Positions 1 through 64,000 of a stretch of 64,000 bases of DNA are shown here, piece by piece. The notes under the pieces were generated by a model. The model worked only from the letters and a program-made list of their open reading frames with translations. It was not told the origin of the DNA and searched no databases. The translations under genes and the position numbers were made by a program. This DNA is from Candidatus Aenigmatarchaeota archaeon (lineage in GTDB: Archaea > Aenigmatarchaeota > Aenigmatarchaeia > CG10238-14 > SpSt-28). The stretch covers positions 318,832-382,831 of the forward strand of contig JAVYPJ010000001.1 in the NCBI GenBank assembly GCA_038733315.1. The letters run 5' to 3'. Position 1 is the stretch's first letter. The number at the start of each line of letters is the position of its first letter.

Positions 1-176
1 GTATTATGAAAATCCAAAAGAGCATAATAGTAGATTTTTAAAAAAAGATTTTCCAAGTGGAGAAAATCTCTATGATTTATTAGTATTAAAATTGTATGAT
101 TTTTCCTTTTTAGAGAAACCGTCGCTAATGATTGCTAAATAAATAAAAAAATATTAACTTTTTTAATTTTTTAGAG

Positions 177-247
177 GCGCCAGTCGTCTAGCGGTAGGAC
201 ACCGGCTTCCCAAGCCGGTAGCCCGGGTTCAAATCCCGGCTGGCGCA
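177..247 (+). tRNA. tRNA-Gly (anticodon CCC)
   Basis: 71-nt cloverleaf. Acceptor GCGCCAG/CUGGCGC; anticodon stem CCGGC/GCCGG with loop UUCCCAA; T-loop GGUUCAAAUCC. Confidence 0.85.
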
Positions 248-256
248 TATTTTTAA

Positions 257-970
257 TCATTCAAACAATAGAACTCTAACAAACCTATATGTAATAATTA
301 CTAAGAATGAAAAGAGCGCGTATCCTACTATTGCTAATACTATTGCTATGAATTTACTTATGGGGCTAATCGGAACAATATCTCCATATCCTATGGTTGT
401 TACTGTTTGTGCTGATAGCCAAATACCATCTATCATATTTTTTATTTTGCTATTCGGTATATCAGCCTCTAATATATAAAAGATAGACCCGCCAATAATA
501 ATTGTAACAAAAAATGAAAAAATACACAACTCAATATTTCTAAAAGAAACTTCGTCAAACGCTTTAGCAAGTTTTTTTCTGTTCTCTATAACAGGATAAA
601 TACACCTTATTATTCTTAATAATCTTAATATTCTTAATAACCTAAATGATCTAAGTACGGCATAGTTTTTTAGGCCTAATAGAAACAAATAACCAGCAAG
701 TACTGATAAAAAATCTATAATACCAAAAATACTTATAACATATTCAATTTTTCTTTTTGTGGTTAGTATTCTTAAAATATATTCTATGGTAAATATAGAG
801 GTAAACAAAATCTCTGAAAAAATAAAATATTTTTGATATTTATCCCAAAAATCAGGAATAGTTTCTAGTATTATTAAAAATATCGAAACTAGAATTATTA
901 TCGATATAATATCATTAAAAATTATATATTCTTTAGAGCCTTCTGCCCAGAAAAAATCTTTAATTTGCAT
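257..970 (-). CDS. Voltage-gated potassium channel, KvAP-like, six TM helices
   Basis: Selectivity filter TVTTIGYGD. S4 voltage-sensor arginine repeat LRSFRLLRILRLLRIIR. Six hydrophobic helices. Confidence 0.8.
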   Translation of the reverse strand: MQIKDFFWAEGSKEYIIFNDIISIIILVSIFLIILETIPDFWDKYQKYFIFSEILFTSIFTIEYILRILTTKRKIEYVISIFGIIDFLSVLAGYLFLLGLKNYAVLRSFRLLRILRLLRIIRCIYPVIENRKKLAKAFDEVSFRNIELCIFSFFVTIIIGGSIFYILEADIPNSKIKNMIDGIWLSAQTVTTIGYGDIVPISPISKFIAIVLAIVGYALFSFLVIITYRFVRVLLFE

Positions 971-975
971 AAAAT

Positions 976-1203
976 TTACTTAGTAAGTTCTTTAATTTCT
1001 ATAGCCTCTGCTGGACAGCTTTCTGCGGCCTCTTTAACTTTTTCTAAAATTTTTTCATCTTCAATTATATCTTTTTTCGCTCGGGAAAAACCCTCTTCAC
1101 TAAATTCAAAGACTTCTGGAGCGATTGCTATGCAACTTCCGCAACCAATGCATTTTTCGTTAACCTTTATTTTTATCTTCATAAATAAATTCAAAACTAT
1201 CAT
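976..1203 (-). CDS. 4Fe-4S ferredoxin
   Basis: CIGCGSCIAIAP and a C-terminal CPAEAI motif in a 75-aa protein. Confidence 0.75.
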   Translation of the reverse strand: MIVLNLFMKIKIKVNEKCIGCGSCIAIAPEVFEFSEEGFSRAKKDIIEDEKILEKVKEAAESCPAEAIEIKELTK

Positions 1204-1215
1204 ATAAATTCTTTT

Positions 1216-1617
1216 TTGATTAAATTTATGGAAACAGTGAGAAAAGCTATAAAAGAATTAAAAGAAAAGGATTTAGTAATAATAGATGGCGCGCCATGCA
1301 GAGTAGAAAGTGTATCGACATCAGTAAGCGGTAAGCATGGTGCAGCAAAAACTAGAGTAGAAGCGATAGGATTGTTTGATAGAAAAAGGAGAAGTATAGT
1401 TCAACCAGCTGATGAAAGTGTAGAAGTACCGATAATAAAAAAGAAAAAAGCCCAAGTTTTAGCGATAATAGGAGATAAAGCACAGCTAATGGATTTAGAA
1501 ACTTATGAGACTCTAGAATTAGAAATTCCTGAAGAGAAGAGAGAAAAATTAAGAGAGGGCGAAGAAGTTTGGTATTATGAAGTTGTTGGTGTTAAGACGT
1601 TAAGAGATTTGAAATGA
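1216..1617 (+). CDS. Translation initiation factor 5A (aIF-5A)
   Basis: Hypusine-loop motif STSVSGKHGAAK. OB-fold C-terminal half. 133 aa. Confidence 0.85.
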   Translation: MIKFMETVRKAIKELKEKDLVIIDGAPCRVESVSTSVSGKHGAAKTRVEAIGLFDRKRRSIVQPADESVEVPIIKKKKAQVLAIIGDKAQLMDLETYETLELEIPEEKREKLREGEEVWYYEVVGVKTLRDLK

Positions 1618-2432
1618 GAATAGCAGGCTTCTCTGGCTATTTTTATCCTTTTTTAGAGAGTGAAATAATAGAATTCATAAAAAAGTTTGAAAGCGAGATT
1701 CCTATAAAATCTGAAAAAATAATTTCTGCTATAGTTCCGCATGCTGGTTGGGTTTATAGTGGGAAATGTAGTTTGTATGTTTATAAAAATTTAAGCGAAA
1801 TCGAAAATGTAATAATAATTGCTACAAATCATTCTTCCATAGGCAAAGTTTTATTAAGCTTAGAAGATATAAAAACACCCTTAGGAAAAATAGAAATAAA
1901 TAGAAAAATAGTAAAACAAATTTTGGATGAAATAGAATTTAGTGAAATAAATGAAGAAATACATTGTAATGAGCACGCAATAGAAGTTCAGTTACCATTT
2001 TTACAATATTATTTAAAAAAGTTTAAGCTAACTCCTATACTAGTTTCTAATTTAGAATTAGATGAAATAAAGAAAATTTCTAGTTTTCTAAAAAATAACA
2101 TAAATTTCAAAAATTCTGTAATAATTTTTAGTGGTGATTTAATTCATCACGGCGCTATTTATGGTTTTGAGATATTTAAAGAAAATAAAAAAGAAAATGT
2201 TAGGAATGCTGATTTAGAAATAATAAATTCTATATTGGAGAAAATTTTGGAAAAATATTTGAAGCTAATAAAAAAATATCATACAGTTTGTGGTTATTAT
2301 GTTTTTCAAATTTTTATAGAATTAACAAATAGCTTAAATCTAAAAAATGAACTATTATGCTACTATAATTCAGCAGACGTAACTAAAAACGAAGATGCTA
2401 TTGTAGGATATGCATCTATAATTTCCTACTAG
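1614..2432 (+). CDS. MEMO1-family protein (AmmeMemoRadiSam system protein B)
   Basis: N-terminal RIAGFSG...VPHAGWVYSG motif typical of the Memo/UPF0103 family. Start overlaps the aIF5A stop (ATGA). Confidence 0.7.
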   Translation: MRIAGFSGYFYPFLESEIIEFIKKFESEIPIKSEKIISAIVPHAGWVYSGKCSLYVYKNLSEIENVIIIATNHSSIGKVLLSLEDIKTPLGKIEINRKIVKQILDEIEFSEINEEIHCNEHAIEVQLPFLQYYLKKFKLTPILVSNLELDEIKKISSFLKNNINFKNSVIIFSGDLIHHGAIYGFEIFKENKKENVRNADLEIINSILEKILEKYLKLIKKYHTVCGYYVFQIFIELTNSLNLKNELLCYYNSADVTKNEDAIVGYASIISY

Positions 2433-3526
2433 CCAAAGTTAACTATTTTATATTTTTTATTCTCTATTTCATCTATTTGTTTTGGAAATAAAAGTTTTGA
2501 AGTTTCGGCGCTGCCAACAATATGTATTTTATAATTACAAAATTTGCATCTGTTTTTCTTATTAAGATTAATTTCTTGAACTAGAAAGCCAACTCTCTTT
2601 ATTAAAATATTTTTACAGTTTGGACAATAAGTGTTTTCTAATTTATGGTTAAAAACATTGCCTATATAAACGTATTTTATTCCTTCTCTTATCGCAATCT
2701 CTGCATGCTTCTCTAAAATTTCTATTGGAGTTGAAGGAAAGTTTAACATTTTATAGGTTGGTGAAAATCTTAGAAAATGAATTATCGATTTTTCTCCTAA
2801 GCAATCATATATTTTTTTACATAATTTTTTACAATCATCTAAGTTATCACCAACTTTTGGGATTATTAAGTCTGTAATTTCTAAATGAATTTTTTTCTTG
2901 CTTAGCTCCTCTAAGCTTTGAAATACAGGTTCATAAGAAGGTATAGAAATAAACTTTCTTGCAAATTCATTATTTCCATTACCTTTAAAATCTATAGAAA
3001 TCGCATCTGAAAATTCAGAGAAAAATTCTATAGATTCATCGCTTAAATAACCATTTGTTATGAAAATTATTTTTAGGCTTTCTTTTTTAGCAATTTTTGA
3101 AACATCGTAAATATATTCTGCATATATTGTAGGTTCATTATAAGTAAAACAAATCGAGCTAATGTTATAAATTTCTTTATATTTTTTCGCAATGTTAACT
3201 ATTTCATTTGGTAAGAATTCAAAACCTTCTATTTTTCTTCTTTGGGAAATATCATAATTGCAGCAATACTTGCAAGCCCAATTACATCCAAAGGTTCCGA
3301 AGCTTAATGCTACAGAACCTATATAAAAGTGAAAAAATGGTTTTTTCTCTATCGGATCTAAATTTGCTGCACAAAATAAACCATAGTTTGCTAAATAAAG
3401 CTTATTATCTTTATTAATTCTAACTCCGCAAAAACCAACTTGGTTTGGTAATAGTTTACAATATCTTTTGCATGCAGTACAAATAACTCTATTTTTTTCT
3501 ATTTTATAAAGAATAGCCTCTTTCAT
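2429..3526 (-). CDS. Radical SAM enzyme, PflA-like (AmmeMemoRadiSam system radical SAM component)
   Basis: CNWACKYCCNY radical-SAM cysteine motif with additional Cys clusters. Convergent with and abutting the MEMO1-like gene. Confidence 0.75.
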   Translation of the reverse strand: MKEAILYKIEKNRVICTACKRYCKLLPNQVGFCGVRINKDNKLYLANYGLFCAANLDPIEKKPFFHFYIGSVALSFGTFGCNWACKYCCNYDISQRRKIEGFEFLPNEIVNIAKKYKEIYNISSICFTYNEPTIYAEYIYDVSKIAKKESLKIIFITNGYLSDESIEFFSEFSDAISIDFKGNGNNEFARKFISIPSYEPVFQSLEELSKKKIHLEITDLIIPKVGDNLDDCKKLCKKIYDCLGEKSIIHFLRFSPTYKMLNFPSTPIEILEKHAEIAIREGIKYVYIGNVFNHKLENTYCPNCKNILIKRVGFLVQEINLNKKNRCKFCNYKIHIVGSAETSKLLFPKQIDEIENKKYKIVNFG

Positions 3527-3552
3527 AAATAAATTTTTTACTACAGAAAATT

Positions 3553-3792
3553 ATGACTAAGAAAGAGGTAATAAAAGAGGTTTTTATTCCTAAATGGATG
3601 GCTTGGTTTAATTTAGTTTTGATGGCATTAATTACAGTTTTTATTCTGTACATTAATTCTGTTGTTCCAGAAAGTGAAAAAATACCAGCATTAGGTTTAG
3701 CGATGATACTTTTAATTTTTATAATTATTGTCGTTATAGTATTTTTATCGGCATATAGAAGATTGCCTATCTACTATTTAAAGGAAAGATAA
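3553..3792 (+). CDS. Small membrane protein (2 TM)
   Basis: Two hydrophobic helices. No recognisable family. Confidence 0.3.
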   Translation: MTKKEVIKEVFIPKWMAWFNLVLMALITVFILYINSVVPESEKIPALGLAMILLIFIIIVVIVFLSAYRRLPIYYLKER

Positions 3793-3795
3793 TTA

Positions 3796-4314
3796 ATGGA
3801 AGTTTATGTTTTAAGATTGTTCCATAGAAGGGAAAGGGATAAAAGGGTTACAACTCATTGTGCACTAGTTGCTAGAGCTTTTTTAGCAAAGAAAATGTTT
3901 TATTGTGGAGATAGGGATGAAAGTTTAGAAGATAATATAAAAGACATTAATAAAAGATTTGGTGGTAGTTTTGAAATTGAATACGTAAAGGAATGGAAAA
4001 AATTATTAAAAGATTTTTCTGGAGTAAAAATTCATTTAACTATGTATGGAATACCTTTATTAGATAAATTAGATGAAATTAAGAAAAAAGAAAAAATTTT
4101 AGTTATTATCGGTTCTGAGAAAGTTCCTAGAGAAGTATATGAAATTTCTGATTATAATATTTCGATAACAAATCAGCCGCATTCAGAAATAGCGGCCTTA
4201 GCAATATTTTTGGATAAAATTTTTGAAAGTAAAGAGTTTTTTGTAGAATTTGAAAATGCTAAGATAAAAATAATACCTAGCGAAAGGAATAAAAAAGTTT
4301 TAAAGATTAAATAG
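3796..4314 (+). CDS. tRNA (cytidine56-2'-O)-methyltransferase aTrm56 (SPOUT)
   Basis: N-terminus VLRLFHRRERDKRVTTHCALVARAF matches the archaeal aTrm56 signature. About 170 aa. Confidence 0.7.
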   Translation: MEVYVLRLFHRRERDKRVTTHCALVARAFLAKKMFYCGDRDESLEDNIKDINKRFGGSFEIEYVKEWKKLLKDFSGVKIHLTMYGIPLLDKLDEIKKKEKILVIIGSEKVPREVYEISDYNISITNQPHSEIAALAIFLDKIFESKEFFVEFENAKIKIIPSERNKKVLKIK

Positions 4315-4325
4315 TATAGGTAAGT

Positions 4326-4829
4326 ATGGTGGTTGGACTTTTTGTTGCGAGGTTTCAGCCTTTGCATAAGGGGCATGAAAGGGCTATAAGGAAAGCTCTG
4401 AAGTTATATGAAAAAGTAATAATAGTAATAGGAAGTGCGGATAAGAGCAGAGAAGAAAAGAATCCTTTTACTGCAGAAGAAAGGAAGTTAATGTTAGAAG
4501 CAGTATTTTCTAAGGAAATTAATGATGGAAAAATTGAAATATTGGCTATAGAGGATAAAACTAGCGATGAAGAATGGGCAAACGAATTAATTTCGAAAGT
4601 TAGTTTTGATGAGGTTTATACTGCAAGCGATTGGGTAGCAAAAGCTTTTGAAGGAAAAAAGAATGTTAAAAGGTTTAAGCCATTTAAATATGAAACTATA
4701 AACGGAACAAATATTAGAAGATTAATAAAAGAGGGAAATGAAGAGTGGAAAAAATATGTAAATAAGAAAATAGCTGAAATGATACAAAAAGTTGCACTTA
4801 AGGAATTCTTTTCAAAACTTTCTTCTTAA
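4326..4829 (+). CDS. Nicotinamide-nucleotide adenylyltransferase (archaeal NMNAT)
   Basis: GLFVARFQPLHKGH nucleotidyltransferase (H/T)xGH motif. About 170 aa. Confidence 0.7.
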   Translation: MVVGLFVARFQPLHKGHERAIRKALKLYEKVIIVIGSADKSREEKNPFTAEERKLMLEAVFSKEINDGKIEILAIEDKTSDEEWANELISKVSFDEVYTASDWVAKAFEGKKNVKRFKPFKYETINGTNIRRLIKEGNEEWKKYVNKKIAEMIQKVALKEFFSKLSS

Positions 4830-4843
4830 TTTTTTTTAATTCT

Positions 4844-4918
4844 TAGCGGGGGGTGGATTTGAACCACCGACCTCCGGGTTATGAGCCCGGCGGGCACTCC
4901 AGGCTGCCCTACCCCGCT
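4844..4918 (-). tRNA. Initiator tRNA-Met (anticodon CAT)
   Basis: Reverse complement gives AGCGGGG...CCCCGCU with an A1:U72 pair. Anticodon stem has the three G:C pairs G29-31:C39-41. Loop CUCAUAA. These are archaeal initiator hallmarks. Confidence 0.85.
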
Positions 4919-4954
4919 TCATTCATATAATTTAATTTTCTCCAAATAAATTAT

Positions 4955-6394
4955 TTGTCAATTCTCAAAATATTTATGGAAGAAAAAATAAGAGAAGTAA
5001 TTAAAGAGGCCTTAAAAATGTCAATACCTTCTAAGAGCGAATATGAGTATGTAAACGAAATTAAAGATAAGGTTTTATTTTTCGCTGAAAAACATTCAAG
5101 AATATATAATGCAGAGGTAATGCTTTGTGGAAGTTTTGCAAAGAATACATGGTTGCCAAAAAGATATGAAATAGATATTTTTATTTTATTTTCTCCAAAA
5201 TTGGATAAAGAAAGGTTAGAGGAACTTGGCTTAATAATAGGCAAAAGAGTTGCAGAGGAGTTAAATGCAGAATATATAATTGAATATGCTGAGCATCCAT
5301 ATGTTAGAATTAAATATAATGATGTTCAAATAGATATAGTTCCAGCGTATAAAGTTAGTAAAGCCGATGAAAAAATAAGCGCTGTAGATAGGACTCCTTT
5401 TCACACAATATATGTAAAAGAAAAGCTTAAAAATATATTAAACGACGAAGTTAGATTGTTAAAGAAATTTATGATTTCTAACGAAATATATGGAGCAGAT
5501 TCGAAAACAAATGGCTTTAGCGGTTATGTATGCGAGCTATTAATAATTAATTACGGAACTTTTTTAAACACAATTAAAGCAGTAGCAAACTGGAAGCCAA
5601 TAACTATAATCGATATAGAAAATTATTATTCTGAAAATGATAGAGAAGTTTTGGTCAAAATTTTTAAAAACCAACCTTTAATAATCATAGATCCTATAGA
5701 TAAAGATAGGAATGCTGCTGCAGCGGTAAGTACATATAATTATTTTAAGTTTATTAATTTGGCAAAATCATTTTTGGAAAATCCGTCAACATCTTTTTTT
5801 GAGAAAAAAGAAGCAAAAATTGTTAGCGAAGAAGAAATAATAAAATATCAAATGGATAGAAGAACAGAGCTAATAGTTTTGAGATTTTTTAGGCCAAAGG
5901 TTGTAGATGATATAATTTATCCTCAAATGAGAAAGTTTGCTAATAGAATTGAAGAAATATTAAAAAAATATAATTTTAGGGTGCTTAATAAAGATGTTTT
6001 TTGTAATGAAAAGTATTGTTACTTAGTTTTAGAGATGGAAATATTTAAGCTACCAAAAATAGAAAAGAAAATAGGTCCAATTTTTTTTGATTTAAATAAT
6101 TCTAAGAAATTTATTGAAAAGTACAAAAATAACATAACTTATATTGAGGAAAATAGATGGGTTGCTGAAGTAGAAAGAAAGTTCGTTAGGGCTATTGATA
6201 AGATAATAGATAGTTTAAATAAAGATGAAAAAACGTTAAGGGAAAAAGGAATTCCAAGTTTTGTTGCTCAACAGATTTCTAAAAACCTTGAAATAACTAA
6301 TGAAACTTCTAAAATCAAATCGTTTGTTAAAGAAGACGAAGATTTTGGAAAGTTTTTAAAGAAATTCTTTAATAAAGAGAAATTAATAATATGA
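4955..6394 (+). CDS. cca: CCA-adding enzyme (class I tRNA nucleotidyltransferase)
   Basis: MLCGSFAKNTWLPKRYEIDIF pol-beta-type nucleotidyltransferase motif at the N-terminus. About 480 aa, archaeal class I architecture. The true start may be the internal Met (MEEKIR). Confidence 0.8.
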   Translation: MSILKIFMEEKIREVIKEALKMSIPSKSEYEYVNEIKDKVLFFAEKHSRIYNAEVMLCGSFAKNTWLPKRYEIDIFILFSPKLDKERLEELGLIIGKRVAEELNAEYIIEYAEHPYVRIKYNDVQIDIVPAYKVSKADEKISAVDRTPFHTIYVKEKLKNILNDEVRLLKKFMISNEIYGADSKTNGFSGYVCELLIINYGTFLNTIKAVANWKPITIIDIENYYSENDREVLVKIFKNQPLIIIDPIDKDRNAAAAVSTYNYFKFINLAKSFLENPSTSFFEKKEAKIVSEEEIIKYQMDRRTELIVLRFFRPKVVDDIIYPQMRKFANRIEEILKKYNFRVLNKDVFCNEKYCYLVLEMEIFKLPKIEKKIGPIFFDLNNSKKFIEKYKNNITYIEENRWVAEVERKFVRAIDKIIDSLNKDEKTLREKGIPSFVAQQISKNLEITNETSKIKSFVKEDEDFGKFLKKFFNKEKLII

Positions 6395-7137
6395 GAATAA
6401 TTGCCATAACTAGCGGAAAAGGTGGTGTCGGTAAAACTTTTTTTTCTGTTAATTTAGCTACGGCGTTAGCAAAAATAGGAAAAAGTGTAACTCTAATAGA
6501 TTCCAACTTTACAACACCTAATACAGCATTAGTTATAGGGTATCTAACTAGATTTAATACTATTCACGATTTTTTAAGCGAAAACGTTAAAGATGTTACT
6601 AGCGTTATACATAAGACCAGATATGGTTTTAAAATAGTGCCAGGTAGTATAGATTTAGATTCTATGGTTAACTCTAACATAGAGATGTTTAGACTGTTCT
6701 TAGAAAAAATAAGGGATGATTTTATAATATTAGATACAGCTGCTGGAATCGGCAGAGAGGCTTTGTATTCTATTTTGAATTCTAACGAAATTATTATAAT
6801 CGTTAATCCAGAAATTTCGAGTATTATAGATGCAAAAAGAATTTTGGATATCTGTAATAGAGTTAATAAAAAAATCTTGGCAATAGTTGCAAACATGGTA
6901 AATAGTAAAAAAAGTGTTAAAAAAATAGAAGAATATATAGGTAAAAGCGTAAATTTAGTTTTACCTGAAGATAAAAGAGTTAGAAATTCTATAGAAAAAA
7001 GAATTCCATATATTGAAATGTATCCAAATTCATACATTTCTTCACAAATTTTGAATTTTGCAAGTTATTTGTCTGGAGAACTCTATACTTTTAAACCAAG
7101 TTTTTTTGAAAGATTGAGATTTTCCTTTTATATATGA
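6391..7137 (+). CDS. MinD/ParA-family P-loop ATPase
   Basis: Deviant Walker A SGKGGVGKT. About 250 aa. Confidence 0.75.
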   Translation: MRIIAITSGKGGVGKTFFSVNLATALAKIGKSVTLIDSNFTTPNTALVIGYLTRFNTIHDFLSENVKDVTSVIHKTRYGFKIVPGSIDLDSMVNSNIEMFRLFLEKIRDDFIILDTAAGIGREALYSILNSNEIIIIVNPEISSIIDAKRILDICNRVNKKILAIVANMVNSKKSVKKIEEYIGKSVNLVLPEDKRVRNSIEKRIPYIEMYPNSYISSQILNFASYLSGELYTFKPSFFERLRFSFYI

Positions 7138-7670
7138 ACGTTTTTGAAGCTATAGAGAAAAGAAAAAGTGTAAGAAAGTATAGAAATATAGATGTGGATT
7201 TAAATAAAATCATAACTATACTAGAATATTCTATATTGGCACCATGCGCAGGAAATGTTCAGGAATGGAGATTTATAGTGGTTAATGACAAAAAAATTAA
7301 AGAAGAGTTAGCAGAAGCTTCTTATAACCAAGATTTTATAGCTGAAGCTCCATATGTTATTGTAATTTGTGCTGATGAAAAAGAAATCTATAACGCATAT
7401 GGTAAAAGAGGAAAAGAGAGATATATGTATATGGATTGTTCTTTTGCAGCGGCAAATATAATTTTATCTGCAGTTTCCTTAGGTTTAGATACTTGTATTG
7501 TTGGCGCCTTTGAAGACGAAAAAGTTAGCAAAATCTTGAATTTGCCAGAAAATATTAAGCCTATATTTATAGTTCCAATCGGTTATGCCGCTGAAGATCC
7601 TATAAGACCCTTAAGAAAGCCGATAAGTTCAATAATTTTTTATAATACTTATGGGAAAAAACTTAAATAG
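7134..7670 (+). CDS. Nitroreductase-family protein
   Basis: Opening EAIEKRKSVRKY and the FMN-binding fold pattern. 178 aa. Confidence 0.7.
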   Translation: MNVFEAIEKRKSVRKYRNIDVDLNKIITILEYSILAPCAGNVQEWRFIVVNDKKIKEELAEASYNQDFIAEAPYVIVICADEKEIYNAYGKRGKERYMYMDCSFAAANIILSAVSLGLDTCIVGAFEDEKVSKILNLPENIKPIFIVPIGYAAEDPIRPLRKPISSIIFYNTYGKKLK

Positions 7671-7691
7671 TTTTAAATTTAATAAATCTTA

Positions 7692-9038
7692 ATGAAGATG
7701 AAGCCGAATAACTTAATACTAATAACTCTTTTTGTTTTTCAGATTTTTCTTATATCCTTTTCTCAATTTTCTGATAGAGTAGAAGTTAAAATACCTTCTC
7801 TTTATAACATAAATGCAGGACAAACAGTAAGGATACCAATAGAAATAAAGAATTTAGATTATAATGAAGTTAAAGTTTTCCTTTATGTATTTCCGCCATA
7901 TTATGAAGGAATTTCTGCTTATTTTGATGTTAATAATGTAGTGCTTTCTCCAAATTCTGAAGCTAGTGTTAACTTAGTGATTTCTGCTCCTACTGAAGCT
8001 AAAAGCGCTATAATAACTTATCAGATATTTGTAGAGTATAATAATATTAAAAAAACTTATAAGATGGAATTAAACGTTATAGGTGGTAAGGGTGAAATAA
8101 AAGTAACAAATTTTGGAATTAATAAAAATAGGTTTGATCCAGATGAAAGTCTAATAGCTTTTGTTGAGTATCAGAATTCTAAGAATATTGTAACTTTCGT
8201 AAGAGCAAAAATGGAAATTTCAAGAGAAAATGAAATAATTAAAACAGAGGAGAAAACTGTTAATATTCTTCCATTTTCCAAAGCTTCTTTAAACTTTTCT
8301 TATCTTTTCTCTTATTTTGACAGGCCAGGAAAATACTATATTAACATATACTCTTATGATGAAAATAAAAACACTATATCCAAACTTTCTTTTGAAGTCT
8401 TTTTGAATGAAATAAATAACGTAGAAAAAAGAGTAGATAAACAATTTTCGATATTTCAATATAGAGTTAGTGTAGAGATAGAAAATGTTGGTAACGTTAT
8501 TCAAAAAATTAGGTTAGAGGAAGAATTTCCGATTATACTCAAACCTTTTGTGGTTTTTGAAGGAATGAATCCAAAAATAGAAAATAATAAGGCAATTTGG
8601 GAAGTTGATTTAAAACCTAAGGAAAAGATTACTTTTTCATATTCTATAATATACTTACCTATATTATTACTAGCCTCGATTTTAGTAGTAGCGTTTTTGG
8701 TATTTTTATTCTTTTATTTGCTTAAGCCAAGAAGCCTTAAGAAATATGAGAAGTTCGAAGATATTTACAAAATTAAAATATTTATTAAAAATAGCTCAAG
8801 AAAGAGAATGAAAAATATAGAGATAAGTGATTTTGTACCATCTCTATTTTCTATAGTAGAGTTTGAAACATTAAAACCGCAAGTAAAGAAATCAAAAGAT
8901 GGTTATGATTTGATTTGGAAAATTAGAGAGTTGAAACCTAAGGAAGAGCTAATAATCTCATATAAAATAAAACCTCTAATAGAAATTATTGGAGAGGTAA
9001 AGCTTCCGAAACCTAAGATTAAATATGTATTAAAATAA
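7692..9038 (+). CDS. Secreted/surface protein with N-terminal signal peptide and a TM helix near residue 320
   Basis: Hydrophobic N-terminus, beta-rich repetitive body, TM ILLLASILVVAFLVFLFFYLL, then a ~110-aa basic tail. Confidence 0.4.
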   Translation: MKMKPNNLILITLFVFQIFLISFSQFSDRVEVKIPSLYNINAGQTVRIPIEIKNLDYNEVKVFLYVFPPYYEGISAYFDVNNVVLSPNSEASVNLVISAPTEAKSAIITYQIFVEYNNIKKTYKMELNVIGGKGEIKVTNFGINKNRFDPDESLIAFVEYQNSKNIVTFVRAKMEISRENEIIKTEEKTVNILPFSKASLNFSYLFSYFDRPGKYYINIYSYDENKNTISKLSFEVFLNEINNVEKRVDKQFSIFQYRVSVEIENVGNVIQKIRLEEEFPIILKPFVVFEGMNPKIENNKAIWEVDLKPKEKITFSYSIIYLPILLLASILVVAFLVFLFFYLLKPRSLKKYEKFEDIYKIKIFIKNSSRKRMKNIEISDFVPSLFSIVEFETLKPQVKKSKDGYDLIWKIRELKPKEELIISYKIKPLIEIIGEVKLPKPKIKYVLK

Positions 9039-9041
9039 ATA

Positions 9042-10253
9042 ATGTTTATGCTTGAAAACGTTTTTTTCGTATTAGTAGATGGCTTAAGTGATTTACTAAG
9101 GGAAAAAACTCCACTAAGAGAAGCAATCAAACCAAACATATCTTCAATTCTTTCAAAATCTATAGTAGCAAAATTTTGGCCATTAACTAAAAACAATTGG
9201 CCAAAAAGTGGGTATGCAAGTGTAAGTCAATATGCAAATTTTAGCATTTTAGGTTATAATGTCAAAAATCTTTATGCTAAAAGAGGAGTTATAGAAGCTT
9301 TGGGAAGTGATTTAGATTATAAAAATGGTTGGTTAGCAATAAGGGTAGATTTTGGCTGTGTAGATAATAGATTAGTGGTAATAGATAGAAGGGTAGGAAG
9401 AAATGTATATGGCTTAGATAAGTTAATAGAGGATTTTAACAAAATAGATTTTGATGTTCCTTTCGTTTTAAAAAGGACTTATGGACATAGAGGAGTTTTG
9501 ATTTTAAAAGAAAAGCTTAGCGATGAAATAACAGATAGCGATCCTTTGGAAAATAATAAGAAAATTAATTTTATATTACCAACTTCCAAAAAAAATTCAG
9601 CTAAAAAATCTGCTGAAATTGTTCAAAAACTTTTAGAGAAATTTTATTTTTTTGCTAAAAAACACGAAATAAATAGGAAAAGAAAAGAAATGGGACTATT
9701 AGAAGCAAACTATTTGCTTACTAGAGAGCCCGGAAACAAATTGCCAAAAGTTCAAAATTTTTTTAAGAAATGGAAATTTAAAAATGGTGTTGTAATAAGT
9801 GAAAATGGTGTAATAAAGGGTAGCTGTAAAGTTTCTGGATTTGATTGCATTACTGTAGAAGAAATGGAATTTGAAAATCAAATAAGTTTTATATTTGAAA
9901 AAGCATTAGAAGCTAAAAGAAAGTATCAAATTGTTTATATGCATATTAAGGGGGCTGACGAAGCTGCACACGATAAAGATTTTAAAAAGAAAAAAAGTAT
10001 TATAGAAGCTATAGATGAGAAAATAGGATATTTGCTAAATAATGTAGATTTCGAAAAGTCGGCTTTAATACTTACTGGAGATCATATAACAGATTGCATT
10101 ACAGGAAAGCATGAATTTGGGTTTGTACCTCTTTTAATATATAATGAAAAAATTAAAGATGGTAAAGCAAAGAATTTTAGCGAAATAGATGCTAAAAAAT
10201 CTAAGAAAGAGTTTTATCCTAAGGATATGTGGAATTTTGTTAAAAAATTATGA
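9042..10253 (+). CDS. apgM: 2,3-bisphosphoglycerate-independent phosphoglycerate mutase, archaeal type
   Basis: Alkaline-phosphatase-superfamily layout. ILTGDHITDCITGKHEFGFVP motif. About 400 aa. Directly upstream of enolase. Confidence 0.75.
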   Translation: MFMLENVFFVLVDGLSDLLREKTPLREAIKPNISSILSKSIVAKFWPLTKNNWPKSGYASVSQYANFSILGYNVKNLYAKRGVIEALGSDLDYKNGWLAIRVDFGCVDNRLVVIDRRVGRNVYGLDKLIEDFNKIDFDVPFVLKRTYGHRGVLILKEKLSDEITDSDPLENNKKINFILPTSKKNSAKKSAEIVQKLLEKFYFFAKKHEINRKRKEMGLLEANYLLTREPGNKLPKVQNFFKKWKFKNGVVISENGVIKGSCKVSGFDCITVEEMEFENQISFIFEKALEAKRKYQIVYMHIKGADEAAHDKDFKKKKSIIEAIDEKIGYLLNNVDFEKSALILTGDHITDCITGKHEFGFVPLLIYNEKIKDGKAKNFSEIDAKKSKKEFYPKDMWNFVKKL

Positions 10254-11428
10254 TAGTAAGAGATATAAGAATTAGAGAAATATTTTCGCATAATTTAAAA
10301 GAAACGATAGAAATAGAGGTTGAGATTTCTAAGGGCAAAGTTAGAGCAAGCGTTCCAATAGGAACTAGTAGAGGTTTATATGAAATTAGTTATTTGCCTG
10401 TAAAAGATGTTATAAAAAACTTCTTAGAAATTAGAGATAAGTTTAGAATGAAAGAGTTCAAAAGTTTTGATGAGGTTGATAATACTTTATTAGAATTTGA
10501 TAATTCTGAAAAATTGAGTAAAATTGGTGGAAATTTGGCTATAGGAATTTCCTTAGCTATGTTAAAAGCATTTTCATTGCACGAAGATTTAGAAGTTTTT
10601 GAGTTTGTAAGTAGTTTTTTTGGAGAAAAGCCAAAAATACCAAAAGCGGTTTGTAATGTAATTGGTGGGGGTAAGCATTTTGGTGGTAGTGATATTCAAG
10701 AGTTTTTATTAATTGGGAAAACTTCATACTTTAGGAACGAGATTAAAAAAATAGTGAATGCATATTTCAAAATTGCCGAAATTTTAAAGAATGAGGACAA
10801 AACTTTTAATTTTGGTAGAAATATGGAATCTGCATGGATTACAAATTTAAACACATCTAAAATACTGGAAATATTGAAAAAGATTTCTATGGAGTACGAT
10901 TTGTATTTAGGCTTAGATATTGCAGCGTCTTCTATTTTTGATAGGGATAAAAGTGTTTATGTTTATGAAAAAGAAGGATTAGAATTGAATAGAGTAGAAA
11001 ATTTAAGCTATCTGTATGAGTTAATAAAAGACTACGAAATATTTTATATAGAAGATCCTTTTTATGAAGAGGATTTTGTTAGTTTTTCTACGCTTTTATC
11101 TCACTTTCCTCAAAAATTAATTGTAGGGGATGATTTAACTTCTACGAACTTAGAGAGGTTAAAAAAGGCTGTTGAATTAAAATCTATAAATGCAATAATA
11201 ATAAAACCTAATCAAATAGGTTTAGTTACTAGAGTTTCGCAAGTTGTTAAGTTTGCTAAGAAAAATGATATTAAGCTTGTGTTTTCTCATAGGAGTGGAG
11301 AAACTGAAGATCCAATAATATCTCAATTAGCAATAGGGTTTGGCGCTGAATATATAAAGGCTGGTATTGCTGGAGAAAGAACTGCAAAGATAAATGAAAT
11401 ATTAAGGGTTGAAGAAAAAATTATTTAG
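10250..11428 (+). CDS. eno: Enolase
   Basis: SHRSGETED catalytic motif and the IKPNQIG motif. 392 aa. Confidence 0.9.
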   Translation: MIVRDIRIREIFSHNLKETIEIEVEISKGKVRASVPIGTSRGLYEISYLPVKDVIKNFLEIRDKFRMKEFKSFDEVDNTLLEFDNSEKLSKIGGNLAIGISLAMLKAFSLHEDLEVFEFVSSFFGEKPKIPKAVCNVIGGGKHFGGSDIQEFLLIGKTSYFRNEIKKIVNAYFKIAEILKNEDKTFNFGRNMESAWITNLNTSKILEILKKISMEYDLYLGLDIAASSIFDRDKSVYVYEKEGLELNRVENLSYLYELIKDYEIFYIEDPFYEEDFVSFSTLLSHFPQKLIVGDDLTSTNLERLKKAVELKSINAIIIKPNQIGLVTRVSQVVKFAKKNDIKLVFSHRSGETEDPIISQLAIGFGAEYIKAGIAGERTAKINEILRVEEKII

Positions 11429-12696
11429 GGCAAAGAAAACAGATTGTTCTCATATGTTGGCATTATAGCATTAAAACCCATTTCATTTAATTCTTTCTCA
11501 AAATCTTCTATTTTTTCTCCGTGAACTAGAAAAATAACTTTTGGATTTGTTTTGTTTATAAAATCTAGTATTTCACTTCTATCGGCATGGGAAGAAAATT
11601 CAAATAGTTTGTATTTGCATTTTACTTTTTTATTTAAACCGTCCTTTGTTATTAGTCTTCCTGTTTCTATTAAAAGTTTTCCAACAGTTTTTTCGACTTG
11701 ATAGCATGTTAAAAATATAGCACAGTTTTCCCTATTATAAATCTTTCTAATATAGTAATTAGCTGGCCCACCTTCTAGCATTCCAGAGCCACAAATAATT
11801 ATCTTTGGTTCCTTTTTCATTATTATTTCTTTTCTTTTAGCCTTTCTCCTAACTTTTTTGGCTGTTTCTAAAACTTTTAGAAAATCTTTTCTATTATTTA
11901 AATAGTTTTCGAATTTCTGATAAATTTTGCATATCTCTATAACCATTCCATCGATATATATTTCAACATCTTTATGTAAATTATATTTTCCAAGTATTGC
12001 TAAAACCTCTTGAGCCCTACCTACTGCTAGCGATGGTAGTAGAACTATACCATCTTTATCTAAGGTCTCTCTTATTTCATTTATAAATTCTTTTTCTAAC
12101 ATATTTCTTTCTGGTAAATTCCTTTTCCAATATGTAGTTTCAATAATTAATATATCTGGATTTTTTTCTGGCTCACTGCAACCAAAAGTTAATGTTGTTG
12201 GTTTTGTTTTAAAATCTCCAGTGTACAGAATTCTTTTGTTATCAATGCTTAACTCTATCATTGCTGCACCTAATATGTGGCCAGCATCTATGAATTTAAA
12301 ATCGAAAGATCTCTTTTCAAAAGTTTTTTCATAAGTTACGTTTCTAAATTTAGAAATAGTTTTATTAACATCGTTTTCTGTGAAACTTATCGGAATTCCT
12401 TTTCTTTTCAAAACTTTTATGTTATCTCTTAGTATAACATTTGCAATTTCTTTCGAAGCTCTCAATGAAAAAATTTTTGATGCACTTTTTGAAAAATAAG
12501 TTAAATATCCGCTATGATCTAAATGAGAATGGGATAATAAAATATAATCAACATTATCCACTCTTAGAGGAGGTTGCGGAGGATTTTCGAAAACTTTTAA
12601 TCCATAATCTAAGACTATTCTTTCCTTTTCTGTTTCTACCATTACTCCGCTATTTCCTATTTCATTTAGTGCTCCTAAAAATTTTATTCTAATCAT
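11425..12696 (-). CDS. Beta-CASP metallo-beta-lactamase ribonuclease (aCPSF2-like)
   Basis: HSHLDHSG motif I, downstream beta-CASP motifs. About 420 aa, without KH domains. Confidence 0.7.
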   Translation of the reverse strand: MIRIKFLGALNEIGNSGVMVETEKERIVLDYGLKVFENPPQPPLRVDNVDYILLSHSHLDHSGYLTYFSKSASKIFSLRASKEIANVILRDNIKVLKRKGIPISFTENDVNKTISKFRNVTYEKTFEKRSFDFKFIDAGHILGAAMIELSIDNKRILYTGDFKTKPTTLTFGCSEPEKNPDILIIETTYWKRNLPERNMLEKEFINEIRETLDKDGIVLLPSLAVGRAQEVLAILGKYNLHKDVEIYIDGMVIEICKIYQKFENYLNNRKDFLKVLETAKKVRRKAKRKEIIMKKEPKIIICGSGMLEGGPANYYIRKIYNRENCAIFLTCYQVEKTVGKLLIETGRLITKDGLNKKVKCKYKLFEFSSHADRSEILDFINKTNPKVIFLVHGEKIEDFEKELNEMGFNAIMPTYENNLFSLP

Positions 12697-12753
12697 CTTA
12701 GGCTAATAAATTAATAGGATTCTTAATTATTAAATTTTGAATAATAATTATTT

Positions 12754-13338
12754 ATGAGATATTATATCCTTGCGCTAATAATAACATGTATATTAATAGC
12801 GTCTTTAGTCTCTTTTTCACACTCCTTTAAACCTCTTTCCTTTTCAATATCGTTACCAAAAAATATAAACGTTAAAATGAATGAAGAAATATTTTTAAAT
12901 TTAATAATCACAAATACCGGTGGGTTTGAAGACGTTTATTATATTAATTTAACTGTTGGAACTAACGATATAAGAGTTTCGATAAAAAATCAATCAATTG
13001 AGTTATCACCCTCTGAAACAAGGCAAATTCCTATAAGCATAATTATATATTCTTCTCTTGGTGAAGATAAAAATGTTAGTATAAAAGTTTGCAGCGCAAA
13101 GCTTTTAAGTTTTGAGAATAATAACGAAAAAATACAGGAATGTTCGGCCGAGAAATGTGAATTAGAGGAAAATAAAAATTGTATAAGATCTGTAATTAGT
13201 TTTAAAGTAGCAACGCTTACCTTAGGATATTTTATCTTAGAGCTTATAATACTTCCTCTATTTTTGATAGTATTTGCGACTTTGTTAGGTTTTGCTGAAT
13301 ATAGGCGCCAGAAGCTTTTTGATGCCCGCCGCCATTAA
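12754..13338 (+). CDS. Secreted protein with C-terminal TM anchor
   Basis: Signal-like N-terminus, C-terminal TM followed by a basic RRQKLFDARRH tail. Its 3' end overlaps the convergent DHH gene. Confidence 0.35.
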   Translation: MRYYILALIITCILIASLVSFSHSFKPLSFSISLPKNINVKMNEEIFLNLIITNTGGFEDVYYINLTVGTNDIRVSIKNQSIELSPSETRQIPISIIIYSSLGEDKNVSIKVCSAKLLSFENNNEKIQECSAEKCELEENKNCIRSVISFKVATLTLGYFILELIILPLFLIVFATLLGFAEYRRQKLFDARRH

Positions 13339-14158
13339 AAATCTTTGCTATTTTCTGAACATCAACATCTTTAAAACTTCTGAATTCAATCTTAACTCCT
13401 CTTAAACCCCTATAAATTATTATTAGGAAATCTGAATTGTTTTTTAGCATTTCGTTCTCAACCACAATATAAGGTGGAATATTAGTTTTGGTTTCTAAAA
13501 TACCTACTCTTAAATTCTTTATTTCCACAATTTCTAACTTTTCTTGAATAATTTTCTCAAATTCTTTTTTTAAATTTTCGAATTGAAATATAGAATTTTT
13601 AACCTCTTCAGTATTAACAAAGTCCTTAGGATTAAAATTTAGTATTTTCTTAGCTAGCATTCCAAGATATCTATTATACAATTTTCTGTATTTAATTCTT
13701 AGGAAGGATAAATAATCTCTAATATCTCTAGATTCTTTGCTAGTGCAGCTATTTGAATCGACTTCATTAGTAATTTCAACCCAATCACTATAGAAATTAA
13801 AATATTTTGAAACAAGTTCAGTAGTGCTTTTGGAGTTATGATCTATTATAGCCTCTAAATTTTGAAAACTTAAAAATTTTTCGTTGATGTGATGATCTAT
13901 CCAAAGAACTTTATTAAATAGAGCGCAAGAAGTTTTCAGTATTTCATTTCTCATTGATAAATCAAAAAAACAAATTTTATTATAATTAGAGATTCTAGAA
14001 ACTACTTTGAAAAAACAGGATTTAAAAGAAAGGTTTGAAGTAAAGTATATCTTAGAGTTTTCTAAAAACTTTATTGCTATAGCGGAGCTTATTAAACCGT
14101 CTAAATCATTATGTGTAATTATTATATTTTCCGCATCCATTAAATTATTAAGTAGCAA
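13244..14158 (-). CDS. DHH/DHHA1-family phosphoesterase (NrnA-like)
   Basis: ITHNDLDGLISSAIA (DHH motif) and the GGGHQKASGA (DHHA1) motif. Confidence 0.7.
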   Translation of the reverse strand: MLLNNLMDAENIIITHNDLDGLISSAIAIKFLENSKIYFTSNLSFKSCFFKVVSRISNYNKICFFDLSMRNEILKTSCALFNKVLWIDHHINEKFLSFQNLEAIIDHNSKSTTELVSKYFNFYSDWVEITNEVDSNSCTSKESRDIRDYLSFLRIKYRKLYNRYLGMLAKKILNFNPKDFVNTEEVKNSIFQFENLKKEFEKIIQEKLEIVEIKNLRVGILETKTNIPPYIVVENEMLKNNSDFLIIIYRGLRGVKIEFRSFKDVDVQKIAKIFNGGGHQKASGAYIQQNLTKSQILSKIEEVL

Positions 14159-14939
14159 TTATTAAAATTTCTATGAAAGCACCAAAGAGTAATAATATAG
14201 TGCTAAAAATATAAAGTCTTATAGCATCTATTAATATGTATTTAGAGTTGTATTTCTTTTTCATAAAATAGGAAGATAATATTATTCCAGAGACACTTCC
14301 TAAAAAATATGCAACAAACTCGAAAATACCGTGTGGCATAAATGTCATTAAGCCAATAAGTATTCCGAGTGCTCCATGAGAATGAATAAAACTTCCTATA
14401 GCTGCTGCTAGTATAGTTATATTCCAAACTAGTATTATTAATATTCCACCATATATAAAAGATAAGATAAATGCTAAGGTCAATACAGAAAAATTATTTA
14501 GAAAGATTTTAAAAAAAGTATCTCCTACTATAAAATTACCTCTAATCCTTTCTATTGTTTCTATTTGTTGTTTAAATATTTCATTAACAACTTCCTTAGG
14601 CAGAAACAAAAATAAAGAGGTTAACCCAAATAAAGTTCCGAAAAATACTATAGTAAAGACTTTAAAGGTTTCATAATGCCTGTCAAAAAAACTATCTTTG
14701 AATCTATATATAGATTTTTTCATATTTGCTAAGATTGCTTTTCTTAGTACTGGCCATACAGCAACTGAAATGAAAAAAACAACGAATATACCTACAAATT
14801 CTTTGAAAACTAAGTATGAAATATAAACACTAACAATTGAGATAATTGCAGAATATATGAAAGATATGAAAGGTTTTTCTTTTAAAGATTTTTCATTAAT
14901 TAATGATTCCAGTACCATAATAATTATGAAGATTAGCAA
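14148..14939 (-). CDS. Polytopic membrane protein (DUF95/SpoIIM-like)
   Basis: About six predicted TM helices. No enzymatic motif. Confidence 0.4.
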   Translation of the reverse strand: MLIFIIIMVLESLINEKSLKEKPFISFIYSAIISIVSVYISYLVFKEFVGIFVVFFISVAVWPVLRKAILANMKKSIYRFKDSFFDRHYETFKVFTIVFFGTLFGLTSLFLFLPKEVVNEIFKQQIETIERIRGNFIVGDTFFKIFLNNFSVLTLAFILSFIYGGILIILVWNITILAAAIGSFIHSHGALGILIGLMTFMPHGIFEFVAYFLGSVSGIILSSYFMKKKYNSKYILIDAIRLYIFSTILLLFGAFIEILIIAT

Positions 14940-15360
14940 AAAAATGTTAATATTGATAGGAATAATATTTGCTGAAGGAATTTTTATACTTTCGATTTTT
15001 AGTCATTACTCTATATATTCTTATAATACAGCTACAAATGAATTAAAAAGTAATATAAACTTTTTTGAACCTTCAAGAAGTTTAAAGTATCAGATGCTTT
15101 ATGAAGGAAAGACTATTGTAATAGTTTATAATTATTCTTCGATTTCTATAGAAGAATTAGAAGGTTTAGTAGATATATTTCAAAAAAATGTTTATTTCTT
15201 TTTGGTTAATTATACCGTACCACAGGCTTTTATTATTTCTGGAATTCGGGGTAGAATTTTTTATGAAAATACTATATTTAACTTAACTTATTTTAATTTG
15301 CTTAGAGAGCTTTGTAAAGCTTCTATAGATACTCCAAAGGAATGCATAGAGATAGAATAA
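14857..15360 (+). CDS. Hypothetical membrane protein
   Basis: ORF with one TM. Overlaps the neighbouring gene's 3' end, so the true start is probably the internal Met. Confidence 0.2.
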   Translation: MKDMKGFSFKDFSLINDSSTIIIMKISKKMLILIGIIFAEGIFILSIFSHYSIYSYNTATNELKSNINFFEPSRSLKYQMLYEGKTIVIVYNYSSISIEELEGLVDIFQKNVYFFLVNYTVPQAFIISGIRGRIFYENTIFNLTYFNLLRELCKASIDTPKECIEIE

Positions 15361-15935
15361 TTTTTTGTGGGATTGATTTGGCGGGTAGCGAAAAAAGAAT
15401 AAGCGGAATAGCTTTTATGAATTTAAATTTAGAGGTTTTCTGTTATTCGGTTCATACAAACAATGAAATATTAGATTTAGTTGAAAAAAATAATCCTAAA
15501 TTTATATTTATAGATGCTCCTTTATCGCTTCCTAAGGATAGGAAAAGCTTAGAGAAAGTTTCTAATATACATTTTAGGAAGTGTGATTTAGAGCTTAAAA
15601 AACTTAAAATAAAAATTTTTCCAATAACTTTGGGTCCGATGAGAATGCTAACTATGAGGGGAATTTTGTTAAAAAAACTTTTATCTAAAAAAGGTAGAAT
15701 AGTTAAGGAAACGTTTCCTGGCGCGTTTTATGATTTAAAAAACCTAAAAAGAAAGAATTTAGAAGAAATATATAATTTTTTTCAAAGTGTTGGATTGCGC
15801 TTTCTTACAAAAATTAGAAATATTCATGAAATGGATGCTATAACTTGTGTTTTTATTGCATATTTATATTATAATGGTAGGGCTAAAGAGATCGGAGAAA
15901 AAAAGGAAGGTACGATTGTTATACCTGCAGATTAA
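15342..15935 (+). CDS. RNase H-fold protein (DUF429/DUF460-like predicted nuclease)
   Basis: GIDLAGSEKRISGIA resembles the RuvC/YqgF-type N-terminal motif. Confidence 0.4.
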   Translation: MHRDRIIFCGIDLAGSEKRISGIAFMNLNLEVFCYSVHTNNEILDLVEKNNPKFIFIDAPLSLPKDRKSLEKVSNIHFRKCDLELKKLKIKIFPITLGPMRMLTMRGILLKKLLSKKGRIVKETFPGAFYDLKNLKRKNLEEIYNFFQSVGLRFLTKIRNIHEMDAITCVFIAYLYYNGRAKEIGEKKEGTIVIPAD

Positions 15936-16149
15936 TTTTTTGAATTTTATAAAATTTTATTTACTTTTTCAATTTTTTTACTTTATAAACGATATTCTTT
16001 ATTTTAGAGACATTTCTGTTGCTTTCATCTCTCTACTTCAGAATTTAATAAACCCACTCTCCATATTGATAAGAATATTAAACGGTATAAAAAATTATAA
16101 TATTTTAGAGGTCAACACATTTTTAATAATTTTTCTAATCTCTTTTATT

Positions 16150-16845
16150 CTATCTTTCGTTAAGAGAAGAAAGAATAAGAGAAATATTAGAAAAACCTCT
16201 TAGTATATGCTTTCCGTTTATTACTATTGTAGGAACTGAGTATATTTCATACATTTCATTAATTATCTCTATCTCACTTAAGTTTAGCTCTTTATCGATT
16301 ATGAAAAAGTAATAATCTAAGTTATATTCTTTAACTTTATCTAACTCTTCTCCCTGCTTTATACAAATGTCTCCACAAGAAGCAGAATAAACATATAGAA
16401 TTGTTGAAATGTTTTTATTGCAATCCTCTATGTATTTTAAAGTAAGAAAATATGAAGTCGATAATAATTTCATGTATTCTCTTTTTAATCTTAAATATTC
16501 CGAAGAAGATCTATATTTTGAATCGTATTCTTCTAATCTATATGGTAATTGTTTTGCAAGCACTTCGAAGCTGTAATATCTTACCTTATTATTTATTCTT
16601 TCTAATAACTTGCACTTTGCATCTCTATTTAAAAAATCCAATAGCAAAATTTCTTTATTTGTGTTTATTTCTTCGTTAAGATTTTTGGCTTCTAAGTATA
16701 GATTCTCGATTTTTTTAAATAATTCGTTTGCATAAAAATACTCAAAAATTTTTAAACCAAAGTAAATTCCTATAAAATAAAAACCTAATGTTAAGAATAT
16801 AGATAATACTAATACATTTTTTATTCTTTTTTTAGCTATCTGCAT
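16150..16845 (-). CDS. Membrane-anchored thioredoxin-fold protein
   Basis: N-terminal TM. C-terminal SASCGDIC plus a cis-Pro-type VPTIVING motif. Confidence 0.4.
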   Translation of the reverse strand: MQIAKKRIKNVLVLSIFLTLGFYFIGIYFGLKIFEYFYANELFKKIENLYLEAKNLNEEINTNKEILLLDFLNRDAKCKLLERINNKVRYYSFEVLAKQLPYRLEEYDSKYRSSSEYLRLKREYMKLLSTSYFLTLKYIEDCNKNISTILYVYSASCGDICIKQGEELDKVKEYNLDYYFFIIDKELNLSEIEIINEMYEIYSVPTIVINGKHILRGFSNISLILSSLNER

Positions 16846-18311
16846 ATTAATATATAGATACTAGGTTTTTTAATTTCTTCTAATATTTCTTTGCAATAAT
16901 CTTTTGCATCTTTAATGTTGATAAAAATCTTTATAAACTTTTCAGTTTCGTTATACTCTATAACTTTGTAATTGTATATTATAGGTATTTCTTCTATTTT
17001 TGCGTTAAAATTCCAATATCTTAATACTATTTTTTCATTATATTTTTTATACCAATCTGTTTTAAGGGTATCGTAAAGAGTTATATTTTTTTGATTAATA
17101 AATTTATAATAATACCAGAAGAATTGGCTATCATGAAATGGAGTAAACATTATTTCTTCGTTTTCTGGAATTTTTTCTACAAGTTCTTGAAGCGGAAAAT
17201 ATATGAAATTTTCATCGTATAGCATAGAAAGTCTAATCACAGAGGAATCAAAAAAGATTAACGGCAAAAATAAAATTAAAAAAGCTAAATTCCTTTTAGA
17301 TAAAATTATAAGATTTAGAATTGTTAATGGAAGAGAAAGATAAATGAATTGTCGTGGTAAAACTAAATATCTTGAAGTTAGGATTGAAAATGCTATGTTA
17401 AAAAACAAAATTGTAAAAAAAATTAAAGAATACAAAATTACATACTCATCTCTAAATCTTCTACTAACTAATAGAAATATTGGTAGAATAAACAAAAATT
17501 GCGATATGAGCTTAGAAAAATTTGATAAGTCAGATTGGATTATCATTTTTTCCCAGCTTTGTTCTTTGAAGAGCTCTATAGGAAAATTTAAAAGAAAATC
17601 TTTATAAATTTCTTTAAAATATTCATAAAAAGAAGTACTTCCTTTCCAACTTATGTAGGAGCTAAAAACTATTATTAGAGATGCTAAATAGATAATTAAA
17701 GTTATTAATGGATATTTCAAGTTTTTTACTGTTAAGTCTAGGGCCTTTCTGAATTGCACTCTTTTAACTATAAAGATGAAAAGCATTTTTGCAAACAGTA
17801 GTAAAATGTTAAAATAAAAAACTAATAGTGCTATGCAATCTATCAATACACTCTTTTTAAAATAGTATAATCTATTAAATTTTATATATTTTACAAAATA
17901 AAGGGTAGAGATTGCTGAGAGGAATAGCGAGAGAGAATATGGCCTTACTATTGCTAAGGAATATATTATTGGTGTGAAGGATAATGATAATAATATAATA
18001 ATTTCAAAAATTTTTTTTTGTGTTTTTATAATATTTAGTGTTTTTACACAAAGAACTACTGAGAACGAAACTAATGTAGCAAGAATTAATCTTAAGAATT
18101 CTATTTTAATAGAAAAGACAGTTAATGGGAATATGAAAAAATAAAATATTGGTGTTTGAGTATCCCATACTATACATTCTGTGAAAAAGTAAAGGGAGCA
18201 AATTAGGCTTGCTGTTTCATCTATGTGTGGATCTCTTGAAAAAGAAAAGATTGAGATAATAATGAAAGATATTATCCAGTACAATATATATCTTTTTTCA
18301 ATTTCTATCAT
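16836..18311 (-). CDS. GT-C family membrane glycosyltransferase (ArnT/PMT-like)
   Basis: About 490 aa with 10 or more TM helices and an N-terminal acidic loop motif (RDPHIDE). Part of a glycosylation cluster. Confidence 0.5.
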   Translation of the reverse strand: MIEIEKRYILYWIISFIIISIFSFSRDPHIDETASLICSLYFFTECIVWDTQTPIFYFFIFPLTVFSIKIEFLRLILATLVSFSVVLCVKTLNIIKTQKKIFEIIILLSLSFTPIIYSLAIVRPYSLSLFLSAISTLYFVKYIKFNRLYYFKKSVLIDCIALLVFYFNILLLFAKMLFIFIVKRVQFRKALDLTVKNLKYPLITLIIYLASLIIVFSSYISWKGSTSFYEYFKEIYKDFLLNFPIELFKEQSWEKMIIQSDLSNFSKLISQFLFILPIFLLVSRRFRDEYVILYSLIFFTILFFNIAFSILTSRYLVLPRQFIYLSLPLTILNLIILSKRNLAFLILFLPLIFFDSSVIRLSMLYDENFIYFPLQELVEKIPENEEIMFTPFHDSQFFWYYYKFINQKNITLYDTLKTDWYKKYNEKIVLRYWNFNAKIEEIPIIYNYKVIEYNETEKFIKIFINIKDAKDYCKEILEEIKKPSIYILICR

Positions 18312-19393
18312 TTATTTAAATAAACTTTTTTTAAACTTAATATGTAATTAAATATAACAGCCACGAAAATCCCTATAAGATTTGATATAAGATAATTTAT
18401 TGAAAAGAATTCTGTAAGTACAAACAATACTATAACATTTATTATTAGGCCGAAAATTCTTACAATGTTTGTTTTTAACATTCTAGATATGAAATTCCTA
18501 ATACCTCTTTTTCTTAAATCTCTAAAAACAAAGAATTCACAAAACAAAAAATTCCATATGATGCTAATCTCTATTGAAATAACAGAAGAAAATATATAAT
18601 AAAAATTTAGAAGTTCTGTAAAAAAATATAGTAAAAACTCATTTACAAAAATTCCGCTAGCTCCTACTAAGGAAAATTTTATAATCCTTTTATATTCTTT
18701 TGTTTCTCGAAGTAAAGTCAAAAACAATTTTAAAAAGTTATAAACCTCTTTAAATCCCATTTTAGATTTTCCCTCTTTTCTTTTTTCGAATTTGAATGGA
18801 ACTTCAACAAATTTTAGTTTTTGTTTAGCTAGTAATTCAAACAAAAACTTAAAGCCAATACATTTCATTTCCTTTAAATTCACTTTTTCTTTATTCAATA
18901 AGAAAAAACCAGATAGTGGGTCTGAAACTTTATTTAAATTTGGAAAGAATGAAGAAATTAAAAATATTGCGATTTTCGAAAAAAGTATTCTAATTTTTTT
19001 TGTTTTTTTAACACTTTTATCTAAGAATCTACTAGCTATAGATATATCGGCAGAATTTTCAATTAGTTTCTCGTATAATTTAGGAATGAATTTAGGTGGA
19101 TGTTGAAAATCAGCATCCATTACACAAACATATTTATATTTAGATTTCTCTATCCCAAATTTAATTGCACTCGCCAATCCTCTTTCTTTTTTTCTTACAA
19201 AAACTTTAATTCTTTCATCTTTGAATTTTTTTACCTCTTCATAAGTTTTATCTGGACTATTATCGTCTACAACTATTATTTCAAAATCTTCAAAATTTTT
19301 TTCACATATTTTAACTATTTCCGGAATAATTTTTTTAATGTTTTCCCTTTCGTTATATGTCGGAATTACAATTGAAATTTTTTTATAATTCAT
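18308..19393 (-). CDS. Dolichyl-phosphate mannose/glucose synthase-like GT2 with C-terminal GtrA-like TM domain
   Basis: ISIVIPTYNEREN, VVDDNSPD and DADFQHPP GT2 motifs. About four C-terminal TM helices. Confidence 0.75.
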   Translation of the reverse strand: MNYKKISIVIPTYNERENIKKIIPEIVKICEKNFEDFEIIVVDDNSPDKTYEEVKKFKDERIKVFVRKKERGLASAIKFGIEKSKYKYVCVMDADFQHPPKFIPKLYEKLIENSADISIASRFLDKSVKKTKKIRILFSKIAIFLISSFFPNLNKVSDPLSGFFLLNKEKVNLKEMKCIGFKFLFELLAKQKLKFVEVPFKFEKRKEGKSKMGFKEVYNFLKLFLTLLRETKEYKRIIKFSLVGASGIFVNEFLLYFFTELLNFYYIFSSVISIEISIIWNFLFCEFFVFRDLRKRGIRNFISRMLKTNIVRIFGLIINVIVLFVLTEFFSINYLISNLIGIFVAVIFNYILSLKKVYLNK

Positions 19394-19400
19394 AATATAT

Positions 19401-20642
19401 ATGGAAGGTATAAGTTTTTATTACGTATCTTTGCTAATACATAACCTTAGTTTAATTCCGGTAGTGTTTTTATCGTTTATCTTTTACTTTCTTTGTATAT
19501 ATGCAATCACTTTTCAGAATGATGTAAGAAAGAGAAATGTTATTAAGGAATATCCGTTTGTTTCTATTCATATTCCAGTTTATAACGATATAATAGTTGG
19601 AAGATGTATTCAAAAGTGTTTGGAGCTTGACTATCCAAAAGATAAATATGAAATAATAGTTATAGATGATAGCACTGACGAAAAAGTAAAAAAAGTTGTA
19701 GATTCCTTTAAAGGAAAAATAAAAATTTTGAGGAGAGAAAACAGAGAAGGATTTAAGCCGGGGGCTTTAAATTATGCTCTAAAGAAATCAAAAGGAGATA
19801 TAATTGTTATATTTGATTCTGATGAAATTCCTCCAAGGAATTTTTTAAAAGAGGTTGTAAAACATTTCAATGATGAAAAAATTGCGATGGTTCAAACAAA
19901 ATTGAAAATTTATAATTCAAACAAAACAATAGTTTCTAAGTTCGCTTCTCTAGTTTTATACGTTTATTACGACATATTTTTACCGGCTTTTTTCAAAAAT
20001 AGAATTCTTCATTGCGCAGGTTCTAGCGTAGCTATAAGGAAAGATGTTTTATTAAAACTTGGTGGTTGGAATCAAAGCAGTGTTACTGAAGATACAGATT
20101 TTAGTATAAAACTTCTTTTAAATGGTTACAAAGCGGTTTATTTAAAAAATTTGCAAACAAAAGCCGAAGCTCCGGTTGACTTAAAAAGTTTTATTAGGCA
20201 GCAAGCAAGGTGGACTTTTGGAATTGTCAGAGGTTTTGTAGAAAATTGGAGAGATATTATAACAGATAACACACTTAATTTTACTCAAAAATTTCTAATA
20301 ACGTTTCAGTTATTCTTGGGATATTTTTTGGGTATGTTTATTATTATTTTCACTTTTTCTGGTCTGTTCGTTTTTATATTGGGAGAACCAAGAGAGCCTA
20401 CATTAATGGATCTTTTTAAAACTGTAGGAATATTTTTTATAACTTCGGGTTTTCTTGCAAATCTATTTTTTGTAAGTTTTAAAGAAAAAATAAAAATAAA
20501 GTTTGAGTTGATTTTTGTTTTACTAACTCTTGGATTTCTTTTATTGGTTACTAATACAATTTATTTTTTTAGAGCATTTTTCACTAATAAGTTTTATTGG
20601 CATGTAACTCCAAAATATTCAAATAGATTTATTAAAAGTTAA
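19401..20642 (+). CDS. Membrane GT2 glycosyltransferase (processive, QxxRW-type)
   Basis: VSIHIPVYND and VIDDSTDE motifs, FDSDE, and QQARW. TM helices at both ends. Confidence 0.7.
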   Translation: MEGISFYYVSLLIHNLSLIPVVFLSFIFYFLCIYAITFQNDVRKRNVIKEYPFVSIHIPVYNDIIVGRCIQKCLELDYPKDKYEIIVIDDSTDEKVKKVVDSFKGKIKILRRENREGFKPGALNYALKKSKGDIIVIFDSDEIPPRNFLKEVVKHFNDEKIAMVQTKLKIYNSNKTIVSKFASLVLYVYYDIFLPAFFKNRILHCAGSSVAIRKDVLLKLGGWNQSSVTEDTDFSIKLLLNGYKAVYLKNLQTKAEAPVDLKSFIRQQARWTFGIVRGFVENWRDIITDNTLNFTQKFLITFQLFLGYFLGMFIIIFTFSGLFVFILGEPREPTLMDLFKTVGIFFITSGFLANLFFVSFKEKIKIKFELIFVLLTLGFLLLVTNTIYFFRAFFTNKFYWHVTPKYSNRFIKS

Positions 20643-20675
20643 ATTATCATTAATAGGCTGTTTTATTATGAGAAT

Positions 20676-20747
20676 GGCCCGGTTGGTGTAGCGGTAGCAC
20701 AGGGGCCTGTGGAGCCCCTAGGCCGGGTTCGAATCCCGGGCCGGGCC
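20676..20747 (+). tRNA. tRNA-His (anticodon GTG) with genomically encoded G-1
   Basis: An extra 5' G pairs with discriminator C73. Anticodon loop CUGUGGA. Confidence 0.85.
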
Positions 20748-20792
20748 AAAATTAAATCTTTTTTAAAGGTTTTAAAATAATATTTTTTATAA

Positions 20793-22424
20793 GTGAGCAT
20801 GACAACTTATATATTTGTAACAGGTGGAGTAATAAGTGGTATAGGAAAAGGTATAGTAACTGCTTCTATCGGAAGGATTTTAATTTCTAAGGGGTTTAGA
20901 GTTACTGCTATAAAGATAGATCCATATATAAATTACGATGCTGGAACTTTAAGACCTACTGAGCATGGAGAAGTTTTTGTTACTGCAGATGGTGGAGAAA
21001 TAGATGAAGATTTGGGTCACTATGAAAGATTCTTAGGAATTAATTTAACAAAAAATCATAATATAACTACTGGTAAAATTTATCTTAGAGTTATAGAAAA
21101 AGAGAGAAGAGGAGAATATCTTGGTAAAACTGTGGAAGTAATTCCTCACATAACAAATGAAATAAAGGATTGGATTAAAAAAATTGCAAAAGAAGATAAC
21201 GCAGATTTTGTTATTGTTGAAATTGGCGGAACTGTTGGAGAGTATCAGAATGAAATATACTATAGGGCAGCTAGAATAATGAAAAATGAGGGCGAAAAAG
21301 TTTTGTTTGTTCACGTAGTTTATCTTCCTATTCCTAAGCATCTGGGTGAAATGAAAACAAAGCCGGCACAACATAGCATAGAATTATTAGGTAGATTAGG
21401 GATTTTTCCAGATTTTATAGTTGCGAGAGCGGAAAAGGAGTTAGATGAGATAAGAAAGGAAAAATTTTCTATGATGTGTAATATAAGAAAAGAAGATATA
21501 ATTTCTGCACCTGATTTAGATCTAACATACGAATTACCTCTATATTTTGAAAAGCAAGATCTTGGAAATAAAATATTAGAAAAAATTGGTTTAGAAAAAA
21601 GAAAAAGCGATTTGAGCTTATGGGAAAAAATGGTTATGAATTTAAAAAATTCGAATACAATAGTTAAGATTGGAATAGTTGGAAAATATTTTGATAGCGG
21701 AAATTTTGAATTTTCGGATTCTTACATTTCTATTATAGAGGCTATTAAGCACGCATGCGCTTTTTTAAAAGTAAAACCTCAGATAATTAGCATAAATTCT
21801 AAAGCTCTAGAAAATAGTGAAGACTTAAATAGTCTTAAAGATTTAAATGGAATAATAGTTCCAGGCGGTTTTGGAGTAAGTGGTGTTAACGGTAAATTAA
21901 GGGCAATTAAGTATGCTAGAGAGAATAACATTCCATTTTTGGGATTGTGTTTTGGATTTCAGCTAGCGGTTATAGAATTTGCTAGGAATGTTTGTAATTT
22001 AAATAATGCAAATTCTACCGAAATAGATGAGAAAACAGAGCATCCTGTAATAGATTTAATTCCAGAGCAAAGAGAAATACTTGAAGAAAAGAAATATGGT
22101 GCATCGATGAGATTGGGGAATCATGTAGTTAAGATTAAAAAAGAAACATTAGCATATAGGATTTATCAAAAAGAAGAGGTTTTAGAGAGATTTAGACATA
22201 GGTATGAAGTAAATCCAAAGTATGTCAAAATTCTTGAAAAAAATGGCTTAGTTTTTTCTGGTTTTTCAAAGGAGAATGAAAAAATAATGCAAATTTGCGA
22301 ATTGCCGAATCATAAATTTTTTATATGTACACAATTTCATCCAGAATTTTCCTCTAAATTTTTAGATCCTCACCCAATTTTTGTTAATTTTGTTAAAGCA
22401 TGTATATCTTATGAAAAAACATAA
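20793..22424 (+). CDS. pyrG: CTP synthase
   Basis: N-terminal synthetase domain IFVTGGVISGIGKG. C-terminal glutamine amidotransferase domain (GLCFGFQ). Confidence 0.9.
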   Translation: MSMTTYIFVTGGVISGIGKGIVTASIGRILISKGFRVTAIKIDPYINYDAGTLRPTEHGEVFVTADGGEIDEDLGHYERFLGINLTKNHNITTGKIYLRVIEKERRGEYLGKTVEVIPHITNEIKDWIKKIAKEDNADFVIVEIGGTVGEYQNEIYYRAARIMKNEGEKVLFVHVVYLPIPKHLGEMKTKPAQHSIELLGRLGIFPDFIVARAEKELDEIRKEKFSMMCNIRKEDIISAPDLDLTYELPLYFEKQDLGNKILEKIGLEKRKSDLSLWEKMVMNLKNSNTIVKIGIVGKYFDSGNFEFSDSYISIIEAIKHACAFLKVKPQIISINSKALENSEDLNSLKDLNGIIVPGGFGVSGVNGKLRAIKYARENNIPFLGLCFGFQLAVIEFARNVCNLNNANSTEIDEKTEHPVIDLIPEQREILEEKKYGASMRLGNHVVKIKKETLAYRIYQKEEVLERFRHRYEVNPKYVKILEKNGLVFSGFSKENEKIMQICELPNHKFFICTQFHPEFSSKFLDPHPIFVNFVKACISYEKT

Positions 22425-22887
22425 ATATATAAATCTTTATAAAGAGTTTCAACAAAATCTATTTAGTTCAGTGAATTATTTAAAGAAACATTTTTTATAT
22501 AATTTTCTAGTGTTTTTTTCAAGGAGCATTTTCTTTATTTATGCCTATTTCTGGCAAATTAAAAAAGGAAAAATTGAATACTCTTCTATGAACGATATTT
22601 TGAACTTGTTTTATTTCGATTTTCTAAGAATAGAAGAGAAAGATGTTGAGATTGTAAAAATTTCTCATAAGGAGCTTGTTACTAGGTGTCGTAATCCTTG
22701 TCCAATTTTGAAAATCGCTAACTACTTTAATTTAGATACTAGAGATTTTTGTAAAAGAGTTTCTGAGCCTGTTTGTAAATATGTTTTAAGGAAAATAGAT
22801 AAAAATATTTTGTTCGAGAGAAATTATAATAATATAAGACCATATAAAGATAGCTGTGAAGAAAAGATAGAATTAATAAGCAATTAA
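22381..22887 (+). CDS. Cys-rich hypothetical protein
   Basis: The ORF's 5' end overlaps pyrG, so the real start is probably the internal Met (about 100 aa). CRNPCP and CKRVSEPVCKY Cys pairs. Confidence 0.3.
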   Translation: MLILLKHVYLMKKHKYINLYKEFQQNLFSSVNYLKKHFLYNFLVFFSRSIFFIYAYFWQIKKGKIEYSSMNDILNLFYFDFLRIEEKDVEIVKISHKELVTRCRNPCPILKIANYFNLDTRDFCKRVSEPVCKYVLRKIDKNILFERNYNNIRPYKDSCEEKIELISN

Positions 22888-22904
22888 AAGGTACTTGATA
22901 TTTT

Positions 22905-23429
22905 ATGATATCCGAAATTTTAATATCTTTTTTTATAGCACTCTCTATTCTAATTTTCTTTAAATATTTAGAAATAAGCAGAAAATTACATGAAAAGGCT
23001 TTTGAATTATTTCAAAAATGGAAAGAAAAAGAGTTAGAAAAAGAAGCGATTGAAAGAGCAAAAATTCTATTAGAGAGATGGCTTTTAGAAAAAGAGAAGA
23101 AAATTAGAGAAGATGCTATACAAAAATCTTTATCAACAATAATAGGAAAAGTTGGTGAACAATTAGCGCCTATATTTTTTCTGAAAAACTATGGAATAAA
23201 TCCAAAAGATGTTAGGTTTATAGGTAGCCCTATAGATTTTATAGCTTTTAAGAATCTAAGCGAAAATAAACCGGAAAAAATAATTTTCATAGAAGTTAAA
23301 AGTGGTAAGTCTAATTTAAGCGAAAAAGAGAAAATGATTAAAGAACTAATAAATAAAAAAAGGGTAGAGTTTTTAGAAGTTGATATAGAGGAAGAAATAA
23401 AAAAACTAAATTACTCCAAGCTTCGCTAA
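22905..23429 (+). CDS. Membrane-anchored endonuclease related to archaeal Holliday-junction resolvase (COG4741-like, PD-(D/E)XK)
   Basis: N-terminal TM plus coiled coil. C-terminal IGSPIDFIAF...IIFIEVKSGKS matches the D...E-V-K nuclease core. Confidence 0.5.
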   Translation: MISEILISFFIALSILIFFKYLEISRKLHEKAFELFQKWKEKELEKEAIERAKILLERWLLEKEKKIREDAIQKSLSTIIGKVGEQLAPIFFLKNYGINPKDVRFIGSPIDFIAFKNLSENKPEKIIFIEVKSGKSNLSEKEKMIKELINKKRVEFLEVDIEEEIKKLNYSKLR

Positions 23430-23666
23430 TATTTCGTTTGCATTATATTCCTTCTTTAACTTTATGTAAGCTTTTTTAATACCTTTTCTCGTAATTATTG
23501 TATTTACTTTTTCTACTTTAACGTTTAATTGTTTTTCTATAGCTTCTTTAATTTGTTTCTTGTTAGCGTTTCTATCTACTATAAAAACTAGCTTATTCTC
23601 TTTTTGCGCTAATCTTATGGCTTTTTCTGTTTGATATGGATAAAATATCACATCCATACTATTCAT
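23406..23666 (-). CDS. rpl23: 50S ribosomal protein L23 (uL23)
   Basis: 86 aa. NKLVFIVDRNANKKQIKEAIEKQLNVKVEKVNT is a close match to archaeal L23. Confidence 0.85.
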   Translation of the reverse strand: MNSMDVIFYPYQTEKAIRLAQKENKLVFIVDRNANKKQIKEAIEKQLNVKVEKVNTIITRKGIKKAYIKLKKEYNANEILAKLGVI

Positions 23667-23696
23667 AGAGTTTTTATATTTAAATATTGTTTTTGT

Positions 23697-23708
23697 ATTG
23701 CGCGCAAT
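23697..23708. promoter_or_regulatory. 12-bp GC-rich perfect palindrome ATTGCGCGCAAT in a divergent intergenic region
   Basis: Lies between the rpl23 start (minus strand, 23666) and the exonuclease gene start (23751). GC content is atypical for this AT-rich spacer. Confidence 0.35.
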
Positions 23709-23750
23709 TAAGGGTATGTAAACCCAATAAATCTAAAAATTTAAATATAA

Positions 23751-24236
23751 ATGGAAAATTTTGTAGTACTGGATATTGAAACTACAGGATTAGATCCTTT
23801 TAGCGATAAAATTATAGGCTTTGGGTTAGCAGATGAAAAGAAAATTTTAGTGAGGGTATCTATGGATGAGAAAGTTTTGTTAAGGGATATTTGGGAAAAC
23901 ATAAGTAATAAAGTTGTTATTGGATATAATGTAAAAAACTTTGATTTTCATTTTTTGAAAATAAGAAGTTTAAAAAACGATATTGCTGTTAAAAAAGTTT
24001 CAAATGTAGTTGATTTATTAGAAATTTTGGGAATGAATAATAGCTATAAGAGAAAAAGCTTAAATTTTCTTTTGGAGTTTTTAGATTTTAATACTAAACC
24101 TTTCTCTGGGGCTAAAATTCCAGAATTTTTAGAGAGGGGTGAAATAAAAAAGATTGAGATGTATATAGAGGAGGAAATAAAGGCTTTATTAAAGCTAATA
24201 AAAAAATTAAAAGATTGCGGTTTATTAAATTTATGA
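23751..24236 (+). CDS. DEDD-type 3'-5' exonuclease (PolB-exo-like, minimal)
   Basis: VVLDIETTGLDP Exo I motif and YNVKNFDFHFL Exo II-like motif. Only 161 aa. Confidence 0.55.
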   Translation: MENFVVLDIETTGLDPFSDKIIGFGLADEKKILVRVSMDEKVLLRDIWENISNKVVIGYNVKNFDFHFLKIRSLKNDIAVKKVSNVVDLLEILGMNNSYKRKSLNFLLEFLDFNTKPFSGAKIPEFLERGEIKKIEMYIEEEIKALLKLIKKLKDCGLLNL

Positions 24237-24568
24237 GATATAAATTATTACTCGCAATACCTTTAATACTTTTTACTTTGCAAATTTCCCTTTCAGATTC
24301 TATTCTAACGAATATTAATAATTTAATAGAAAATGTTCTAAACATTCCTTTAAGAATTGGTAAGTTTTTTTATGATTTTTTAGGCTTAGAAAGAACTGTT
24401 GGAGCTTATCTTAAATCTGTTTCTGAACCTGTAAAGAGTATTGTTATAGTTATTCTTTTGGTTATTTCAATTTTTTTAATCATAACATTTATAAAAAACT
24501 TAGTTTTTGCTATAGTAGTCTTTATCTGTTTATGTATAATACTTTATTTGATTTTTTATGTTTTATAG
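24215..24568 (+). CDS. Small membrane protein (2-3 TM)
   Basis: Hydrophobic ORF. Confidence 0.3.
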   Translation: MRFIKFMRYKLLLAIPLILFTLQISLSDSILTNINNLIENVLNIPLRIGKFFYDFLGLERTVGAYLKSVSEPVKSIVIVILLVISIFLIITFIKNLVFAIVVFICLCIILYLIFYVL

Positions 24569-25087
24569 ATGGTTAAAAAGTTTTATTACATATTATATCC
24601 GAGAAATGTTTATGTTATAGGTGTTGGTAGTGTAAAGAATAATGAAATAAACTTTATGAGCGCTTGTTGGGTTATGCCAGTTGCTACAGATAAAAAACTA
24701 ATAGCTTTTTCGTGCCATAGGGAAAATTATTCTTTCGAGCTTATTGAGAAATATAAGGCTTTTTCTGTTAATGTGACAGATAATATAGATTTAATTTGGA
24801 AGCTTGGAACAACTAGTGGAAGAGAAATAAATAAAGCTAAAGAGTTTGATGTTAAATTCGAAAGCGGGAAGGTTTTGGATGTGCCTATTTTAAAAAATTG
24901 TCTAGCATTTTTAGAGGCAAAAGTTATTAATTATGTTGATGTCTCAGATCATAGATTATACATAGCTGAAGTTATGAATTTGGGTGGAGATATTGGCGAT
25001 TATGGTTTAAGGGAGTATTGGAGAGTTCCATTACATAAGGGTGGAAAGGCTTTTGCAAAAGTTTCTAGAGAATTAAAATTTATTTAA
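24569..25087 (+). CDS. Flavin reductase-like FMN-binding domain protein
   Basis: Sequence pattern VIGVGS...MSACWVMPVA..KLIAFSC is typical of flavin reductase-like split-barrel proteins. Confidence 0.55.
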   Translation: MVKKFYYILYPRNVYVIGVGSVKNNEINFMSACWVMPVATDKKLIAFSCHRENYSFELIEKYKAFSVNVTDNIDLIWKLGTTSGREINKAKEFDVKFESGKVLDVPILKNCLAFLEAKVINYVDVSDHRLYIAEVMNLGGDIGDYGLREYWRVPLHKGGKAFAKVSRELKFI

Positions 25088-25106
25088 AAATTTTTATATA
25101 TACTCT

Positions 25107-25733
25107 ATGGGGGAATTAAAAATTAAAATAAAAACATCTTATTTAATAGCAATTGTTATTGTTTTAATATTTTTAGTTTTTTCAATTTTTTTGTTTCAAA
25201 ATCTAAATTTGTTTAAAGAAAGCGAAATTACAAATGTTAATGATTTAATACTTCAGAGCGATATAATTCTAGGAAATCCTAATTCTGGAAAAATTCTAAT
25301 TGAATATAGCAGTTTAGAATGTTCTGCATGTGAATATTTTCACTTATACCTTTTTGATAATGTTCAGGATGCAATTAATAAAAACGAAATAGCGTATATA
25401 ATAAGGTTAATTCCTTTTAAAAGGGATGAGTTTAGCAACAATTTAGCTAAGCTAGGATATTGCTCAATAAAACTTACTAATTCAACAGAATTTATTAAAA
25501 CTATATATAAGAATTTAGATAGCGCTAAAAACATTAACTTTTTTTATGAATTGTTTGATGGTGATGTAGAGAAATTAAAAGAGTGCGTAAATAGTTTTGA
25601 AGCTGAAAAATATTTATCTAATAACATTAAGAAATTCTTAGATGATAAAAATGAATTCACTCCAACATTTATATTAATAAAAAACGGTAGAATTGAAAAA
25701 ATAGTTGGTGCTAGGGTTATTAATTTAGATTAG
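25107..25733 (+). CDS. DsbA-like thioredoxin-fold protein with N-terminal TM
   Basis: N-terminal TM. SLECSACEYF CxxC motif. Confidence 0.5.
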   Translation: MGELKIKIKTSYLIAIVIVLIFLVFSIFLFQNLNLFKESEITNVNDLILQSDIILGNPNSGKILIEYSSLECSACEYFHLYLFDNVQDAINKNEIAYIIRLIPFKRDEFSNNLAKLGYCSIKLTNSTEFIKTIYKNLDSAKNINFFYELFDGDVEKLKECVNSFEAEKYLSNNIKKFLDDKNEFTPTFILIKNGRIEKIVGARVINLD

Positions 25734-27317
25734 AAGGTTTAAATTAATTTCTGCTATAGTAGTTGGCATGAATATTTCAAAATTGGATAAAATTTCGGGA
25801 TGAACTTCTCCTAAGAATCCTATAACTTTTTTATTTTCTAAAACTATGTATGCTTGTCTACCTTCTATTAAAAACTCTAGTTTACTTTCTTTTAGAGAAA
25901 TTTCTTTCTTTAAATATTTGAATAACTCTTCCAAAATAGAAATAATTTCTGAAAGGTTTGCTTTTTCGTGGCAACAACAAATACATAAACATCTATAATC
26001 CTCTAAATTTTTTACTATATATCCTATTTCGAAAACATTTTGTGGATATTCTTTTGAAATGTTTTTAGATAAGAAGGATAGAATACTTGGGAATAAACAA
26101 TTTCTTATTACGTTATATTCTTCGCTTACAGGATTTAATATTTTAGTAGGTTCTTCAGAAATTTTAGCCCTTATTAAATTTTTTTTGTTTGTAAGTGTTG
26201 GTGTTATTATTTCTAAAAACTTCATACCTATTAAAAATTCCCTAATTTTGTTTTCAAAAATTTCTCTTTCGTGAATCTTTCCTATCGTTACTGTTTTTAA
26301 TTCATCAAGCTCAAAATTATTATAACCATATGCTATTGCTACATCCTCTATTATATCTCTTTTATGTAATATATCTACTCTATAGAATGGTACAACAACA
26401 TCTATATCTTCTTCATTTAATGTAATAGCTTCAAATCCCATTTTTTCAAGTAAATTCTTTATTTCTTCAGCTTTTAAATTTAAACCAAGTAAGCTATTTA
26501 TTTCTTTCTTATTTATTCTAATTATTTCGTTATCGATTTTTGGATATTCATCATTATTTAAATAAACTTTTTGAGGACTTCCAAAAAATGAAAAGAAATA
26601 AATTAATATTTTTGTGGCTATTTCTACACTTCTCTTATCTATTCCAGTAATGTCTACAAAAATGTTTTTAGTATTTGTTGTTAATCTTGTTTTTTCGGAA
26701 TTTATTATTGGTGGAAATGAAATTATAGATTCTTCATCATAAATTGCTGGATAAGGTTCATAAATCAAATTCCCATATTTCTTACCTTTATCACATATTT
26801 CCAAAACTTCGTTTAAAGTCATTTCAGTTTCATAAGTTAGTGGAATCATTTTTTCGTTTGGAAGAGCTTCTCTATAATAAATCTCTCCCTTTATTTTATC
26901 TAAATCGTGAATTCCTATAGCAACTAAACTTCTGTCTCTTCCAACATATTTATGCAAAGTTTCTTGAAATTCAATAATTCTTTTTAGTAGATTTTCATCC
27001 ATTTTTAAATCTTTAACTACAAAACAAGAAAAGAATTCTCTACATCGAACTTTATGTTTATAATATACTTTTATTCCAGAATTTTCCATTTCAAGCTTTT
27101 TAATGCAGCCACCAAATAGGAAATCTTTTATAGCTTTTAGAAGACCCTCTTCAAAAAACAAATCAACCCTATCTTGAGTTATAGATATTTTTATTTTATC
27201 TTCAGTAATTTCCTCTACTTCTGGTTTAAAACTCTCTATTATTTCAGCTATTTTTTCGTTTTCTTCTGTCTGAAGCTCTTTTTTCAGTTTCTTTAAATTG
27301 TATTCGAAAACAGGCAT
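25725..27317 (-). CDS. pheT: Phenylalanyl-tRNA synthetase beta subunit (archaeal type)
   Basis: About 530 aa with B3/4 and B5 domains. Immediately downstream of pheS on the same strand. Confidence 0.8.
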   Translation of the reverse strand: MPVFEYNLKKLKKELQTEENEKIAEIIESFKPEVEEITEDKIKISITQDRVDLFFEEGLLKAIKDFLFGGCIKKLEMENSGIKVYYKHKVRCREFFSCFVVKDLKMDENLLKRIIEFQETLHKYVGRDRSLVAIGIHDLDKIKGEIYYREALPNEKMIPLTYETEMTLNEVLEICDKGKKYGNLIYEPYPAIYDEESIISFPPIINSEKTRLTTNTKNIFVDITGIDKRSVEIATKILIYFFSFFGSPQKVYLNNDEYPKIDNEIIRINKKEINSLLGLNLKAEEIKNLLEKMGFEAITLNEEDIDVVVPFYRVDILHKRDIIEDVAIAYGYNNFELDELKTVTIGKIHEREIFENKIREFLIGMKFLEIITPTLTNKKNLIRAKISEEPTKILNPVSEEYNVIRNCLFPSILSFLSKNISKEYPQNVFEIGYIVKNLEDYRCLCICCCHEKANLSEIISILEELFKYLKKEISLKESKLEFLIEGRQAYIVLENKKVIGFLGEVHPEILSNFEIFMPTTIAEINLNLLI

Positions 27318-27318
27318 G

Positions 27319-28770
27319 TTAAATATTTCTTAAGAAATCAATATCTTGTGACATTATGTTTCTTATGTCGTTTATTCCTGTTTTTAACATAACTAACCTA
27401 CCGATTCCAATACCCCAAGCTAATATTGGTAAATCTATATCGAAGGGCTTAGTTACTTCTTCTCTAAATATTCCAGCACCACCAACTTCTACATATTTAT
27501 CGTTAATTTTAATAAAAACCTCTACACTTGGTTCTGTAAACGGAAAATAGGCTGGCTTAAACTTAACTTTATCGCTACCAAAAATTTTTACTAATTCTTT
27601 TAGTATATATAGTAAATTTTTAAATGTCAAATCTTTATCTACTATAATTCCCTCTAACTGATCAAACTCTATAAAATGTTTTGCATCTATTGTATCCGGT
27701 CTAAAAACTCTATCTATTGCAAACATTTTTAAGGGAATTTTTACTTCGCCTTTTTTTATTTTGTATAGAACTCTAGCACTTATTGATGTATTATGACTTC
27801 TCAAAATATATTTTTTTGCAAGTTCTTCGTCAAAATATTCCCATCCTTTAGAATATTTACCTAAGTGAGAAGACTTTACTTTTTCAAAAATTTCATTATC
27901 TATTTCAGCTTTTTCTTGAGTATCTATATAATATATGTCATGAATATCTCTTGCAACATGTCTACTAGGCATAAACAAAGCATCACAATTCCAAAAATTG
28001 CTTTCAATAATTCTTCCTTTAAACTCTTCAAATCCTAGGGAAATCAAAAAAATTCTAACTTCGTTAAGTATTCTATTATAAAAATGAATTTTTCCTGGAT
28101 AAATTCTTCCAGAACTTATTAACTCATATTTTTTAAATCTTTTGTTTTTCCACATTCCTTTTTTTAGAATTTCTGGAGTAATAGATGCTATTTCGGCTTC
28201 ATCTATCTCAATTTCTTCTTTTTTTGCCAGCTCTGTTAGCTTTATAAATCTTTTTTTGATAATCTTTTCTTCTACAATTTTCCTTTTTATAAATTCTTGT
28301 AACACATTTTTATCTTCTATTTCATCTTCGCTAACTTCAAACTTAAGTTTTTCTAATACAATCTCTTTTGGCATTTTATTTTCTAAATATTCTTTTGCTT
28401 TTTCATTTAGTTGTACTTCTCCTCTAACTATGGAGATTAATTTATCGTTTTTAAGCCAAATAATTCCTATTTCTGATTTTCTATATTTTGTTGTTAGCTC
28501 ACCAATGTTTGTTATACCATTTGCTAATAAATTCAAAACATTTCTTTCTGGTAAACCATTTTCTAAATACTCTTTACCTTCTTGAGATAGCGTATAAACC
28601 TTTTTCTCTTCTGTTATAATTTCTATTAAATTCTTGGATTTTAATAATTGTAGTATTCTTTCTAGATAATCTTTATTTAACCTAGACTTTTCTACAAGGT
28701 CCTCGAAATTTATACTTTCAAAATCTCTTAAAAGTTTAATTATAGCATACTCATCGCTGGATACTTTCAT
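27319..28770 (-). CDS. pheS: Phenylalanyl-tRNA synthetase alpha subunit
   Basis: Class II aaRS motifs (FRPD..DAKHF, FPFTEPSVEV, GAGIFREEV). Winged-helix N-terminal domains. Confidence 0.85.
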   Translation of the reverse strand: MKVSSDEYAIIKLLRDFESINFEDLVEKSRLNKDYLERILQLLKSKNLIEIITEEKKVYTLSQEGKEYLENGLPERNVLNLLANGITNIGELTTKYRKSEIGIIWLKNDKLISIVRGEVQLNEKAKEYLENKMPKEIVLEKLKFEVSEDEIEDKNVLQEFIKRKIVEEKIIKKRFIKLTELAKKEEIEIDEAEIASITPEILKKGMWKNKRFKKYELISSGRIYPGKIHFYNRILNEVRIFLISLGFEEFKGRIIESNFWNCDALFMPSRHVARDIHDIYYIDTQEKAEIDNEIFEKVKSSHLGKYSKGWEYFDEELAKKYILRSHNTSISARVLYKIKKGEVKIPLKMFAIDRVFRPDTIDAKHFIEFDQLEGIIVDKDLTFKNLLYILKELVKIFGSDKVKFKPAYFPFTEPSVEVFIKINDKYVEVGGAGIFREEVTKPFDIDLPILAWGIGIGRLVMLKTGINDIRNIMSQDIDFLRNI

Positions 28771-28804
28771 AAACTAAAATATTACCCTGAAAAATTTAAA
28801 TAAT

Positions 28805-28878
28805 GGGGCCGTAGTCTAGCTTGGTAGTGATGCCGGCTTGGGGTGCCGGTGGCCCGAGTTCAAATCTCGGCGGCCCCA
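28805..28878 (+). tRNA. tRNA-Pro (anticodon GGG)
   Basis: Acceptor GGGGCCG/CGGCCCC. Anticodon stem CCGGC/GCCGG with loop UUGGGGU. Confidence 0.8.
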
Positions 28879-28883
28879 AAAAC

Positions 28884-28923
28884 GATTTTATATAGGATTT
28901 TTTCTAAGATTTATTTTATATAG
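28884..28923 (+). promoter_or_regulatory. Tandem AT-rich TATA-like motif GATTTTATATAG (two copies) between tRNA-Pro and tRNA-Ser
   Basis: Direct repeat ATTTTATATAGG / ATTTTATATAGA, plausibly a BRE/TATA promoter for tRNA-Ser. Confidence 0.35.
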
Positions 28924-28931
28924 AATTTTAT

Positions 28932-29080
28932 GCCGGGGTCGCCTAGCTGGCTATGGCGGCGGACTTGAGTGACAGATTGGCGTGAAACTGATTAGAAAAT
29001 GAAAAATGATGTGGGTGTCGAAATGAGAAAGAAATCCGCTGGGCTTTACGCCCGCGTGGGTTCAAATCCCACCCCCGGCG
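28932..29080 (+). tRNA. tRNA-Ser (anticodon TGA) with 64-nt intron (28970..29033)
   Basis: Type II tRNA. Anticodon stem GCGGA/UCCGC is split by an intron after position 37. Long variable arm UGGGCUUUACGCCCGC. Discriminator G73. Exons near-identical to the second Ser gene. Confidence 0.75.
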
Positions 29081-29606
29081 ATATATTTTGATTTAACTTA
29101 TATTTATTTTTGCAATATTCAAAAAATTCTTCAACTATTTTTTTAGTTATTTCTATGAAAATATTTTTTTCGAGCGCTGGTAATTCTAATACTATAGTAT
29201 TTTTGCAAAGAACATCATCTATTATGCAAACATAATAATTGTTAATTCTTTCAGCAATTTTCCTTCCATTTTCATCTATTAAGAATTGTTCTGTTGAAGC
29301 TTTTAGATTATAATTTTTTAATATATCTTCTATTTTCTTAGAAATAGAGATTAAATCTTCTTTTTTGGGATAAATTATTATCGAATATTCTTTATATTCT
29401 TTTTTCTTATCCAATACATTTTCATGAATTTCTAAAATTAAGGGATTTTCTTCATATAAATCTTTTATATATTTTATAAACTCGTTTCTTTTTTCAAAAT
29501 TTTTAAACTCTATTTCTTTATTTTTGAATTCATCAGAAATAATACTAAATGCCTCTTTTGGTAATTTTTCTCCTTTATGCTCAAAACAAACAACTATAAG
29601 CTTCAT
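29046..29606 (-). CDS. Hypothetical protein (3' end runs antisense into tRNA-Ser)
   Basis: 186-aa ORF. The last 12 codons (ISPGVGFEPTRA) are antisense to the tRNA-Ser T-arm. No earlier stop codon. Confidence 0.3.
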   Translation of the reverse strand: MKLIVVCFEHKGEKLPKEAFSIISDEFKNKEIEFKNFEKRNEFIKYIKDLYEENPLILEIHENVLDKKKEYKEYSIIIYPKKEDLISISKKIEDILKNYNLKASTEQFLIDENGRKIAERINNYYVCIIDDVLCKNTIVLELPALEKNIFIEITKKIVEEFFEYCKNKYKLNQNISPGVGFEPTRA

Positions 29607-29636
29607 TAATTAAAAAGGTGTTAATTAATTTAGTTT

Positions 29637-29707
29637 TGGGCCCGCTGGGAATTGAACCCAGCTCTCCGCCGCGTGAGGGCGGTGTCCTACCGCTAGACTA
29701 CGGGCCC
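29637..29707 (-). tRNA. tRNA-Val (anticodon CAC)
   Basis: Reverse complement: GGGCCCG acceptor, anticodon stem CCGCC/GGCGG with loop CUCACGC. Confidence 0.8.
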
Positions 29708-29712
29708 AAAGA

Positions 29713-30123
29713 TTATTTACCAAATTTCCAGTGTTTAGAAACTCTAATAATTATTCTATCTTCGAAAAAATCGAAAATTAAGTGAATAAGGAATGCTAAA
29801 AGGAACAATGATATTAGTGTATTGTAAAACATCAACAAAGGCACTGTAATTAATAGAATTGCGATTGTTGGAATATTGTGAAATAATAGAAAACCTCTTC
29901 TATACCTATCACTTTTAATATTAAACCTTAGAAAATCCTTTATCGAAGTAAATCTAATATATTTTAAATATATGAAGTGATCTATATCTGGTATAAACGC
30001 ACCAGCAAATATTACAACAATTCTCTCTATTATAGAAATGTCTTCTACATATATTAAAGATAGTACAATAAGAATTACTGGAATTAAAAAGTGTAGTATT
30101 GAATGTAATACCCAACTCTCCAT
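29713..30123 (-). CDS. Membrane-bound metal-dependent hydrolase (YdjM/DUF457-like)
   Basis: 136 aa and 3-4 TM helices with His/Asp-rich loops (HSILHF, PDIDHF, HNIP). Confidence 0.45.
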   Translation of the reverse strand: MESWVLHSILHFLIPVILIVLSLIYVEDISIIERIVVIFAGAFIPDIDHFIYLKYIRFTSIKDFLRFNIKSDRYRRGFLLFHNIPTIAILLITVPLLMFYNTLISLFLLAFLIHLIFDFFEDRIIIRVSKHWKFGK

Positions 30124-30126
30124 AAG

Positions 30127-30672
30127 TTAAAATGAGAGACTTAGAACTATAAATATTAAAGATATAATTAAAAAAATCGGTATTAGTTGTGGCCTGTAGA
30201 AAAATAGTGCTGAGCTAAACGAGTTTGGATAAGGGGTTAAAAGGGAAATTGTTAAAATAGAAGGTATAAAAGTTAATATGAAGTTTTTGAAAATAATTCC
30301 TAAGGAAGAAATTATTAAAAGTACGAGTAAAAAAATAAAAGAGACTTCTCCAATTTCCTTAGAAGTCATTCTATATTCAAAAATTTTTCTTGCTCTAGTA
30401 TAATAATAAAAATCTCCAAGAGATAGTAGCGGAAAAAAAGGGATTTTGAAAATTACAAGAAAAAGAGATAGAAGCATTCCAATCAAAAAAATTCTATATG
30501 TTGGTTTTATATAGATTTTTTCTGAATAAAGATAAGAGGCGAAAAAGGCTAAAAAAAGGATTGATAAGGAAGCTATGCATGAGAGAAAGATGTTTATAGA
30601 AAAAATGTAGGATATAGAAATTCCACAAAAAATTGCTGTTAAAAAAATGTTTAGAAAATTATTGATAAACAT
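30127..30672 (-). CDS. Polytopic membrane protein
   Basis: About six TM helices. No recognisable motif. Confidence 0.3.
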   Translation of the reverse strand: MFINNFLNIFLTAIFCGISISYIFSINIFLSCIASLSILFLAFFASYLYSEKIYIKPTYRIFLIGMLLSLFLVIFKIPFFPLLSLGDFYYYTRARKIFEYRMTSKEIGEVSFIFLLVLLIISSLGIIFKNFILTFIPSILTISLLTPYPNSFSSALFFYRPQLIPIFLIISLIFIVLSLSF

Positions 30673-31451
30673 TAACTTTTGAAAAAGTATTTTAGTGCAT
30701 CTTCTATTTTAGACACTTCTATAACATTCATTCCAAGTTCCTCTGATAGATTTACTTCCTTAGTTTCATACGTTATTGTACAAAACTCAAAATTTCCTAT
30801 TTTTGTGCAACTTCTTTTTGGTATTAATTCTATTTCTTTTGATTGTCCATTTGGAACTAAACATATTTTAGCACCATTGTTTTTGGCAGCTAAGCATTTT
30901 TCTTTTACAGCACCAACTTTACCTATGTTTCCATTTTCATCTATGGTACCAGTTATGACAACTTCTCTATTAATTTCTTTTTGTGATAAGGCTGCTATAG
31001 TAGCTATTGTTATCGCAGACCCAGCAGAAGGACCACCAACAATAGATGCATTTGCTTCAATAGTATATATGATATCTAAATTGGATGTGTTTATTTTTGT
31101 TATTTTTTCAGCAATTTCTTTTGCTACTCTTATAGAATTTTGTGTGTCAACCCAAAAGAATAAATTTTCTATGTTTACTAATACTTTTCCAGTACCGTTT
31201 TTAACTTCAACAATTAGCTTAGTTATAGCTCCATAACCATTTTCGTCTATTGCAAGCAATGGAAATTCTACTCTTGAAAAATTACTTTGAAATGTTGTTG
31301 TGAATTTCGTTTCTAAATAATTTTCTTTAATAGCGTTTTTAGTTTGTAAATTTTTTATATTTGTGAATATAGATGTTATTGCTATAAGTATAACAATTAT
31401 AGATAATACAATTACAATATTTTCATTCTTTTCCTTTTTCCTTCTCTTCAT
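30672..31451 (-). CDS. Lon-like S16 peptidase domain protein, membrane-anchored, no AAA+ module
   Basis: N-terminal TM. PSAGSAITIATIAAL (catalytic Ser) and the ITGTIDENGNIGKVGAVKEK (catalytic Lys) motif. Confidence 0.7.
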   Translation of the reverse strand: MKRRKKEKNENIVIVLSIIVILIAITSIFTNIKNLQTKNAIKENYLETKFTTTFQSNFSRVEFPLLAIDENGYGAITKLIVEVKNGTGKVLVNIENLFFWVDTQNSIRVAKEIAEKITKINTSNLDIIYTIEANASIVGGPSAGSAITIATIAALSQKEINREVVITGTIDENGNIGKVGAVKEKCLAAKNNGAKICLVPNGQSKEIELIPKRSCTKIGNFEFCTITYETKEVNLSEELGMNVIEVSKIEDALKYFFKS

Positions 31452-31489
31452 ATATTAATACTTCAACTTATAAATTAAAAAAATAATTT

Positions 31490-31772
31490 GGTGGGGGCGC
31501 GCTTAGAGTCGATAGGTTAACCCATTGTAGTTAACCCAGCTTTCAACTCTTAACTATACCTACGAACGTGGCTACCATAGTTTATGGCTGCTCCCTTTCG
31601 GGCCTCACCAGGTTCACTATGATAGCCACCCCGTAGGCATAGTTATTTCATTGTTTACGGCTGGACTACAATGAGCTAACCTACCTTCCCTAAGCTACGG
31701 CGGCCATTATGGACCGTTTGCCCTGGCAGTGCGCCAGAGGGGAGGCCCAGCCCCCCGCCGGAGGCCCCCACC
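31490..31772 (-). ncRNA. ffs: Signal recognition particle RNA (7S/SRP RNA)
   Basis: A 283-nt GC-rich island in an AT-rich genome. The minus-strand RNA has paired termini (GGUGGGGGC...GCCCCCACC). Its helix-8 element reads CCUGGUGAGGCCCGAAAGGGAGCAGCC (compare the bacterial/archaeal consensus AGG-CCGGAAGG-AGCAGCC), flanked by complementary arms GUGGCUAUCAUAG/CUAUGGUAGCCAC. Confidence 0.85.
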
Positions 31773-31864
31773 TAAAAATATTATTGTTTTTACTTCATAA
31801 AAACGCGAATCTAAATTTCGAAAAGTATTTATATATTTAAAATTAATACTATAAGTAATATAAT

Positions 31865-32008
31865 ATGAACTACTGGATATATCAGGAAGAGGAAGAAGAG
31901 GAAGAGGAGGAAGAAGAGGAAGAAGAAGACTTTGATGAGGAAGACTTTGATGAAGAGATAGGAGAAATAGAAGAAGAAGAGGATTGGGAAGAAGAAGAGG
32001 AAAAATAA
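31865..32008 (+). CDS. Possible 47-aa poly-Glu acidic peptide
   Basis: ATG followed by a GAA/GAG run encoding MNYWIYQ-E14-DFDEEDFDEEIGEIEEEEDWEEEEEK. Could be a real small protein or a purine-rich repeat. Confidence 0.25.
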   Translation: MNYWIYQEEEEEEEEEEEEEEDFDEEDFDEEIGEIEEEEDWEEEEEK

Positions 32009-32016
32009 TAAAGATA

Positions 32017-32844
32017 TCAAAAAACCCTAAAATCTATCCTTACTTTATATATTTTTGGTGCGTAGGGCAAAACTTTTATTTTTTCTAATATTTCAAAATT
32101 TAACTTAAATTTTTTGCAAGCCTCTTCAACATCTTTTATAGCTTTTTCAAAGGGATTTTCTTCTTTGCCCCAGTTATAATAATGAATAATAGTATTTTCT
32201 TTTGCAAACTCTAAAGCTTTTAAAAGAAAATTCTCTGATGAAATAGGTAAAGTAACAATAATTCTATCAAATTTTGATTTAAGTTTTAAATTTTTTACAT
32301 CGCAAATTATGTTAACAATTTCATTTTTTATTTTATTTAATTTTTTGCTTTCTTCAGAGTATTTTATAGCATATTTATTAATTTCAACACAAAAAATCTT
32401 AACATTTTTAACTTTTTTAACTATTGCAAACGCGAGCGGAGAAATTCCACTAAATAAATATAAAATTTTTTCTCCATCTTTTATTTTTGATGCTATTCTT
32501 TGTCTTTCTGTTGCTTCTCTTGGAGAAAAATAAACTTTTTGTGGGTCTACTTTCAAAAAATATCCATATTCTTTATGAATTACTTCTGTATTTTTATCTC
32601 CTACTATCTCAAATTCATATAATCTTAATTTGCCTTTTCTGCCCGATTTTTTAAATAAAACAGATTTAACATTTTTATTAAATTTTTTGATGGCCTCTGC
32701 TATTTCATTTTTATATTTATCCATACTCTCATCCCAATCTATAATAGCTACAGCTTTATCTCTATTTCCAACTATATCAAAGCTTCCTGGAATTTTTTTT
32801 AAAGTTTCTTCAGGAATAATGTTTTTTAAGAGAGTTTTTAACAT
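32017..32844 (-). CDS. Trm5/TYW2-family tRNA methyltransferase (class I SAM MTase)
   Basis: Met-10+ like architecture, about 275 aa. SAM-binding motif around FCVEINKYA. Confidence 0.6.
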   Translation of the reverse strand: MLKTLLKNIIPEETLKKIPGSFDIVGNRDKAVAIIDWDESMDKYKNEIAEAIKKFNKNVKSVLFKKSGRKGKLRLYEFEIVGDKNTEVIHKEYGYFLKVDPQKVYFSPREATERQRIASKIKDGEKILYLFSGISPLAFAIVKKVKNVKIFCVEINKYAIKYSEESKKLNKIKNEIVNIICDVKNLKLKSKFDRIIVTLPISSENFLLKALEFAKENTIIHYYNWGKEENPFEKAIKDVEEACKKFKLNFEILEKIKVLPYAPKIYKVRIDFRVF

Positions 32845-32850
32845 AAATTT

Positions 32851-33498
32851 ATGATAGTTGCACTAAACTTTAAGGCATTCAGAGAAACTATCGGAAACAA
32901 TTCTTTAAAGATTATTAAAAAAATAGATAAAAAATTTAAAAAGATAAAATTGATAGCTATAGTTAATCCAGCTGATATTTCTTTGGTTTCGAAGGTAAAA
33001 AGAAAAAATATAAAACTATACACTTCTTTAAATAAATACTGTGAAACTTATGGATCTTATACTGGTGGAATTCCGTTAGAGTTTTTAAAGGAAAAGAATT
33101 TTGACGGAATTCTTTTGAACCATTTCGAAAATAGAATAGTTTTTAGCGAGTTAAAAAAATTTATCGACTTTTCTAAAAAAATAGGTTTAGAAACTATGGT
33201 CTGTGCGAAGGATTTGAGTGAAGCTAAAAAAATAGATAAGATAAATCCAAAATATTTATCTTACGAGGCACCAGAATTAATAGGAACAGGGAAAGCAATA
33301 TCAAAATATAAGGCAGAGAGTTTAAAAAAGTTTATTGAAATAACAAAATCGATTCCAATCTGTGGCGCTGGAATTTCTGAAGCTATAGATGTTAAGATTG
33401 CAAAAGATTTAGGAGCAGAAGGAGTTTTAATTGCTAGCGCTTTCGCCAAGGCTAAAAATAAAATAAAGTTTTTAAAAGAGATTGATAGAATTTTATGA
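32851..33498 (+). CDS. tpiA: Triosephosphate isomerase (archaeal short form)
   Basis: About 215 aa. GILLNHFENR and C-terminal GAGISEAIDV..GAEGVLIASAF phosphate-binding motifs. Confidence 0.75.
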   Translation: MIVALNFKAFRETIGNNSLKIIKKIDKKFKKIKLIAIVNPADISLVSKVKRKNIKLYTSLNKYCETYGSYTGGIPLEFLKEKNFDGILLNHFENRIVFSELKKFIDFSKKIGLETMVCAKDLSEAKKIDKINPKYLSYEAPELIGTGKAISKYKAESLKKFIEITKSIPICGAGISEAIDVKIAKDLGAEGVLIASAFAKAKNKIKFLKEIDRIL

Positions 33499-34433
33499 AA
33501 GTATTAGTTGTTGGGAGTGCGTTAATAGATATTGTTTGTAAAATAGAGGATAAAATTGATTTAAAATCAAAAAAACTAATTTTTAATTTAGGTAGTAAGT
33601 ATAACTTAAGTTTGATTGAATTTTCCGCTGGCGGCTCTGCTCTAAATGTTGCTTGTAATTTATCTATTTTAGGAGAAAAAACTTTTTTAGTTTCTAGAGT
33701 TGGTAGGGATTTATATGGCAATTATATTCTTGAGACGTTAAAAAAATATGGAGTAACTTCTTTATTGAAAATAGATAAAAAAAATTCTACTGGCTTTTCT
33801 GTAATTTTAATAAAGGATGGAGAAAAAGTTGTGTTTAGTAGTAAGGGGGCTTCTGAAGAGTTAAGCGAAAAGGATATTAAAGAGGAAAATATTAAAAATA
33901 GCGATGTTATTATTGCAACTAGCTGTGGAAAAAAGTCCAGAAAAATTTATAAAAATCTTTTTAACCTTTCTAAAAAATACAATAAATTTTTTGTTTTTAA
34001 TCCTAGCATTTCTATTATAAGAAAGGAAAAGAAGTTGTTAAAAATTTTTAAAGATGCCGAGCTAATAATTTTGAATAAGGAAGAGGCGCTAGAAATAACT
34101 AATAAAAAAAGTTTAATAGAATCTGCTAAGAAAATGTTAAGACATTTTAAAAGGGTTATAATTACTTTGGGTAATGATGGATGTATTTATTTTGATGAGA
34201 GAACAAAAATATATAAAAAAGCTTATAAGGTTAAAGTGGTTAGTACCATAGGTGCTGGGGATAGTTTTACTGCAGGGTTTGTCCATTATTTTTTTAAAAC
34301 AAGAAATATAGAAGATTCCTTAGATTTTGCTAGTGCGTACGCTGCTATAAACGTTTCTAACTTTGGAAGTATTGTTAATGCTAAGGAATCTCAAGTTCTA
34401 GATTTTATGAGAAAATACAAAACTAAAAGGTAA
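33495..34433 (+). CDS. PfkB-family carbohydrate/nucleoside kinase
   Basis: N-terminal VLVVGSALIDI. C-terminal GAGDSFTAGF ribokinase-family motif. Overlaps the tpiA stop. Confidence 0.7.
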   Translation: MKVLVVGSALIDIVCKIEDKIDLKSKKLIFNLGSKYNLSLIEFSAGGSALNVACNLSILGEKTFLVSRVGRDLYGNYILETLKKYGVTSLLKIDKKNSTGFSVILIKDGEKVVFSSKGASEELSEKDIKEENIKNSDVIIATSCGKKSRKIYKNLFNLSKKYNKFFVFNPSISIIRKEKKLLKIFKDAELIILNKEEALEITNKKSLIESAKKMLRHFKRVIITLGNDGCIYFDERTKIYKKAYKVKVVSTIGAGDSFTAGFVHYFFKTRNIEDSLDFASAYAAINVSNFGSIVNAKESQVLDFMRKYKTKR

Positions 34434-34692
34434 AATAGTTTTTGAACTTTTCGTTAATTTTAATTAAGCCTAAATGAAGGCATGCATCTAAATAAGCCCA
34501 AGAAATTACTATGGCTTCGAAGGAATTTATATAATCACTCTTTTCATAGAAATATTTAGAATCTTCATAATACTTTTTTGCCATTTCTATTATTTTATTT
34601 TCTTTAATTATTTCTAAATTTTTTAGAACTTCATCAATTATTTTAATATTCTTTTCAGAAAGTTTTTTTAGCTTTTCTTCTATTTTTTCCAT
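34423..34692 (-). CDS. Hypothetical small protein
   Basis: 89-aa helical ORF immediately downstream of tatD. Confidence 0.25.
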   Translation of the reverse strand: MEKIEEKLKKLSEKNIKIIDEVLKNLEIIKENKIIEMAKKYYEDSKYFYEKSDYINSFEAIVISWAYLDACLHLGLIKINEKFKNYFTF

Positions 34693-34694
34693 TT

Positions 34695-35462
34695 TTATAT
34701 TTTTAAATCGAAAAAGTTTATAGCATTATTATCTAAGATTTCTTCTACAGTCTCTTTGCTTATTTTCTTTAGTTTTGCTATTTCCTCTATGCAGATCTTT
34801 ACATTTATCGGTTCGTTAATTTCCTTTCCTATTCCGCACCACGGAGAATCTGTTTCTGCAACTAAGTATTCTAGCGGTATTTCTTTTGCAACGTTTTGAA
34901 TTGCTGGGTTTTTGTAAATTTGATTGTTAATGCTTATTAAATAACCCTCTTTAATTATTTCTTTTGCGAGTTTAATTTTTCCATCGAAAAAGTGAAATAA
35001 AGCTTTTTTAATATCTTCGTTAATAACAATTTTTAAAACTTCTTCTATAGCAAGCCTTGCGTGTAAGACTACAGGTTTCTTTAAATCTTTTGCCACTTCT
35101 AAAAATCTTTTAAATGTTTCTTTTGTTTTTTCTATTTTATTTTTTTCTTTTATCCAATAAAAATCTAGTCCAATTTCTCCTATTGCAACTATTTTATCTT
35201 TATTTTGATGAATAAACTCTAAATATTCGTCTATTTCTTTTTCTGTAAGGTTAATTGCTTCTATTGGATGTAAGCCTAGAGAGCTAAATATAAAGTTTTT
35301 ATATTTTTCCGATAATTCAATTGAAGTTTTCGAATCTTCAAAATTCGATGTCGAATCTATTATCGCTTTCATAGAATTTTTATACTCTTCTATTTTGCTT
35401 ATGAGTGGATTTTCTTTTCCGTTAAATTTTTTTATGCTTAAATGACAATGAACATCAATCAT
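34695..35462 (-). CDS. tatD: TatD-family metal-dependent hydrolase
   Basis: MIDVHCHLS start and the TIM-barrel His/Asp/Glu pattern. 255 aa. Confidence 0.8.
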   Translation of the reverse strand: MIDVHCHLSIKKFNGKENPLISKIEEYKNSMKAIIDSTSNFEDSKTSIELSEKYKNFIFSSLGLHPIEAINLTEKEIDEYLEFIHQNKDKIVAIGEIGLDFYWIKEKNKIEKTKETFKRFLEVAKDLKKPVVLHARLAIEEVLKIVINEDIKKALFHFFDGKIKLAKEIIKEGYLISINNQIYKNPAIQNVAKEIPLEYLVAETDSPWCGIGKEINEPINVKICIEEIAKLKKISKETVEEILDNNAINFFDLKI

Positions 35463-35501
35463 AAAAATTATCTTTTTAGCTTAACATAATTTTATGACAA
35501 T

Positions 35502-35601
35502 GCCGGGGTGGCGGAGTGGCTTCACGCGGCGGGCTGCAGGGTTTTGCGATTTATGAGCGATGGAAACCCGCAGATCCCGGGTTCAAATCCCGGCCCCGGC
35601 T
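35502..35601 (+). tRNA. tRNA-Cys (anticodon GCA) with 26-nt intron (35540..35565)
   Basis: Acceptor GCCGGGG/CCCCGGC. Discriminator U73. Anticodon stem GCGGG/CCCGC interrupted after position 37. Confidence 0.75.
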
Positions 35602-35802
35602 AGTTAATTTCTACTAAACCCATATGTGGAGTGTATAAGAAAGTTAAAAAGAAAAAAGTAGAAAAAAAGTTTTTTAGAATGGGCTTAGTAGGGATTAAAA
35701 TAGTTGCTGTTTAATCTCTTAAAGTCTATATTGAAAGATTATTGACTCTCTATTATAGATTTGTTTGTAGTTTCTATAAATTTGTTCAAATGATTAAATT
35801 TT

Positions 35803-36003
35803 ATGAAGAAGATACGTAGCAATGAAGATATAAGAGAAATAGGAATAGCATTAATAACGGCAGTTATGGTTGTAGCTATAATAGGAATAATGTTTACTAG
35901 GGATTATCTCAAAGTAGGAATATGTATTTTGGGTCTAATAGTAGTGGCATATATAGTTTATAAAATGGTATCTAAAATCTATAGTAGAATCCGCTCAACT
36001 TAG
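35803..36003 (+). CDS. Small 2-TM membrane protein
   Basis: 66-aa hydrophobic ORF. Confidence 0.25.
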   Translation: MKKIRSNEDIREIGIALITAVMVVAIIGIMFTRDYLKVGICILGLIVVAYIVYKMVSKIYSRIRST

Positions 36004-36034
36004 ATTTTTATGCTGTTTATATAATAATATTTTT

Positions 36035-36724
36035 ATGATAGAGAGGATTCCAACGGGAATTCCAGGATTAGATGAATTAATCGAAGGGGGAATTCCTAAG
36101 GGATTTCAAATTTTGGTTGCTGGAGAAGCTGGTGCGGGAAAAACAATTTTTTCTTGTCAGTTTGCTTATAATAAAGCAAAGGAAGGGTTAAAAACATATT
36201 ATATGACTATAGAAGAGAGTGAAAAGAGTATAATAAAAGGTATGTCAAGATTCACATGGGGTAAAGAGTTCGAGGATTTTGTTAAATCCGAACATATTAT
36301 AATCGAAAGAACTATTCCACTAAGTATAGAGGATATAACAAGAAAAGTCTTAAGCGCGTATGATAAATACAAGTTTAAAATATTTATTTTAGATACTTTA
36401 ACAGCTGCGGCAATGGGTTGGAAGGAATTACAAGATTTACCCAAGCTAAGAAGAAACATTTTTAGTTTGATAGATATATTAAGGCAGTATGAAATAACAT
36501 CATTAATGTTAAGTGAAATAGAAGAGGGAAGGCTTTATAAATATGGGTTTGAAGGCTATCTAATGGACGGTGTAATAGTTCTAAGATATCTAGAATTTAT
36601 AAGTACTGGAATACCCAGAGCGCTGCAAATTCTAAAAATGAGAGGTACAAAACATATAGAACAGGTTTGTCCAATCGAAATAGATAATAGTGGCATAAAA
36701 ATAACAAAACCCGGCTTGGTTTAA
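36035..36724 (+). CDS. KaiC/RadA-like RecA-superfamily ATPase
   Basis: IPTGIPGLDELIEGGIPKGFQILVAGEAGAGKT Walker A in a KaiC-domain context. 229 aa. Confidence 0.75.
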   Translation: MIERIPTGIPGLDELIEGGIPKGFQILVAGEAGAGKTIFSCQFAYNKAKEGLKTYYMTIEESEKSIIKGMSRFTWGKEFEDFVKSEHIIIERTIPLSIEDITRKVLSAYDKYKFKIFILDTLTAAAMGWKELQDLPKLRRNIFSLIDILRQYEITSLMLSEIEEGRLYKYGFEGYLMDGVIVLRYLEFISTGIPRALQILKMRGTKHIEQVCPIEIDNSGIKITKPGLV

Positions 36725-36779
36725 ATACAGATTTAAATCAACTCGATTTTAAAATATTTAATATTTTTATTATAATTTA

Positions 36780-37373
36780 ATGAGTGAGAAAGAAAAAAAT
36801 TTTTTATCCTCCTTTTTTTGCGAAAGCGATTCTCAGGAGATTAGAAATTTGTGCAAGAGTATAGTTCTTTCTAAAAGAGATAAGGAACCAATAGAAGCTA
36901 TTTTTTTATGGGTTAGGGATAATATAGAGTACACTATAGAGCCGAAGTTTGTTAGCGCTAAAGGTTATATAAGAAAAAAAACTAAAAAAGGTAATTGCTT
37001 TAATAAAAATAATCTTTTTATTGCATTATGCAGAAGTATCGGTATCCCTGCGAGATATGCTATAACTAAGTTAATTTTTACTATAAAAGACATCAATAAA
37101 AAATTTGTCATTCCGCATATGGTTGCTGAAATATTTTATAACAATCGTTGGGAGATTTATGATACGAGTTTTGGTAAGAAATCGTCTGAATTTAGAACCA
37201 GATATATTAGTGTTTTTAGGGGTTTGAATGCTAGAGTACTTCTAAGATTCTGGAAAGTGAATATTTTTATACTAATTTTCATGTTTTTATTTTCTAAAAT
37301 TTCTCCAAATATTAGAAGACTAAAACGTTATTTAAAAATAGTTCCTGAAGTTAATATTACACTATCCGAATAA
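36780..37373 (+). CDS. Transglutaminase-like cysteine protease-fold protein
   Basis: KGNCFNKNNLFIALCRSIGIPARYA matches the TGase-like core catalytic Cys motif. Confidence 0.6.
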   Translation: MSEKEKNFLSSFFCESDSQEIRNLCKSIVLSKRDKEPIEAIFLWVRDNIEYTIEPKFVSAKGYIRKKTKKGNCFNKNNLFIALCRSIGIPARYAITKLIFTIKDINKKFVIPHMVAEIFYNNRWEIYDTSFGKKSSEFRTRYISVFRGLNARVLLRFWKVNIFILIFMFLFSKISPNIRRLKRYLKIVPEVNITLSE

Positions 37374-38083
37374 TAGGTAGATTTACTATTTATGTTCGAA
37401 AAACCATACTTTTTTAGTAAATTTTCCACTTCTTCCCTAGTGTGTAGGTGGGTATTTAATCCTATCTTCATCGGTATATTTAGAAATAAAATAGAGGCAA
37501 AAATTATAGAATATTTAAATTTTTCTCTTATTGTTTTTAAGTTTTCTATCAATTCCTTATGCATTTTTGAAATAAGATCCTTATCTAATTTTATTTCTCC
37601 ATCTGGATAAACAAGGGCTATTTTTCCAGAATTTTTAAGAACCCTTCTACTTTCTCTTATGAAGTTCTCTAGAGTTTGATCATCTAGATACATAATAAAA
37701 TTTATTGCTGAAATGCCATCGAACATGTTATCGTGATATGGTAGTTTTTCTCTGAAATAATATTTTATAACGTCTACTCTGTCTATACAATTATTCTTTT
37801 CTGCTTTTTTTCTTACCAATTCTAACCCTTTTTCTGATAAATCGAAACCGTAAAATTTAATATTATTCCTATTTTGACCAAGAGCGTAAATAATAAAATT
37901 CCCGCTTCCGCAACCGGCATCTAGAAAGTTTCCTGATGTAAATTTTTCAATTTTCAGAGCGTTATAAGTATCGCGTAGCATTTTTTCATATTCAGGGTGT
38001 TTAGACATAAAATCATAAAAAGGTAGATATATATTCCAAAACAGTTGTTTGGTTAAATCTTTTATAGAAAAAACCTGTGTCAT
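37328..38083 (-). CDS. Class I SAM-dependent methyltransferase
   Basis: LDAGCGSGNF motif I. Follows a UbiE/COQ5-like pattern. Confidence 0.7.
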   Translation of the reverse strand: MTQVFSIKDLTKQLFWNIYLPFYDFMSKHPEYEKMLRDTYNALKIEKFTSGNFLDAGCGSGNFIIYALGQNRNNIKFYGFDLSEKGLELVRKKAEKNNCIDRVDVIKYYFREKLPYHDNMFDGISAINFIMYLDDQTLENFIRESRRVLKNSGKIALVYPDGEIKLDKDLISKMHKELIENLKTIREKFKYSIIFASILFLNIPMKIGLNTHLHTREEVENLLKKYGFSNINSKSTYYSDSVILTSGTIFK

Positions 38084-39597
38084 ATTTGGTATAGCTCTCT
38101 TTCTAATTGTCTTTTAATTTTTTCATACTGATCAATTCTAATTGTGTTATGCGGTTTATGATGTGAAAGTGGATAAACTATATCTTTTAACACATTTGGG
38201 GGTAGTCTTTCTACCTCTATTGTTCTTAAGGATTTGAACATTGGATTCATAAAATCGTATAATCTGTCTTCTATTTCTATAATTTCTTCATCGTTAACAT
38301 TGTCTGGTAACAGAACTATAATTCTATCGTTTTTGTTATCATGGTTTTCAGCAACTTCAGGAATTACTATACAATAATCATATCCGAAATAATGTCTTAG
38401 AATCTCCTCTGCGATATCTAAATTGAAGGAATACTCTCTCACCTTTACTGTTCTTTCATCGCTCTTTCTTCTGATATCATAAGAGAGTGTTGGAAAGGGT
38501 ATTTTCATTTCTATGCCGTTATATATAGTTTCGGTTTCATAGCTTATTAATTTCGTAATATCACCCACAGGATAGTCTATTAGTGCGGTTCCTTCGAATG
38601 GGGCCGTTACTCTGATTTCTCCTTCTTCACCCTCGCTAACGTTATTCCCATATTTATCTACTACTCTAACATGTACAAATGTTTCTCTTACTACTAGGCC
38701 ATCTGTCGGTGGAATACGTCTATTTTCGCTTGACATTACACCATTTGCTATAAAGGCGAATGGACATACCTCTTGCGCTCCATATAGATTAGCAAATATT
38801 CTGGCCCCAATGCTATGTGCTTCTTCTACAGACTTTTTTGATGGTTTATAACCACCGACGCTGATAAGTTCTAATTTATTATATCTTAGACCATTTTCTG
38901 TCATAAATTTTGCTATATCATGAAGTATTGCTGGAGTAGTTTGTATGGCATCTACTTTATCGATAGTTTCTATAACATAGTCTGCTAATCTGCCCCCAAT
39001 AGGTTCTCCATAACATAATAATCTTATGGGTATTCCACGCTTGAGCGAGAACGCTGGAATGGAAACTGCTGGATATAGACCAGAACCAGAAGGCATTCCG
39101 TATAAATGTGCAAGATCGGCGATAGTAGGTGTTTCTATATCTTTAAAAACTGTCTTTATGCTTGGATATAAAATCTTATTAAAAAACTCTTCAATATCTC
39201 TCGCTGTATATGCAACAGTTTTTCGTTTAAATATTTTTGGAAATTCTTTAAGGTCGTACCTCCCTCTAATCTTTTCTATTGAAGTATATCCTGATGAGGA
39301 CTGAACCCATATTCTGTACTTAGGATCTACCATGCTTAAATGTTGAGAAAAGTTCTTACCCATTAGATCATTTGGTTTTGGAGAAATTACCGATCCATAT
39401 TTTTCTAGAAATCTATCTAATTTTTCAATGGTGTTTATTTGTTTAACTTCCCAAATATCTATATCGTTTTCCTTTAATTTTTTTCGATAAAATGGTATTT
39501 GAAGTGCATTTCTAGCTCTCTTCGCAATTTTATTTCTCTCTCTTTCAATATATAATTTTCCTACTCCGTTATAAATTAGTTGTTTAATGTTTATCAT
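38080..39597 (-). CDS. Adenylate-forming enzyme of the ANL superfamily (PaaK/CapK/F390-synthetase-like)
   Basis: N-terminal IPFY motif, SSSGYTS (A3-like), YGAQE (A5), GEEGEIRV (A6), YPVGDI (A7), RRKSDERTVKV (A8). Confidence 0.5.
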   Translation of the reverse strand: MINIKQLIYNGVGKLYIERERNKIAKRARNALQIPFYRKKLKENDIDIWEVKQINTIEKLDRFLEKYGSVISPKPNDLMGKNFSQHLSMVDPKYRIWVQSSSGYTSIEKIRGRYDLKEFPKIFKRKTVAYTARDIEEFFNKILYPSIKTVFKDIETPTIADLAHLYGMPSGSGLYPAVSIPAFSLKRGIPIRLLCYGEPIGGRLADYVIETIDKVDAIQTTPAILHDIAKFMTENGLRYNKLELISVGGYKPSKKSVEEAHSIGARIFANLYGAQEVCPFAFIANGVMSSENRRIPPTDGLVVRETFVHVRVVDKYGNNVSEGEEGEIRVTAPFEGTALIDYPVGDITKLISYETETIYNGIEMKIPFPTLSYDIRRKSDERTVKVREYSFNLDIAEEILRHYFGYDYCIVIPEVAENHDNKNDRIIVLLPDNVNDEEIIEIEDRLYDFMNPMFKSLRTIEVERLPPNVLKDIVYPLSHHKPHNTIRIDQYEKIKRQLERELYQI

Positions 39598-39606
39598 ATT
39601 TTTAAA

Positions 39607-40161
39607 TTAAATAATAGCTACCTTAAATTCTTCGACTTCATCGCCTTTAGAGTGACATCTTATCTCTTCTACTATAACCTCTCTGTTAGTAAATAACTTT
39701 GCCCATACATATAAATTTACTTTATAGAGTATACAAACTCTCGACTTACCATTGAAGACATTTTTAGAGAATTCTAAGATGGGAGAGTTTTTTATTATGA
39801 CATCTAAGATAATATTTCCAGATTTTTCATCTCTAAAAACGTTCTTAATCTCGACCTTGCCTAGTCCGTATATATCCAGGAAAGATTCTAGATTTTTTAA
39901 AGGTTTTATATCTTGTAGGTCTTCAATGGTTGGAATATTAAATATTTTAAATACCTTTTCCATAGCAATTTTACAGGCTTCTAACAATATCTTTTCGGTC
40001 TTTTCTTCTCCTATTTCCTCAATAACTTTTTGATAAAGATACGCGAGAGAATCCGCTTCTACAAAGACAATGTTGTATTTACCCATTACTGATATTCTAC
40101 CGTTTTCTATGCTTAGTGCTCCAGCAAGCATCATTCTTTTGAAAAAATCTGATATTGCCAT
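39607..40161 (-). CDS. V4R-like domain protein (predicted small-molecule binding)
   Basis: C-terminal EEIRCHSKGDEVEEF resembles the V4R terminal C..G..C-F motif with one Cys lost. First gene of the operon with the PaaK-like enzyme and methyltransferase. Confidence 0.35.
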   Translation of the reverse strand: MAISDFFKRMMLAGALSIENGRISVMGKYNIVFVEADSLAYLYQKVIEEIGEEKTEKILLEACKIAMEKVFKIFNIPTIEDLQDIKPLKNLESFLDIYGLGKVEIKNVFRDEKSGNIILDVIIKNSPILEFSKNVFNGKSRVCILYKVNLYVWAKLFTNREVIVEEIRCHSKGDEVEEFKVAII

Positions 40162-40329
40162 CTTTCTATAAAAAATTATTATAGAGATTAATATATAAAT
40201 ACTTTTCTGTATGTGGTGAAAATTGTGATCACGTTTTTTACTATTAACGAGGAATTATCATAATTTATATAGATTTCGACACATCGGGAATATTATTTTA
40301 AATAATAATTATATTATTACCTAATAATT

Positions 40330-41631
40330 ATGATAAAAGAAAATTATTTACATCCCTTTAAAGGTTTGAGAGATTTTCCTTCAGAAATTGAAATTTTGAG
40401 AAAAAATATTTTTCAAAAAATAGAAAGAATTTTTCAAAGATATGGTTTCGATCCAATAGAAACTCCGATAGTTGAAAAATGGGAAGTTTTAAAAGGAAAA
40501 TATAGTGAAGATGTTGAGGATAAACTAATTTGGAGATTTAAGCTACCATATAGCGAAAAAGAATTTGGATTAAGATACGATTTGACAATTCCTTTAGCTA
40601 GATTTTATTCAAGGTTCAAGCCAAAGCTACCCTTTAAAAGGTATCAAATTGGAAGAGTTTTTAGGTATGAAGAGCCACAAAAAGGGAGATATAGAGAATT
40701 TTGGCAATGCGATTTCGATATTTTGGGTTCGAGAAGTTTTTTAGCTGATGTAGAGATTCTAAATGTTGTTATTGATGTTTTTAAAGAATTTAATTTTAAA
40801 GATTTTTTAATTAAAATTAACGATAGAAATTTATTAGCTTTTATTTTTGAAAAGAAAACAGGGATAGAAAAAGAAAAAATAATTAAAGTTTATAGAATTA
40901 TTGACAAACTAGATAAAATAGGAAAAGAAAATGTATTAAAAGAATTAGAGAGGGAATTAAACAAAAAACAATTAAATGAGATTGAAAAAATCATAGATAT
41001 CTCTGAAATGCAAAACGAAGAAATTTTTATAGAATTGGAAAAGATTAGTTCAAAAGAGTTAAGCGAATATATTGAAAATTTAAAAAATATAATAGATTTT
41101 GTAAAGGAAAAAAATAAAATAAAAGTAGATTTATCCTTAGTAAGAGGTTTAGATTATTATACTTCAACAATTTTTGAAGCTATAGTTAAAAAACCAAGAA
41201 TTGGAAGTTTAGCTGGTGGTGGGAGATATGATAATTTAATTTCTAAATTTATAAATCAAAACGTTCCGGCTGTTGGTGGGAGTATAGGGATTGAAAGATT
41301 AATAGATGCTGGAATAGAATTGGGCTTGTTTAATCTTAATGAAAAAACATACTGTAAAGTTGGAGTAATTTTTACTAAGGAAGTTGATATCAAAAAAGTT
41401 TTAGAGATAGTAAATAGGCTAAGAGAAAATGACATAAATACGTTTATGTATTTTACTGCCTTTAAAAATATTGTTGAAGGAATAAAGGAATTAGATAAAA
41501 GAGGGATTAAGTATGCAATAATAGTAGGAAGTAGAGAGATAGCTGAAAACAAGTTTACACTTCAGAACTTAAAAACAAGAGAAAGATATACATTAAGCAT
41601 AGAAGAAATAATAAATAAGTTAAAGAGTTAG
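40330..41631 (+). CDS. hisS: Histidyl-tRNA synthetase
   Basis: Class II motifs LRYDLTIPLARFY, YQIGRVFR and GGGRYDNL. C-terminal anticodon-binding domain. Confidence 0.85.
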   Translation: MIKENYLHPFKGLRDFPSEIEILRKNIFQKIERIFQRYGFDPIETPIVEKWEVLKGKYSEDVEDKLIWRFKLPYSEKEFGLRYDLTIPLARFYSRFKPKLPFKRYQIGRVFRYEEPQKGRYREFWQCDFDILGSRSFLADVEILNVVIDVFKEFNFKDFLIKINDRNLLAFIFEKKTGIEKEKIIKVYRIIDKLDKIGKENVLKELERELNKKQLNEIEKIIDISEMQNEEIFIELEKISSKELSEYIENLKNIIDFVKEKNKIKVDLSLVRGLDYYTSTIFEAIVKKPRIGSLAGGGRYDNLISKFINQNVPAVGGSIGIERLIDAGIELGLFNLNEKTYCKVGVIFTKEVDIKKVLEIVNRLRENDINTFMYFTAFKNIVEGIKELDKRGIKYAIIVGSREIAENKFTLQNLKTRERYTLSIEEIINKLKS

Positions 41632-42626
41632 TTGTGCTCTGTAATAATAATTTCTTTCAAGTTTGGCGGGATTACTAGTTTTGGATTTCTAATCGAATAT
41701 CTTATCATTACTAATCTCTTTTTAGGACCAGGAATACTTCCTTGAATTAATATATAATCACCTCTAACAACTCCATAGTGAGAGAATCCACCTTTTGGAG
41801 TAACTTCATTTCCATTAGAGGAAATCTTTAATATTCTTTTGTTTAATTCTGTTCTTCTTTGAAAACCCAATTGACCTCTGCTAGGAATTTTTCCTGGCAG
41901 TACTCTTCCTTCACCTTGAGAACCCAAGGAACCGACATGCCTAATTTTTTGTTTTGCCTTTCTTCTTTGCTCTTTTATGCCAAATCTCTTTACTGGTCCA
42001 GCGGTTCCTTTTCCTTTTGTAACAGCTATAACATCTACAAACTGCCCCTCTTTGAATATTTCGCTAGCTTTTATTTCTTTTCCAAGAACGCTCATTGCAT
42101 ATTTTATAGCATCTTCTATTTTTCCTCCAACTTCTATTTCAAAAACTTCTGGCTTTTTCTTTTTAATTCCCGCAAGCCATGGTTGTGTACAAACAACCAA
42201 TCTAACTTTTTTTATTTTAGTTTTATTTAGCTCTTCAAATTTTTTAATTGCTTTATCATAATTACTCTTAATATTTGTTATTTTTCTTTTTAGATTTTTT
42301 GGTATTTCTTCGTCTTTTGCATATATATCTAATAGACTTTTATAACCTTTTGTAGTTAATTCATAAAATCTTACTCCAATAACTTTTAGAGGTGGAACTT
42401 CAATAACTGTTGCAGGTACAAAGTATTCCTCTTCAATTTCCTTTTTCAAGACCTTTCTTTTTCTAAGTTCTATTATATGAACCATACCAGCTTTATAGCC
42501 GGCGAAAGCTAATGGTATAGCTTTATCGTATTGGGGATATGTTTTAATAACTGGATAAATCCTTTTAGCTCTTTTTCTTGGCCAAAAGGCTCTACTTCCT
42601 GCTAATGGCTTCGAATCTTTAACCAT
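41628..42626 (-). CDS. rpl3: 50S ribosomal protein L3 (uL3)
   Basis: 332 aa. FAGYKAGMVHI and GKGTAGPVKRFG motifs. Not followed by L4/L23/L2. Confidence 0.9.
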   Translation of the reverse strand: MVKDSKPLAGSRAFWPRKRAKRIYPVIKTYPQYDKAIPLAFAGYKAGMVHIIELRKRKVLKKEIEEEYFVPATVIEVPPLKVIGVRFYELTTKGYKSLLDIYAKDEEIPKNLKRKITNIKSNYDKAIKKFEELNKTKIKKVRLVVCTQPWLAGIKKKKPEVFEIEVGGKIEDAIKYAMSVLGKEIKASEIFKEGQFVDVIAVTKGKGTAGPVKRFGIKEQRRKAKQKIRHVGSLGSQGEGRVLPGKIPSRGQLGFQRRTELNKRILKISSNGNEVTPKGGFSHYGVVRGDYILIQGSIPGPKKRLVMIRYSIRNPKLVIPPNLKEIIITEHN

Positions 42627-42663
42627 AAATTATATGTTTAAATTATTTATGTTTTAGATAAAA

Positions 42664-42713
42664 TCTGTACCTAGCCTATTTCTTCATTGTTCAGCTGACC
42701 GTCGTTTCTTCAT
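42664..42713 (-). ncRNA. Candidate box C/D-like sRNA (locus 2) or rpl3 leader element
   Basis: Minus strand reads AUGAAGA-N12-CUGA-ACA-AUGAAGA-N13-CAGA. Same architecture as the locus at 53412..53465. Contains direct repeat TTTCTTCATT and the palindrome TCAGCTGA. Confidence 0.3.
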
Positions 42714-42722
42714 TATATAAAA

Positions 42723-43292
42723 TTATATTAGAGATTTAATTATTAAATCTATTTTTTCATAAAAATCTTTTAAAGATGAATTATTTTCTATAATAAAATT
42801 CGAATTTTCTTCAATTTTGTCTAATCCAAGGTTTTTAATATCTTCTTTATCTCTTTTTAGGAATTCCTCGAAAGAAAGGTTGAAGAATTTATCTTGCTGT
42901 TTTCTTCTTTCATACCTTATTTTTGCATCAGATTTAATAAAAATTAGCCAAAAATTTTTGTTAAACTCTTTTTTAAAAACTTCTACTTCAATAACATTTC
43001 TAAAACCATCAACAGTTACTCTATCTATATTTTCTTTCTTAATTTTTTCAGCAATTTTTATTGCAAAATAATCTTCTCTTCCATATTTTTCTCGTATTGT
43101 TTTTCCAATTTCACTTAACCTTCTTTTCTTTTCTTCTAAACTCAATTTTTCTTGAATTAGATTTAGTTTTTTTGCTTCCTCTTCAATCTCTCTAGAAAAT
43201 TCAAAAGTTTCGAACCCATATTTATTTTTTAAGTATTTCGCCGCTTCGCTTTTACCGCTAGCCGCGTATCCTGAAAGACCAATTATCAGCAT
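42723..43292 (-). CDS. P-loop nucleotide kinase (dephospho-CoA kinase/CoaE-like)
   Basis: IIGLSGYAASGKSEAAKYL Walker A. About 190 aa with a lid region. Confidence 0.5.
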   Translation of the reverse strand: MLIIGLSGYAASGKSEAAKYLKNKYGFETFEFSREIEEEAKKLNLIQEKLSLEEKKRRLSEIGKTIREKYGREDYFAIKIAEKIKKENIDRVTVDGFRNVIEVEVFKKEFNKNFWLIFIKSDAKIRYERRKQQDKFFNLSFEEFLKRDKEDIKNLGLDKIEENSNFIIENNSSLKDFYEKIDLIIKSLI

Positions 43293-43309
43293 AAATATTT
43301 TTTATGATT

Positions 43310-43621
43310 TCAAGATAGTAGTTCGTGGAGTTTAAATAAGAACTTATGAACTTCTGAGTATTCTTTTCCAATAGTTGCAAAAACTCCTAGTAAATCATTT
43401 ATTCTTTTTCTTTCTATTTCCTTAATTTTTCTGTATATGTATTTTGTGTATGGTGTCATTAAATTATTTTTTTCTTCAATTCTTTCTAATCTTAAAAACA
43501 TCTCCTCCATACTAGATAAAAATACAGAAGTTTTATATTTATACGGTATTTGTGAATATAACTCTTCTAAAGAATTTTTTGCGTATGAGATGGTTTTTCG
43601 CAACGGAAAAATAATAGACAT
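43310..43621 (-). CDS. Hypothetical protein
   Basis: 103-aa helical ORF. Overlaps the opposite-strand ORF. Confidence 0.3.
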   Translation of the reverse strand: MSIIFPLRKTISYAKNSLEELYSQIPYKYKTSVFLSSMEEMFLRLERIEEKNNLMTPYTKYIYRKIKEIERKRINDLLGVFATIGKEYSEVHKFLFKLHELLS

Positions 43622-43847
43622 GGATTATAGTAAGAACAAAAATAAAAATCAAATAAAGATAAGGTTAAGAGGGATTGATGAGAGGGGTTTAGAATGTGTT
43701 GTAAATAATTTATTAGATGAGTTTAAAAACAAATTGGGAAAGCTAAAAACTAAGGTTTATGTGACGAGTAGAAGCACGTTAAATACGAGTATAGCTATGG
43801 AAGAAATTGTTACTCTTAGAGAGTTTAAGAAAAGGTATTTAGCATAA
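43437..43847 (+). CDS. Hypothetical protein (likely starts at internal Met, position 43590)
   Basis: The C-terminal 86 aa (MVFRNGKIIDMDY...) look protein-like. The N-terminal part overlaps the minus-strand ORF. Confidence 0.25.
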   Translation: MYFVYGVIKLFFSSILSNLKNISSILDKNTEVLYLYGICEYNSSKEFFAYEMVFRNGKIIDMDYSKNKNKNQIKIRLRGIDERGLECVVNNLLDEFKNKLGKLKTKVYVTSRSTLNTSIAMEEIVTLREFKKRYLA

Positions 43848-43852
43848 ATATT

Positions 43853-44542
43853 TTGTTTAGAAATAGAATTATGAAACTAATAATTTTTGGCCCACCTGGA
43901 AGCGGTAAGGGAACTTATTCAGCGAAGTTAAAGGAAAAGATAGGAATAGAAAAGATATCTACTGGAGATATTTTAAGGGCAGAAATAAAAAATCAAAGCG
44001 AGCTAGGAAAAAAAGTAGAAAATTATTTAAAGCAAGGATTGTTAGTTCCAGATGAAATCGTTATAGAAATAGTTAAAAAAATTATTGATGAAAAAAAGGA
44101 TAATTTTATTTTGGACGGTTTTCCGAGAACTATAAAACAGGCTGAATGGTTAATAGGTTATACAAAAATAGATGCTGTAATAAAAATTAATGTGCATGAT
44201 GAAATTTTAATAGAAAAGATTTCTGCTAGAAGAATTTGTAGTAATCCAAATTGCGATGGAAATTATAATATTGCGAATATAGATAAATTAATTGATGGCA
44301 TTCATTATAAATTACCACCTCTATTACCAAAAAATGATATGGTTTGTGATAAGTGTGGTTCGAAGTTAATTCAAAGAGATGATGATAAACCAGAAATAAT
44401 TAAGGAAAGATTAAAGGTATACTATCAACAAACTAAACCTGTAGAAGATTATTTAAGAAGTAATGGAATAAGGTTTATAGAAGTTTGGATGAATAGGGAA
44501 CCAAGTCTAGTGGTTGAGGAAATATTGGAAAAATTAAAATAG
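43853..44542 (+). CDS. adk: Adenylate kinase (zinc-lid type)
   Basis: MKLIIFGPPGSGKGT P-loop (probable true start at 43871). Cys4 lid CSNPNC...CDKCGS. Confidence 0.85.
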   Translation: MFRNRIMKLIIFGPPGSGKGTYSAKLKEKIGIEKISTGDILRAEIKNQSELGKKVENYLKQGLLVPDEIVIEIVKKIIDEKKDNFILDGFPRTIKQAEWLIGYTKIDAVIKINVHDEILIEKISARRICSNPNCDGNYNIANIDKLIDGIHYKLPPLLPKNDMVCDKCGSKLIQRDDDKPEIIKERLKVYYQQTKPVEDYLRSNGIRFIEVWMNREPSLVVEEILEKLK

Positions 44543-44557
44543 GATTTTAATTTTAAC

Positions 44558-45118
44558 CTAAAATATATACTTTAAAGATTTTTGAACGAACTCTTTTAAT
44601 TCTTCAGAGTTTTTTGGATTAAGATTAACATAAGATTTTAGCAGTTCTTTTAGTTCTGAATGTGGTATTTCTGTAATTTTTGAATTATTAAATAATTTTT
44701 TTAACATCTCTTTATTTTCTGAAATTTGAAATTGTATAGCTTGTGTAAAAAATTCTATTATGATCTTTAAAATTCCTGTTGCATAGGGATCTTTGGATTG
44801 TAATAAGAACTCTCTAACATCTTCATTTTCCTCGAGAAGAATGTGGTGGAGTATTTCTTCTTCCATTATTCTACGTAGCTCTTGTTTATCAGAAAAAAGA
44901 TACGTAGGAATAGTTATTTTATGTGAGTAAATGTCATAAGAGGGAAAGAGTTCTTTTAGAGAAGTTTTACACATACTAAAAGATGGGATTTTTATAGTTT
45001 TTTTTGGAATTTCATACTTTTCAACAACAGTATTATACAAATATTCTGTAAGCTTATTTATTTCTTTTTTATATTTTCTTTCGTCTAATACGTGTTTTTT
45101 GTATTTTTTATACGACAT
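44558..45118 (-). CDS. Hypothetical helical protein
   Basis: 186 aa. Contains EEEILHHILLEE. No confident family assignment. Confidence 0.3.
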   Translation of the reverse strand: MSYKKYKKHVLDERKYKKEINKLTEYLYNTVVEKYEIPKKTIKIPSFSMCKTSLKELFPSYDIYSHKITIPTYLFSDKQELRRIMEEEILHHILLEENEDVREFLLQSKDPYATGILKIIIEFFTQAIQFQISENKEMLKKLFNNSKITEIPHSELKELLKSYVNLNPKNSEELKEFVQKSLKYIF

Positions 45119-45127
45119 ATACTTTTT

Positions 45128-45553
45128 TTATTTTTTTAAAAGATAATTTTTTACAAAATTTTTAAACACATTATAAACTTCACCCGGATTTATTGCGTAA
45201 TTTACCCGATTACTATTTAGTTTATTTTTGTCTTCTTTCTTTGTCACTGAGTTGTTGCGGTATAGGGTTAAATAACATACATTTTTATTGTTATCTTTGC
45301 TAAAAAATACCTCTCCAATTAATGAATCAGAGGTGCGAAATTTTATCTCTAAGTATTTACAGACTTTCCTGTTACTAAAACACTTACATCCATCAAGTTT
45401 GTCTGGATTTGAAATTTCTTTATTTTCTATGTCTATATTTAGAAGCTCGTAATCTCGATGTTCGGGATGTCTGCATTTAAATTGGATAGATTTTGAATTG
45501 CAAAAAAGTTCCTTCACAATAGTTTTCAGTTCGCTTTTTTCTAACTTTCTCAT
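45128..45553 (-). CDS. Hypothetical Cys/His-rich protein
   Basis: 141 aa. CNSKSIQFKCRHPEH and CKCFSNRKVC clusters suggest Zn binding. Confidence 0.3.
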   Translation of the reverse strand: MRKLEKSELKTIVKELFCNSKSIQFKCRHPEHRDYELLNIDIENKEISNPDKLDGCKCFSNRKVCKYLEIKFRTSDSLIGEVFFSKDNNKNVCYLTLYRNNSVTKKEDKNKLNSNRVNYAINPGEVYNVFKNFVKNYLLKK

Positions 45554-45684
45554 AATTAATTTTTATAGATTAGAGTTAATATAACTTATATTGATTTACA
45601 TTATTATTAATTAATAATGTTTTTTAATTTTTAATAACCGTAAAATAATACAGATTTGTATAACGGGTTAGAATAATATTTGTC

Positions 45685-45757
45685 TAGCCCCGCCCGGATT
45701 CGAACCGGGGTCTCCGGGTCCAGAGCCCGGCATCCTTGGCCGCTAGACGACGGGGCT
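45685..45757 (-). tRNA. tRNA-Gln (anticodon CTG)
   Basis: Reverse complement: AGCCCCG...CGGGGCU with A1:U72 (typical of archaeal tRNA-Gln). Anticodon loop CUCUGGA. Confidence 0.8.
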
Positions 45758-45832
45758 TTCCTATAATATAAAAAGGTTAAGTTACAAAAAAATTGGTCGT
45801 TTTTAATTATAAATTAAAAGAATAGATAAATA

Positions 45833-46822
45833 ATGAGGATTATTGAAAGCAGCTCTTTAAAAGAGGAGCTTGAAAATCTAATAATAAAATTAAAAGAGCA
45901 AAAATTTAAAAAACTATTTTTTCAAATTCCAGAGGGTCTAAAAAGTAAAATAAACGAAATTAAGTTTATTTTTGAAAAAGAGGGTTTTGAAACAATTTTT
46001 TCGTTAGAGCCTACATATGGTGCTTGTGATATAAAAGATGAGGAGGCAAAAAGACTAGGTTGCGATGCATTAATTCATATAGCTCATGCTAACTTTGGTG
46101 TAAGAGCATCTATTCCAACTTTTTATATTCATTTTATTTTTGAAGTTAATGAGGAGGAAATAAAAGAAATTTTGGAGAAAAATTCTCAAAATTTTGTTTA
46201 TAATTCTTATGTTATAGTTTCTAGCTTACAATATATAAAATACGTATATTTTGTAAAAAATTTTTTAGAAAAGTTAAATAAAAAAGTTTTTATAAAAAAA
46301 GTTTTAGAGTATGAAGCTCAAATTCTTGGATGTAATGTGAACGCTGCAAAGGTTAATGAAGCAGAAGCTATAATAGTGATTTCAGAAGGTTTGTTCTATC
46401 CTTTGGGATTAATAATGGAAATAGATAAACCAATAATATACATAGACTTAGAGAAAAAAGAGGTTAAAGATATTAGCGGTTTAAAAGAAAAATATAATAG
46501 AATAATTGCATGGTATTTATCTAAGTTTAGAGATTCGAAAAAAATTGGACTATTAGTTAGCTGGAAAAAAGGTCAAATTTTTTATGATGTCTTTAAGATT
46601 AAAGAATATTTTGAAAAAATGAACAAAGAAGTTTATATTTTTGCATTCGATGAAATTTCTCCAGAAAAGTTAGAGGGTATCGATGTAGATTTTTTAGTTA
46701 ATTTAGCATGTCCAAGAGTTTTTCCGGATGATTATGAAAGATATAAAATACCTATTTTAAATTATTCTATCATTTTAAAACACTTTTATGATGAAAAAAG
46801 AAATACAAATAATTCTTTCTAA
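45833..46822 (+). CDS. dph2: Diphthamide biosynthesis protein Dph2 (2-(3-amino-3-carboxypropyl)histidine synthase)
   Basis: About 330 aa. Three-domain Dph2 pattern with conserved Cys (TYGACD, GCDALIHIAHANF, LACPR). Confidence 0.75.
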   Translation: MRIIESSSLKEELENLIIKLKEQKFKKLFFQIPEGLKSKINEIKFIFEKEGFETIFSLEPTYGACDIKDEEAKRLGCDALIHIAHANFGVRASIPTFYIHFIFEVNEEEIKEILEKNSQNFVYNSYVIVSSLQYIKYVYFVKNFLEKLNKKVFIKKVLEYEAQILGCNVNAAKVNEAEAIIVISEGLFYPLGLIMEIDKPIIYIDLEKKEVKDISGLKEKYNRIIAWYLSKFRDSKKIGLLVSWKKGQIFYDVFKIKEYFEKMNKEVYIFAFDEISPEKLEGIDVDFLVNLACPRVFPDDYERYKIPILNYSIILKHFYDEKRNTNNSF

Positions 46823-47423
46823 GCTTAAAAGCTTTGAAAACCCTAAGGTTGAGCTAGAACAATATGAAACGCCATGTGATTTAATAAGCAAAATAGTTAG
46901 CGAGCTAAATCTTATGAGTTTGATTAAAGATAAAGAAATTTTAGAAGTTGCATGTGGAACGGCAAAATTCTCTATAGCTGCTTCTTTTTATAAACCTAAA
47001 AAAATAATAGCATTAGATAAAGATAAAGATGCTATAAGAGTAGCAAAGTATAATTATAGCATTATTAAAGAAAAATTTGACGTTTCAATTATAAAATTTT
47101 TAATTGCAGATGTTAAAGAAATACATTTTAAGAAAAAATTTGATTTAATTATTATGAATCCCCCTTTCGGGATTCAAGGAAAAGTAAAAGATATCGATTT
47201 CTTAAGATTTGCTTTTAATTTTTCAAATTTTGTAGTTTCAATAAATCCGAATGGAAGGAATATAAAATTTTTTAAAAATATTGCACAAAAACATAACTTT
47301 AAACTTTTGAAGTTCGAAAAATATATGTTTCCTATTAAAAAAATTTTCGATTTTCATAGAAAAAAGGAAAAGAAAATAGAAACTCTAATTTTATATTTTT
47401 GCTCAAGTTTTTATGGAATATAG
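46788..47423 (+). CDS. N6-adenine-type SAM methyltransferase (METTL5/HemK-like)
   Basis: VACGTAKF motif I and the IIMNPPFG catalytic NPPF/Y motif. Confidence 0.6.
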   Translation: MMKKEIQIILSKLKSFENPKVELEQYETPCDLISKIVSELNLMSLIKDKEILEVACGTAKFSIAASFYKPKKIIALDKDKDAIRVAKYNYSIIKEKFDVSIIKFLIADVKEIHFKKKFDLIIMNPPFGIQGKVKDIDFLRFAFNFSNFVVSINPNGRNIKFFKNIAQKHNFKLLKFEKYMFPIKKIFDFHRKKEKKIETLILYFCSSFYGI

Positions 47424-47976
47424 ATATAAGTTTAATAAAAAAGAAGCTGAAATAGAGAAAGATATAAAAGAGGCAGAAAACCTTTTATACGAAGCTATAG
47501 AGATAGCAACTGAAATGATTAATATTATTACAAATTTTAAATATAACTTAGATAAAAAATGGCTAAATAGAATAGATTCTTTTTCGAATCATAAAGATAT
47601 ATATAATGGTTTGAAAAAATCAAAAGAATATTTGGACGCACTAGATAGACATTTAGCAGAAAAATTAAAAAGAATTAAGAATCTAAATATTTATGAAATT
47701 TTTAATTCTGGATTGTCTCAGAGAGAGGAAAGAGAGAAAAGAATGAAAATAACGAATATAAGGGATTATCTTTTGTCTACTAAAAAAATTTTGGACGAAA
47801 GTATTTCTGATATGGATAAAGCTGAAAGAGATCTAAATAACGAAAATTTTAAGAAGGCATCAATATATATAAATTTTGTAGTAGGTGCGTTAGAAGTAGC
47901 TAGTGAATATATCAATATTAAGTTGGATAGAAATTTAAAAGAGTTGAAGAGAAAGCTAAAATTAGGAAAAATGTAA
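47413..47976 (+). CDS. Hypothetical coiled-coil protein
   Basis: 187 aa, helical and charged. Start overlaps the upstream methyltransferase. Confidence 0.3.
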   Translation: MEYRYKFNKKEAEIEKDIKEAENLLYEAIEIATEMINIITNFKYNLDKKWLNRIDSFSNHKDIYNGLKKSKEYLDALDRHLAEKLKRIKNLNIYEIFNSGLSQREEREKRMKITNIRDYLLSTKKILDESISDMDKAERDLNNENFKKASIYINFVVGALEVASEYINIKLDRNLKELKRKLKLGKM

Positions 47977-47984
47977 ATTAAATT

Positions 47985-48566
47985 TTATATGGAGTTTAAT
48001 TGTTTTTTATAAAAATTAAAAGCATTTTTAGAAACGTATGGATTATCTTTAATAAAAAATCTTAAATTTTTTTCTAAATCTCTTTTAACTCCTATTCTTT
48101 TAGAAGAGTATATTTCAAATTTGTTTATAGAGTTGTTTTCAGCAACGTATAGTGGACCTTTTTTATAAACCTTAATACCATTTAAACTTTTATCTATTTT
48201 TAATGCTTTAGTTAATTTTCCTGGACCATCTGTTTTTTCAGTTATATTTTTAATAGGTTCTACAGCCCTTATTAGAACAGCGCCAGCTTCACTTTTTTTA
48301 TGTGCAACAATATTTAATAGCCAGTTTGAATGAACCATATATATAAGAGATAAGCCGATATCTCCATATAGAGCTTCAACAACATACTTCGGAAATCCTA
48401 AATAAGCTCTTGAGGCTGGATCTTCTTTTCCGTAATATGCTTCTACTTCAACAATTTTACATATAATTTTTTTATTTTCTATTTCTCTGATTAAATATTT
48501 TCCGAGTAGATTTATTGCTACTTCTTTTGTATCCCTTTCATAGAAGCTTTTCTTTAATATTTTCAT
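47985..48566 (-). CDS. DNA-3-methyladenine glycosylase (Mpg/AAG family)
   Basis: ERDTKEVAINLLGKYL and the EVEAYYGKEDPASRAY motif. About 190 aa. Confidence 0.7.
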   Translation of the reverse strand: MKILKKSFYERDTKEVAINLLGKYLIREIENKKIICKIVEVEAYYGKEDPASRAYLGFPKYVVEALYGDIGLSLIYMVHSNWLLNIVAHKKSEAGAVLIRAVEPIKNITEKTDGPGKLTKALKIDKSLNGIKVYKKGPLYVAENNSINKFEIYSSKRIGVKRDLEKNLRFFIKDNPYVSKNAFNFYKKQLNSI

Positions 48567-48569
48567 TTT

Positions 48570-49091
48570 CTAACAAATTTTTTCTCCAGCAGATAACATT
48601 AAATCTTTTTTAATGTAAATTGGTGAGTTTAATCTTAGGGCCATTGCTATTCCATCACTAGGTCTAATATCTATTTCTCTTATTTTATTTCCCTGCATAA
48701 CAAAGGCTTTTGCGATATAAGCATTGTTTTTAATTTCTTCTATTCTAACGTCTATTAGTCTAATATTAAATTCATTAAATACATCTGAAGCAAAATCGTG
48801 AGTATTTGGTCTAAATTCTCTAATTTTTTGCAAAGCATTATTAATAGATCTTACTTGGACATCTTCAACAAATCCAACGAGCTTATAACAATTTGAATAT
48901 AGAATTATTGTCGGCGGTTCAAGAGTAGTTTCTACACTTTCAACTTTAAAATAGTTTTCTGTAGATAGTTGAGGAATAGATGTTATTAGATTTGATATAT
49001 CTTTAAATTCTTCTCTTTGCCATATAGATAGAGTTAAAGCTATTATAGATATTAATAGAGCAATTATTACAGTTAAAAGACTTTTTTCCAT
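48570..49091 (-). CDS. Bifunctional nuclease domain (DUF151) protein with N-terminal TM
   Basis: RPSDGIAMALRLNSPIYI motif. Confidence 0.65.
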   Translation of the reverse strand: MEKSLLTVIIALLISIIALTLSIWQREEFKDISNLITSIPQLSTENYFKVESVETTLEPPTIILYSNCYKLVGFVEDVQVRSINNALQKIREFRPNTHDFASDVFNEFNIRLIDVRIEEIKNNAYIAKAFVMQGNKIREIDIRPSDGIAMALRLNSPIYIKKDLMLSAGEKIC

Positions 49092-49105
49092 ACTATTTTT
49101 AAAGT

Positions 49106-50188
49106 TTAAAAATACTTTAAGTATTCTAAAATTCTTTTATCTTTTTTCAATCCTACGAAATCTTCTAGAACCTCTCTTTTTAATATATCAAAACATTCTT
49201 GGAGAACCTCTAAAAACTCTCGCCTTTCTCTTTTAACGTGGAAATAATTCCTATAATCGCTAAAAGTTATGTGTATGCTGTAAATGTCTTTACTTTTTTC
49301 TATATGAATTTTTAAGAATCCTTGCTTAAAATGTTTTTTAGCTCTTTTTATAAAATTCTTAATGTAAGATTCTAAATGCTCTAAATAATAGCTTTTGACG
49401 TTTTCTTTTCCTATTAATATAACATTTATTTTTTCTAAAGTTTCCTCTACTAACGGTTTTATTAAATCTTTCTTTGTTATTATTCCTAATAAATTTTCTT
49501 TAACTAGGCATGAAATTTTGTAGTTGAGTAGTTTCTTTATTACGTATGAAATCTTTTCGTTGTTTGAATATGTTATTACGTTTTTAGAAGCTATTGAAGT
49601 TATTGGGTTTTCAAATATTTTATATTTTTTTCCAATAAGCTCTCCAAGAGTTTCTCTATTCTTAGATTCTCTAATAAGAAAGTCTGTAACATCTTTTGAA
49701 GATACAATTCCAACTATTTTTCCATTTTCGACTATCGGAATATGGGAAATATTATATTTTGCCATTAGTTTAATCACTTTAAATATCGTTTCATTCGGGT
49801 TTACTAAAACAATATTTTTAGTTTCTATTTCTTCAACCTTCAGATTTCCAAACCTTTCTTTAACTTTTTCTAGTAAAGAATCTATATGTATCATACCAAT
49901 AACTTTATCGCTCTTATCTAAATATGCTGCTATGTAACAATCGTTTTCTAACATTCTTCTAGAAATTTCACTTTCATTAATTTCATAAACTTTACAATCT
50001 CTTTTTCTTATGTTTTTTATTTTTTCGTTTAAATTTTTTTCTGTTATAATATCTCTTAATTTTATAATACCTTTATATTCGTTTTTGTTATTTACAACAA
50101 TTATTTCTCTTATGTTGTTTTCATTCATTAATTTAATAGCATTTTTTAATGTTTCGTTTTCTTCTATTGTTATTGGTTTTGTAATCAT
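49106..50188 (-). CDS. CBS-domain protein (two CBS pairs plus C-terminal domain)
   Basis: Repeated CBS motifs (IREIIVVNNKNEYKGIIKLRDI; ISHIPIVENGKIVGIVSSKDV). Confidence 0.65.
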   Translation of the reverse strand: MITKPITIEENETLKNAIKLMNENNIREIIVVNNKNEYKGIIKLRDIITEKNLNEKIKNIRKRDCKVYEINESEISRRMLENDCYIAAYLDKSDKVIGMIHIDSLLEKVKERFGNLKVEEIETKNIVLVNPNETIFKVIKLMAKYNISHIPIVENGKIVGIVSSKDVTDFLIRESKNRETLGELIGKKYKIFENPITSIASKNVITYSNNEKISYVIKKLLNYKISCLVKENLLGIITKKDLIKPLVEETLEKINVILIGKENVKSYYLEHLESYIKNFIKRAKKHFKQGFLKIHIEKSKDIYSIHITFSDYRNYFHVKRERREFLEVLQECFDILKREVLEDFVGLKKDKRILEYLKYF

Positions 50189-50310
50189 CTTGCTTGAACT
50201 CTTTTGATTTTTTGTGGTCTTATTTTTTCGAAAATTCTATATCCGCAGTTTAAGCAAATTATTCTATCAATTTTTTCATAAATTTTTTTACATCTTACGC
50301 ATCTATACAT
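50185..50310 (-). CDS. rpoP: DNA-directed RNA polymerase subunit P (Rpo12/RpoP)
   Basis: Unlisted 41-codon ORF MYRCVRCKKIYEKIDRIICLNCGYRIFEKIRPQKIKRVQAR with CxxC...CxxCG. Immediately downstream of rpl37ae, the usual archaeal arrangement. Confidence 0.6.
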   Translation of the reverse strand: MYRCVRCKKIYEKIDRIICLNCGYRIFEKIRPQKIKRVQAR

Positions 50311-50314
50311 GTTT

Positions 50315-50539
50315 TTACTTGACCTTTACGCCAGGTGGAAAGTATGCTGAGGAAGCTACTTTTGTATTACATTTTTTACATTGCCATATTCCAGTAGAAA
50401 CTCTTTTTAACTTTTTAAACCCACATTTTGGGCAAACATGCTTAGATTTTTGAATAAGCTCGATTTTATCTATCTTTTCTCTTAGGGTCATTCCGTATCT
50501 TGCTCCAAATCTTCCACTTGAACCAACCCTTCTTACCAT
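50315..50539 (-). CDS. rpl37ae: 50S ribosomal protein L37ae (eL43)
   Basis: GRFGARYG...CPKCG...CKKC zinc ribbon. 74 aa. Confidence 0.85.
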   Translation of the reverse strand: MVRRVGSSGRFGARYGMTLREKIDKIELIQKSKHVCPKCGFKKLKRVSTGIWQCKKCNTKVASSAYFPPGVKVK

Positions 50540-50647
50540 AGAGAATATTATCTTAATTAAAAAATTAATATACTTTTCGATTATTTAGTTTATCTCATTT
50601 TTACTATTTTCTGGAATTTTAATGCTAAGTAAAATAAATGTTGTATA

Positions 50648-50766
50648 TGCGGGGGGTGGGATTTGAACCCACGACGGCTCTACGCCATCGGGTTTCTTAT
50701 CATTTATTCAAAGCTTAAGATTTTATCTTAAGCCCGACGCCCTTGACCAGGCTAGGCGACCCCCGC
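50648..50766 (-). tRNA. tRNA-Leu (anticodon TAA) with ~33-nt intron
   Basis: Type II tRNA with long variable arm. The anticodon stem UCGGG/CCCGA is split after position 37. The intron carries CUUAAG, complementary to the exon's CUUAAG (BHB helix). Confidence 0.75.
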
Positions 50767-50816
50767 TTATAATTTAAATTACATCAAATTAATTTAAATT
50801 AATCTCTCTATTAATT

Positions 50817-52226
50817 TTAGGCTTGATCTTGAATATACTTTTCTCCTTTTCTTAATTTTTCAAAAGCTTTTGTAATTTCTTTTCCTAAATATAAAGCATG
50901 ATCATATAAACTAAAAAAACTTCCACCCTTTAAGGAATTGTATATTTCCCAAAAATCCTTACTTTCGATTTTAAAATCTATTAAAGAATTATCTGGGGTT
51001 CTATGTTCTAAAACTATTTTATCATTCTCTTGATAAATTAAAAATAGACCTTTTGGATCTTCTACAAATTCTTTCATTTTAAATGAATATTTATTCAATA
51101 TTTCTCTTACTAAATTCCAATCGTGCTGATAAATATGTGCACTTGTAGAAATTGTTGTTATTGTTTCGATTTCAAAATTCGATTTAGTTTCTTTATTTAT
51201 TTCATTAACAATATATTCTGCTAATTTTATTTGAGCAACAATATTTATTGGCCATCCTTTGACCATATCATTACTTCTAATCCAAACAGTATGATTATAA
51301 TAATTTTCTGTTATTATTCCTTGAATACCTATTATGCATGGTGGATTTGGGGAATTTTGATCTATTAAATGATCCCATGAAACAATTAAAGCTCTTCTTG
51401 AATAAGGAGCTTTAGATAATTTGTCAATTAAATATTTAACTTGATTTTTTCCAAATCTATGTTCAAAGATTCTTTCTCCATATGTATATTCTACACTTTC
51501 TAATTTTTTTGGATATAAAACTTCATTAATATGCCTTTCAAAATCTTCTCTTTTCAAAAATTCAAAAAATTCTTCTTCAATTTTATATTCTTTACCATAT
51601 AGACCTATAGTAATCATTAAATTTAAAAATTCTTTTTGTGGTTCTTCATATTCTGAAAATTTTATACTTCCAAATTTCATTATTAAATCTAAAATTTTTA
51701 TCCATGCTCTAAAAATGCTTGTATCGTATATATAGCTACCGCTTAATGGAATTGGCCAAGAAGCTAATTCTACTTTTTCTTCAATTGTTATATCGATTTT
51801 TTCTCTAACTTCTTTTGCATTTGTTTTAAAATTTTTTTCTATTTCTTCTTCAAGTTTTTTAATATTATTTCTTTTAAATTCTTCTCTTAAATCAATAATT
51901 TTAACTGTATTCAAAACATTTTCAATTTTATTTATTGGAAAAATTATTTTATAATCTTTAAAATTTTTGTTTTTAAAAACATCGATTAAAGCTTTTCCAC
52001 TTAGAGATAAATCAGCACCATAGATTATTAAAGTATCTATTTTTGGAAATTGTGCTAACGTTTCCAAAATAAAATTAATTCCATAAGTTGTATAAGTAGT
52101 TCCAATAATTCCAATTTTACTTCTTATTTTCTCTTGTAGTTGATTTAAAATTATTTCTTTTTTTGACCATAGAGTTGATATAGCAATATTACTATTTTCA
52201 TTTAAGATTATTATATCTTTTTTCAT
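50817..52226 (-). CDS. Thymidylate synthase (ThyA)-fold protein with ~150-250 aa N-terminal extension
   Basis: C-terminal domain motifs YTYGERIF, SRRALIVSWD, NPPCII, WIRSNDMVKGWPINIVAQIKLAEYI and TSAHIYQHD. These match YGxQWR, SRRxIxSxWN, LPPCH, YQRSxDxxLGxPFNIASYALL and GDxHLY. Confidence 0.6.
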   Translation of the reverse strand: MKKDIIILNENSNIAISTLWSKKEIILNQLQEKIRSKIGIIGTTYTTYGINFILETLAQFPKIDTLIIYGADLSLSGKALIDVFKNKNFKDYKIIFPINKIENVLNTVKIIDLREEFKRNNIKKLEEEIEKNFKTNAKEVREKIDITIEEKVELASWPIPLSGSYIYDTSIFRAWIKILDLIMKFGSIKFSEYEEPQKEFLNLMITIGLYGKEYKIEEEFFEFLKREDFERHINEVLYPKKLESVEYTYGERIFEHRFGKNQVKYLIDKLSKAPYSRRALIVSWDHLIDQNSPNPPCIIGIQGIITENYYNHTVWIRSNDMVKGWPINIVAQIKLAEYIVNEINKETKSNFEIETITTISTSAHIYQHDWNLVREILNKYSFKMKEFVEDPKGLFLIYQENDKIVLEHRTPDNSLIDFKIESKDFWEIYNSLKGGSFFSLYDHALYLGKEITKAFEKLRKGEKYIQDQA

Positions 52227-52262
52227 ATGTTTTTATTTGTTTGAATTAATAAATAGTTATAA

Positions 52263-53414
52263 ATGATTGAAATTGCGTTAGTTGGAAAGCCAAATTCTGG
52301 AAAATCTACATTTTTTAAAGCAGCAACTCTAATGGATGTTAAAATTTCAAATATTCCTTTTACAACATTAAAACCAAACAGAGGAATTGCTTATGTATCA
52401 ACTCAATGTGTTTGTAAAGAATTTAATGTTAAATGCAATCCTCAAGATGGATTTTGCATAGATGGATTAAGATTTATTCCAATAATTCTTTGGGATGTCC
52501 CGGGATTAATTCCAGAGGCTCATAAGGGAAAAGGATTAGGAATAGAATTTTTATCGGCTATAAATCATGTAGATGGAATTGTTTATATTATAGATATTAG
52601 TGGGAAAACTGATTTAGAAGGAAAAGAAATAGAATTTTCAAGTCCAATAGAAGAGGTAAAATTTCTTTTAAATGAATTAATTCAATGGTATAAACAAAAT
52701 ATTCAAAAGCACATTCCGAAATATTATAAAAATGAAAAAGAATTAATAGATATTTTATCTCAAAAACTTAGCGGGTTAAAAATAAAAAGAGAGCAAATAG
52801 AAAAACATATTGATAAAATAAACGATTTGGAAAGTTTCTCTAAGGCATTACTATTCGAAAGCAAAAAAATGATTATTGCTGCGAATAAAATTGATGAGGA
52901 AAAATCTGAAAAAAATTTAAAAGAATTAAAAGAATTTTTAGAAAAAGAAAGTATTAATATAAAGATTGTTGCTTCTAGCGCTTTAAGTGAATTAATTTTA
53001 AGAACCTTAAGTCAAAAAGGGATAATAGAGTATAATTTCAAAAGTTTTGAAATTTTAAGGAAAAATGAATTAACTAGCGAACAAATAAATGCACTAGAAA
53101 GAATTAAAGAATTATTAGAAAAATATAATGGAAGTTTTATATTGAATGTTTTAAATGCTTTAGTTTTTGATGTTATGCAATATAAAGTTGTTTTTCCTGT
53201 TGAAAATGAAAATAAATTAAGCGATAAAAAAGGAAATATTTTACCAAATGCAATTTTATTGGAAAAGGATGCAAAAACAATAGATTTAGCTGAAAAAATT
53301 CATTCTGAAATAGCTAAAAATTTTTTATATGCAATTGAAATTAAAAGCAGAAAAAGAATAGGTAAAGATTATATTTTAAATCATAGAGATGTAATAAAGA
53401 TATATCACGCATAA
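52263..53414 (+). CDS. Obg-family GTPase (Ygr210/YchF-like) with C-terminal TGS-like domain
   Basis: G1 motif VGKPNSGKST, G2 motif TTLKPNRG, G3 motif DVPGL. 383 aa. Confidence 0.75.
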   Translation: MIEIALVGKPNSGKSTFFKAATLMDVKISNIPFTTLKPNRGIAYVSTQCVCKEFNVKCNPQDGFCIDGLRFIPIILWDVPGLIPEAHKGKGLGIEFLSAINHVDGIVYIIDISGKTDLEGKEIEFSSPIEEVKFLLNELIQWYKQNIQKHIPKYYKNEKELIDILSQKLSGLKIKREQIEKHIDKINDLESFSKALLFESKKMIIAANKIDEEKSEKNLKELKEFLEKESINIKIVASSALSELILRTLSQKGIIEYNFKSFEILRKNELTSEQINALERIKELLEKYNGSFILNVLNALVFDVMQYKVVFPVENENKLSDKKGNILPNAILLEKDAKTIDLAEKIHSEIAKNFLYAIEIKSRKRIGKDYILNHRDVIKIYHA

Positions 53415-53465
53415 TCAGAAGTACTCCTTTTCATCATTTTTCAGATGCGGCGGTATTCTTCATAA
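53412..53465 (-). ncRNA. Candidate box C/D sRNA (locus 1)
   Basis: Minus strand: AUGAAGA (C-like) - AUACCGCCGCAU - CUGA (D') - AAA - UGAUGA (C') - AAAGGAGUACUU - CUGA (D). The 12-nt guides and spacer length fit archaeal C/D sRNAs. Confidence 0.4.
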
Positions 53466-53498
53466 AAATTAAATTTTAACAAATTTCAAATTTATTAT

Positions 53499-53637
53499 GC
53501 CGGGGTCGCCTAGCGGATATGGCGCCGGCCTCGAGTTAAATGATAAGCTCTGGGGTAGCTGAAAATAATGATGATTTTGCTATAAGAGAAAGCCGGTGGG
53601 CTTTACGCCCGCGTGGGTTCAAATCCCACCCCCGGCG
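53499..53637 (+). tRNA. tRNA-Ser (anticodon CGA) with 55-nt intron (53536..53590)
   Basis: Acceptor, D-arm, variable arm and T-arm are the same as the tRNA-Ser(TGA) gene at 28932. Anticodon stem CCGGC/GCCGG split after position 37. Discriminator G73. Confidence 0.75.
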
Positions 53638-53698
53638 AAAAGTTTGTGCTTAGCAAATTTTTTAAAAAAATAAATTAATTATAATATCTAATAAATTA

Positions 53699-54910
53699 AT
53701 GAAGTTAACAGCTAGCGATATTAAAAACGAAGGAGAATTTAAAGTTTATGGAATTGTTAGTCATGTAAGAGAGCTAGGTCCTAAAAAATTTATAATAATA
53801 ACTGATGGAAAAGACATTTTGCAAGTAGTTTATGAAGGTAATAAAAGGGTTAAAAGAGGGGATAGCATTTTTGCAGTTGGAAATGCATTTTTTGATAAAA
53901 GAGCTCCAAGAGGAATAGAGCTTAGAGCAAAAGATATAGAAATAATTAATGAAATAAAAGAGGAATCTTTTGATGAATGGAGTATAAAAAGAATGAGTTT
54001 AGACAAAAAAATTAAATATAGAAGTATAAGCTTGAGAATTCCAGAATTTTACAAAATATTCGAAATATATGCTAAGGTTACGCATTATTTCAGAGAGTTT
54101 TTCATAAATTTAGGCTATTTAGAAATCTTTACTCCAAAGGTTGTTAAAATGGGAACAGAATCCGGGGCTGAAGTATTTTCTATATTATATTTCGATAAAG
54201 AAGCTTTTTTAGCGCAGAGTCCGCAACTATATAAACAAATGATGTTAGCTAGCGGTTTAAAAGGTGTTTTTGAGTTTGGTCATTATTATAGGGCAGAGGC
54301 TTCAAGAACTAAGAGACACTTAACAGAATTTTATTGTTTAGATGTTGAAATAAATTATGTTGAAAGCTTAGACGATGTTATGAAAGTTTTAGAAGATGCA
54401 ATAAAATATGTTCTTGAGAAATTTAATTTAAAAATAGAGAAAATACCAATACTAACTTTTGATGAAGCTAAAGAGATTTTAGAAAGAAATGGAATAAAAA
54501 CTAAAAAAGATTTAACAACAGAGGGAGAAAAGTTTATTGGGGATTATGTTAAAGAAAATTTTAATTCCGATTTTGTTTTTATTACAGAATTTCCCTTCGA
54601 CGTAAAACCGTTTTATGTTATGAAAAAAGATGATGGGAAAAGTTATTCTTTTGATTTATTATTTAAAGGTTTAGAAATAGTTTCTGGGGCTAAAAGAGAG
54701 CATAGATACGAAATTCTTATTAATCAAATAAAAGAGAAGAAAATAAATCCAGAAAGAATGTATTGGTATTTAGAAACTTTTAAGCATGGAATTCCTCCAC
54801 ATGGTGGTTTTGGTTTAGGAATAGATAGATTTGTTAAGCAAATGCTAAACTTAGATGATATAAGAGAATGTGTTTTATATCCTAGAGATCCAGATACCTT
54901 AGAGCCATGA
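53699..54910 (+). CDS. aspS: Aspartyl-tRNA synthetase (archaeal type, likely non-discriminating)
   Basis: N-terminal OB anticodon-binding domain. Class IIb motifs QSPQLYKQMLM, FRAEASRT, GGFGLGIDR. Directly upstream of gatCAB. Confidence 0.75.
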   Translation: MKLTASDIKNEGEFKVYGIVSHVRELGPKKFIIITDGKDILQVVYEGNKRVKRGDSIFAVGNAFFDKRAPRGIELRAKDIEIINEIKEESFDEWSIKRMSLDKKIKYRSISLRIPEFYKIFEIYAKVTHYFREFFINLGYLEIFTPKVVKMGTESGAEVFSILYFDKEAFLAQSPQLYKQMMLASGLKGVFEFGHYYRAEASRTKRHLTEFYCLDVEINYVESLDDVMKVLEDAIKYVLEKFNLKIEKIPILTFDEAKEILERNGIKTKKDLTTEGEKFIGDYVKENFNSDFVFITEFPFDVKPFYVMKKDDGKSYSFDLLFKGLEIVSGAKREHRYEILINQIKEKKINPERMYWYLETFKHGIPPHGGFGLGIDRFVKQMLNLDDIRECVLYPRDPDTLEP

Positions 54911-55176
54911 TAGAAATAGAAAAAATTGCTTGGCTTGCAAGAATAAAACTAGAAGAAAAAGAAAAGGAAGAATTATTTAAGGATATATCTAAAATCTTAG
55001 AGATGTTTAAAAAAATACAAGAAGTAAAAATAGAGGAAAAGGATATTGATAGTGATGAAATTTTTGATTTTTTCTTTAGAGGAGAAACTATAGCTGAAAC
55101 TTTTGATAACGAAAAGATTTTGAAGAATTTTCCAAAAAGAGATGAAAATTTGTTAGAAGTTCCTAAGACATTATGA
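54907..55176 (+). CDS. gatC: Asp-tRNA(Asn) amidotransferase subunit C
   Basis: 89 aa. IEKIAWLARIKLEEKEKEEL matches the GatC N-terminus. Coupled to gatA. Confidence 0.75.
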   Translation: MIEIEKIAWLARIKLEEKEKEELFKDISKILEMFKKIQEVKIEEKDIDSDEIFDFFFRGETIAETFDNEKILKNFPKRDENLLEVPKTL

Positions 55177-56552
55177 TAACTAAGGAAATATTAAGTGAAG
55201 CTATATCAAATCCGATAGACCATTTTGAAAAAATTAGAAAAGAAATAGAGAAAAGAGAAAAAGAGGTAAAATCATTTATAACTCTTAATATAGATTCTGC
55301 TGAAAAAGAAGTTAAAGAAAAAAAAGTTGGAAAATTATCATATTTAATAATTTCAGTTAAAGATAATATTCTTGTTGAAAATTTAAGAGCTACCGCAGGG
55401 TCTAAAATTTTAGAAAACTATATAGCTCCTTATAATGCTACTGTTATAGAAAAAATAAAGAAAGAAGGGGCAATAATAATAGGTAAAACAAATTTAGATG
55501 AGTTTGCATGCGGTTCAGATGGTACAAATTCTGCTTTTTTTGAAACTAGAAATCCCTTTGATTTGGAAAGAGTTCCTGGAGGATCCTCATCTGGCTCTGC
55601 TGCAAGCTTAGCTGCAGGTTTTTGCGATTTATCTTTAGGTTCAGATACAGGAGGTTCAATAAGAAATCCAGCAGCCTTTTGTTCTTTATTTGGATTTAAA
55701 CCTAGTTATGGTTTAGTTTCTAGATATGGCTTAATAGATTTAGCTATGAGTATGGATCAAATAGGTCCATTTGCAAAGGATACTTATGGAATAGCTTTAT
55801 TGTTAGATGTAATTCATGGAAAAGATGAAAAAGATGCTACAACAGTTAATAAAAGATTTGAGTTTGTTAAAAGGGTTGAAAATTTTAACGAAAAGGAATT
55901 AAAGAATAGAAAAATAGCATATGCTACAGAATTTTTAGAATATTGCTCCGAAGATATTAAAAAAAGATTTTTTGATGTGTTGAATTATTTGTCTAATTTT
56001 GGAATAGAAATTAAAGAGATTTCGATACCAGAAGTTAATGTTGCTGTATCAACTTATTATTTAGTTGTTTCTTCTGAATTTTCTTCTGCAATGCAAAAGT
56101 TTGATGGATTAAAATATGGTGTAAGAATAGAAAATAAAGATTTAAACGAAACAATTTTATTATCTAGAAGTTTATTGGGAAAGGAAGTTAAAAGAAGAAT
56201 TTTGATTGGTACTTTTGTAACTTCTAGAGAGGGATATGGTAAATGGTATAAAATAGCTATGTTAGTAAGAAATAAAATAAAGCAAAGATTTTACTCTATT
56301 TTTAAAGATTTCGATTATTTAGTTTCTCCAACTATGCCTGTTAAACCTTGGAAAATTGGAGAGAAAAAAGAACCTATAGAAATGTACCAAATGGATGTTT
56401 TAACAGTTTTAGCAAATTTGGCAAAAATACCTGCTATTTCTATTCCAGTAGATAAATTTATAGGATTCCAAGTTATGGGTAAATATTTGGAAGATGAAAA
56501 ACTTTTAGAAATTTCAAAAATAATAGAGGAAAAATTCAATATATGGAAATGA
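55173..56552 (+). CDS. gatA: Asp-tRNA(Asn) amidotransferase subunit A (amidase)
   Basis: Amidase signature GGSSSGSAASLAAG and the GSDTGGSIR motif. Confidence 0.9.
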   Translation: MITKEILSEAISNPIDHFEKIRKEIEKREKEVKSFITLNIDSAEKEVKEKKVGKLSYLIISVKDNILVENLRATAGSKILENYIAPYNATVIEKIKKEGAIIIGKTNLDEFACGSDGTNSAFFETRNPFDLERVPGGSSSGSAASLAAGFCDLSLGSDTGGSIRNPAAFCSLFGFKPSYGLVSRYGLIDLAMSMDQIGPFAKDTYGIALLLDVIHGKDEKDATTVNKRFEFVKRVENFNEKELKNRKIAYATEFLEYCSEDIKKRFFDVLNYLSNFGIEIKEISIPEVNVAVSTYYLVVSSEFSSAMQKFDGLKYGVRIENKDLNETILLSRSLLGKEVKRRILIGTFVTSREGYGKWYKIAMLVRNKIKQRFYSIFKDFDYLVSPTMPVKPWKIGEKKEPIEMYQMDVLTVLANLAKIPAISIPVDKFIGFQVMGKYLEDEKLLEISKIIEEKFNIWK

Positions 56553-57910
56553 AGGTTGGTTTAGAAATTCACGTTCAATTAAAAACAAAAGAAAAACTTT
56601 TTTGTAAATGTAGCTCAGAATATAGAGATAAAAAACCTAATGAAAACATTTGTCCTATATGCACTGGTCAACCAGGTAGCAAACCTATGAATGCTAATTT
56701 GGAGGCAATAAAAAATCTTTTAAAAATAGGTTTAATACTTAATTGTGAAATAGTTAGAGAAAGAATAAGATTTTTGAGAAAACATTATTTTTATCCAGAT
56801 TTACCTAAGAACTATCAAATAACTTCAGAACCTATAATGAAAAATGGTAATTTTTTTGGAATAAGGATTAGAGAAATTCATTTGGAAGAAGATCCTGGAA
56901 GATATGATTTAAGAAACGGATATGTTGATTTTAATAGGTCTGGAATCCCATTGGCTGAAATAGTTACAGAGCCAGATTTTAATTCAATAGAACAAATTGA
57001 AGATTGGTTAGATAAATTTTACACTTTTTTAAAATTTTCTAATTCAATAGTAGAAGATCCTGGAAGTATTAGAATAGATGTAAATATTTCTACAAAAGGA
57101 GAAAGAGTTGAAATAAAAAATGTAACTGGAATAAAAAACGTAATAAAAGCAATAAAATACGAATTACTTAGACAAGAAAGAAGTTTAAAAATAGGTAAAG
57201 AAATAAAAAGGGAAACTAGGCATTTTGATGAGGAAAAGAAAATTACAGTACCATTAAGAGAAAAAGAGTATGTTGAAGATTATAGGTATATTCCAGAACC
57301 AGATTTGCCGAGTTTTAAAATAAATGAAGAATTAATTAACGAAGTAAAAAAAGATTTAATAATCGTTTCTGAAGAAGAGAAAAAGTTAAAAGAAGTTTAT
57401 AAAATTAACGAAGAATATATTAAAAAAATTATAAAAAATCCAGTATTACTTATTTCAATTAATAAAATTTTTGAAAATGTTAAAAAAGACTTTAATAAAA
57501 TAGCGGAATTAATTACTGATTACGTTTATCCTATATGCGGGGATAAAAATATAAATTTATTAAATCTTTTAGAGGATAATAATTTTTTGGAAAATTTAGA
57601 GGAAATAGTTGAAAATCTGGATAAAATAGATAGAAAAAAGTTAAGAGAAATAGTCGAAGTTTTAATTTCTGGTAAAAATCCAATAGAATATGCAAAAGAG
57701 AAAAATTATTTTTTAGAGGGTGTCTCTGAGGAAGAAATAAAAAAAGTAATAGAAATGGTAATAAACGAAGAAAAAGAAGCTATAGAAGATTACAAAAAAG
57801 GAAATGCTAAGGCAATAAATTATTTAATTGGAAAGACTATTCAAAAACTTAAAAAAAGGGTTGATGTAAAGATTATAGATAAGTTTTTAAGAGAATTTCT
57901 ATCAAAATAA
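56543..57910 (+). CDS. gatB: Asp-tRNA(Asn) amidotransferase subunit B
   Basis: VGLEIHVQL start, the CPICTGQPG motif, and a GatB/YqeY C-terminal domain. Confidence 0.9.
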   Translation: MEMKVGLEIHVQLKTKEKLFCKCSSEYRDKKPNENICPICTGQPGSKPMNANLEAIKNLLKIGLILNCEIVRERIRFLRKHYFYPDLPKNYQITSEPIMKNGNFFGIRIREIHLEEDPGRYDLRNGYVDFNRSGIPLAEIVTEPDFNSIEQIEDWLDKFYTFLKFSNSIVEDPGSIRIDVNISTKGERVEIKNVTGIKNVIKAIKYELLRQERSLKIGKEIKRETRHFDEEKKITVPLREKEYVEDYRYIPEPDLPSFKINEELINEVKKDLIIVSEEEKKLKEVYKINEEYIKKIIKNPVLLISINKIFENVKKDFNKIAELITDYVYPICGDKNINLLNLLEDNNFLENLEEIVENLDKIDRKKLREIVEVLISGKNPIEYAKEKNYFLEGVSEEEIKKVIEMVINEEKEAIEDYKKGNAKAINYLIGKTIQKLKKRVDVKIIDKFLREFLSK

Positions 57911-57916
57911 AATGTT

Positions 57917-58894
57917 TTAAATTTTTTCTATAATATTCTCTCTAACTTTAAAGATTTTTCCTAAGAATTTTTCTATAGTATAAATATTTGTAAGTGTATG
58001 ATTAGATATTTCTTCAACTTTTATTGTAGATTTTTCTTCACATAGTGCTAAATAAATTAAGATTTGATCTGCCATATATCTATCTAAACATGCATTAGAA
58101 TTTTCAGCATTTTTTAGATTATTGATAGCAATCTTTGAATTTTCTAAACTATCGCTTCCTAAAACGCAATTCTCATAATAAGATGCAATAGTAACAGAAA
58201 AACCTTTACTTAATGTTTTTTCATTCCTTATCTTTAATTCAACACCTTTTAATTCATTTTTTATAACTTCAGCTTCTTCTCTTATTCTTTTTTCATCTTC
58301 AAATGCAGAAATTCTTGCTACATATTTTAAAAAATTCTTTCTTTCAATCATTTCTATACCATTTAATTTTTTTATTGGGTAAATCTCTATTTCAATTATT
58401 CCTCCACCCTTTGGATAAAATCCATGTTTTACTATATTAATTTCTGGTTTTTCTATTCCTAAAAACTTTAAGTTTTCAAACTTAACTAAATCTAAATAAT
58501 CTATTGTTGGTGCGTGTAATACACATGTGCCACCAATTATTCTTAATTTGACTTTTTTATTTGAAAGAAAAGAGATTATCGGAAAAATAGTTTGTAAAAA
58601 TAAAGAAATGCTGCCAGCAGTTCCAATATTAATTTCTTCAAAATTTAGGATATTTTCTTCTTTCGGAATAAATTCGATTTCAGTACTTCCAATATATAAT
58701 CCTTTAACTTCTGCGTTTAATAATTTAGCTGCAAACTTTGCTCCAGCTAAATGTTGAGCTTTCAATCCTGGTTGTGGTCTATTTTTTCTAATATTATAAA
58801 TTCTAAAAGGTTTTTTAAGAATGCAAGATAAAGCTATCGAAGTCCTTAAAATTTGACCGCCACCCTCTAAATAACTACCATCTATTTCAATCAT
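57917..58894 (-). CDS. rtcA: RNA 3'-terminal phosphate cyclase
   Basis: MIEIDGSYLEGGGQILRTSIALS signature N-terminus. 325 aa. Confidence 0.85.
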   Translation of the reverse strand: MIEIDGSYLEGGGQILRTSIALSCILKKPFRIYNIRKNRPQPGLKAQHLAGAKFAAKLLNAEVKGLYIGSTEIEFIPKEENILNFEEINIGTAGSISLFLQTIFPIISFLSNKKVKLRIIGGTCVLHAPTIDYLDLVKFENLKFLGIEKPEINIVKHGFYPKGGGIIEIEIYPIKKLNGIEMIERKNFLKYVARISAFEDEKRIREEAEVIKNELKGVELKIRNEKTLSKGFSVTIASYYENCVLGSDSLENSKIAINNLKNAENSNACLDRYMADQILIYLALCEEKSTIKVEEISNHTLTNIYTIEKFLGKIFKVRENIIEKI

Positions 58895-58920
58895 AAAATA
58901 AATTTTAAAATATTAAAGAA

Positions 58921-58991
58921 TGGGTCCGCCCGGAGTTGAACCGGGTTCTCCGCCTCGTAAGGGCGGCGTCCTACCGTTAGACTACGGACCC
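58921..58991 (-). tRNA. tRNA-Val (anticodon TAC)
   Basis: Reverse complement: GGGUCCG acceptor, anticodon stem CCGCC/GGCGG with loop CUUACGA. Confidence 0.8.
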
Positions 58992-59038
58992 ATAAATTTA
59001 TCAGAGATAATAAAGTTAAATTCTTCGTATAATATCAT

Positions 59039-59135
59039 TGGGGCCGCTGGGATTCGAACCCAGGTCAGCGGGTTTCTTCACTTTTCTGAGCTCCATTTCT
59101 GGAGCCCGCCGTCCTGCCATCTAGACGACGGCCCC
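59039..59135 (-). tRNA. tRNA-Trp (anticodon CCA) with ~24-nt intron
   Basis: GGGGCCG acceptor. Anticodon stem GCGGG/CCCGC split after the CUCCAG loop. Intron UGGAGC is complementary to exon GCUCCA (BHB). Confidence 0.75.
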
Positions 59136-59177
59136 ATAAATTGTTAAGATTTTTATATCTTTTCATAAAATATTTAT

Positions 59178-59576
59178 ATGGCCGAATTTAGACTAAGGGG
59201 GTATACTTTGGAAGAATTAGAGAGAATGAGCTTAGAGGAGCTTGCAAAAAAAGTTTTTGATGCGAGAGTTAGAAGAAAAATTTTAAAAAGAGGATTTACT
59301 GAGCAAGAAAAAAAGTTTTTAGAAAAAATTAAAGAAATAAAACAAAAAAATCCGAATAAATTTATAAAAACGCATTTAAGACAAATGCCAATTTTACCTA
59401 TAATGGTTGGATTAACTATTGGAGTACATAACGGAAAAGAGTTTGTGCCAGTAAAAATAAGGCCAGAAATGATTGGTAGAAGATTGGGCGAGTTTTCAAT
59501 AACAATAAAAGAGGTAAAGCATAGTGGACCTGGGATTGGGGCTACTAGGGGAACTAAATTCTTATCTGTGAAATGA
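59178..59576 (+). CDS. rps19: 30S ribosomal protein S19 (uS19)
   Basis: MVGLTIGVHNGKEFVPVKIRPEMIGRRLGEFSIT..HSGPGIGAT is a close match to archaeal S19. Confidence 0.9.
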   Translation: MAEFRLRGYTLEELERMSLEELAKKVFDARVRRKILKRGFTEQEKKFLEKIKEIKQKNPNKFIKTHLRQMPILPIMVGLTIGVHNGKEFVPVKIRPEMIGRRLGEFSITIKEVKHSGPGIGATRGTKFLSVK

Positions 59577-59926
59577 TTGCTTCGGCATATATTAAAAATC
59601 TTAGAATTTCTACTAAGCATGCAAAATATATTTCGAAAATTATTAGAGGTAAAAATGTGTTAAAAGCTAAGAGATTTTTGGAGTTGGTATCCCAACAAAA
59701 ATTAACCTTAGATGGAAAAAAGTATTATTTAAACGCTACAAGAGCAATTTTAAAAGCGCTAGAAAGTGCTATAGCTAATGCAAAAGTTAAAGGCTTAGAT
59801 GAGAATAAGTTAAAAATAAAAATAATAGAAGCTCATAAGGGATCTAAAATAAGAACTCCTAAAAGGGTTAAGTTTAGGGGTAGGGAAAAGAAAAATACTC
59901 ATATTAAAATTGTTTTATCCTATTAA
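59573..59926 (+). CDS. rpl22: 50S ribosomal protein L22 (uL22)
   Basis: Overlapping start. ISTKHAKYISKIIRGKNVLKAKRFLE motif. Confidence 0.85.
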   Translation: MIASAYIKNLRISTKHAKYISKIIRGKNVLKAKRFLELVSQQKLTLDGKKYYLNATRAILKALESAIANAKVKGLDENKLKIKIIEAHKGSKIRTPKRVKFRGREKKNTHIKIVLSY

Positions 59927-60515
59927 TATGGGGGCTACTGAAAAGAAAATTATTACTCAAAAAATTGTTGAAGTAGAGTTGGAGGATTATCTAAAAAATA
60001 TTTTTGAAAAGGCTGAATATAGCGGTTTAAGAGTGGAGAAAACCCCTATACTTACTAGAATATTTGTTTTTGTTGGTAAGCCTGCGATAGCAATCGCTAG
60101 ATTAAGAAGAAGGGAAGAAGAAATAAAGGAAACTTTAACTAAAAACTATAACATTCTTAATCCTCAAATTGTAATTCAAGAGGTTCAAAATCCATATTTA
60201 GATGCGAGAATTATAGCTTATAGAATAAAAAAAGCTATAGAAAAAGGTATAAATTTTAAAAAAGCAGCATTATTTTATATCGAGCGCTGCATGGAGAACG
60301 GAGCTTTAGGAATAGAAGTTAGAATCGCCGGAAAATTATTAGGTAAAGAGAGAAGTGCAGCTTATAAGTTTCGAAAAGGATATATTTTACATACAGGATT
60401 TCTTAAGGAAATGTATATTGACGAAGCAAAACAACAAGCTATAATTCCTGTTGGAATAGTTGGAATAAGAGTAAGAATACTTAAATACTTACCTCCACTA
60501 GTTTCTGCTAAATAA
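59910..60515 (+). CDS. rps3: 30S ribosomal protein S3 (uS3)
   Basis: KH-domain N-terminus. GIEVRIAGKL motif. Confidence 0.85.
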   Translation: MFYPINMGATEKKIITQKIVEVELEDYLKNIFEKAEYSGLRVEKTPILTRIFVFVGKPAIAIARLRRREEEIKETLTKNYNILNPQIVIQEVQNPYLDARIIAYRIKKAIEKGINFKKAALFYIERCMENGALGIEVRIAGKLLGKERSAAYKFRKGYILHTGFLKEMYIDEAKQQAIIPVGIVGIRVRILKYLPPLVSAK

Positions 60516-60724
60516 TGGCCATTTTAAGAATTAAAGAGATAAGAGAGATGAAAAATGAGGATTTAATTGAAAGGTTAAATAGATTAAGAGAGGAGTTAGA
60601 GAAATTAAGGATGCAAACTCAAATGAAAAGACCTATAAAAAATACGAGTAGAATAAGAGAGCTAAGAAGGACTATTGCAAGAATTCTTACAGTTTTAAGA
60701 GAGAGAGGTATAAAAATTCGATGA
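60515..60724 (+). CDS. rpl29: 50S ribosomal protein L29 (uL29)
   Basis: 69 aa. LRIKEIREMKNEDLIERLNRLREEL. Confidence 0.8.
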   Translation: MAILRIKEIREMKNEDLIERLNRLREELEKLRMQTQMKRPIKNTSRIRELRRTIARILTVLRERGIKIR

Positions 60725-61008
60725 GCGAGGTTTGCCAAATTTGCGGATTACCAAAAGATTTATGTGTTTGTGAAAAGAAAGTAGAAGAAAAAATTATTGT
60801 AAGAGTTGAGAGAAGGAGCTTAGGTAAAATAGTTACTCTGATAAGTGGAATTCAAGAGAATCTAAAAGAAATTTCTAGTAAACTAAAGAGCAGACTTGGA
60901 TGTGGAGGAACTGTAAAAAACGGAATTATTGAATTGCAAGGGGATCATAGAAGAAGAATTAGAGAGTTGCTAAATGAGCTTGGTTTTAAGAATGTAGAAA
61001 TTTATTAG
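60721..61008 (+). CDS. Translation initiation factor SUI1 (aIF1)
   Basis: N-terminal Cys4 knuckle (CQICGLPKDLCVC) plus SUI1 core (IVRVERRSLGKIVT...GCGGTVKNG..IELQGDHR). Confidence 0.8.
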   Translation: MSEVCQICGLPKDLCVCEKKVEEKIIVRVERRSLGKIVTLISGIQENLKEISSKLKSRLGCGGTVKNGIIELQGDHRRRIRELLNELGFKNVEIY

Positions 61009-62117
61009 CTTATTGGTTCAAAAATTATATTTTTCTTTTTAGCATATTCATAACATTTTTTAATTTCCTCATAGTTTAATCTTCTTGAAATTTCTGGAAA
61101 CTTATAGGGAAATTTTTCTACTAAGTATTCTGGCCTATATTGATCCATTATGTTAACTAATACATTCGGTAATTTTTCTGAAATATAATCCAAAATTTTA
61201 TATGTGCAACATTCTAAATGATTTGGCAAAACTAAATGTCTTATTATTATATTTTCGCCAAAATCGTGAATTATTTTATGGTTTCTTGAAACAACTTCAA
61301 AATAATTTTTTATTTTACTATATTTGAAAGCGCATTGATTATTACCATATTTAAAATCGGGTAGCCAAATATCTATTAAATCTAATAACAAATTTAAGCT
61401 TTCTTTTGTCATGTACATATTCGAATTCCAAAGTAATGCAATATTTTCATTAAAATATTTCAAACTTTCTAAGATTGTATGTAAGTTTTGATCTGGATTA
61501 CCACCAACAAAGTTTATGTTTATCGCGCCTTCTTCACATAATTCTTTTTCTATTTTCGAAAGTTCCATAGGATTAACTTCAAAACCATTCTTAGGGTTTT
61601 GGCTTATATCCCAATTTTGACAATATACACATTTAAAACTACAGCCAGTAAAAAATATTGTACCAGAAGGAATTAGTGGTGCTTCTTCTCCATAATGTAA
61701 AAAAGCAGATGCAACTCTAGTAACATTATCCAATCCGCATTTTCCCTTTTCATTTTCTAATCTTTTTGCAAGGCACATATTTTCACAAAATCTGCATGGA
61801 GACAGCATTCTATATGCTAGCTCTATTTTAACATCTAAAAAGTTTAACTTATCTTTTTCAAAAATTAAATTAATATTTTTGCCTCTTTTTATGTTTTCGA
61901 GTAAAGCTATAAATTCGTTTCTTAATTCTGAATGGATTTTCCATAATTCGTTCTCTTCTAATTCTTTTAAATTTAAACTTTCTTTGAGAATTATAGATTT
62001 TGCAATTAAATATTTGGCTATAACTTCTTTTTTTAAGATTTTATAATACCAGTTAAGCTTTTCTTTAACTTCTTTATTCTTCCATATACTTACAGAATCA
62101 AATCTAAAAAATACCAT
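61005..62117 (-). CDS. Radical SAM protein, PflX-like (COG1313)
   Basis: CSFKCVYCQNWDIS CxxxCxxC motif. Additional Cys pairs CRFCENMC. 370 aa. Confidence 0.65.
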   Translation of the reverse strand: MVFFRFDSVSIWKNKEVKEKLNWYYKILKKEVIAKYLIAKSIILKESLNLKELEENELWKIHSELRNEFIALLENIKRGKNINLIFEKDKLNFLDVKIELAYRMLSPCRFCENMCLAKRLENEKGKCGLDNVTRVASAFLHYGEEAPLIPSGTIFFTGCSFKCVYCQNWDISQNPKNGFEVNPMELSKIEKELCEEGAININFVGGNPDQNLHTILESLKYFNENIALLWNSNMYMTKESLNLLLDLIDIWLPDFKYGNNQCAFKYSKIKNYFEVVSRNHKIIHDFGENIIIRHLVLPNHLECCTYKILDYISEKLPNVLVNIMDQYRPEYLVEKFPYKFPEISRRLNYEEIKKCYEYAKKKNIIFEPIS

Positions 62118-62126
62118 AAAAATTTT

Positions 62127-63248
62127 ATGAGGTTTAAAGAAATTCCAAAAGAGCTTTTGAAAAGAGTTTATAAATGGAAAGTTTTAATAGAAAGTAAAAA
62201 TGAATTTTTTGGAAGTTCTCCGCCAAGTATTTTCGTATCTTCTGTGAATTATCCAAAAGTTAATATTGGTGCACTCTCTTTACCAATAATAGATGAGAAT
62301 AGCTATTATTTAGATTCTCCAGAGCTTTGGTATAAAGATGGTTTAGGTTTTGAGGAGATTATTGATTTAAGGTCTAGATTAATATACTCTTTTCAAAACG
62401 TTAACATCAAAAGAAAATTTAATTTTATTGAGAAAATTCAAGAATTGGCTTTAGCTAAGAATGTTGTAGATTTAGAGGTTAAACTAAAGAATAAACCGAA
62501 ATTTAAGTTTTTGTTCGATAGGTTTATTTCTCCTATAGGTAATCCTGCAAAAATGGAAAATTTAAAAATTCAAAGTAATGTTAAGATTGAAAATTTTGTT
62601 GAAAGAATTATTAACGATGAAATAAAAGCTTATGATGCAGTTTTTTTACTTTATGAAAAGAATTTAGAAGTTTCGAGAATTCAAAAAATTTTTTCTGCTG
62701 GGTTATTGGGAATAGAGAAAAAGATTATTCCAACAAGATGGAGTATTACAGCTATAGATAGTATTATTAGCGATAAATTGATAAAGAGAATCAGAGAGTA
62801 TAAAATCTTAGATAAATTTCGGGTTTTTTATAATGAATATTTAGGGAACAAGTTTTGGATAGTTTTGTTGCCATACGTTTTTGGTTTTGAAATGGTAGAA
62901 TTCATTGGAAATAAAATTTATCAAGATTATGAAATATTTTTTGAAAGAAAAAAGTATGCTGAAAATGTTGCAGGTGGTTATTATGCAGCTAGATTAGCAT
63001 GCTGTGAATATTTAGAAAAAATAAGGAGACAAGCTGCTATTATAGTTTTTAGAAAGGTAGAAAAACTTTTTACAATTCCTTTGGGTGTGTGGAAAGTTAG
63101 AGAGTGTGTAAGAGGCGCTTTTAATAATAAATCAATAGAATTTAATTCTCAAGAGGAATTAGAGAAATATTTAATCGAAAATAATTTAGATATAAGCCTT
63201 AGCAAAATTTTAAAAATTTATAAAACTCAGAAAACCCTTATAATATAA
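62127..63248 (+). CDS. Conserved hypothetical protein
   Basis: 373-aa soluble ORF divergent from the radical SAM gene. Family not recognised from sequence alone. Confidence 0.3.
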   Translation: MRFKEIPKELLKRVYKWKVLIESKNEFFGSSPPSIFVSSVNYPKVNIGALSLPIIDENSYYLDSPELWYKDGLGFEEIIDLRSRLIYSFQNVNIKRKFNFIEKIQELALAKNVVDLEVKLKNKPKFKFLFDRFISPIGNPAKMENLKIQSNVKIENFVERIINDEIKAYDAVFLLYEKNLEVSRIQKIFSAGLLGIEKKIIPTRWSITAIDSIISDKLIKRIREYKILDKFRVFYNEYLGNKFWIVLLPYVFGFEMVEFIGNKIYQDYEIFFERKKYAENVAGGYYAARLACCEYLEKIRRQAAIIVFRKVEKLFTIPLGVWKVRECVRGAFNNKSIEFNSQEELEKYLIENNLDISLSKILKIYKTQKTLII

Positions 63249-63274
63249 TAAGAATTTTTGCAGTTTAGAAATTG

Positions 63275-63306
63275 TACTGCACAAATTTATTAATTTTTGT
63301 GCAGTA
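63275..63306. repeat. Inverted repeat TACTGCACAAA-N10-TTTGTGCAGTA followed by a T-tract
   Basis: 11-bp perfect arms in the 115-nt gap upstream of the AAA ATPase gene. A partial third TGCAGT copy lies at 63261. Confidence 0.5.
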
Positions 63307-63363
63307 TGATTTTTATGATAAAAAATAAATTGGAAAAATTTTTAATTAACTAAATAATTTATA

Positions 63364-64000
63364 TGGAAAACTATAAAGATAAGTTAATAGAATCTATAGA
63401 GGAGTTCTGGAGAAAAGAATTACCAATTTTGAAAGAAAGGGAAGTAAAGATAGATTTGGAAACAGAGCTTATTAACGATATAATAGGTGTTAGAAGGGCT
63501 GGAAAAACATCGGCAATGTTATTAACTATAAGTAAATTAGGAAAAGAAAGATGTATTTACTTAAATTTTGAAAATAGGAAGCTATTTCCTTTAACTAATA
63601 AGTACTTTGATGCTATAGTCGAGTTTATCTATGGTAGAGAATTACTTAAAAAATTTGGAAAAATTTACTTATTTCTAGATGAAGTTCAAAGGATAAACGA
63701 GTGGGAAAGATATGTAAGAAGTATTTATGATGAGTTTAAGGGTAAAATAAAAATATTCATTTCTGGATCAACTTCTAAATTATCAGCTTCAGAACTTTCA
63801 ACTTTGCTAAGTGGGAGACATATTACTACTTATGTATTTCCGTTGAGTTTTAGGGAATTCTTAGGCTTTAAGGAGTTTAAGATTCCAAGTTTCTATATAG
63901 AGGAAGATAGGGCAAGAGTGTTAAGATTCTTAAAGGAATATATTGAATTTGGTGGTTTTCCAGAGGTGGTTTTAAGTGATAAAAAAGAAGAAATTCTTCA
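63364..64000 (+). CDS. AAA+ ATPase, DUF4143/COG1373-type (5' partial, runs off window)
   Basis: ATG at 63364. IIGVRRAGKTSAM Walker A and LFLDEVQ Walker B. No stop before the window end. Confidence 0.6.

Follow-up and report, generated by a model that had tools for sequence, protein, structure and literature searches.

Two tRNA-Ser paralogs are interrupted by long introns in which box C/D-like elements recur, raising the question of whether these introns are merely spliced out or also encode guide RNAs, and for which target. We addressed this question in the stretch of 64,000 nucleotides that contains both genes (hereafter the window) and in related loci. Judging from sequence comparisons, we consider that both introns are box C/D-type guide RNAs lodged in ordinary archaeal introns of the bulge-helix-bulge (BHB) type, with a probability of about 0.7.

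The tRNA-Ser genes and their splice motif

The window has a G+C content of 27% and contains 13 tRNA genes and one archaeal SRP RNA. Its AspRS and PheRS-alpha share 99% identity with proteins of Candidatus Aenigmatarchaeota metagenome-assembled genomes (MAGs), and the closest tRNA-Ser genes in the genome collection are from Aenigmatarchaeota hot-spring MAGs (including L081 and L086). Judging from these proteins, from the tRNA-Ser and from the base composition, the window belongs to the very AT-rich genome of a DPANN archaeon.

The tRNA-Ser(UGA) gene (28932-29080, +) consists of a 5' exon (28932-28969), a 64-nt intron (28970-29033) and a 3' exon (29034-29080). The tRNA-Ser(CGA) gene (53499-53637, +) is made of a 5' exon (53499-53535), a 55-nt intron (53536-53590) and a 3' exon (53591-53637). 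Both are recognised by the Rfam tRNA model (41.3 and 43.2 bits, respectively) and by ARAGORN with introns allowed, as Ser(tga) i(38,64) and Ser(cga) i(37,55). ARAGORN places both introns at the canonical 37/38 site, which bears out an earlier reading made from the sequence only, according to which both genes are split after position 37 by introns of 55-64 nt. The other intron-bearing tRNA genes found in the window by ARAGORN are those of Cys (26 nt), Leu (33 nt) and Trp (25 nt), and the full C/D layout is absent from these three introns.

Several observations can be made on the surroundings of these genes. Canonical 37/38 introns occur in 5 of the 13 tRNA genes of the window (177-59136), and all five finish in GAA|A. 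The Leu(UAA) intron (gene at 50648-50766, -) finishes in UUGA-AUAAA-UGAUAA-GAA|, a K-loop-like string. The 10-mer AAAUGAUAAG of this string recurs near the 5' end of the Ser(CGA) intron. A full C/D RNA would not fit into the 33 nt of the Leu intron. The tRNA-Trp intron is the classic host of C/D RNAs. The tRNA-Trp(CCA) gene of the window (59039-59135, -) has an intron of just 25 nt, free of C/D boxes, and the candidate guide-bearing introns of this lineage are hosted by tRNA-Ser, not by tRNA-Trp. Finally, an ORF of 186 aa (29046-29606, -) overlaps the 3' exon of tRNA-Ser(UGA) by 35 nt in antisense. Its final residues correspond to the T arm read antisense, and the actual stop or end of the gene may be elsewhere.

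Folding the pre-tRNAs, as the sequence-only reading had proposed, reveals a BHB splice motif in both Ser genes, with 3-nt bulges flanking a short helix. This motif accounts for the last five bases of both introns. C32-U33-N34 pairs with AAG in the UGA intron (C32-U33-U34) and with GAG in the CGA intron (C32-U33-C34), so that the intron strand co-varies with N34 between the paralogs. The 5' bulge is A36-G37|U, and the bulge at the 3' splice site is made of AA and A38. In the window, the helix consists of 3 bp and a G35.A mismatch; that of L122, an orthologous CGA intron, has 4 bp.

Box C/D-like architecture of the introns

The UGA intron has the order UGACAG, 12 nt, CUGA, 15 nt, UGAUGU. The C-like box G37|UGACAG (28969-28975, + strand, as are all elements of both introns) is followed by the D' guide AUUGGCGUGAAA with its core UUGGCGUGA (28976-28987), the D' box CUGA (28988-28991) and the 15-nt D'-C' loop, i.e., the loop of the K-loop (28992-29006). 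Then come the C' box UGAUGU (29007-29012), the D guide GGGUGUCGAAAU with its core GGUGUCGAA (29013-29024), a D-like box GAGA that begins exactly 12 nt past C' (29025-29028), and the 3' end AAGAA, a strand of the splice motif (29029-29033). Both spacers are thus exactly 12 nt long in the window; they measure 11-13 nt in the orthologs. AUGA at 29023-29026 was considered as the D box and rejected for its lack of conservation, in contrast to the conserved GAGA/AAGA register that overlaps it. The terminal boxes, G|UGAYAG and RAGA, depart from the consensus but contain the GA dinucleotides, and they border on the splice-site helix. The helix strand is immediately preceded by the GA of the D-like box, and the 5' bulge is directly followed by the UGA of the C-like box; stacking of a K-turn on the BHB is therefore conceivable in this intron.

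The CGA intron has the order UGAUAA, 12 nt, CUGA, 6 nt, UGAUGA. It starts with UUAAA, ahead of the C-like box UGAUAA (53541-53546), which in the orthologs L122 and L123 is the consensus G37|UGAUGA. The D' guide GCUCUGGGGUAG, with its conserved core CUGGGGUAG, spans 53547-53558. It is followed by a consensus K-loop motif composed of D' CUGA (53559-53562), the loop AAAUAA (53563-53568) and C' UGAUGA (53569-53574), and by a variable tail, UUUUGCUAUAAGAGAA, ending in GAGAA (53575-53590). The spacer between C and D' is 12 nt long in the window; L122/L123 have 15 and 10 nt. A D box is absent from the CGA intron of the window lineage; L122 and L123 carry AUGA near the 3' end.

The strings noticed in the sequence-only reading (a (U)GA element, about 11-12 nt, CUGA, a spacer and UGAUG) are present in both introns exactly as it described them, with a first spacer of 12 nt. 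It had also seen no terminal D box and had suggested half-mers. Both statements suit the CGA intron, which in the window lineage has one conserved guide and no D box, and neither suits the UGA intron, which has the D-like GAGA (29025-29028) and the layout of a double guide.

A textbook box C/D sRNA, recognised by its motifs and by Rfam, is encoded at 53415-53462 (-; it extends to about 53412-53467), 37 nt upstream of tRNA-Ser(CGA) and in divergent orientation. Its layout is UGAAGA, AUACCGCCGCAU, CUGA, AAAA, UGAUGA, AAAGGAGUACUU, CUGA, with 12-nt spacers, and it matches many archaeal C/D families of Rfam over their full length (E 0.007-0.2). Its presence implies that the organism uses C/D sRNAs with 12-nt spacers. 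The targets expected for its guides (AUGCGGCGGUAU and AAGUACUCCUUU) have no match in the tRNAs, the SRP RNA or 16S rRNA 869-1540. No fibrillarin, Nop5 or L7Ae turned up in the window or in related loci in a crude motif search, an outcome that is uninformative for a 64-kb piece and leaves the canonical sRNA as the sign of a C/D machinery.

We then assessed how rare the motifs are. CTGA-N3-16-TGATG occurs three times on the two strands of the 64-kb window, in the two Ser introns and in the canonical sRNA, and the exact CTGA..TGATGA motifs only twice, in the CGA intron and in the canonical sRNA. When the introns are shuffled, the motif pair arises in 2-5% of the sequences per intron if dinucleotides are kept and in 0.25% if only mononucleotides are. 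The background set came from a scan of genome contigs with a T-arm/acceptor pattern, which is generic and gave 119 loci across Archaea; the motif pair is absent from the 54 intron-bearing tRNA genes of other archaea (almost all tRNA-Ser). The scan of viral contigs gave no match. Nitrosocaldus and archaeon HR04 (L055 and L061), of unrelated thaumarchaeal lineages, have long introns in tRNA-Ser(CGA) as well; these begin with the C-box-like AUCUGGAUGAUGG and AUCUUGAUGAG and are devoid of the CUGA..UGAUGA pair.

The scores under snoPyro_CD, a generic model of archaeal C/D RNAs, are 18.6 bits for the canonical sRNA, 15.6 bits for the L122 intron over its full length and 11.6 bits for the CGA intron of the window, with no match to the UGA intron; all three are below the gathering threshold, as expected of models specific to their own guides. 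Against the Rfam C/D models, the CGA intron of the window is matched with E=8.3 and the UGA intron has no match at E<=10.

Orthologous introns and predicted rRNA targets

A metagenome scan anchored on the exons provided the CGA introns L120, L122 and L123 and the UGA intron L121. PheRS-alpha adjoins tRNA-Pro and tRNA-Ser(UGA) in the window, and its homologs (76-79% identity) provided the further UGA loci L128/L129, L130 and L131/L132. The resulting sets, from related Aenigmatarchaeota, cover five lineages for the UGA intron and three sequence types in two lineages for the CGA intron. Synteny based on AspRS identified relatives at 63-79% identity that lack a tRNA-Ser upstream. The sequence-only reading had named the absence of the motifs from orthologous introns as an observation that would speak against it; they are present in both sets of Ser orthologs. 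What is kept is the C-like box, a 12-nt guide, CUGA, a loop that is variable in length and sequence, and UGAUG, while the remainder drifts.

In the UGA family, the elements invariant in the five lineages are G|UGA-A-G, the guide core UUGGCGUGA, the UGA of D', and GAAAGAA|, which includes the splice-motif strand. The C-like box is G|UGAUAG in the orthologs (G|UGAAAG in L121). Both CUGA and the UGAUG of C' are kept in four of the five lineages; in L121, the D' and C' boxes are degenerate (AUGA and AUGAAA). The D'-C' loops measure 15, 15, 8, 5 and 3 nt in the five lineages, and their sequences are unrelated. The D-like box is AAGA, GAGA or UUGA in the orthologs, 11-13 nt past C', with an invariant GA at -7/-6 relative to the 3' splice site. 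Three lineages share the second guide (the window, L128/L129 and L130), whereas L121 has another in its place and L131 has lost it.

In the CGA family, CUGGGGUAG-CUGA-loop-UGAUGA is identical in the window, L120, L122 and L123 except for the loop (AAAUAA, AAAA or AGAA), and the boxes are invariant. The flanks of L122 and L123 cannot be aligned with those of the window, yet the guide 9-mer is identical. Between the window and the near-identical L120, all the differences in the CGA intron lie after C' (5 of 11 positions). In the same pair, the changes in the canonical sRNA are confined to the loop and the flanks, leaving its boxes and guides unchanged. Fixed boxes with one fixed guide, and a free loop or unused spacer, are thus a pattern common to the CGA intron and the canonical sRNA.

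The guides were compared with 16S fragments of relatives, namely L133 (1-511, Rfam archaeal SSU) and L136 (E. coli positions 869-1540); the 16S-bearing relatives have 62% identity in PheRS-alpha and are not this genome. All 16S positions follow the E. coli numbering. A search with nhmmer using the 16S and 23S of E. coli found no further rRNA in any fetched locus, and E. coli rRNA taken as a stand-in target gave matches at chance level only. Near E. coli position 1090, about 40 nt (AAUCGCUAAGCCGCAUUAAAUAUUUGCGGCUUAGCGAGACU) are inserted in the 16S of L133 (about 40-85 of L133). The insertion forms a perfect hairpin, is absent in L136, and may be a mini-intron or an expansion segment.

The D' core of the UGA intron, UUGGCGUGA, is perfectly antisense over 9 nt to UCACGCCAA, at 1406-1414 in the top of h44 (L133 and L136), and the second core, GGUGUCGAA, is perfectly antisense over 9 nt to UUCGACACC, at 965-973 in the loop of h31 (L136). 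Both duplexes occupy positions 3-11 of the guide, counted from the D' or the D-like box, and with 9 bp they are rather short as guide duplexes go. The D' duplex of L121 is longer (12 bp, 1405-1416), and the different second guide of this lineage is again antisense to 16S, at 909-918 (10 bp, positions 2-11). Such 9-mer matches number 117 per 128,000 positions of the window, from which about 0.05 are expected per intron, and shuffled guides match the 16S in 0.3% of trials. Two in-register matches in one intron are therefore very unlikely to be due to chance.

The UGA intron is thus best read as a putative double guide for 16S rRNA. The nucleotide modified by a C/D sRNP is the one opposite the fifth nucleotide upstream of D or D' (the N+5 rule). 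Applied to duplexes at positions 3-11, this rule predicts 2'-O-methylation of A1408 by the D' guide and of C967 by the second guide. Helix h31 and the top of h44 are close together, at the P site and the decoding site. Double guides directed to neighbouring 16S strands are a known pattern, for which chaperone roles have been discussed (PMC7994747). The CGA intron would be a single guide. Its expected target, CUACCCCAG, has no counterpart in the tRNAs, the SRP RNA or 16S 869-1540, and is most likely in the 23S or in the 5' part of the 16S.

Alternative readings, mechanism and significance

The sequence-only reading had placed these introns beside that of tRNA-Trp, as C/D-like RNAs that might guide the modification of their own exons. 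The first part of this idea is backed by the architecture, by the conservation and, for the UGA intron, by the antisense matches to 16S; the self-targeting is not. A cis-acting guide that 2'-O-methylates the exons of its own tRNA-Ser (positions 32-39) would have a precedent in the euryarchaeal pre-tRNA-Trp, with Cm34 and Um39 (PMC4090602). However, the best pairings of the guides with their own pre-tRNA or mature tRNA, with the other 11 tRNAs and with the SRP RNA are no better than those of shuffled guides, which removes tRNA-Trp-like self-targeting, and we give this possibility almost no credence. The sole partial match, between the D' guide of the UGA intron and the variable arm (ACGCC), was rejected because the two do not co-vary: the arms of L121, L128 and L131 differ and the guide is unchanged. 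It is also quite improbable that these are ordinary BHB introns, spliced out without function, in which C/D-like strings arose by chance in A/U/G-rich sequence. The frequency of the motif pair in dinucleotide shuffles leaves room for this, all the more as the pattern was defined post hoc, the terminal boxes are non-consensus and the UGA intron lacks an Rfam C/D match. Yet chance does not account for boxes and adjacent 9-mers that are invariant amid unalignable flanks and drifting loops and tails, for two 9-mers in guide position, in the same register and in one intron, that are antisense to 16S, or for the absence of the motif from the 54 intron-bearing tRNA genes (almost all tRNA-Ser) of other archaea.

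Two further explanations accept that the elements are or were real. The introns may be decaying relics of C/D sRNAs once inserted in them and now non-functional in the window lineage, where the CGA intron has UGAUAA for UGAUGA and no D box (L122 and L123 are near-consensus), and the UGA intron has UGACAG for the UGAUAG of its relatives; one guide is lost in L131. In a relic, drift would be expected in the guides and the K-loop too, and their perfect conservation in the window lineage, next to positions that have diverged, makes decay very improbable. Alternatively, the K-loop could be an L7Ae-binding or structural module that helps an AU-rich intron to fold for splicing in a thermophile, or the RNA an rRNA chaperone, with no methyl transfer. 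This fits the contrast between the consensus C'/D' and the non-consensus C/D, as the terminal boxes are perhaps too degenerate to recruit Nop5-fibrillarin, and it fits a D-like GA that abuts the BHB helix; the chaperone roles of double guides on neighbouring 16S strands (PMC7994747) would apply here as well. A purely structural role leaves unexplained the conservation of the guide 9-mers and of the exact N+5 register despite indels in the loop. Moreover, spacers of 12 nt are characteristic of archaeal sRNPs that are competent for methylation. We regard a role without methylation as unlikely.

If the introns are guide RNAs, their production and action may be envisaged as follows. The splicing endonuclease would cut the pre-tRNA at the BHB, and the excised intron of 52-64 nt would probably be circularised, as archaeal tRNA introns are after excision, and then bound by L7Ae, Nop5 and fibrillarin. 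The RNP of the UGA intron would pair with the top of h44 (1406-1414) and the loop of h31 (965-973) and would 2'-O-methylate A1408 and C967, or at least hold both strands together during assembly; that of the CGA intron would work as a single-guide RNP. In the UGA intron, the terminal K-turn would be non-consensus and, as the D-like GA adjoins the central helix of the BHB, L7Ae binding and splicing would share one structure. The supply of guides for ribosome modification would be tied to the transcription of tRNA-Ser. A bolder version, which remains tentative at odds well below even, is that the tRNA-Ser introns of this clade are the only source of guides for A1408 and C967, with a K-turn merged with the splice motif and a circle that acts as a two-K-loop RNP. 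In such a merged K-turn, the 3-nt bulge would be the bulge of the 5' splice site and the stem would be the central helix of the BHB, so that the splicing endonuclease and L7Ae would read the same structure. With the excised intron acting as a C/D RNP once it is ligated into a circle, the mechanism of tRNA splicing would be linked to that of ribosome maturation.

These candidate guide RNAs share features with several known systems. Like the pre-tRNA-Trp of Euryarchaeota (Haloferax volcanii; sR50 of Pyrococcus), they would place a C/D guide in a long, BHB-flanked intron at the 37/38 site; the pre-tRNA-Trp intron is about 65-105 nt long, and its excised form can act in trans and is circularised. 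Here, in contrast, the host is tRNA-Ser, in two isoacceptors, and the Trp intron of the window is short and boxless. The guides do not match the exons of their host, those of the UGA intron match 16S, and the terminal boxes are non-consensus. [quoted passage not shown] It too is from a DPANN archaeon, has a host other than tRNA-Trp, is long among short introns, has a degenerate box C and was proposed to be a guide (PMC3491384). The differences are the host tRNA and the phylum, the two paralogs with different guides, the selective conservation in orthologs and the explicit 16S targets predicted here. The N. equitans intron was shown to be stable as RNA, whereas the tRNA-Ser introns were analysed here as sequences.

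The resemblance to free-standing archaeal C/D sRNAs, such as the one at 53415-53462 (-), extends to the size (50-65 nt), the C-12-D'-loop-C'-12-D layout, the consensus K-loop, rRNA-antisense guides that obey the N+5 rule, and two guides for neighbouring rRNA sites. [quoted passage not shown] In intron-encoded snoRNAs of eukaryotes and dicistronic tRNA-snoRNA genes of plants, the guide is likewise a by-product of the processing of a host transcript, and guide supply is coupled to host-gene expression, as it would be here. Whereas those guides come from spliceosomal introns or from dicistrons processed by RNase Z, the present host is a BHB tRNA intron, protein-free and cut by EndA. According to a review of 2014, the tRNA-Trp intron is unique in that it encodes a functional unit (PMC4090602). 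Our literature search found nothing on C/D-bearing introns in tRNA-Ser or in Aenigmatarchaeota. A C/D guide borne by a tRNA intron was thus so far known from tRNA-Trp and suggested for the tRNA-Met of Nanoarchaeum, and the putative tRNA-Ser variant is new.

If confirmed, these results would mean that BHB tRNA introns can host rRNA guides, akin to eukaryotic snoRNAs in the introns of their host genes, and that two paralogous tRNA genes have retained this arrangement across several lineages of a DPANN phylum with reduced genomes. They would also indicate that a guide RNP may function with strongly non-consensus terminal boxes placed beside a splice site. The predicted guides of the UGA intron would be aimed at the decoding centre of the 16S rRNA rather than at a tRNA, and they single out two candidate modification sites in the P-site/decoding region, A1408 and C967. 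With such guides, the retention of long tRNA introns would have a concrete explanation in terms of selection.

Follow-up and report, generated by a model that had tools for sequence, protein, structure and literature searches.

The window, a 64,000-nucleotide stretch of Candidatus Aenigmatarchaeota DNA, carries a group of genes between a tRNA-Cys gene and hisS, which raises the question of whether these genes form an accessory set with a common function or belong to the ancestral gene order. We favor the former answer, with a probability of about 0.55: positions 36004–40329 hold one copy of a rare, horizontally mobile and accessory DPANN gene cassette whose products would act in a shared pathway. 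As part of this explanation, the full cassette would comprise a KaiC-like ATPase, a 98-aa winged helix–turn–helix (wHTH) protein, a V4R protein, a PaaK-fold adenylate-forming (ANL) enzyme, a SAM-dependent methyltransferase (MT) and a transglutaminase-like (TG) protein.

Layout of the variable interval

A preliminary description made from the sequence had located all of its features correctly, and its domain calls (KaiC, transglutaminase-like, V4R-like, ANL and class I MT) proved right. The interval and its borders are arranged as follows:

35502..35601, plus strand: tRNA-Cys(GCA) interrupted by a 26-nt intron at position 37/38, the canonical site (Rfam RF00005, 51.2 bits; ARAGORN with introns on, i(37,26))
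35611..36001, plus strand: independent strain-variable cassette with a 66-aa two-TM ORF (35803–36003)
36035..36724, plus strand: single-domain KaiC/RadA-like ATPase (PF06745, 162 bits, 1.6e-47)
36780..37373, plus strand: transglutaminase-like Cys-His-Asp protein (PF01841, 57.8 bits, 1.6e-15)
37328..38083, minus strand: class I SAM-dependent methyltransferase (Methyltransf_25/11/31)
38080..39597, minus strand: 505-aa PaaK-fold ANL enzyme from an unnamed and very rare family
39607..40161, minus strand: 184-aa stand-alone V4R-domain protein, whose gene opens the minus-strand operon, with 9 nt between it and the ANL gene
40162..40329, no strand: intergenic region between the divergent V4R operon and hisS, right border of the block (read from the sequence)
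40330–41631, plus strand: hisS

The tRNA-Cys gene, which is missed by ARAGORN in its default run and called as tRNA-Cys(GCA) when introns are allowed (-i), bounds the variable interval on the left, and homology with L001 and L002 ends exactly at its 3' end. On the right, homology with L014 starts again at 40327, and a TATA-like box, TTTATATA, can be read 5' of the V4R gene in the intergenic region. Neither an integrase nor an att repeat nor flanking repeats were found for the block at this interval; the earlier reading had likewise seen no flanking direct repeat of the tRNA 3' end, and our search confirmed that no second copy exists. The tRNA-Cys gene is therefore a candidate integration site only.

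Besides the enzyme cassette, the interval holds an unrelated small membrane-protein cassette, which the preliminary description had grouped with the block. This grouping fails in both directions: the cassette at 35611..36001 is present, with 94% nucleotide identity, in L014, which lacks the block, and is missing from the block-bearing L001, L002 and L099, which have ~6 nt or a 195-bp TatD–KaiC gap in its place. Its ORF, whose product has two hydrophobic segments, is under purifying selection (pN/pS 0.16 against one homologue). The 66-aa ORF cassette is thus independent of the enzyme cassette.

Accessory status and proposed horizontal transfer

Three kinds of observation agree with the earlier view that the block is accessory: an empty site in a relative, base composition and divergence. 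The related contig L014, a single 1-kb metagenome contig, contains tRNA-Cys, the 66-aa membrane ORF and hisS, and the whole 4.3-kb block is missing. The five cassette genes constitute the sole run of elevated GC3 in the window and rank first among its five-gene runs (permutation P 0.003–0.012). Furthermore, synonymous divergence from L001 amounts to 4/547 sites in the TG, ANL and V4R genes and 41/921 sites in the flanks, a ~6-fold lower value in the cassette (Fisher P 2.6e-5). Pseudogene remnants of the cassette occur in L010 and L012. By comparison across phyla, some Aenigmatarchaeota copies resemble Bathyarchaeia ANL–MT pairs more closely than they resemble that of the window; Aenigmatarchaeota P0003 shares 62–64% identity with Bathyarchaeia proteins and only 43% with the window protein.

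One recurring cassette

The preliminary description had separated the plus-strand genes from the minus-strand operon. Comparative loci instead place TG and KaiC in the same conserved cassette: KaiC, TG, MT, ANL and V4R recur together in Parvarchaeota and in seven or more divergent loci of the Aenigmatarchaeota type, and are usually joined by the 98-aa wHTH protein, which is absent from the window. The order is wHTH–V4R–ANL–MT–TG in L008, L009 and L011, V4R–ANL–MT–TG with a convergent KaiC in L093/L094, KaiC–wHTH–V4R–ANL in L097 and wHTH–V4R–ANL–MT in L098, while the Parvarchaeota locus L100/L101 reads wHTH–V4R–ANL–MT–V4R–KaiC–TG and carries a second KaiC–V4R pair.

V4R, ANL and MT are tightly or translationally coupled wherever the genes are intact, and in all loci the V4R/ANL and ANL/MT junctions either overlap or leave no more than 12 nt between the genes. 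MT follows ANL in every locus with sequence beyond ANL (L003 and L097 end inside ANL). In the window, the tight ATGA-overlap operon described earlier holds for the ANL/MT junction, where the MT start overlaps the ANL stop in an ATGA, and not for the V4R/ANL junction, which has a 9-nt spacer. TG lies downstream of MT in the same direction in L008, L009, L011, L093 and L101; in the window it has the opposite orientation and shares 46 nt with the 3' end of MT. An orthologous KaiC gene adjoins the module or lies within 5 kb of it in L093/L094, L097, L011, L008, L009 and L100/L101, but in L008, L009 and L011 it is 2–5 kb off and not adjoining, which counts against the favored explanation. In addition, the ANL–MT pair occurs by itself in Bathyarchaeia, so partnership with V4R, KaiC and TG is not obligatory. 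The cassette genes of the window are intact with conserved catalytic residues, the set is found in several lineages, and some close relatives have it while others lack it.

The ANL enzyme

The 505-aa protein has no match in Pfam and only weak matches to PaaK-like NCBIfam models. Its family comprises 10 clusters among 5.8 billion proteins, and an exhaustive HMM search of 1.84 billion representatives gave 17 matches below 1e-10 and ~7 full-length clusters of the family at 50% identity, with PaaK-like enzymes as the next-best relatives (E about 1e-8). The AlphaFold2 model (pLDDT 85.9) is biased toward the PaaK fold because the input alignment included PaaK-like sequences; with this qualification, its top Foldseek matches are BT_0428 (4r1l) and PaaK1/2 (2y4n, 2y27) at E about 1e-22, and the predicted short two-domain fold is the same as theirs (TM up to 0.71 on the target). 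The matches also include NatL2, AjiA1 and ClxA, PaaK-fold enzymes that do not make CoA esters.

Alignment with PaaK-like enzymes shows that the family retains A5 Tyr/Glu (Y272/E276), A7 Asp (D346), A8 Arg (R377) and A10 Lys (K481), the last within an invariant C-terminal HHKPHN motif. The earlier claim that motifs A3–A8 are recognizable thus stands for A5, A7 and A8, but A3 is non-canonical: in place of the P-loop SSGTTGKP of the PaaK clade, the enzyme has SSGY, an insertion of ~20 aa (17–25 aa in the family) and RKK. Adenylation activity is consequently not assured. The enzyme also differs from PaaK1/2, BT_0428 and the FlxY-like, DVU_1553-like and F390-synthetase-like members of the clade in its 13–18% identity, extra N-terminal and A7–A8 insertions, HHKPHN motif and lack of paa context. 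It falls far below the cut-offs of all curated models, scoring 21–34 bits against PaaK equivalog models with cut-offs of 646–700 (best 33.6 versus 700). With no paa genes nearby either, an ordinary ligase for phenylacetate-CoA or acetyl-CoA is not what this enzyme is.

The V4R protein

The V4R-like assignment is correct at the family level, where 17 clusters mostly carry PF02830 and the L011 orthologue scores 36 bits, although the window protein itself stays below the Pfam cut-off (19 versus 31 bits). It has weak profile matches to the V4R protein MJ1460 (2oso) and, at its N-terminus, to XylR_N; none of the DmpR, MopR or PoxR chains in the PDB matched it significantly in sequence. Detection of Pfam V4R in the orthologues relates the cassette protein to the effector-binding domains of DmpR, XylR, MopR and PoxR, to MJ1460 and to Bet3. 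Binding of hydrophobic ligands and signaling in cis or trans have been proposed for V4R domains (PMC2253512); those of DmpR, XylR and MopR sense aromatics (PMC7264223).

C143, E166 and C169 are invariant in the family alignment. The three Cys of the family are spaced by 26 and 8 residues, exactly as are Cys151, Cys177 and Cys185, the zinc ligands in the phenol-sensing V4R domain of DmpR (PMC7264223), whereas in the window protein Glu replaces the third Cys. Unlike DmpR-type sensors, the cassette protein stands alone at ~180 aa, without an AAA+ or DNA-binding domain; it also differs from these V4R relatives in the tight or translational coupling of its gene to that of an enzyme.

The methyltransferase, TG and KaiC-like proteins

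In the family alignments, MT has LDAGCGSGN as motif I and, as a conserved lid motif, the hydrophobic N(I/L)PMK; the TG triad Cys73–His113–Asp128 is invariant. The TG protein has a hydrophobic C-terminal tail and a profile match in the PDB to 3isr (3.5e-8). With ~45 clusters, its subfamily is spread more widely than that of ANL, so TG may have roles elsewhere, a point against the favored explanation.

The KaiC-like ATPase has a Walker A motif (GEAGAGKT), a catalytic EE (TIEES) and a Walker B motif (FILD). According to Makarova et al. (2017), as cited in PMC5847659, archaeal KaiC-like ATPases are proposed signal-transduction hubs. The cassette protein resembles these in its single RecA-like domain with Walker A/B and EE, and in standing beside small wHTH and sensor-type (V4R) genes at several loci; unlike circadian KaiC, it is not two-domain and has no KaiA or KaiB. 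Our literature search found no described association of KaiC with an ANL/MT/TG enzyme set.

Alternative explanations

The block could be ancestral housekeeping synteny, neither mobile nor foreign, that was deleted in the L014 organism. The missing integrase and repeats would fit, as would the identical block position in four genomes, namely that of the window together with L001, L002 and L099, and a KaiC orthologue that also adjoins hisS in the more distant L013. We consider this unlikely, though a real contender: GC3 is raised in each of the five genes, a trait shared by two other insertions in the window that are clearly strain-specific, and the lower synonymous divergence, the different genomic contexts of the module in other lineages and of the decayed L010 copy, and the greater ANL–MT similarity across phyla than within the phylum all argue against it. 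A role in cell-surface glycan modification, in which ANL would attach an amino acid through an amide bond to a uronic-acid sugar, itself methylated by MT, is distinctly less probable. Its proposed precedent is the AglU/AglV pair of Methanococcus maripaludis, where MMP1084 (AglU), next to MMP1085, is presumably F390-synthetase/CapK-like and needed for threonine attachment; surface-modification genes are, moreover, commonly strain-variable and horizontally exchanged. Experiments support MMP1085 as a glycan methyltransferase (PMC2952790), and a PGF-CTERM surface protein lies beside the L010 remnant. Yet glycosyltransferase, flippase and sugar-nucleotide genes were found in none of ~12 loci examined, and the KaiC, V4R, wHTH and TG partners would be left unexplained.

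Slightly more doubtful again is an anti-virus defence or conflict system with V4R/KaiC as sensor and ATPase and ANL, MT and TG as effectors. The rare, patchy, horizontally transferred distribution, the variable hotspot and the frequent pseudogenization are compatible with it, as are a prophage block (L004), an N6_N4 DNA methylase (L007), ATPase_2 and DUF87 (L005) and AAA_14/DUF4143 ATPases (L008, L009 and L011) among the neighbors; however, PADLOC models were unmatched except for a generic methyltransferase core, the cassette encodes no nuclease or other obvious toxic effector, the ANL gene was not found among viral contigs, phage records or plasmid records, and no defence genes adjoin the cassette in the window. 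An ordinary catabolic operon around an aromatic-acid (phenylacetate/benzoate) CoA ligase, with V4R as aromatic sensor, is very improbable. The closest solved folds and the aromatic-sensing V4R relatives (PMC7264223) point that way, but the PaaK equivalog scores, the non-canonical P-loop and the several PaaK-fold enzymes that make no CoA esters do not, paa, box and ring-cleavage genes are absent from every locus, and the hosts are DPANN archaea with reduced genomes.

A putative pathway

For a mobile cassette with a shared pathway, the earlier suggestion of a putative small-molecule or protein-adduct activation and methylation module is reasonable. The V4R gene is tightly or translationally coupled to ANL in every lineage that has it, and the V4R protein may bind a hydrophobic or aromatic ligand and present it to ANL or gate ANL. 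ANL would turn a carboxyl group into an acyl-adenylate, the coupled MT might methylate the same substrate or product, and the TG catalytic cysteine would make or cleave the amide or thioester bond that results. An ATP-dependent regulatory switch could be provided by KaiC, together with wHTH in the loci that have it. No carrier protein, CoA-pathway genes or glycosyltransferases are present as a substrate clue, which weighs against the favored explanation.

A related logic is found in the ATP-grasp/transglutaminase modules that Iyer et al. reportedly described in 2009, systems of a ligase and a transglutaminase-like peptidase. By resemblance alone, the cassette likewise joins an ATP-dependent carboxylate-activating ligase to a Cys-His-Asp transglutaminase-fold enzyme that by analogy could act on the same amide bond, forming or breaking it; unlike those systems, its ligase is of the ANL rather than the ATP-grasp type, and alpha-E and other hallmark partners are absent. 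Our best guess is that the cassette encodes a putative ligand-controlled pathway of carboxylate activation, methylation and amide transfer.

Gene set and conserved architecture of the cassette

The window is an archaeal sequence of low GC content (~27%), and the contigs L001 (GCA_039001505.1) and L002 (GCA_038996605.1) from two Candidatus Aenigmatarchaeota metagenome-assembled genomes (MAGs) share 98.6% nucleotide identity with it. All of the features named in the preliminary description, including the intron-bearing tRNA-Cys, were found where it had placed them.

Features of the interval between tRNA-Cys and hisS
35502–35601: tRNA-Cys(GCA) (Rfam, 51 bits; 26-nt intron at 37/38 by ARAGORN with introns allowed)
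35803–36003: 66-aa ORF with two hydrophobic segments (2-TM ORF)
Plus strand: single-domain KaiC-like ATPase (KaiC; PF06745)
Plus strand: transglutaminase-core protein (TG; PF01841)
37328–38083, minus strand: class I methyltransferase (MT; Pfam)
Minus strand: 505-aa putative adenylating enzyme (ANL; no Pfam match, weak PaaK-like NCBIfam matches)
Minus strand: 184-aa V4R-like protein (V4R; Pfam V4R match below cut-off), followed by hisS

In every lineage, the neighbouring genes at the V4R/ANL and ANL/MT junctions either overlap or are separated by no more than 12 nt. Of the ATGA overlaps reported earlier for the minus-strand operon, the one at the ANL/MT junction is present, whereas a 9-nt spacer occupies the V4R/ANL junction.

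The genomic contexts of ANL relatives and further related loci (L-numbers) were fetched, and their gene orders were compared.

Gene orders of the cassette in related loci
L008, L009, L011 (Aenigmatarchaeota MAGs; L011, uncultured archaeon): co-directional 98-aa wHTH, V4R, ANL, MT, TG; orthologous KaiC 2–5 kb downstream
L003 (Aenigmatarchaeota MAG): wHTH, V4R, ANL, the last cut by the contig end
L093/L094 (ANL 36% identical to the window ANL): V4R, ANL, MT, TG; convergent KaiC overlapping TG
L097 (Logan assembly): KaiC, wHTH, V4R, ANL
L098 (JGI metagenome): wHTH-like gene (104 aa, no Pfam match, candidate only), V4R, ANL, MT
L100/L101 (Parvarchaeota GCA_025920685.1/GCA_025920645.1, 1770–8600): KaiC–V4R pair, then wHTH, V4R, 545-aa ANL-type protein, MT, V4R, KaiC, TG
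L004, L005/6, L007, L012 (Bathyarchaeia): ANL–MT only

The preliminary description had divided the window genes into a plus-strand group and a minus-strand operon. By comparison, the related loci unite both, the 2-TM ORF excepted, and a reading as two unrelated gene sets was rejected because the same genes recur together elsewhere. Since the window contains every cassette component but the wHTH gene, its plus-strand genes other than the 2-TM ORF and its minus-strand operon belong together, TG and KaiC being in the reverse orientation to the enzyme operon. The conserved architecture of the cassette is well supported.

The Parvarchaeota loci carry an expanded cassette with three V4R and two KaiC genes besides wHTH, ANL, MT and TG, followed by an MFS transporter gene. 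Their wHTH is 44% identical to that of L009, and in their 545-aa ANL-type protein the motifs TSGHTGESKK, YGSTE and PLIRYPTGD are canonical. In L096 (673–6579), the order ANL, MT, 543-aa ORF, ANL places two paralogous family ANL genes on one contig, indicating that the enzyme was duplicated within the module. In the Bathyarchaeia locus L004 (1–9758), ANL–MT directly adjoins, at the contig end, a block resembling a head–tail virus (terminase, HK97 gp10-like, tail tube). L013, whose hisS is 67% identical to that of the window, has the KaiC orthologue on the other side of hisS; there (1314–2653) KaiC (67% amino acid identity) lies directly 3' of hisS and is ATGA-coupled to a 215-aa ORF with a V4R-like CxxxGAxxCxF motif at its C-terminus. 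The latter was rejected as a V4R protein, as it shares only this short motif, lacks a Pfam match and gives an HHalign probability of 6%.

A rare branch of putative PaaK-like adenylating enzymes

Relatives of the window ANL form only ten 90%-identity clusters among 5.8 billion proteins. When 1.84 billion representatives were searched exhaustively with an HMM, only 17 matches fell below 1e-10, of which about seven were full length; beyond these, scores fall sharply to PaaK-, FlxY-, DVU_1553- and F390-synthetase-like enzymes at ~1e-8. An exact-sequence look-up of the window ANL gave no identical record, the closest differing by a few residues, and the family profile matched no PDB sequence at E values up to 1. 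An AF2 prediction with 10 sequences was unusable (pLDDT 57); one from the deeper alignment with PaaK-like enzymes yielded a two-domain ANL fold (pLDDT 85.9). Foldseek searches with this model retrieved BT_0428, PaaK1/2, HCL, NatL2 and AjiA1 with a probability of 1.00, as well as ClxA; because PaaK-like sequences were part of the input alignment, this fold match is only partly independent.

When the family was aligned with PaaK-like enzymes (30 sequences), Y272, E276, D346 and R377 proved invariant, and K481 was conserved at 90% or more. These core residues correspond to the A5 Tyr/Glu (YGxxE), the A7 Asp, the A8 Arg and the catalytic A10 Lys. Motifs A3–A8 had earlier been considered recognizable, which holds for A5, A7 and A8 but not for A3: in place of the canonical P-loop (S/T)SG(T/S)TGxPK, of which SSG alone is kept, the family has SSGY, an insertion of 17–25 aa and RKK. 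A C-terminal HHKPHN motif is invariant among the ten nearest family members (alignment A1) and reads HYKPHN in remoter members. The predicted model places the protein in the ANL superfamily, within the PaaK clade, and its subfamily is an unnamed, extremely rare branch of that clade. The insertion inside the ATP-binding loop makes this branch interesting for enzyme evolution.

V4R, KaiC, TG and MT proteins

The window V4R protein scores 19 bits against PF02830 (cut-off 31), and its L011 orthologue scores 36 bits. The family comprises 17 clusters, almost all from Aenigmatarchaeota, most of which have a precomputed PF02830 match, so that the V4R assignment holds at the family level and not by the window sequence alone. 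C143, E166 and C169 are invariant in the alignment, and the third Cys, kept in the orthologues, is replaced by Glu in the window protein. The Cys residues of this family are spaced exactly as are the zinc ligands of DmpR in its phenol-sensing V4R domain (PMC7264223). A three-Cys cluster has also been noted for V4R, PoxR and MopR (PMC5847659), and hydrophobic-ligand binding with signalling in cis or trans is thought to be typical of V4R domains (PMC2253512).

The window KaiC matches PF06745 with 162 bits and contains Walker A GEAGAGKT, Walker B FILD and the EE motif TIEES, as read from the sequence. In contrast to circadian KaiC, which has duplicated CI–CII domains (~500 aa) and KaiA/KaiB partners, it is a single-domain protein of 229 aa; it scores 137 bits against NF006799 (cut-off 408), and no kaiA or kaiB gene was found near it. 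TG matches PF01841 (57.8 bits, cut-off 23) and PDB entry 3isr (3.5e-8), and its C73, H113 and D128 triad is invariant.

MT scores above the cut-offs of Methyltransf_25, Methyltransf_11 and Methyltransf_31, which places it among the Rossmann-type class I SAM methyltransferases. Residues D55, G57, G59 and G61 of motif I (D/E-x-G-x-G-x-G) are invariant, and a hydrophobic N(I/L)PMK segment is conserved. Matches of its profile in the PDB were confined to generic class I enzymes and gave no clue to the substrate. Compared with the L001 copy (11518–12288), MT shows 89% amino acid identity, a pS of 0.067, a pN/pS of 0.59 and a 5-aa indel. It is far more diverged between strains than its neighbours TG and V4R, which show no synonymous differences, pointing to either a mosaic formed by recombination or a relaxation of selection.

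Accessory status of the block beside tRNA-Cys

Searching metagenome contigs with the window hisS identified L014, in which the tRNA-Cys 3' end is followed by a copy of the 66-aa ORF (94% nucleotide identity) and then, after 62 bp, by the hisS start (86% nucleotide identity). L014 entirely lacks the 4.3-kb stretch from KaiC to V4R, which constitutes a presence/absence polymorphism beside a tRNA gene. By comparison, a ~395-bp segment (35611–36001) with the 66-aa ORF is absent in L001, L002 and L099, which have the block. As the two segments vary separately, the tRNA-Cys-to-hisS interval holds two independently variable cassettes. The two-TM ORF segment lies immediately 3' of tRNA-Cys, and the pN/pS of 0.16 for its ORF indicates a real gene.

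In the preliminary description the block had been called accessory-looking, and a gene order shared by all relatives with no insertion signature was regarded as the opposite case. L014 departs from such an order by its empty site. Codon composition also bears out the accessory claim: GC3 is elevated in all five block genes (z +0.95 to +2.6), which are the top-ranked five-gene GC3 run among 66 ORFs (permutation P 0.003–0.012), and the same bias marks two further segments of the window that are clearly strain-specific insertions. In addition, TG, ANL and V4R together differ from L001 at 4 of 547 synonymous sites, as against 41 of 921 in five flanking genes (Fisher P 2.6e-5). A rival reading of L014 is ancestral synteny, with the block deleted in that lineage. 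The accessory nature of the block is well supported.

Several ANL–MT copies outside the window are remnants or have uneven affinities. Remnants occur in L010, another Aenigmatarchaeota genome with a different context (83–87% nucleotide identity), and in L012 (Bathyarchaeia), and some Aenigmatarchaeota ANL and MT proteins are closer to Bathyarchaeia copies (62–64% for ANL) than to the window copy (43%), a pattern that points to transfer between phyla. ANL and MT are frameshifted or deleted in both remnants (L010, 18–3574; L012, 2363–3800), and that of L010 adjoins a 597-aa PGF-CTERM surface protein gene and an ORF whose integrase-SAM-like match is weak. Within the window, no ORF encodes an integrase, only chance-level AT-rich direct or inverted repeats flank the block, none of them convincing, and no second copy of the tRNA-Cys 3' end (attL/attR) was found at up to 3 mismatches, in agreement with the earlier report of no such repeat.

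The two strain-specific insertions were defined relative to L001. The first (43302–43840, 540 bp) is flanked by the 14-bp direct repeat AGCATAAATATTTT and contains overlapping ORFs of 103 aa (minus) and 136 aa (plus) with no family assignment and a GC3 z of 2.3. The second (44549–45680, 1.13 kb) abuts the 3' end of tRNA-Gln (45685–45757, minus) and encodes minus-strand ORFs of 186 and 141 aa with no Pfam or PHROG match, one of which has a GC3 z of 2.0. Rfam detects four more tRNAs (28932–29080, 50648–50766, 53499–53637 and 59039–59135), which are probably intron-bearing given their lengths of 97–149 nt. Default ARAGORN missed three of them and miscalled the fourth (tRNA-???, 59038–59136). Collinearity between the window and L001 stops exactly at the tRNA at 50648–50766.

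Possible biochemical role of the cassette

The biochemical role of the cassette is speculative. The tight or translational coupling of V4R, ANL and MT, together with their intact catalytic residues, suggests a pathway in which a carboxylate would be adenylated by ANL and presented or gated by the V4R protein. The same molecule would be methylated by MT, and the resulting amide or thioester would be formed or hydrolysed by TG, with regulation by KaiC and wHTH. The cassette may represent an undescribed, DPANN-specific covalent modification system, in which a V4R ligand sensor and a KaiC ATPase would govern three enzymes (acyl-adenylate ligase, methyltransferase, and TG-fold transferase or hydrolase), reversibly linking a protein, or a host-derived lipid or metabolite, to a hydrophobic adduct of the acyl or amide type; we give this reading a probability of only about 15%.

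Rival readings of the function were also weighed. Ordinary aromatic-acid catabolism would call for a conventional PaaK enzyme, an identity that was rejected because equivalog scores lie far under their cut-offs (NF041878, 33.6 bits against 700) and paa genes are absent from the window and all related loci. A defence function would fit the variable-region neighbours in related loci, but PADLOC gives generic methyltransferase-core matches only, and the ANL gene was found in no viral contig, phage record or plasmid record. PHROG searches likewise gave matches to methyltransferases and RecA-type ATPases of a generic kind only. A further rival is the modification of surface glycans, as by the AglU/AglV pair, the family assignment of AglU being presumed here. 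MMP1085, a supported methyltransferase (PMC2952790), can be invoked for this glycan reading.

Each cassette component belongs to a known superfamily. The six-gene combination, including V4R with transglutaminase and methyltransferase, V4R with PaaK, and KaiC with V4R, was not found in the searchable literature. The genomes of DPANN archaea are tiny; that a multi-enzyme cassette stays linked in them, passes between phyla and is lost time and again points to a function that is specific and useful under certain conditions. The locus is also an example, from an uncultivated lineage, of a hotspot beside a tRNA gene where cassettes vary independently, and the recurrent pairing of KaiC and V4R with an enzyme set gives the proposed archaeal KaiC-based signalling a tangible case that can be tested. 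If the covalent-modification reading is true, the cassette would represent a new regulated conjugation chemistry tied to the episymbiotic lifestyle.

Follow-up and report, generated by a model that had tools for sequence, protein, structure and literature searches.

What is the 50-nt element that lies on the minus strand between a kinase-like gene and rpl3 in this Aenigmatarchaeota genome: the gene of a small guide RNA, or a control sequence belonging to one of its neighbors? In the stretch of 64,000 nucleotides that was analyzed (hereafter the window), it reads AUGAAGA-AACGACGGUCAG(12)-CUGA-ACA-AUGAAGA-AAUAGGCUAGGUA(13)-CAGA from 42713 to 42664, an exact match to the box order and spacings described in an earlier note on this DNA. 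The other features listed there are also present in the sequence, i.e., a 10-nt direct repeat, the palindrome TCAGCTGA and the short ORF MKKRRSAEQ at the element, and the short ORF MKNTAASEK at a second locus near 53.4 kb (locus B). The element begins 9 nt past the TAA stop codon (42725-42723) of the upstream 189-aa kinase-like gene, and the rpl3 ATG (42626) lies 37 nt from the end of box D and 87 nt from the start of box C, so that the distance first given, 55 nt upstream of rpl3, was right as to the side but only approximate as to the number. Overall, we interpret this element as an ordinary archaeal box C/D methylation-guide RNA gene of about 50–55 nt, with a predicted target in helix 93 of the 23S rRNA, a reading to which, target included, we assign a probability of about 85%. 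The guide reading had been put forward in the earlier note, and it is now supported by conservation among relatives, by complementarity to archaeal 23S rRNA and by published guides of the same kind for the same site.

Table 1. Coordinates of the element, its neighborhood and the other RNA loci of the window, with the corresponding sequences of the three homologs (boxes and guides in 5′ to 3′ order).
Feature	Position	Strand	Remarks
AAA_17/AAA_18 kinase-like gene, 189 aa	42723-43292	-	upstream of the element
TTTAATAA, possible TATA box	42740-42747	-	centered ~30 nt upstream of box C
Box C, AUGAAGA	42707-42713	-	invariant, 4/4 species
D′ guide AACGACGGUCAG, 12 nt	42695-42706	-	core ACGACGGUCA at 42696-42705
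Box D′, CUGA	42691-42694	-	CAGA in L022
D′-C′ loop, ACA	42688-42690	-	ACA / AUUG / AAG / GAG in the homologs; length also varies
Box C′, AUGAAGA	42681-42687	-	invariant, 4/4 species
D guide AAUAGGCUAGGUA, 13 nt	42668-42680	-	differs between species
Box D	42664-42667	-	CAGA in the window and L011; CUGA in L015 and L022
U-tract, UUUU	42660-42663	-	directly after box D
Homolog L011/12/13 (GCA_038997575.1)			ATGAAGA-A-ACGACGGTCA-A-CTGA-ATTG-ATGAAGA-AAGGCTATTTAG-CAGA
Homolog L015-18 (GCA_038997355.1)			ATGAAGA-C-ACGACGGTCA-A-CTGA-AAG-ATGAAGA-AGGGTGTCGAATT-CTGA
Homolog L022/23 (GCA_038997915.1)			ATGAAGA-C-ACGACGGTCA-G-CAGA-GAG-ATGAAGA-AGGGTGTCGAATT-CTGA
Locus B, second C/D sRNA candidate	53415-53463	-	divergent from tRNA gene
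tRNA, Rfam match	28932-29080	+	
tRNA, Rfam match	35502-35601	+	
tRNA, Rfam match	50648-50766	-	
tRNA, Rfam match	53499-53637	+	43 bits; divergently adjacent to locus B
tRNA, Rfam match	59039-59135	-	

Archaeal box C/D sRNAs carry a 5′ box C (RUGAUGA) and a 3′ box D (CUGA), which form a kink-turn with tandem G.A and G-C pairs; their spacers measure about 12 nt, and the whole RNA about 50–60 nt. In all four homologs of the element (the window and three relatives, see below), G3, A4 and G6 of box C as well as C1, G3 and A4 of box D are present, and deviations are confined to the 3b/3n positions of the kink-turn (A opposite U or A). Box C itself thus keeps its kink-turn-critical residues, the sole deviation being an A for U at position 5. 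The internal boxes are likewise found in all four (D′ CUGA, or CAGA in L022; a loop of 3–4 nt; C′ AUGAAGA), with a D′ spacer of 12 nt throughout, D spacers of 13, 12, 13 and 13 nt, and a core of 50 nt. The GC content of the element is 42% vs. 27% for the genome. No convincing terminal stem was found in the flanks of the boxes, and Watson–Crick (WC) folds were neither stable nor shared among the four homologs (z = +1.4 to −0.3), an absence of stable folding that fits open guide regions. The same lack of a stable or shared fold argues against a terminator hairpin or structured leader, which were also considered and rejected. Directly after box D, the U-tract is a candidate archaeal termination signal, and T-rich runs occur within ~20 nt past box D in the homologs.

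The sequence AUGAAGA had been taken for an unusual box C variant and, from its presence at two loci, for the mark of a small family of guide RNAs. The string turns up, however, 90 times among 489 archaeal sRNAs listed in the literature (e.g., in Mka sR4 and sR9; PMC4644070), and this A form of box C is found in validated sRNAs, which makes it an accepted variant, and the element and locus B would therefore be two different C/D sRNAs rather than members of a special family. Measured against chance, the architecture is suggestive, not decisive: the half-pattern ATGAAGA-N11-13-CWGA was observed 3 times in the window for 0.15 expected (none of 100 shuffles reached 3), and a scan of the 64 kb for the full four-box arrangement, C-N(11-13)-D′-loop-C′-N(11-13)-D, returned two loci only; 30 random sequences averaged 0.1 at the mismatch level that the element needs. 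The other of the two is locus B, AUGAAGA-AUACCGCCGCAU(12)-CUGA-AAA-AUGAUGA-AAAGGAGUACUU(12)-CUGA, which does share the box C, the 12-nt spacer and the 3-nt loop attributed to both loci, has AUGAUGA as its own C′, and is nearer to the box consensus than the element. We consider it a candidate for an independent C/D sRNA. Its guides had no significant rRNA match in Haloarcula marismortui or Escherichia coli (the best, H. marismortui 23S 1619-1630 with 9 WC pairs, was equaled by 39 of 300 shuffles) and no published counterpart in the list of 489 archaeal sRNAs. A TATA-like ATAATAAA stands 27 nt upstream of its box C.

The tRNA gene adjacent to locus B, which was not called by ARAGORN, is probably type II-like with a CGA anticodon. 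Its long intron reads AUGAUAA-GCUCUGGGGUAG-CUGA-AAAUA-AUGAUGA-UUUUGCUAUAAG-AGAA and so displays C/D-like boxes of its own, a situation reminiscent of some Euryarchaeota, where a C/D guide is housed in the intron of tRNA-Trp. Five Rfam tRNA matches in the window have lengths of 97–149 nt (Table 1), which implies long introns; four went undetected by ARAGORN, which labels the remaining one (59038-59136) only as “tRNA-???”. The share of intron-containing tRNAs is unusually high for 64 kb. The window (~27% GC) also contains an archaeal SRP RNA, and homologs of its L3 and kinase proteins place it in Aenigmatarchaeota (DPANN), one kinase homolog being 100% identical.

At its curated gathering thresholds, Rfam misses both the element and locus B. 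No family reached its threshold at the element (sR9, sR33, sR20, sR2 and others), the best being sR9 with 19.2 bits vs. the 36 required; since the C/D models of Rfam are guide-specific, such sub-threshold scores exclude those families, not the C/D class. Of the 11 weak matches seen with permissive thresholds, 10 fell to C/D-box families. Archaeal sR families account for 8, and most of these covered the element end to end; every match was on the minus strand. Locus B behaved in the same way.

Four distinct homologs are available, from the window and from the genomes GCA_038997575.1 (L011), GCA_038997355.1 (L015) and GCA_038997915.1 (L022), and in each of them the element lies 7–9 nt past the stop codon of the kinase-like gene (9 nt in the window, 7–8 nt in the other three), the kinase orthologs of the three relatives being 67–74% identical to that of the window at the amino-acid level. 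Boxes C and C′ and the 10-nt guide core ACGACGGUCA, i.e., 24 positions, are invariant in all four. Divergence is seen in both flanks, in the D guide and in the D′-C′ loop, which differs in length as well as in sequence. Across the same four sequences, 35% of the third-codon positions of the neighboring kinase gene are invariant, and at this neutral rate the probability of 24 invariant positions is about 1.6e-11. Within the 12-nt D′ spacer, variation is confined to positions 1 and 12, at its two ends; in archaeal C/D RNPs, these guide ends are the positions least engaged in the ~10-bp guide-target duplex. This drift pattern is what would be expected if boxes and a functional guide were kept and non-functional parts were free to change, and we regard the conservation as the decisive argument for the guide RNA reading.

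The family itself appears to be narrow. Among 185,579 GTDB species representatives (a collection that excludes the source genome), the exact core with the window's own guide ends gave no match, and with guide positions 1 and 12 relaxed the L015 contig was the sole match. The element is absent next to the more distant kinase orthologs L014, L019 and L020. A comparison anchored on rpl3 likewise found no element at the rpl3 loci of six relatives (72–86% L3 identity), which have different upstream genes and share only a proximal ATAAATA..ATG block; two near-identical strains (L007 and L008), with 100% identity over the region, are uninformative. At the position of the sRNA, the sister kinase orthologs of L014 and L019 (69–74% identity) are followed by another block of ~75 nt, ..GTTCCTATTGTTTAGTAGTTATACTT..CTGAT.GTT.GTAA.., which lacks C/D boxes and is kept between both (L014 5549-5663, L019 6580-6694). 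In L019 (4443-5285), L022 (4413-5300) and L023 (1047-1934), the gene two places upstream of the kinase-sRNA pair has a weak or faint match to PF09414 (RNA_ligase). An ATP-dependent RNA ligase is reported to circularize C/D sRNAs in Thermococcus kodakarensis (PMC9014305), and the neighborhood may be a coincidence.

Where would such a guide act? Numbering the D′ guide from box D′, so that the core ACGACGGUCA occupies positions 2–11, positions 3–11 form nine consecutive WC pairs with GACCGUCGU of the H. marismortui 23S rRNA, inside the block UUUAGACCGUCGUGAGACAG; the Rfam archaeal LSU consensus at this site, UUUAGacCGuCGuGAGaCAG, includes GACCGUCGU and corresponds to the 5′ strand and loop of helix 93. 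The rRNA complementarity proposed in the earlier note was thus recovered, with a correction: the segment near the peptidyl-transferase center was well chosen, but the guide fits its archaeal form GACCGUCGUGAGACAG (ACC) and not the bacterial GAACGUCG (AAC) that had been quoted. These comparisons used E. coli rRNA, the H. marismortui operon of pHMA288 and the Rfam consensus as stand-ins for the organism's own rRNA, and an Rfam search found no rRNA gene in the 64-kb window. Applied to this pairing, the N+5 rule selects the leading C of ACCG (E. coli 2590), and the equivalent nucleotide of helix 93, beside the peptidyl-transferase center, is accordingly the one that we predict to be methylated. 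In published target assignments, an uninterrupted run of 9 or more WC pairs that includes N+5 has been required (Dennis et al., 2015; PMC4644070), a number reached here against the H. marismortui 23S and the archaeal LSU consensus. Taken alone, the match is modest, since 18 of 300 shuffled guides equal the D′ guide in H. marismortui rRNA, and position 2 (A) of the guide faces the conserved A2587, which limits the duplex to 9–10 bp. If the guide does act on this site, the organism's helix 93 is predicted to read (U/C)AGACCGUCGUG.

The D guide is probably an orphan. Its best match in H. marismortui rRNA is not significant, being equaled by 234 of 300 shuffled guides, and none of its possible targets within 300 nt on either side of helix 93 in the H. 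marismortui 23S rose above chance. A search for targets among the tRNAs and the SRP RNA of the window gave nothing convincing.

Several other explanations have to be weighed against a guide RNA acting on helix 93. The mildest departure would keep a real C/D sRNA and send its D′ guide to helix 34 of the 16S rRNA (E. coli 1056-1065, N+5 = C1059), where UGGCUGUCGU of the E. coli 16S forms 10 contiguous pairs with guide positions 2–11, two of them G.U, and is the best match in E. coli; the critical position is, moreover, variable in the Rfam archaeal SSU consensus, CAuggCCgcCGuCAG. This pairing is nevertheless broken in the H. marismortui 16S by an A.C mismatch in mid-duplex, and only an unusual A in this lineage would spare it a G.U beside the target nucleotide; a metagenome scan for that variant returned a single match, in a non-archaeal SSU. 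No published precedent was found for the helix 34 site, whereas two published sRNAs address the helix 93 site in the register of this guide, and we judge a helix 34 target improbable. It requires UG(A/G)CCGUCGU in the organism's 16S, and a 16S reading GGCCGCCGUC is incompatible with it. The single metagenome match (L010 7-1307, JGI contig Ga0099817_1602988) is a very AT-rich SSU rRNA, shortened to ~1.3 kb, with UGACCGUCGU in helix 34 and a score on the bacterial model; it is organelle-like or derived from a highly reduced symbiont.

The remaining explanations would make the element act in cis. It could serve rpl3, as a promoter, a 5′-UTR element or a translated 9-codon leader ORF (MKKRRSAEQ) instead of a trans-acting RNA, and both the uORF and the promoter or 5′-UTR versions had been offered as alternatives in the earlier note: the element occupies the 37–87 nt ahead of rpl3 in the window and in L011, a short ATG-initiated ORF exists in all four homologs, and TTTATATA abuts box C. 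We hold this to be very unlikely, because the element fills a short gap separating the kinase gene from a convergent gene in GCA_038997355.1 and GCA_038997915.1, and rpl3 is found there on a different contig, preceded by mTERF-family genes; the element tracks the kinase-like gene where rpl3 is elsewhere, and the six relatives compared at rpl3 do not have it. Synteny thus appears to have largely refuted an rpl3 leader or promoter already, and the position ahead of rpl3 in this genome is incidental. The leader ORF, for its part, is not kept in length: three homologs have 9 codons, but the 4-nt loop of L011 extends it to 19, and its variable sites are nonsynonymous (K/T, A/T); a peptide would leave unexplained the invariant second box and the D box at fixed spacing past the stop codon, and the palindrome TCAGCTGA is gone in L011 and L015. 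The constant spacing of 7–9 nt from the kinase stop codon in four species could instead speak for a K-turn element in the 3′ UTR of the kinase-like mRNA, bound by L7Ae for stability or regulation and devoid of guide function, and L7Ae-binding K-turns in archaeal mRNAs are discussed in the literature (PMC5539422; Lui et al., 2018). Protein binding alone, however, accounts neither for the invariant 10-nt spacer sequence and the exact 12-nt length nor for the correct-register match to an rRNA site with published guides, and we see hardly any room for this explanation. A cis role in addition to guiding, with the two K-turns recruiting L7Ae, Nop5 and fibrillarin to the transcript, is speculative and rather unlikely: the element would still be part of the kinase mRNA 3′ end and, in two species out of the four, immediately precedes the rpl3 promoter. 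Such an action, if real, could affect termination, read-through or mRNA stability, and would couple the expression of a ribosomal protein or of the kinase to the free pool of C/D RNP proteins.

Returning to the box C/D guide RNA, the mechanism would be that of its class. As is established for the family, boxes C and D at the two ends would fold into a kink-turn, and D′ with C′ in the middle into a K-loop; L7Ae and then a Nop5-fibrillarin dimer would bind these. The conserved D′ guide would pair with the 5′ strand and loop of helix 93 of the 23S rRNA (as seen in the archaeal consensus and in H. marismortui), and fibrillarin would thereby be brought to the target residue opposite guide position 5, counted from D′, yielding a 2′-O-methyl group at the E. 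coli 2590 equivalent. When ~250 kb of DNA from the lineage were searched with tblastn for fibrillarin, Nop5 and L7Ae, L7Ae alone was matched, in L020; fibrillarin (COG1889) and Nop5 (COG1498) are used as single-copy markers of archaeal genome completeness, so that their genes are to be expected in the genome.

How the RNA is produced can be pictured in two ways. It may arise by read-through from the kinase-like gene, followed by trimming to the protein-protected core, or it may be transcribed from a TATA-like box within the end of the kinase gene. TTTAATAA is a possible TATA box for an sRNA-specific transcript, although a weak case, because the genome is AT-rich and the block also encodes D-L-I-I. 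Because the sRNA remains linked to the kinase 3′ end in all four species, the two are probably co-transcribed, or else the kinase gene houses an internal promoter.

In the window (40330-42626) and in L011 (3930-6231), rpl3 is followed by a convergent HisRS gene and not by rpl4, whereas relatives with ~86% identical L3 keep the order rpl3-rpl4 (L001–L006 were compared); in the sub-lineage of the window and L011, the break in this otherwise highly conserved ribosomal-protein cluster thus falls at the first gene. Up to three genes with an mTERF domain (PF02536) stand in tandem near rpl3 in relatives (L003 5864-8433, L001 11864-12703, L022 296-895), a family best known from eukaryotic organelles.

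To our knowledge, metagenome-assembled DPANN genomes hardly ever have their C/D guide RNAs annotated, and our literature search found no description of them for Aenigmatarchaeota. The class is well known and its mechanism is textbook; this gene appears to be a new example with a specific predicted target, and its value lies in annotation and comparison, not in concepts. With it, a methylation site that was predicted in Thermoproteota, and is probably the counterpart of one mapped in yeast, would extend to a third lineage, and it suggests that such genes can be found in AT-rich reduced genomes through their box spacing and a neighboring gene as anchor. It is tempting to speculate, more mildly, that methylation at 2590 is among the oldest and most indispensable guide-directed rRNA modifications, as the guide set of a reduced DPANN genome seems very small (2 in 64 kb) and would still include one for a site common to Thermoproteota and eukaryotes.

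Among known systems, two sRNAs of Thermoproteota come closest. The D′ guide of Ignicoccus hospitalis sR27, AACGACGGUCUC|CUGA, is identical to AACGACGGUCAG|CUGA of the window at 10 of 12 positions, has the same register and was mapped to the same 23S block UUUAGACCGUCGUGAGACAG (PMC4644070, Additional file 1); sR27 differs in coming from a GC-rich hyperthermophile, in having its own boxes, loop and D guide, and in the second 23S target of that D guide. The likeness is as likely to reflect convergence as common descent, and possible convergence of shared guides has been noted before (Dennis et al., 2015; PMC4644070). Pyrobaculum calidifontis sR30 carries the D′ guide AAAAACGGUCUG|GCGA in the same register and for the same nucleotide (Dennis et al., 2015; Lui et al., 2018). 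Its assignment is to C2864 of the 23S alignment, 16 nt upstream of C2880, which is E. coli C2606 (Dennis et al., 2015; PMC4644070), and C2864 therefore corresponds to E. coli 2590. Unlike the window RNA, whose D guide has no detectable partner in helix 93, sR30 is a double guide with a D guide that methylates the opposite helix 93 strand (C2880 = E. coli C2606), and helix 93, on this opposite strand, is the one place in the 23S for which methylation was predicted across all six thermophiles studied (PMC4644070).

In yeast, the box C/D snoRNA snR73 guides Cm2959 of the 25S rRNA, in the helix 90–93 region. With yeast Um2921 equivalent to E. coli U2552, the calculated offset places yeast C2959 at E. 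coli 2590, and Cm2959 is thus probably the same site as the nucleotide predicted here, even though snR73 is a longer, eukaryotic snoRNA that acts with Nop56, Nop58 and Snu13. Within DPANN, Nanoarchaeum equitans, the only other DPANN lineage for which we found C/D sRNAs described, shares a reduced genome and has 26 C/D sRNA genes (Randau, 2012; PMC3491384), but belongs to another phylum, has a diverged helix 93 (UAGUACGCCGCGAGGCAG), and its sR10 targets the opposite strand, at U2880. More generally, archaeal C/D genes often lie at or overlap the 3′ ends of ORFs, copies on the sense strand need to be excised from mRNAs, and orphan second guides are common (Lui et al., 2018); with its place at the 3′ end of an ORF, its sense orientation and its orphan D guide, the window locus matches all three points.

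Follow-up and report, generated by a model that had tools for sequence, protein, structure and literature searches.

Domain organization of the fusion protein

A minus-strand ORF (50817..52226) in a 64-kb stretch of archaeal DNA (the window) raises the question of why a thymidylate synthase (ThyA) should carry large additional regions in the same chain and how these might bear on its reaction. Thymidylate synthesis is essential for DNA, and the one-carbon (C1) donor of the short-type ThyA of archaea has hardly been studied. The synthesis of dTMP in archaea relies on modified folates, and the cofactor specificity of archaeal ThyA is essentially untested (PMC9931769, PMC9012536). According to papers of 2022 and 2023, the biochemistry of methanogen ThyA is little known, and the characterization of archaeal thymidylate synthase was never followed up (PMC9012536, PMC9931769).

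The ORF listing gives a complete, single 469-residue frame that starts with ATG and is followed by a stop codon, and full-length homologs (P0001 and L009/L010) are 97% identical to it. In the gene product, a short archaeal-type ThyA is flanked by an MtrA-like domain without the cobalt-ligating histidine on one side and a small DUF4346 domain on the other. The AF2 model (mean pLDDT 93.7, pTM 0.77) consists of three confidently predicted domains. The first-pass annotation had described two parts, an N-terminal extension of 150–250 residues and ThyA landmarks in the C-terminal ~220 residues. All the stretches it quoted are present, namely YGERIF (residues 249–254), SRRALIVSWD (276–285), PPC (295–297), IRSND (316–320), GWPINIVAQIKLAEYI (324–339), and IGIIGTTYTTYGINF (38–52). 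However, the ThyA domain is central (residues ~162–385), and the last 84 residues form a separate domain, DUF4346 (residues 386–469), which had been overlooked. The extension indeed has no counterpart in ThyA, but its length is ~160 residues, comprising a folded domain of 132 residues and a linker of 29 residues. The linker (residues 133–161; 51744..51830, minus strand) has no regular secondary structure in the AF2 model, in which DSSP assigns no helix or strand to it, and the minimum of the block pLDDT (78–87) lies within it at residues 141–160.

The papers searched contained no description of an MtrA-like/ThyA/DUF4346 fusion, and searches for DUF4346 and for thymidylate in Nanobdella returned no papers. 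Nothing relevant was found in the literature on a link between MtrA and thymidylate synthase or on PDB 9IQC.

Active site of the ThyA domain

Residues 162–385 (51072..51743, minus strand) adopt the ThyA α/β fold and match PF00303 (E = 1.9e-14) and TIGR03283, the archaeal short thymidylate synthase, of which Methanocaldococcus jannaschii MJ0757 is an example. The TIGR03283 match (E = 1.4e-38) covers positions 3–199 of the 201-position model, and both E values place the ThyA assignment far above chance. The score of 132.5 bits is below the curated cutoff of 174.55, whereas relatives of the same architecture reach it (P0086, 193.0; P0099, 174.6), so that the fusion is regarded as a diverged member of the TIGR03283 clade rather than an equivalog hit. 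Stand-alone ThyA proteins of 205–218 residues from Altiarchaeota and Thorarchaeota, which are without flanking domains, align with the domain from the first helix and have YTYGER, (S/T)RRA, PC, RSND, WPxN, and SAHIY in common with it. The domain is thus complete within residues 162–385. The possibility that the N-terminal region is merely a diverged N-terminal lobe of ThyA with insertions, which would make the protein an ordinary ThyA, is rejected on these grounds; we found no point in its favor and give it practically no weight.

The key residues of the domain are Tyr249, Gly250, and Arg252 in YTYGER, Arg277-Arg278, Pro296-Cys297, Arg317-Ser318-Asp320, Asn328, and His364-Tyr366. In the alignment with Escherichia coli ThyA, Tyr249 corresponds to Tyr94, Arg277/Arg278 to Arg126/Arg127, Cys297 to Cys146, Arg317/Ser318/Asp320 to Arg166/Ser167/Asp169, Asn328 to Asn177, and His364/Tyr366 to His207/Tyr209. 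Pro296-Cys297 aligns with the PC motif of ThyA from Staphylococcus aureus, Enterococcus faecalis, and E. coli, and the codon at 51336..51338 (minus strand) translates to Cys297, the predicted catalytic nucleophile. By equivalence, Asn328 would specify uracil, His364 and Tyr366 would bind the deoxyribose moiety, and Tyr249 would be the tyrosine residue that acts on the C5 proton. Tyr249, Arg277/Arg278, Cys297, Arg317/Ser318/Asp320, Asn328, and His364/Tyr366 are kept in at least 90% of the fusion family. Three of the four phosphate-binding arginine residues are retained, and E. coli Arg21 has no clear equivalent in the alignment. Judging from its sequence, the middle part of the chain is a short archaeal thymidylate synthase in which the predicted site for pyrimidine activation is complete. 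Among the options offered by the first-pass annotation, a divergent thymidylate synthase fits best; a hydroxymethylase-like enzyme and an enzyme acting on a non-nucleotide substrate find little support, given the conservation of Asn328, His364/Tyr366, Tyr249, and the three arginine residues.

The folate-binding side of the domain should be noted. Unlike classical ThyA (PF00303; E. coli, Lactobacillus casei, and human enzymes; EC 2.1.1.45), the domain has no counterpart, in the MAFFT alignment, of the segment from ~Glu58 to Trp83 of the E. coli enzyme, which includes the folate contacts Glu58, Ile79, Trp80, and Trp83, or of the last ~50 residues forming the C-terminal lid. The same two deletions are found in the stand-alone archaeal short ThyA, and DUF4346 begins exactly at the point where the stand-alone proteins end.

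The order along the chain, in which an N-terminal α/β domain is joined by a linker to ThyA, is analogous to that of the bifunctional DHFR-TS of protozoa and plants, and full-length Foldseek alignments with such enzymes exist. However, the ThyA part alone superposes, and the N-terminal domain has neither the DHFR fold nor any similarity to DHFR; a DHFR-TS-like bifunctional enzyme was therefore rejected.

N-terminal MtrA-like domain

Residues 1–132 (51831..52226, minus strand) form an α/β domain with the Rossmann-like fold of MtrA, to which they are also homologous in sequence. The family signature consists of TLW (residues 18–20), GTxYTxxGIN (42–51), GxDxSxSG (70–77), and IDLR (111–114). MtrA (PF04208; PDB 5laa, 5l8x, and 8q3v) is the corrinoid subunit of the methyl-tetrahydromethanopterin:coenzyme M methyltransferase. 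Its His84 coordinates cobalt as the lower axial ligand, and Glu54 is the hydrogen-bond partner of His84 (PMC4915002); the roles of the other MtrA residues mentioned here are also taken from that work (PMC4915002). In the fusion family, His84-Ile85 fall within a two-residue deletion and Glu54 is replaced by a non-conserved Ser, Thr, or Lys residue (88 of 88 members and 68 of 69 representatives). The corrin contact Asn55 is lost together with His84. The contacts with the nucleotide tail are largely kept, since the position of Thr53 is Ser or Thr, Gly57 is retained, the position of Val61 is hydrophobic, and Asn64 is Asn in a remote subgroup. The meander motif beginning at position 109 of MtrA, GAIPF(Y/F)xEN, is deleted in the subgroup of the query, and the remote subgroup alone keeps part of it, as IIGxxxYIDxNI. 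The C-terminal membrane anchor of MtrA is also missing and the ThyA domain follows in its place, and a Pfam scan of the 69 ORFs of the window detected no mtr genes. The MtrA fold, usually taken as a marker of methanogenesis, is thus reused here without the cobalt ligand, which calls for caution when metabolism is deduced from 'MtrA' annotations.

C-terminal DUF4346 domain

Residues 386–469 (50820..51071, minus strand) comprise three strands and two helices and match PterinBD-DUF4346 (PF14251) over the full model (positions 1–86; E = 5e-16; 59.7 bits against a gathering cutoff of 29.6). The conserved residues are Asp390, Gly393, His443-Ala444-x-Tyr446-x-Gly448-x-Glu450, and Gln466, and those from Asp390 to Glu450 align with columns that are invariant among 59 stand-alone DUF4346 proteins. 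This invariant D..G/HAxYLGxE motif is unchanged in all contexts of DUF4346.

In NF002128 of NCBIfam, DUF4346 directly follows MtrA in the same N-to-C order as in the fusion, and in TIGR00284, an archaeal dihydropteroate-synthase-like protein, it lies at the end of the chain. In these families, nothing or a pterin-binding barrel adjoins DUF4346, whereas in the fusion ThyA is inserted between the two modules. A split version of the MtrA/DUF4346 pair occurs as neighboring genes in one bacterium, and the MtrA homolog there (L034, the sole such homolog inspected) keeps the TEN motif and the histidine residue. Among three stand-alone DUF4346 copies whose neighbors were inspected, this bacterial copy adjoins the MtrA homolog and the two DPANN copies have no C1-related neighbor genes.

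MAFFT and ThyA HMM alignments extend into DUF4346 in some relatives, and from this arose the idea that DUF4346 is a homolog of the C-terminal hairpin of canonical ThyA. The idea was dropped, as hhalign of the DUF4346 profile with E. coli ThyA gave a probability of 0.2%, and the positional argument alone was retained.

Distribution and gene context

Other proteins with the three-domain layout come from DPANN archaea of hot springs, one of which is the cultured Nanobdella aerobiophila, and from some Thermoproteota, and seven of ten sampled distant representatives of 50% clusters contain the same three Pfam domains. The database label of these relatives is 'thymidylate synthase'. The genome scan was made with the closer alignment (A6) and is therefore biased toward the subgroup of the query. 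The domains are separable, since ThyA and DUF4346 each exist by themselves and P0241 combines just these two (ThyA-DUF4346). In a neighbor-joining tree that carries no support values, ThyA domains from fusions cluster away from the stand-alone ones, except for P0284, which is among the fused.

In the window, the fusion gene is accompanied by genes for a GTPase, L37Ae, a CBS protein, and AspRS. The Pfam scan of the 69 ORFs detected no thyX, folA (DHFR), glyA (SHMT), folD, dCMP deaminase, or dUTPase gene, an absence that says little because the 64-kb window is a small part of the genome. Over 24 fusion loci, no gene neighbor is conserved beyond the closest relatives, and conserved neighbors lend no support to any particular cofactor. 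The stand-alone relatives of the ThyA domain adjoin SHMT, or NrdD (anaerobic ribonucleotide reductase) plus a thioredoxin-like gene, which indicates ordinary dTMP synthesis.

In variants from Vulcanisaeta and others, the cysteine residue, the arginine pair, and YTYGER are gone, yet both flanking domains are kept under purifying selection, which indicates that the scaffold has some function for which ThyA catalysis is not required. Two such catalytically dead variants, P0096 and P0101, are identical at 172 of 178 positions in the ThyA region.

Proposed function

On balance, the fusion probably functions as an enzyme that methylates dUMP, with its flanking domains handling a C1 carrier of the archaeal pterin type. 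Residue conservation and the neighbors of the stand-alone relatives suggest that Cys297 would add to C6 of dUMP. The C1 unit would then be attached at C5, and dTMP would be released after Tyr249 has taken off the C5 proton. From domain co-occurrence, we infer the part of the flanking domains: elsewhere the MtrA-like and DUF4346 modules occur together or are fused to methanopterin-pathway proteins. The two domains may substitute for the missing cofactor-holding elements (the C-terminal lid and the segment with Glu58, Trp80, and Trp83) and bind or present a methanopterin-, sarcinapterin-, or sulfopterin-like carrier, which these reduced symbionts possibly obtain from the host. MtrA-style His-on cobalamin chemistry is not expected of them. 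The natural fusion of a ThyA core to two modules of methanopterin/corrinoid C1 metabolism can be regarded as a 'Rosetta stone' that names concrete candidate partners and may point to the C1 donor of archaeal thymidylate synthases.

Alternatively, the flanking domains may be regulatory or assembly modules, the MtrA-like domain sensing a nucleotide or another effector with the retained pocket that accommodates the nucleotide tail of cobalamin in MtrA, and DUF4346 serving oligomerization or partner binding, with ThyA using a freely diffusing methylene-pterin. The retention of the nucleotide-tail contacts after loss of the corrin contacts is consistent with such a role, as are the persistence of both domains in the catalytically dead variants, the separability of the domains, and the location of the Vulcanisaeta copy, which immediately follows pyrB-pyrI-pyrE-pyrD and shares their strand. 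However, DUF4346 is tied repeatedly to pterin/corrinoid C1 proteins and not to proteins of nucleotide metabolism in general, and no effector is known. Furthermore, something must compensate in the short ThyA core, since the canonical folate-holding elements are missing. We consider regulatory or assembly modules unlikely.

Joint delivery by the MtrA-like domain and DUF4346 of a C1 unit other than ordinary free methylene-tetrahydrofolate, either from a carrier of the methanopterin or sulfopterin type that is bound tightly or, more radically, as the methyl group of a base-off/His-off corrinoid passed directly to Cys-activated dUMP, appears improbable. If it is true, the fusion family would add a third mechanism of thymidylate formation to those of classical ThyA and flavin-dependent ThyX, and the long-unknown co-substrate system of the archaeal short ThyA would be identified. 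In the corrinoid version, the MtrA-like domain would hold the corrinoid as in the corrinoid iron-sulfur protein, and the methyl group of methyl-Co(III) would be transferred to the C5 carbanion, giving a folate- and reductant-independent route to dTMP. This chemistry resembles that of the Cys-dependent C5-methyltransferases, which are well established. The partial conservation of the nucleotide-tail pocket, the lack in the ThyA core of the elements for folate binding and hydride transfer (Glu58, Trp80, Trp83, and the lid), and the attachment of DUF4346 to MtrA homologs retaining the His and Glu residues agree with it. Nevertheless, the family as a whole has neither the cobalt ligand nor Glu54, the subgroup of the query has lost the meander motif, no MtrH- or MeTr-like methyl-donor enzyme is fused or adjacent, and the pairing of stand-alone relatives with SHMT implies a supply of methylene-pterin. 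DPANN genomes are not known to make cobamides. The corrinoid version is considered highly improbable. Only slightly less improbable is the formation of another modified pyrimidine nucleotide, such as 5-hydroxymethyl-dUMP, or of a flavin-dependent product as PDB 9iqc suggests. The C-terminal lid is missing in T4 dCMP hydroxymethylase as well, but cytosine-specific hydroxymethylases have Asp (Asp179 in the T4 enzyme; the title of PDB 6l18 carries 'D179N') at the position of the conserved Asn328. SHMT and NrdD beside the stand-alone relatives indicate an ordinary dNTP supply, and retention of the gene in highly reduced genomes also argues against an unusual product.

The fusion is retained in the complete 0.67–0.77 Mb DPANN genomes of Nanobdella aerobiophila (AP019769) and Nanoarchaeota archaeon YN1 (AP031373), and it therefore bears on DNA-precursor synthesis and the dependence on host cofactors in extremely reduced symbiotic archaea.

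Domain organization of the fusion protein

The protein is encoded by a single ORF of 469 aa (window 50817..52226, minus strand), in which all motifs quoted in the first-pass annotation are found at the expected positions: IGIIGTTYTTYGINF (aa 38–52), YGERIF (aa 249–254), SRRALIVSWD (aa 276–285), PPC (aa 295–297), IRSND (aa 316–320), and GWPINIVAQIKLAEYI (aa 324–339). Pfam PF00303 (ThyA; E 1.9e-14) and NCBIfam TIGR03283 (short archaeal ThyA; E 1.4e-38) match the protein, the latter placing the ThyA domain at aa 166–371, as do many solved ThyA chains in sequence. Matches this strong lie well beyond what chance would produce. The annotation described a C-terminal ThyA domain behind a large N-terminal extension. 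The extension is present, but this layout is incomplete, since a second independent Pfam domain, PF14251 (PterinBD-DUF4346; 59.7 bits, cut-off 29.6), follows ThyA at aa 389–467. The AlphaFold2 model, with 88 homologues as input, is confident (pLDDT 93.7, pTM 0.77) and displays the three-domain anatomy: an α/β domain (aa 1–132), a linker without regular structure (aa 133–161), the ThyA fold (aa 162–385), and a domain of three strands and two helices (aa ~390–469).

ThyA domain

The ThyA domain aligns end to end with stand-alone ThyAs (205–218 aa) of Altiarchaeota and Thorarchaeota and has YTYGER, (S/T)RRA, PC, RSND, WPxN, and SAHIY in common with them. In the alignment with E. coli ThyA, the conserved residues Y249, R277/R278, C297, R317/S318/D320, N328, and H364/Y366 correspond to Y94, R126/R127, C146, R166/S167/D169, N177, and H207/Y209, respectively. 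The pyrimidine-activating site is intact, and the Asn at the N177 position argues for a predicted preference for uracil over cytosine.

Classical ThyA holds folate by the E58-W80-W83 segment and the C-terminal lid. In the alignment, neither the segment nor the lid (~50 residues) has a counterpart in short ThyAs, fused or stand-alone, and E. coli R21 has no clear equivalent in the ThyA domain. The folate-binding residues, which the annotation had proposed to check, proved to be missing as far as these classical elements are concerned. Among the stand-alone relatives, the Altiarchaeota gene overlaps the start of an SHMT gene and the Thorarchaeota gene adjoins NrdD and a thioredoxin-like gene, neighbors that point to ordinary dTMP supply.

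The best structural neighbor of the domain is a short ThyA-like protein of 234–238 aa (PDB 9iqc, 9iqu, and 9ir2), deposited under the title "Monooxygenase dependent on riboflavin with dCMP and FAD". Its alignment spans the whole of the short archaeal ThyA profile (E 8e-17), which hints at flavin use by some short ThyA-fold proteins; a literature search found no paper on it.

N-terminal MtrA-like domain

MtrA, the corrinoid-binding subunit of CH3-H4MPT:coenzyme M methyltransferase, binds cobalamin base-off/His-on through His84, held by Glu54; a conserved meander, GAIPF(Y/F)xEN, lies near the site, and Asp17, Tyr18, Lys52, Thr53, Gly57, Val61, and Asn64 contact the nucleotide tail (PMC4915002). 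We aligned MtrA to 88 family members and to 69 full-length representatives of 50% clusters. Unlike MtrA, the fusion family lacks the cobalt ligand: a two-residue deletion removes His84-Ile85 from 88/88 members and from all but one of the 69 representatives, the exception having Gly-Thr there. Neither Glu54 nor Asn55 is conserved, a nearly invariant Tyr stands in place of Lys52, and the query's subgroup has lost the meander. Thr53 (as S/T), Gly57 (as G), and Val61 (as a hydrophobic residue) are retained, as is Asn64 in the remote subgroup of the family. Loops specific to this domain, TLW, GxLY(S/T)xxGIN, GxDxxxSG, and IDLR, are strongly conserved and lie at the C-terminal ends of strands; therefore, judging from conservation, it very probably binds something, though not cobalamin in the MtrA manner.

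DUF4346 domain

The start of DUF4346 coincides exactly with the end of stand-alone short ThyA, at the point where the classical enzyme runs on into its lid. A direct comparison with the E. coli ThyA C terminus gave no sign of homology (hhalign probability 0.2%). A profile search gave 178 proteins, mostly stand-alone and of 90–150 aa, from DPANN archaea, Bathyarchaeota, Chloroflexi, and Acidobacteria, often labeled "MtrA" or "dihydropteroate synthase(-like)". Whatever the context, the motif D-x-x-G ... H-A-A-Y-L-G-x-E-L ... Q hardly varies. DUF4346 directly follows the MtrA domain in NF002128 and ends the archaeal dihydropteroate-synthase-like protein TIGR00284 (both NCBIfam). On a bacterial contig (L034, 3914–5303), genes for a 177-aa membrane protein, an MtrA homologue, and a stand-alone DUF4346 stand in a row; this MtrA homologue keeps TEN and the His ligand, whereas the fusion N-domain does not. 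The NF002128 layout and these adjacent genes thus make MtrA-like and DUF4346 a recurrent pair, between which ThyA lies in the fusion family. The flanking modules recur with each other and with methanopterin-pathway proteins. FGE-sulfatase genes flank the L034 row, and, since the MtrA ORF ends abnormally, a frameshift in this 5x long-read assembly may have split one MtrA-DUF4346 gene.

Distribution

A word-indexed search with the 469-aa protein gave 132 homologues, nearly all of 435–500 aa and identical architecture, named, where at all, "thymidylate synthase" or "DUF4346 domain-containing protein". With the N-domain as query, phmmer run exhaustively against 1.84 billion cluster representatives gave only 144 matches at E ≤ 1e-3, most of 450–530 aa with the domain N-terminal; Pfam sees MtrA, ThyA, and DUF4346 in 7 of 10 sampled. 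The GTDB genome scan, which under-samples the remote subgroup because its alignment came from the query's subgroup, found the closest copies (97%) in hot-spring "Aenigmatarchaeota" MAGs and others in Nanoarchaeota archaeon YN1 (0.77 Mb), Nanopusillaceae, one Woesearchaeota MAG, and one Thermofilaceae MAG. A copy with 50% identity occurs in cultured Nanobdella aerobiophila MJ1, whose complete genome measures 0.67 Mb. A two-domain ThyA-DUF4346 form also exists (P0241). In a neighbor-joining tree without support values, fused ThyA domains lie apart from stand-alone ones with one exception (P0284). Gene neighborhoods compared across loci are not conserved.

In a 461-aa homologue on a 51-kb contig, labeled Candidatus Parcubacteria, a CPR bacterium (P0118; 33% identity), Pfam detects ThyA and DUF4346 and the N-terminal region aligns, which suggests that the gene was transferred between ultra-small archaea and bacteria or that the contig was mis-binned. 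In several MAGs the gene appears to be split into two or three ORFs or is only partly matched (L029 3818–5238, L031 5275–6684, L030 6001–7276, and L028 853–2220), being either pseudogenes or assembly errors.

Possible function of the flanking domains

Sequences and Pfam domains of the family are already in public databases; literature searches turned up no paper on either the fusion or DUF4346. The fusion is a variant form of a known enzyme kind. We propose that it would form dTMP by methylating dUMP, with a carrier of the pterin type as C1 source and the flanking domains supplying the missing cofactor-holding surfaces. Archaeal dTMP synthesis uses modified folates, which supports the premise of such a carrier, and the cofactor specificity of archaeal ThyA is essentially unexplored (PMC9931769, PMC9012536). 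What serves archaeal ThyA as C1 donor is an old gap, on which the fusion bears concretely and testably.

That the flanking domains serve in regulation or assembly is less probable, though favored by catalytically dead variants in which they persist. Five homologues (P0096, P0101 (Vulcanisaeta), P0300, P0313, and P0305) no longer have the catalytic Cys, the Arg pair, or YTYGER but still contain both flanking domains and the ThyA scaffold; P0096 and P0101 share 172/178 residues in the ThyA region. The Vulcanisaeta gene (L004, 8001–9251) directly follows pyrB-pyrI-pyrE-pyrD on the same strand, and its product may serve in binding or regulation as a pseudo-enzyme. A third route to thymidylate, the most radical reading, is unlikely. 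About as unlikely are a product other than dTMP and a base-off/His-off corrinoid as methyl donor, with some tail-contact positions retained and the cobalt ligand lost.

Other features of the window

The window has a GC content of ~27%; besides housekeeping genes, it encodes 12 tRNAs and an archaeal SRP RNA. Of the 12 Rfam tRNA matches, five (28932–29080, 35502–35601, 50648–50766, 53499–53637, and 59039–59135) are 97–149 nt long, presumably owing to introns; two of them flank the fusion gene. ARAGORN missed four and called the fifth "tRNA-???" with a four-base anticodon. Several sizeable ORFs, of 505, 491, 231, 184, 186, and 141 aa, have no Pfam match at E ≤ 1e-3 (minus-strand intervals 38080–39597, 16836–18311, 16150–16845, 39607–40161, and 44558–45553). 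The window also encodes a nitroreductase-family protein (7134–7670, +) and a flavin-reductase-like protein (24569–25087, +); in a genome without DHFR, small flavoproteins of such kind would be candidates for reducing dihydropterin.
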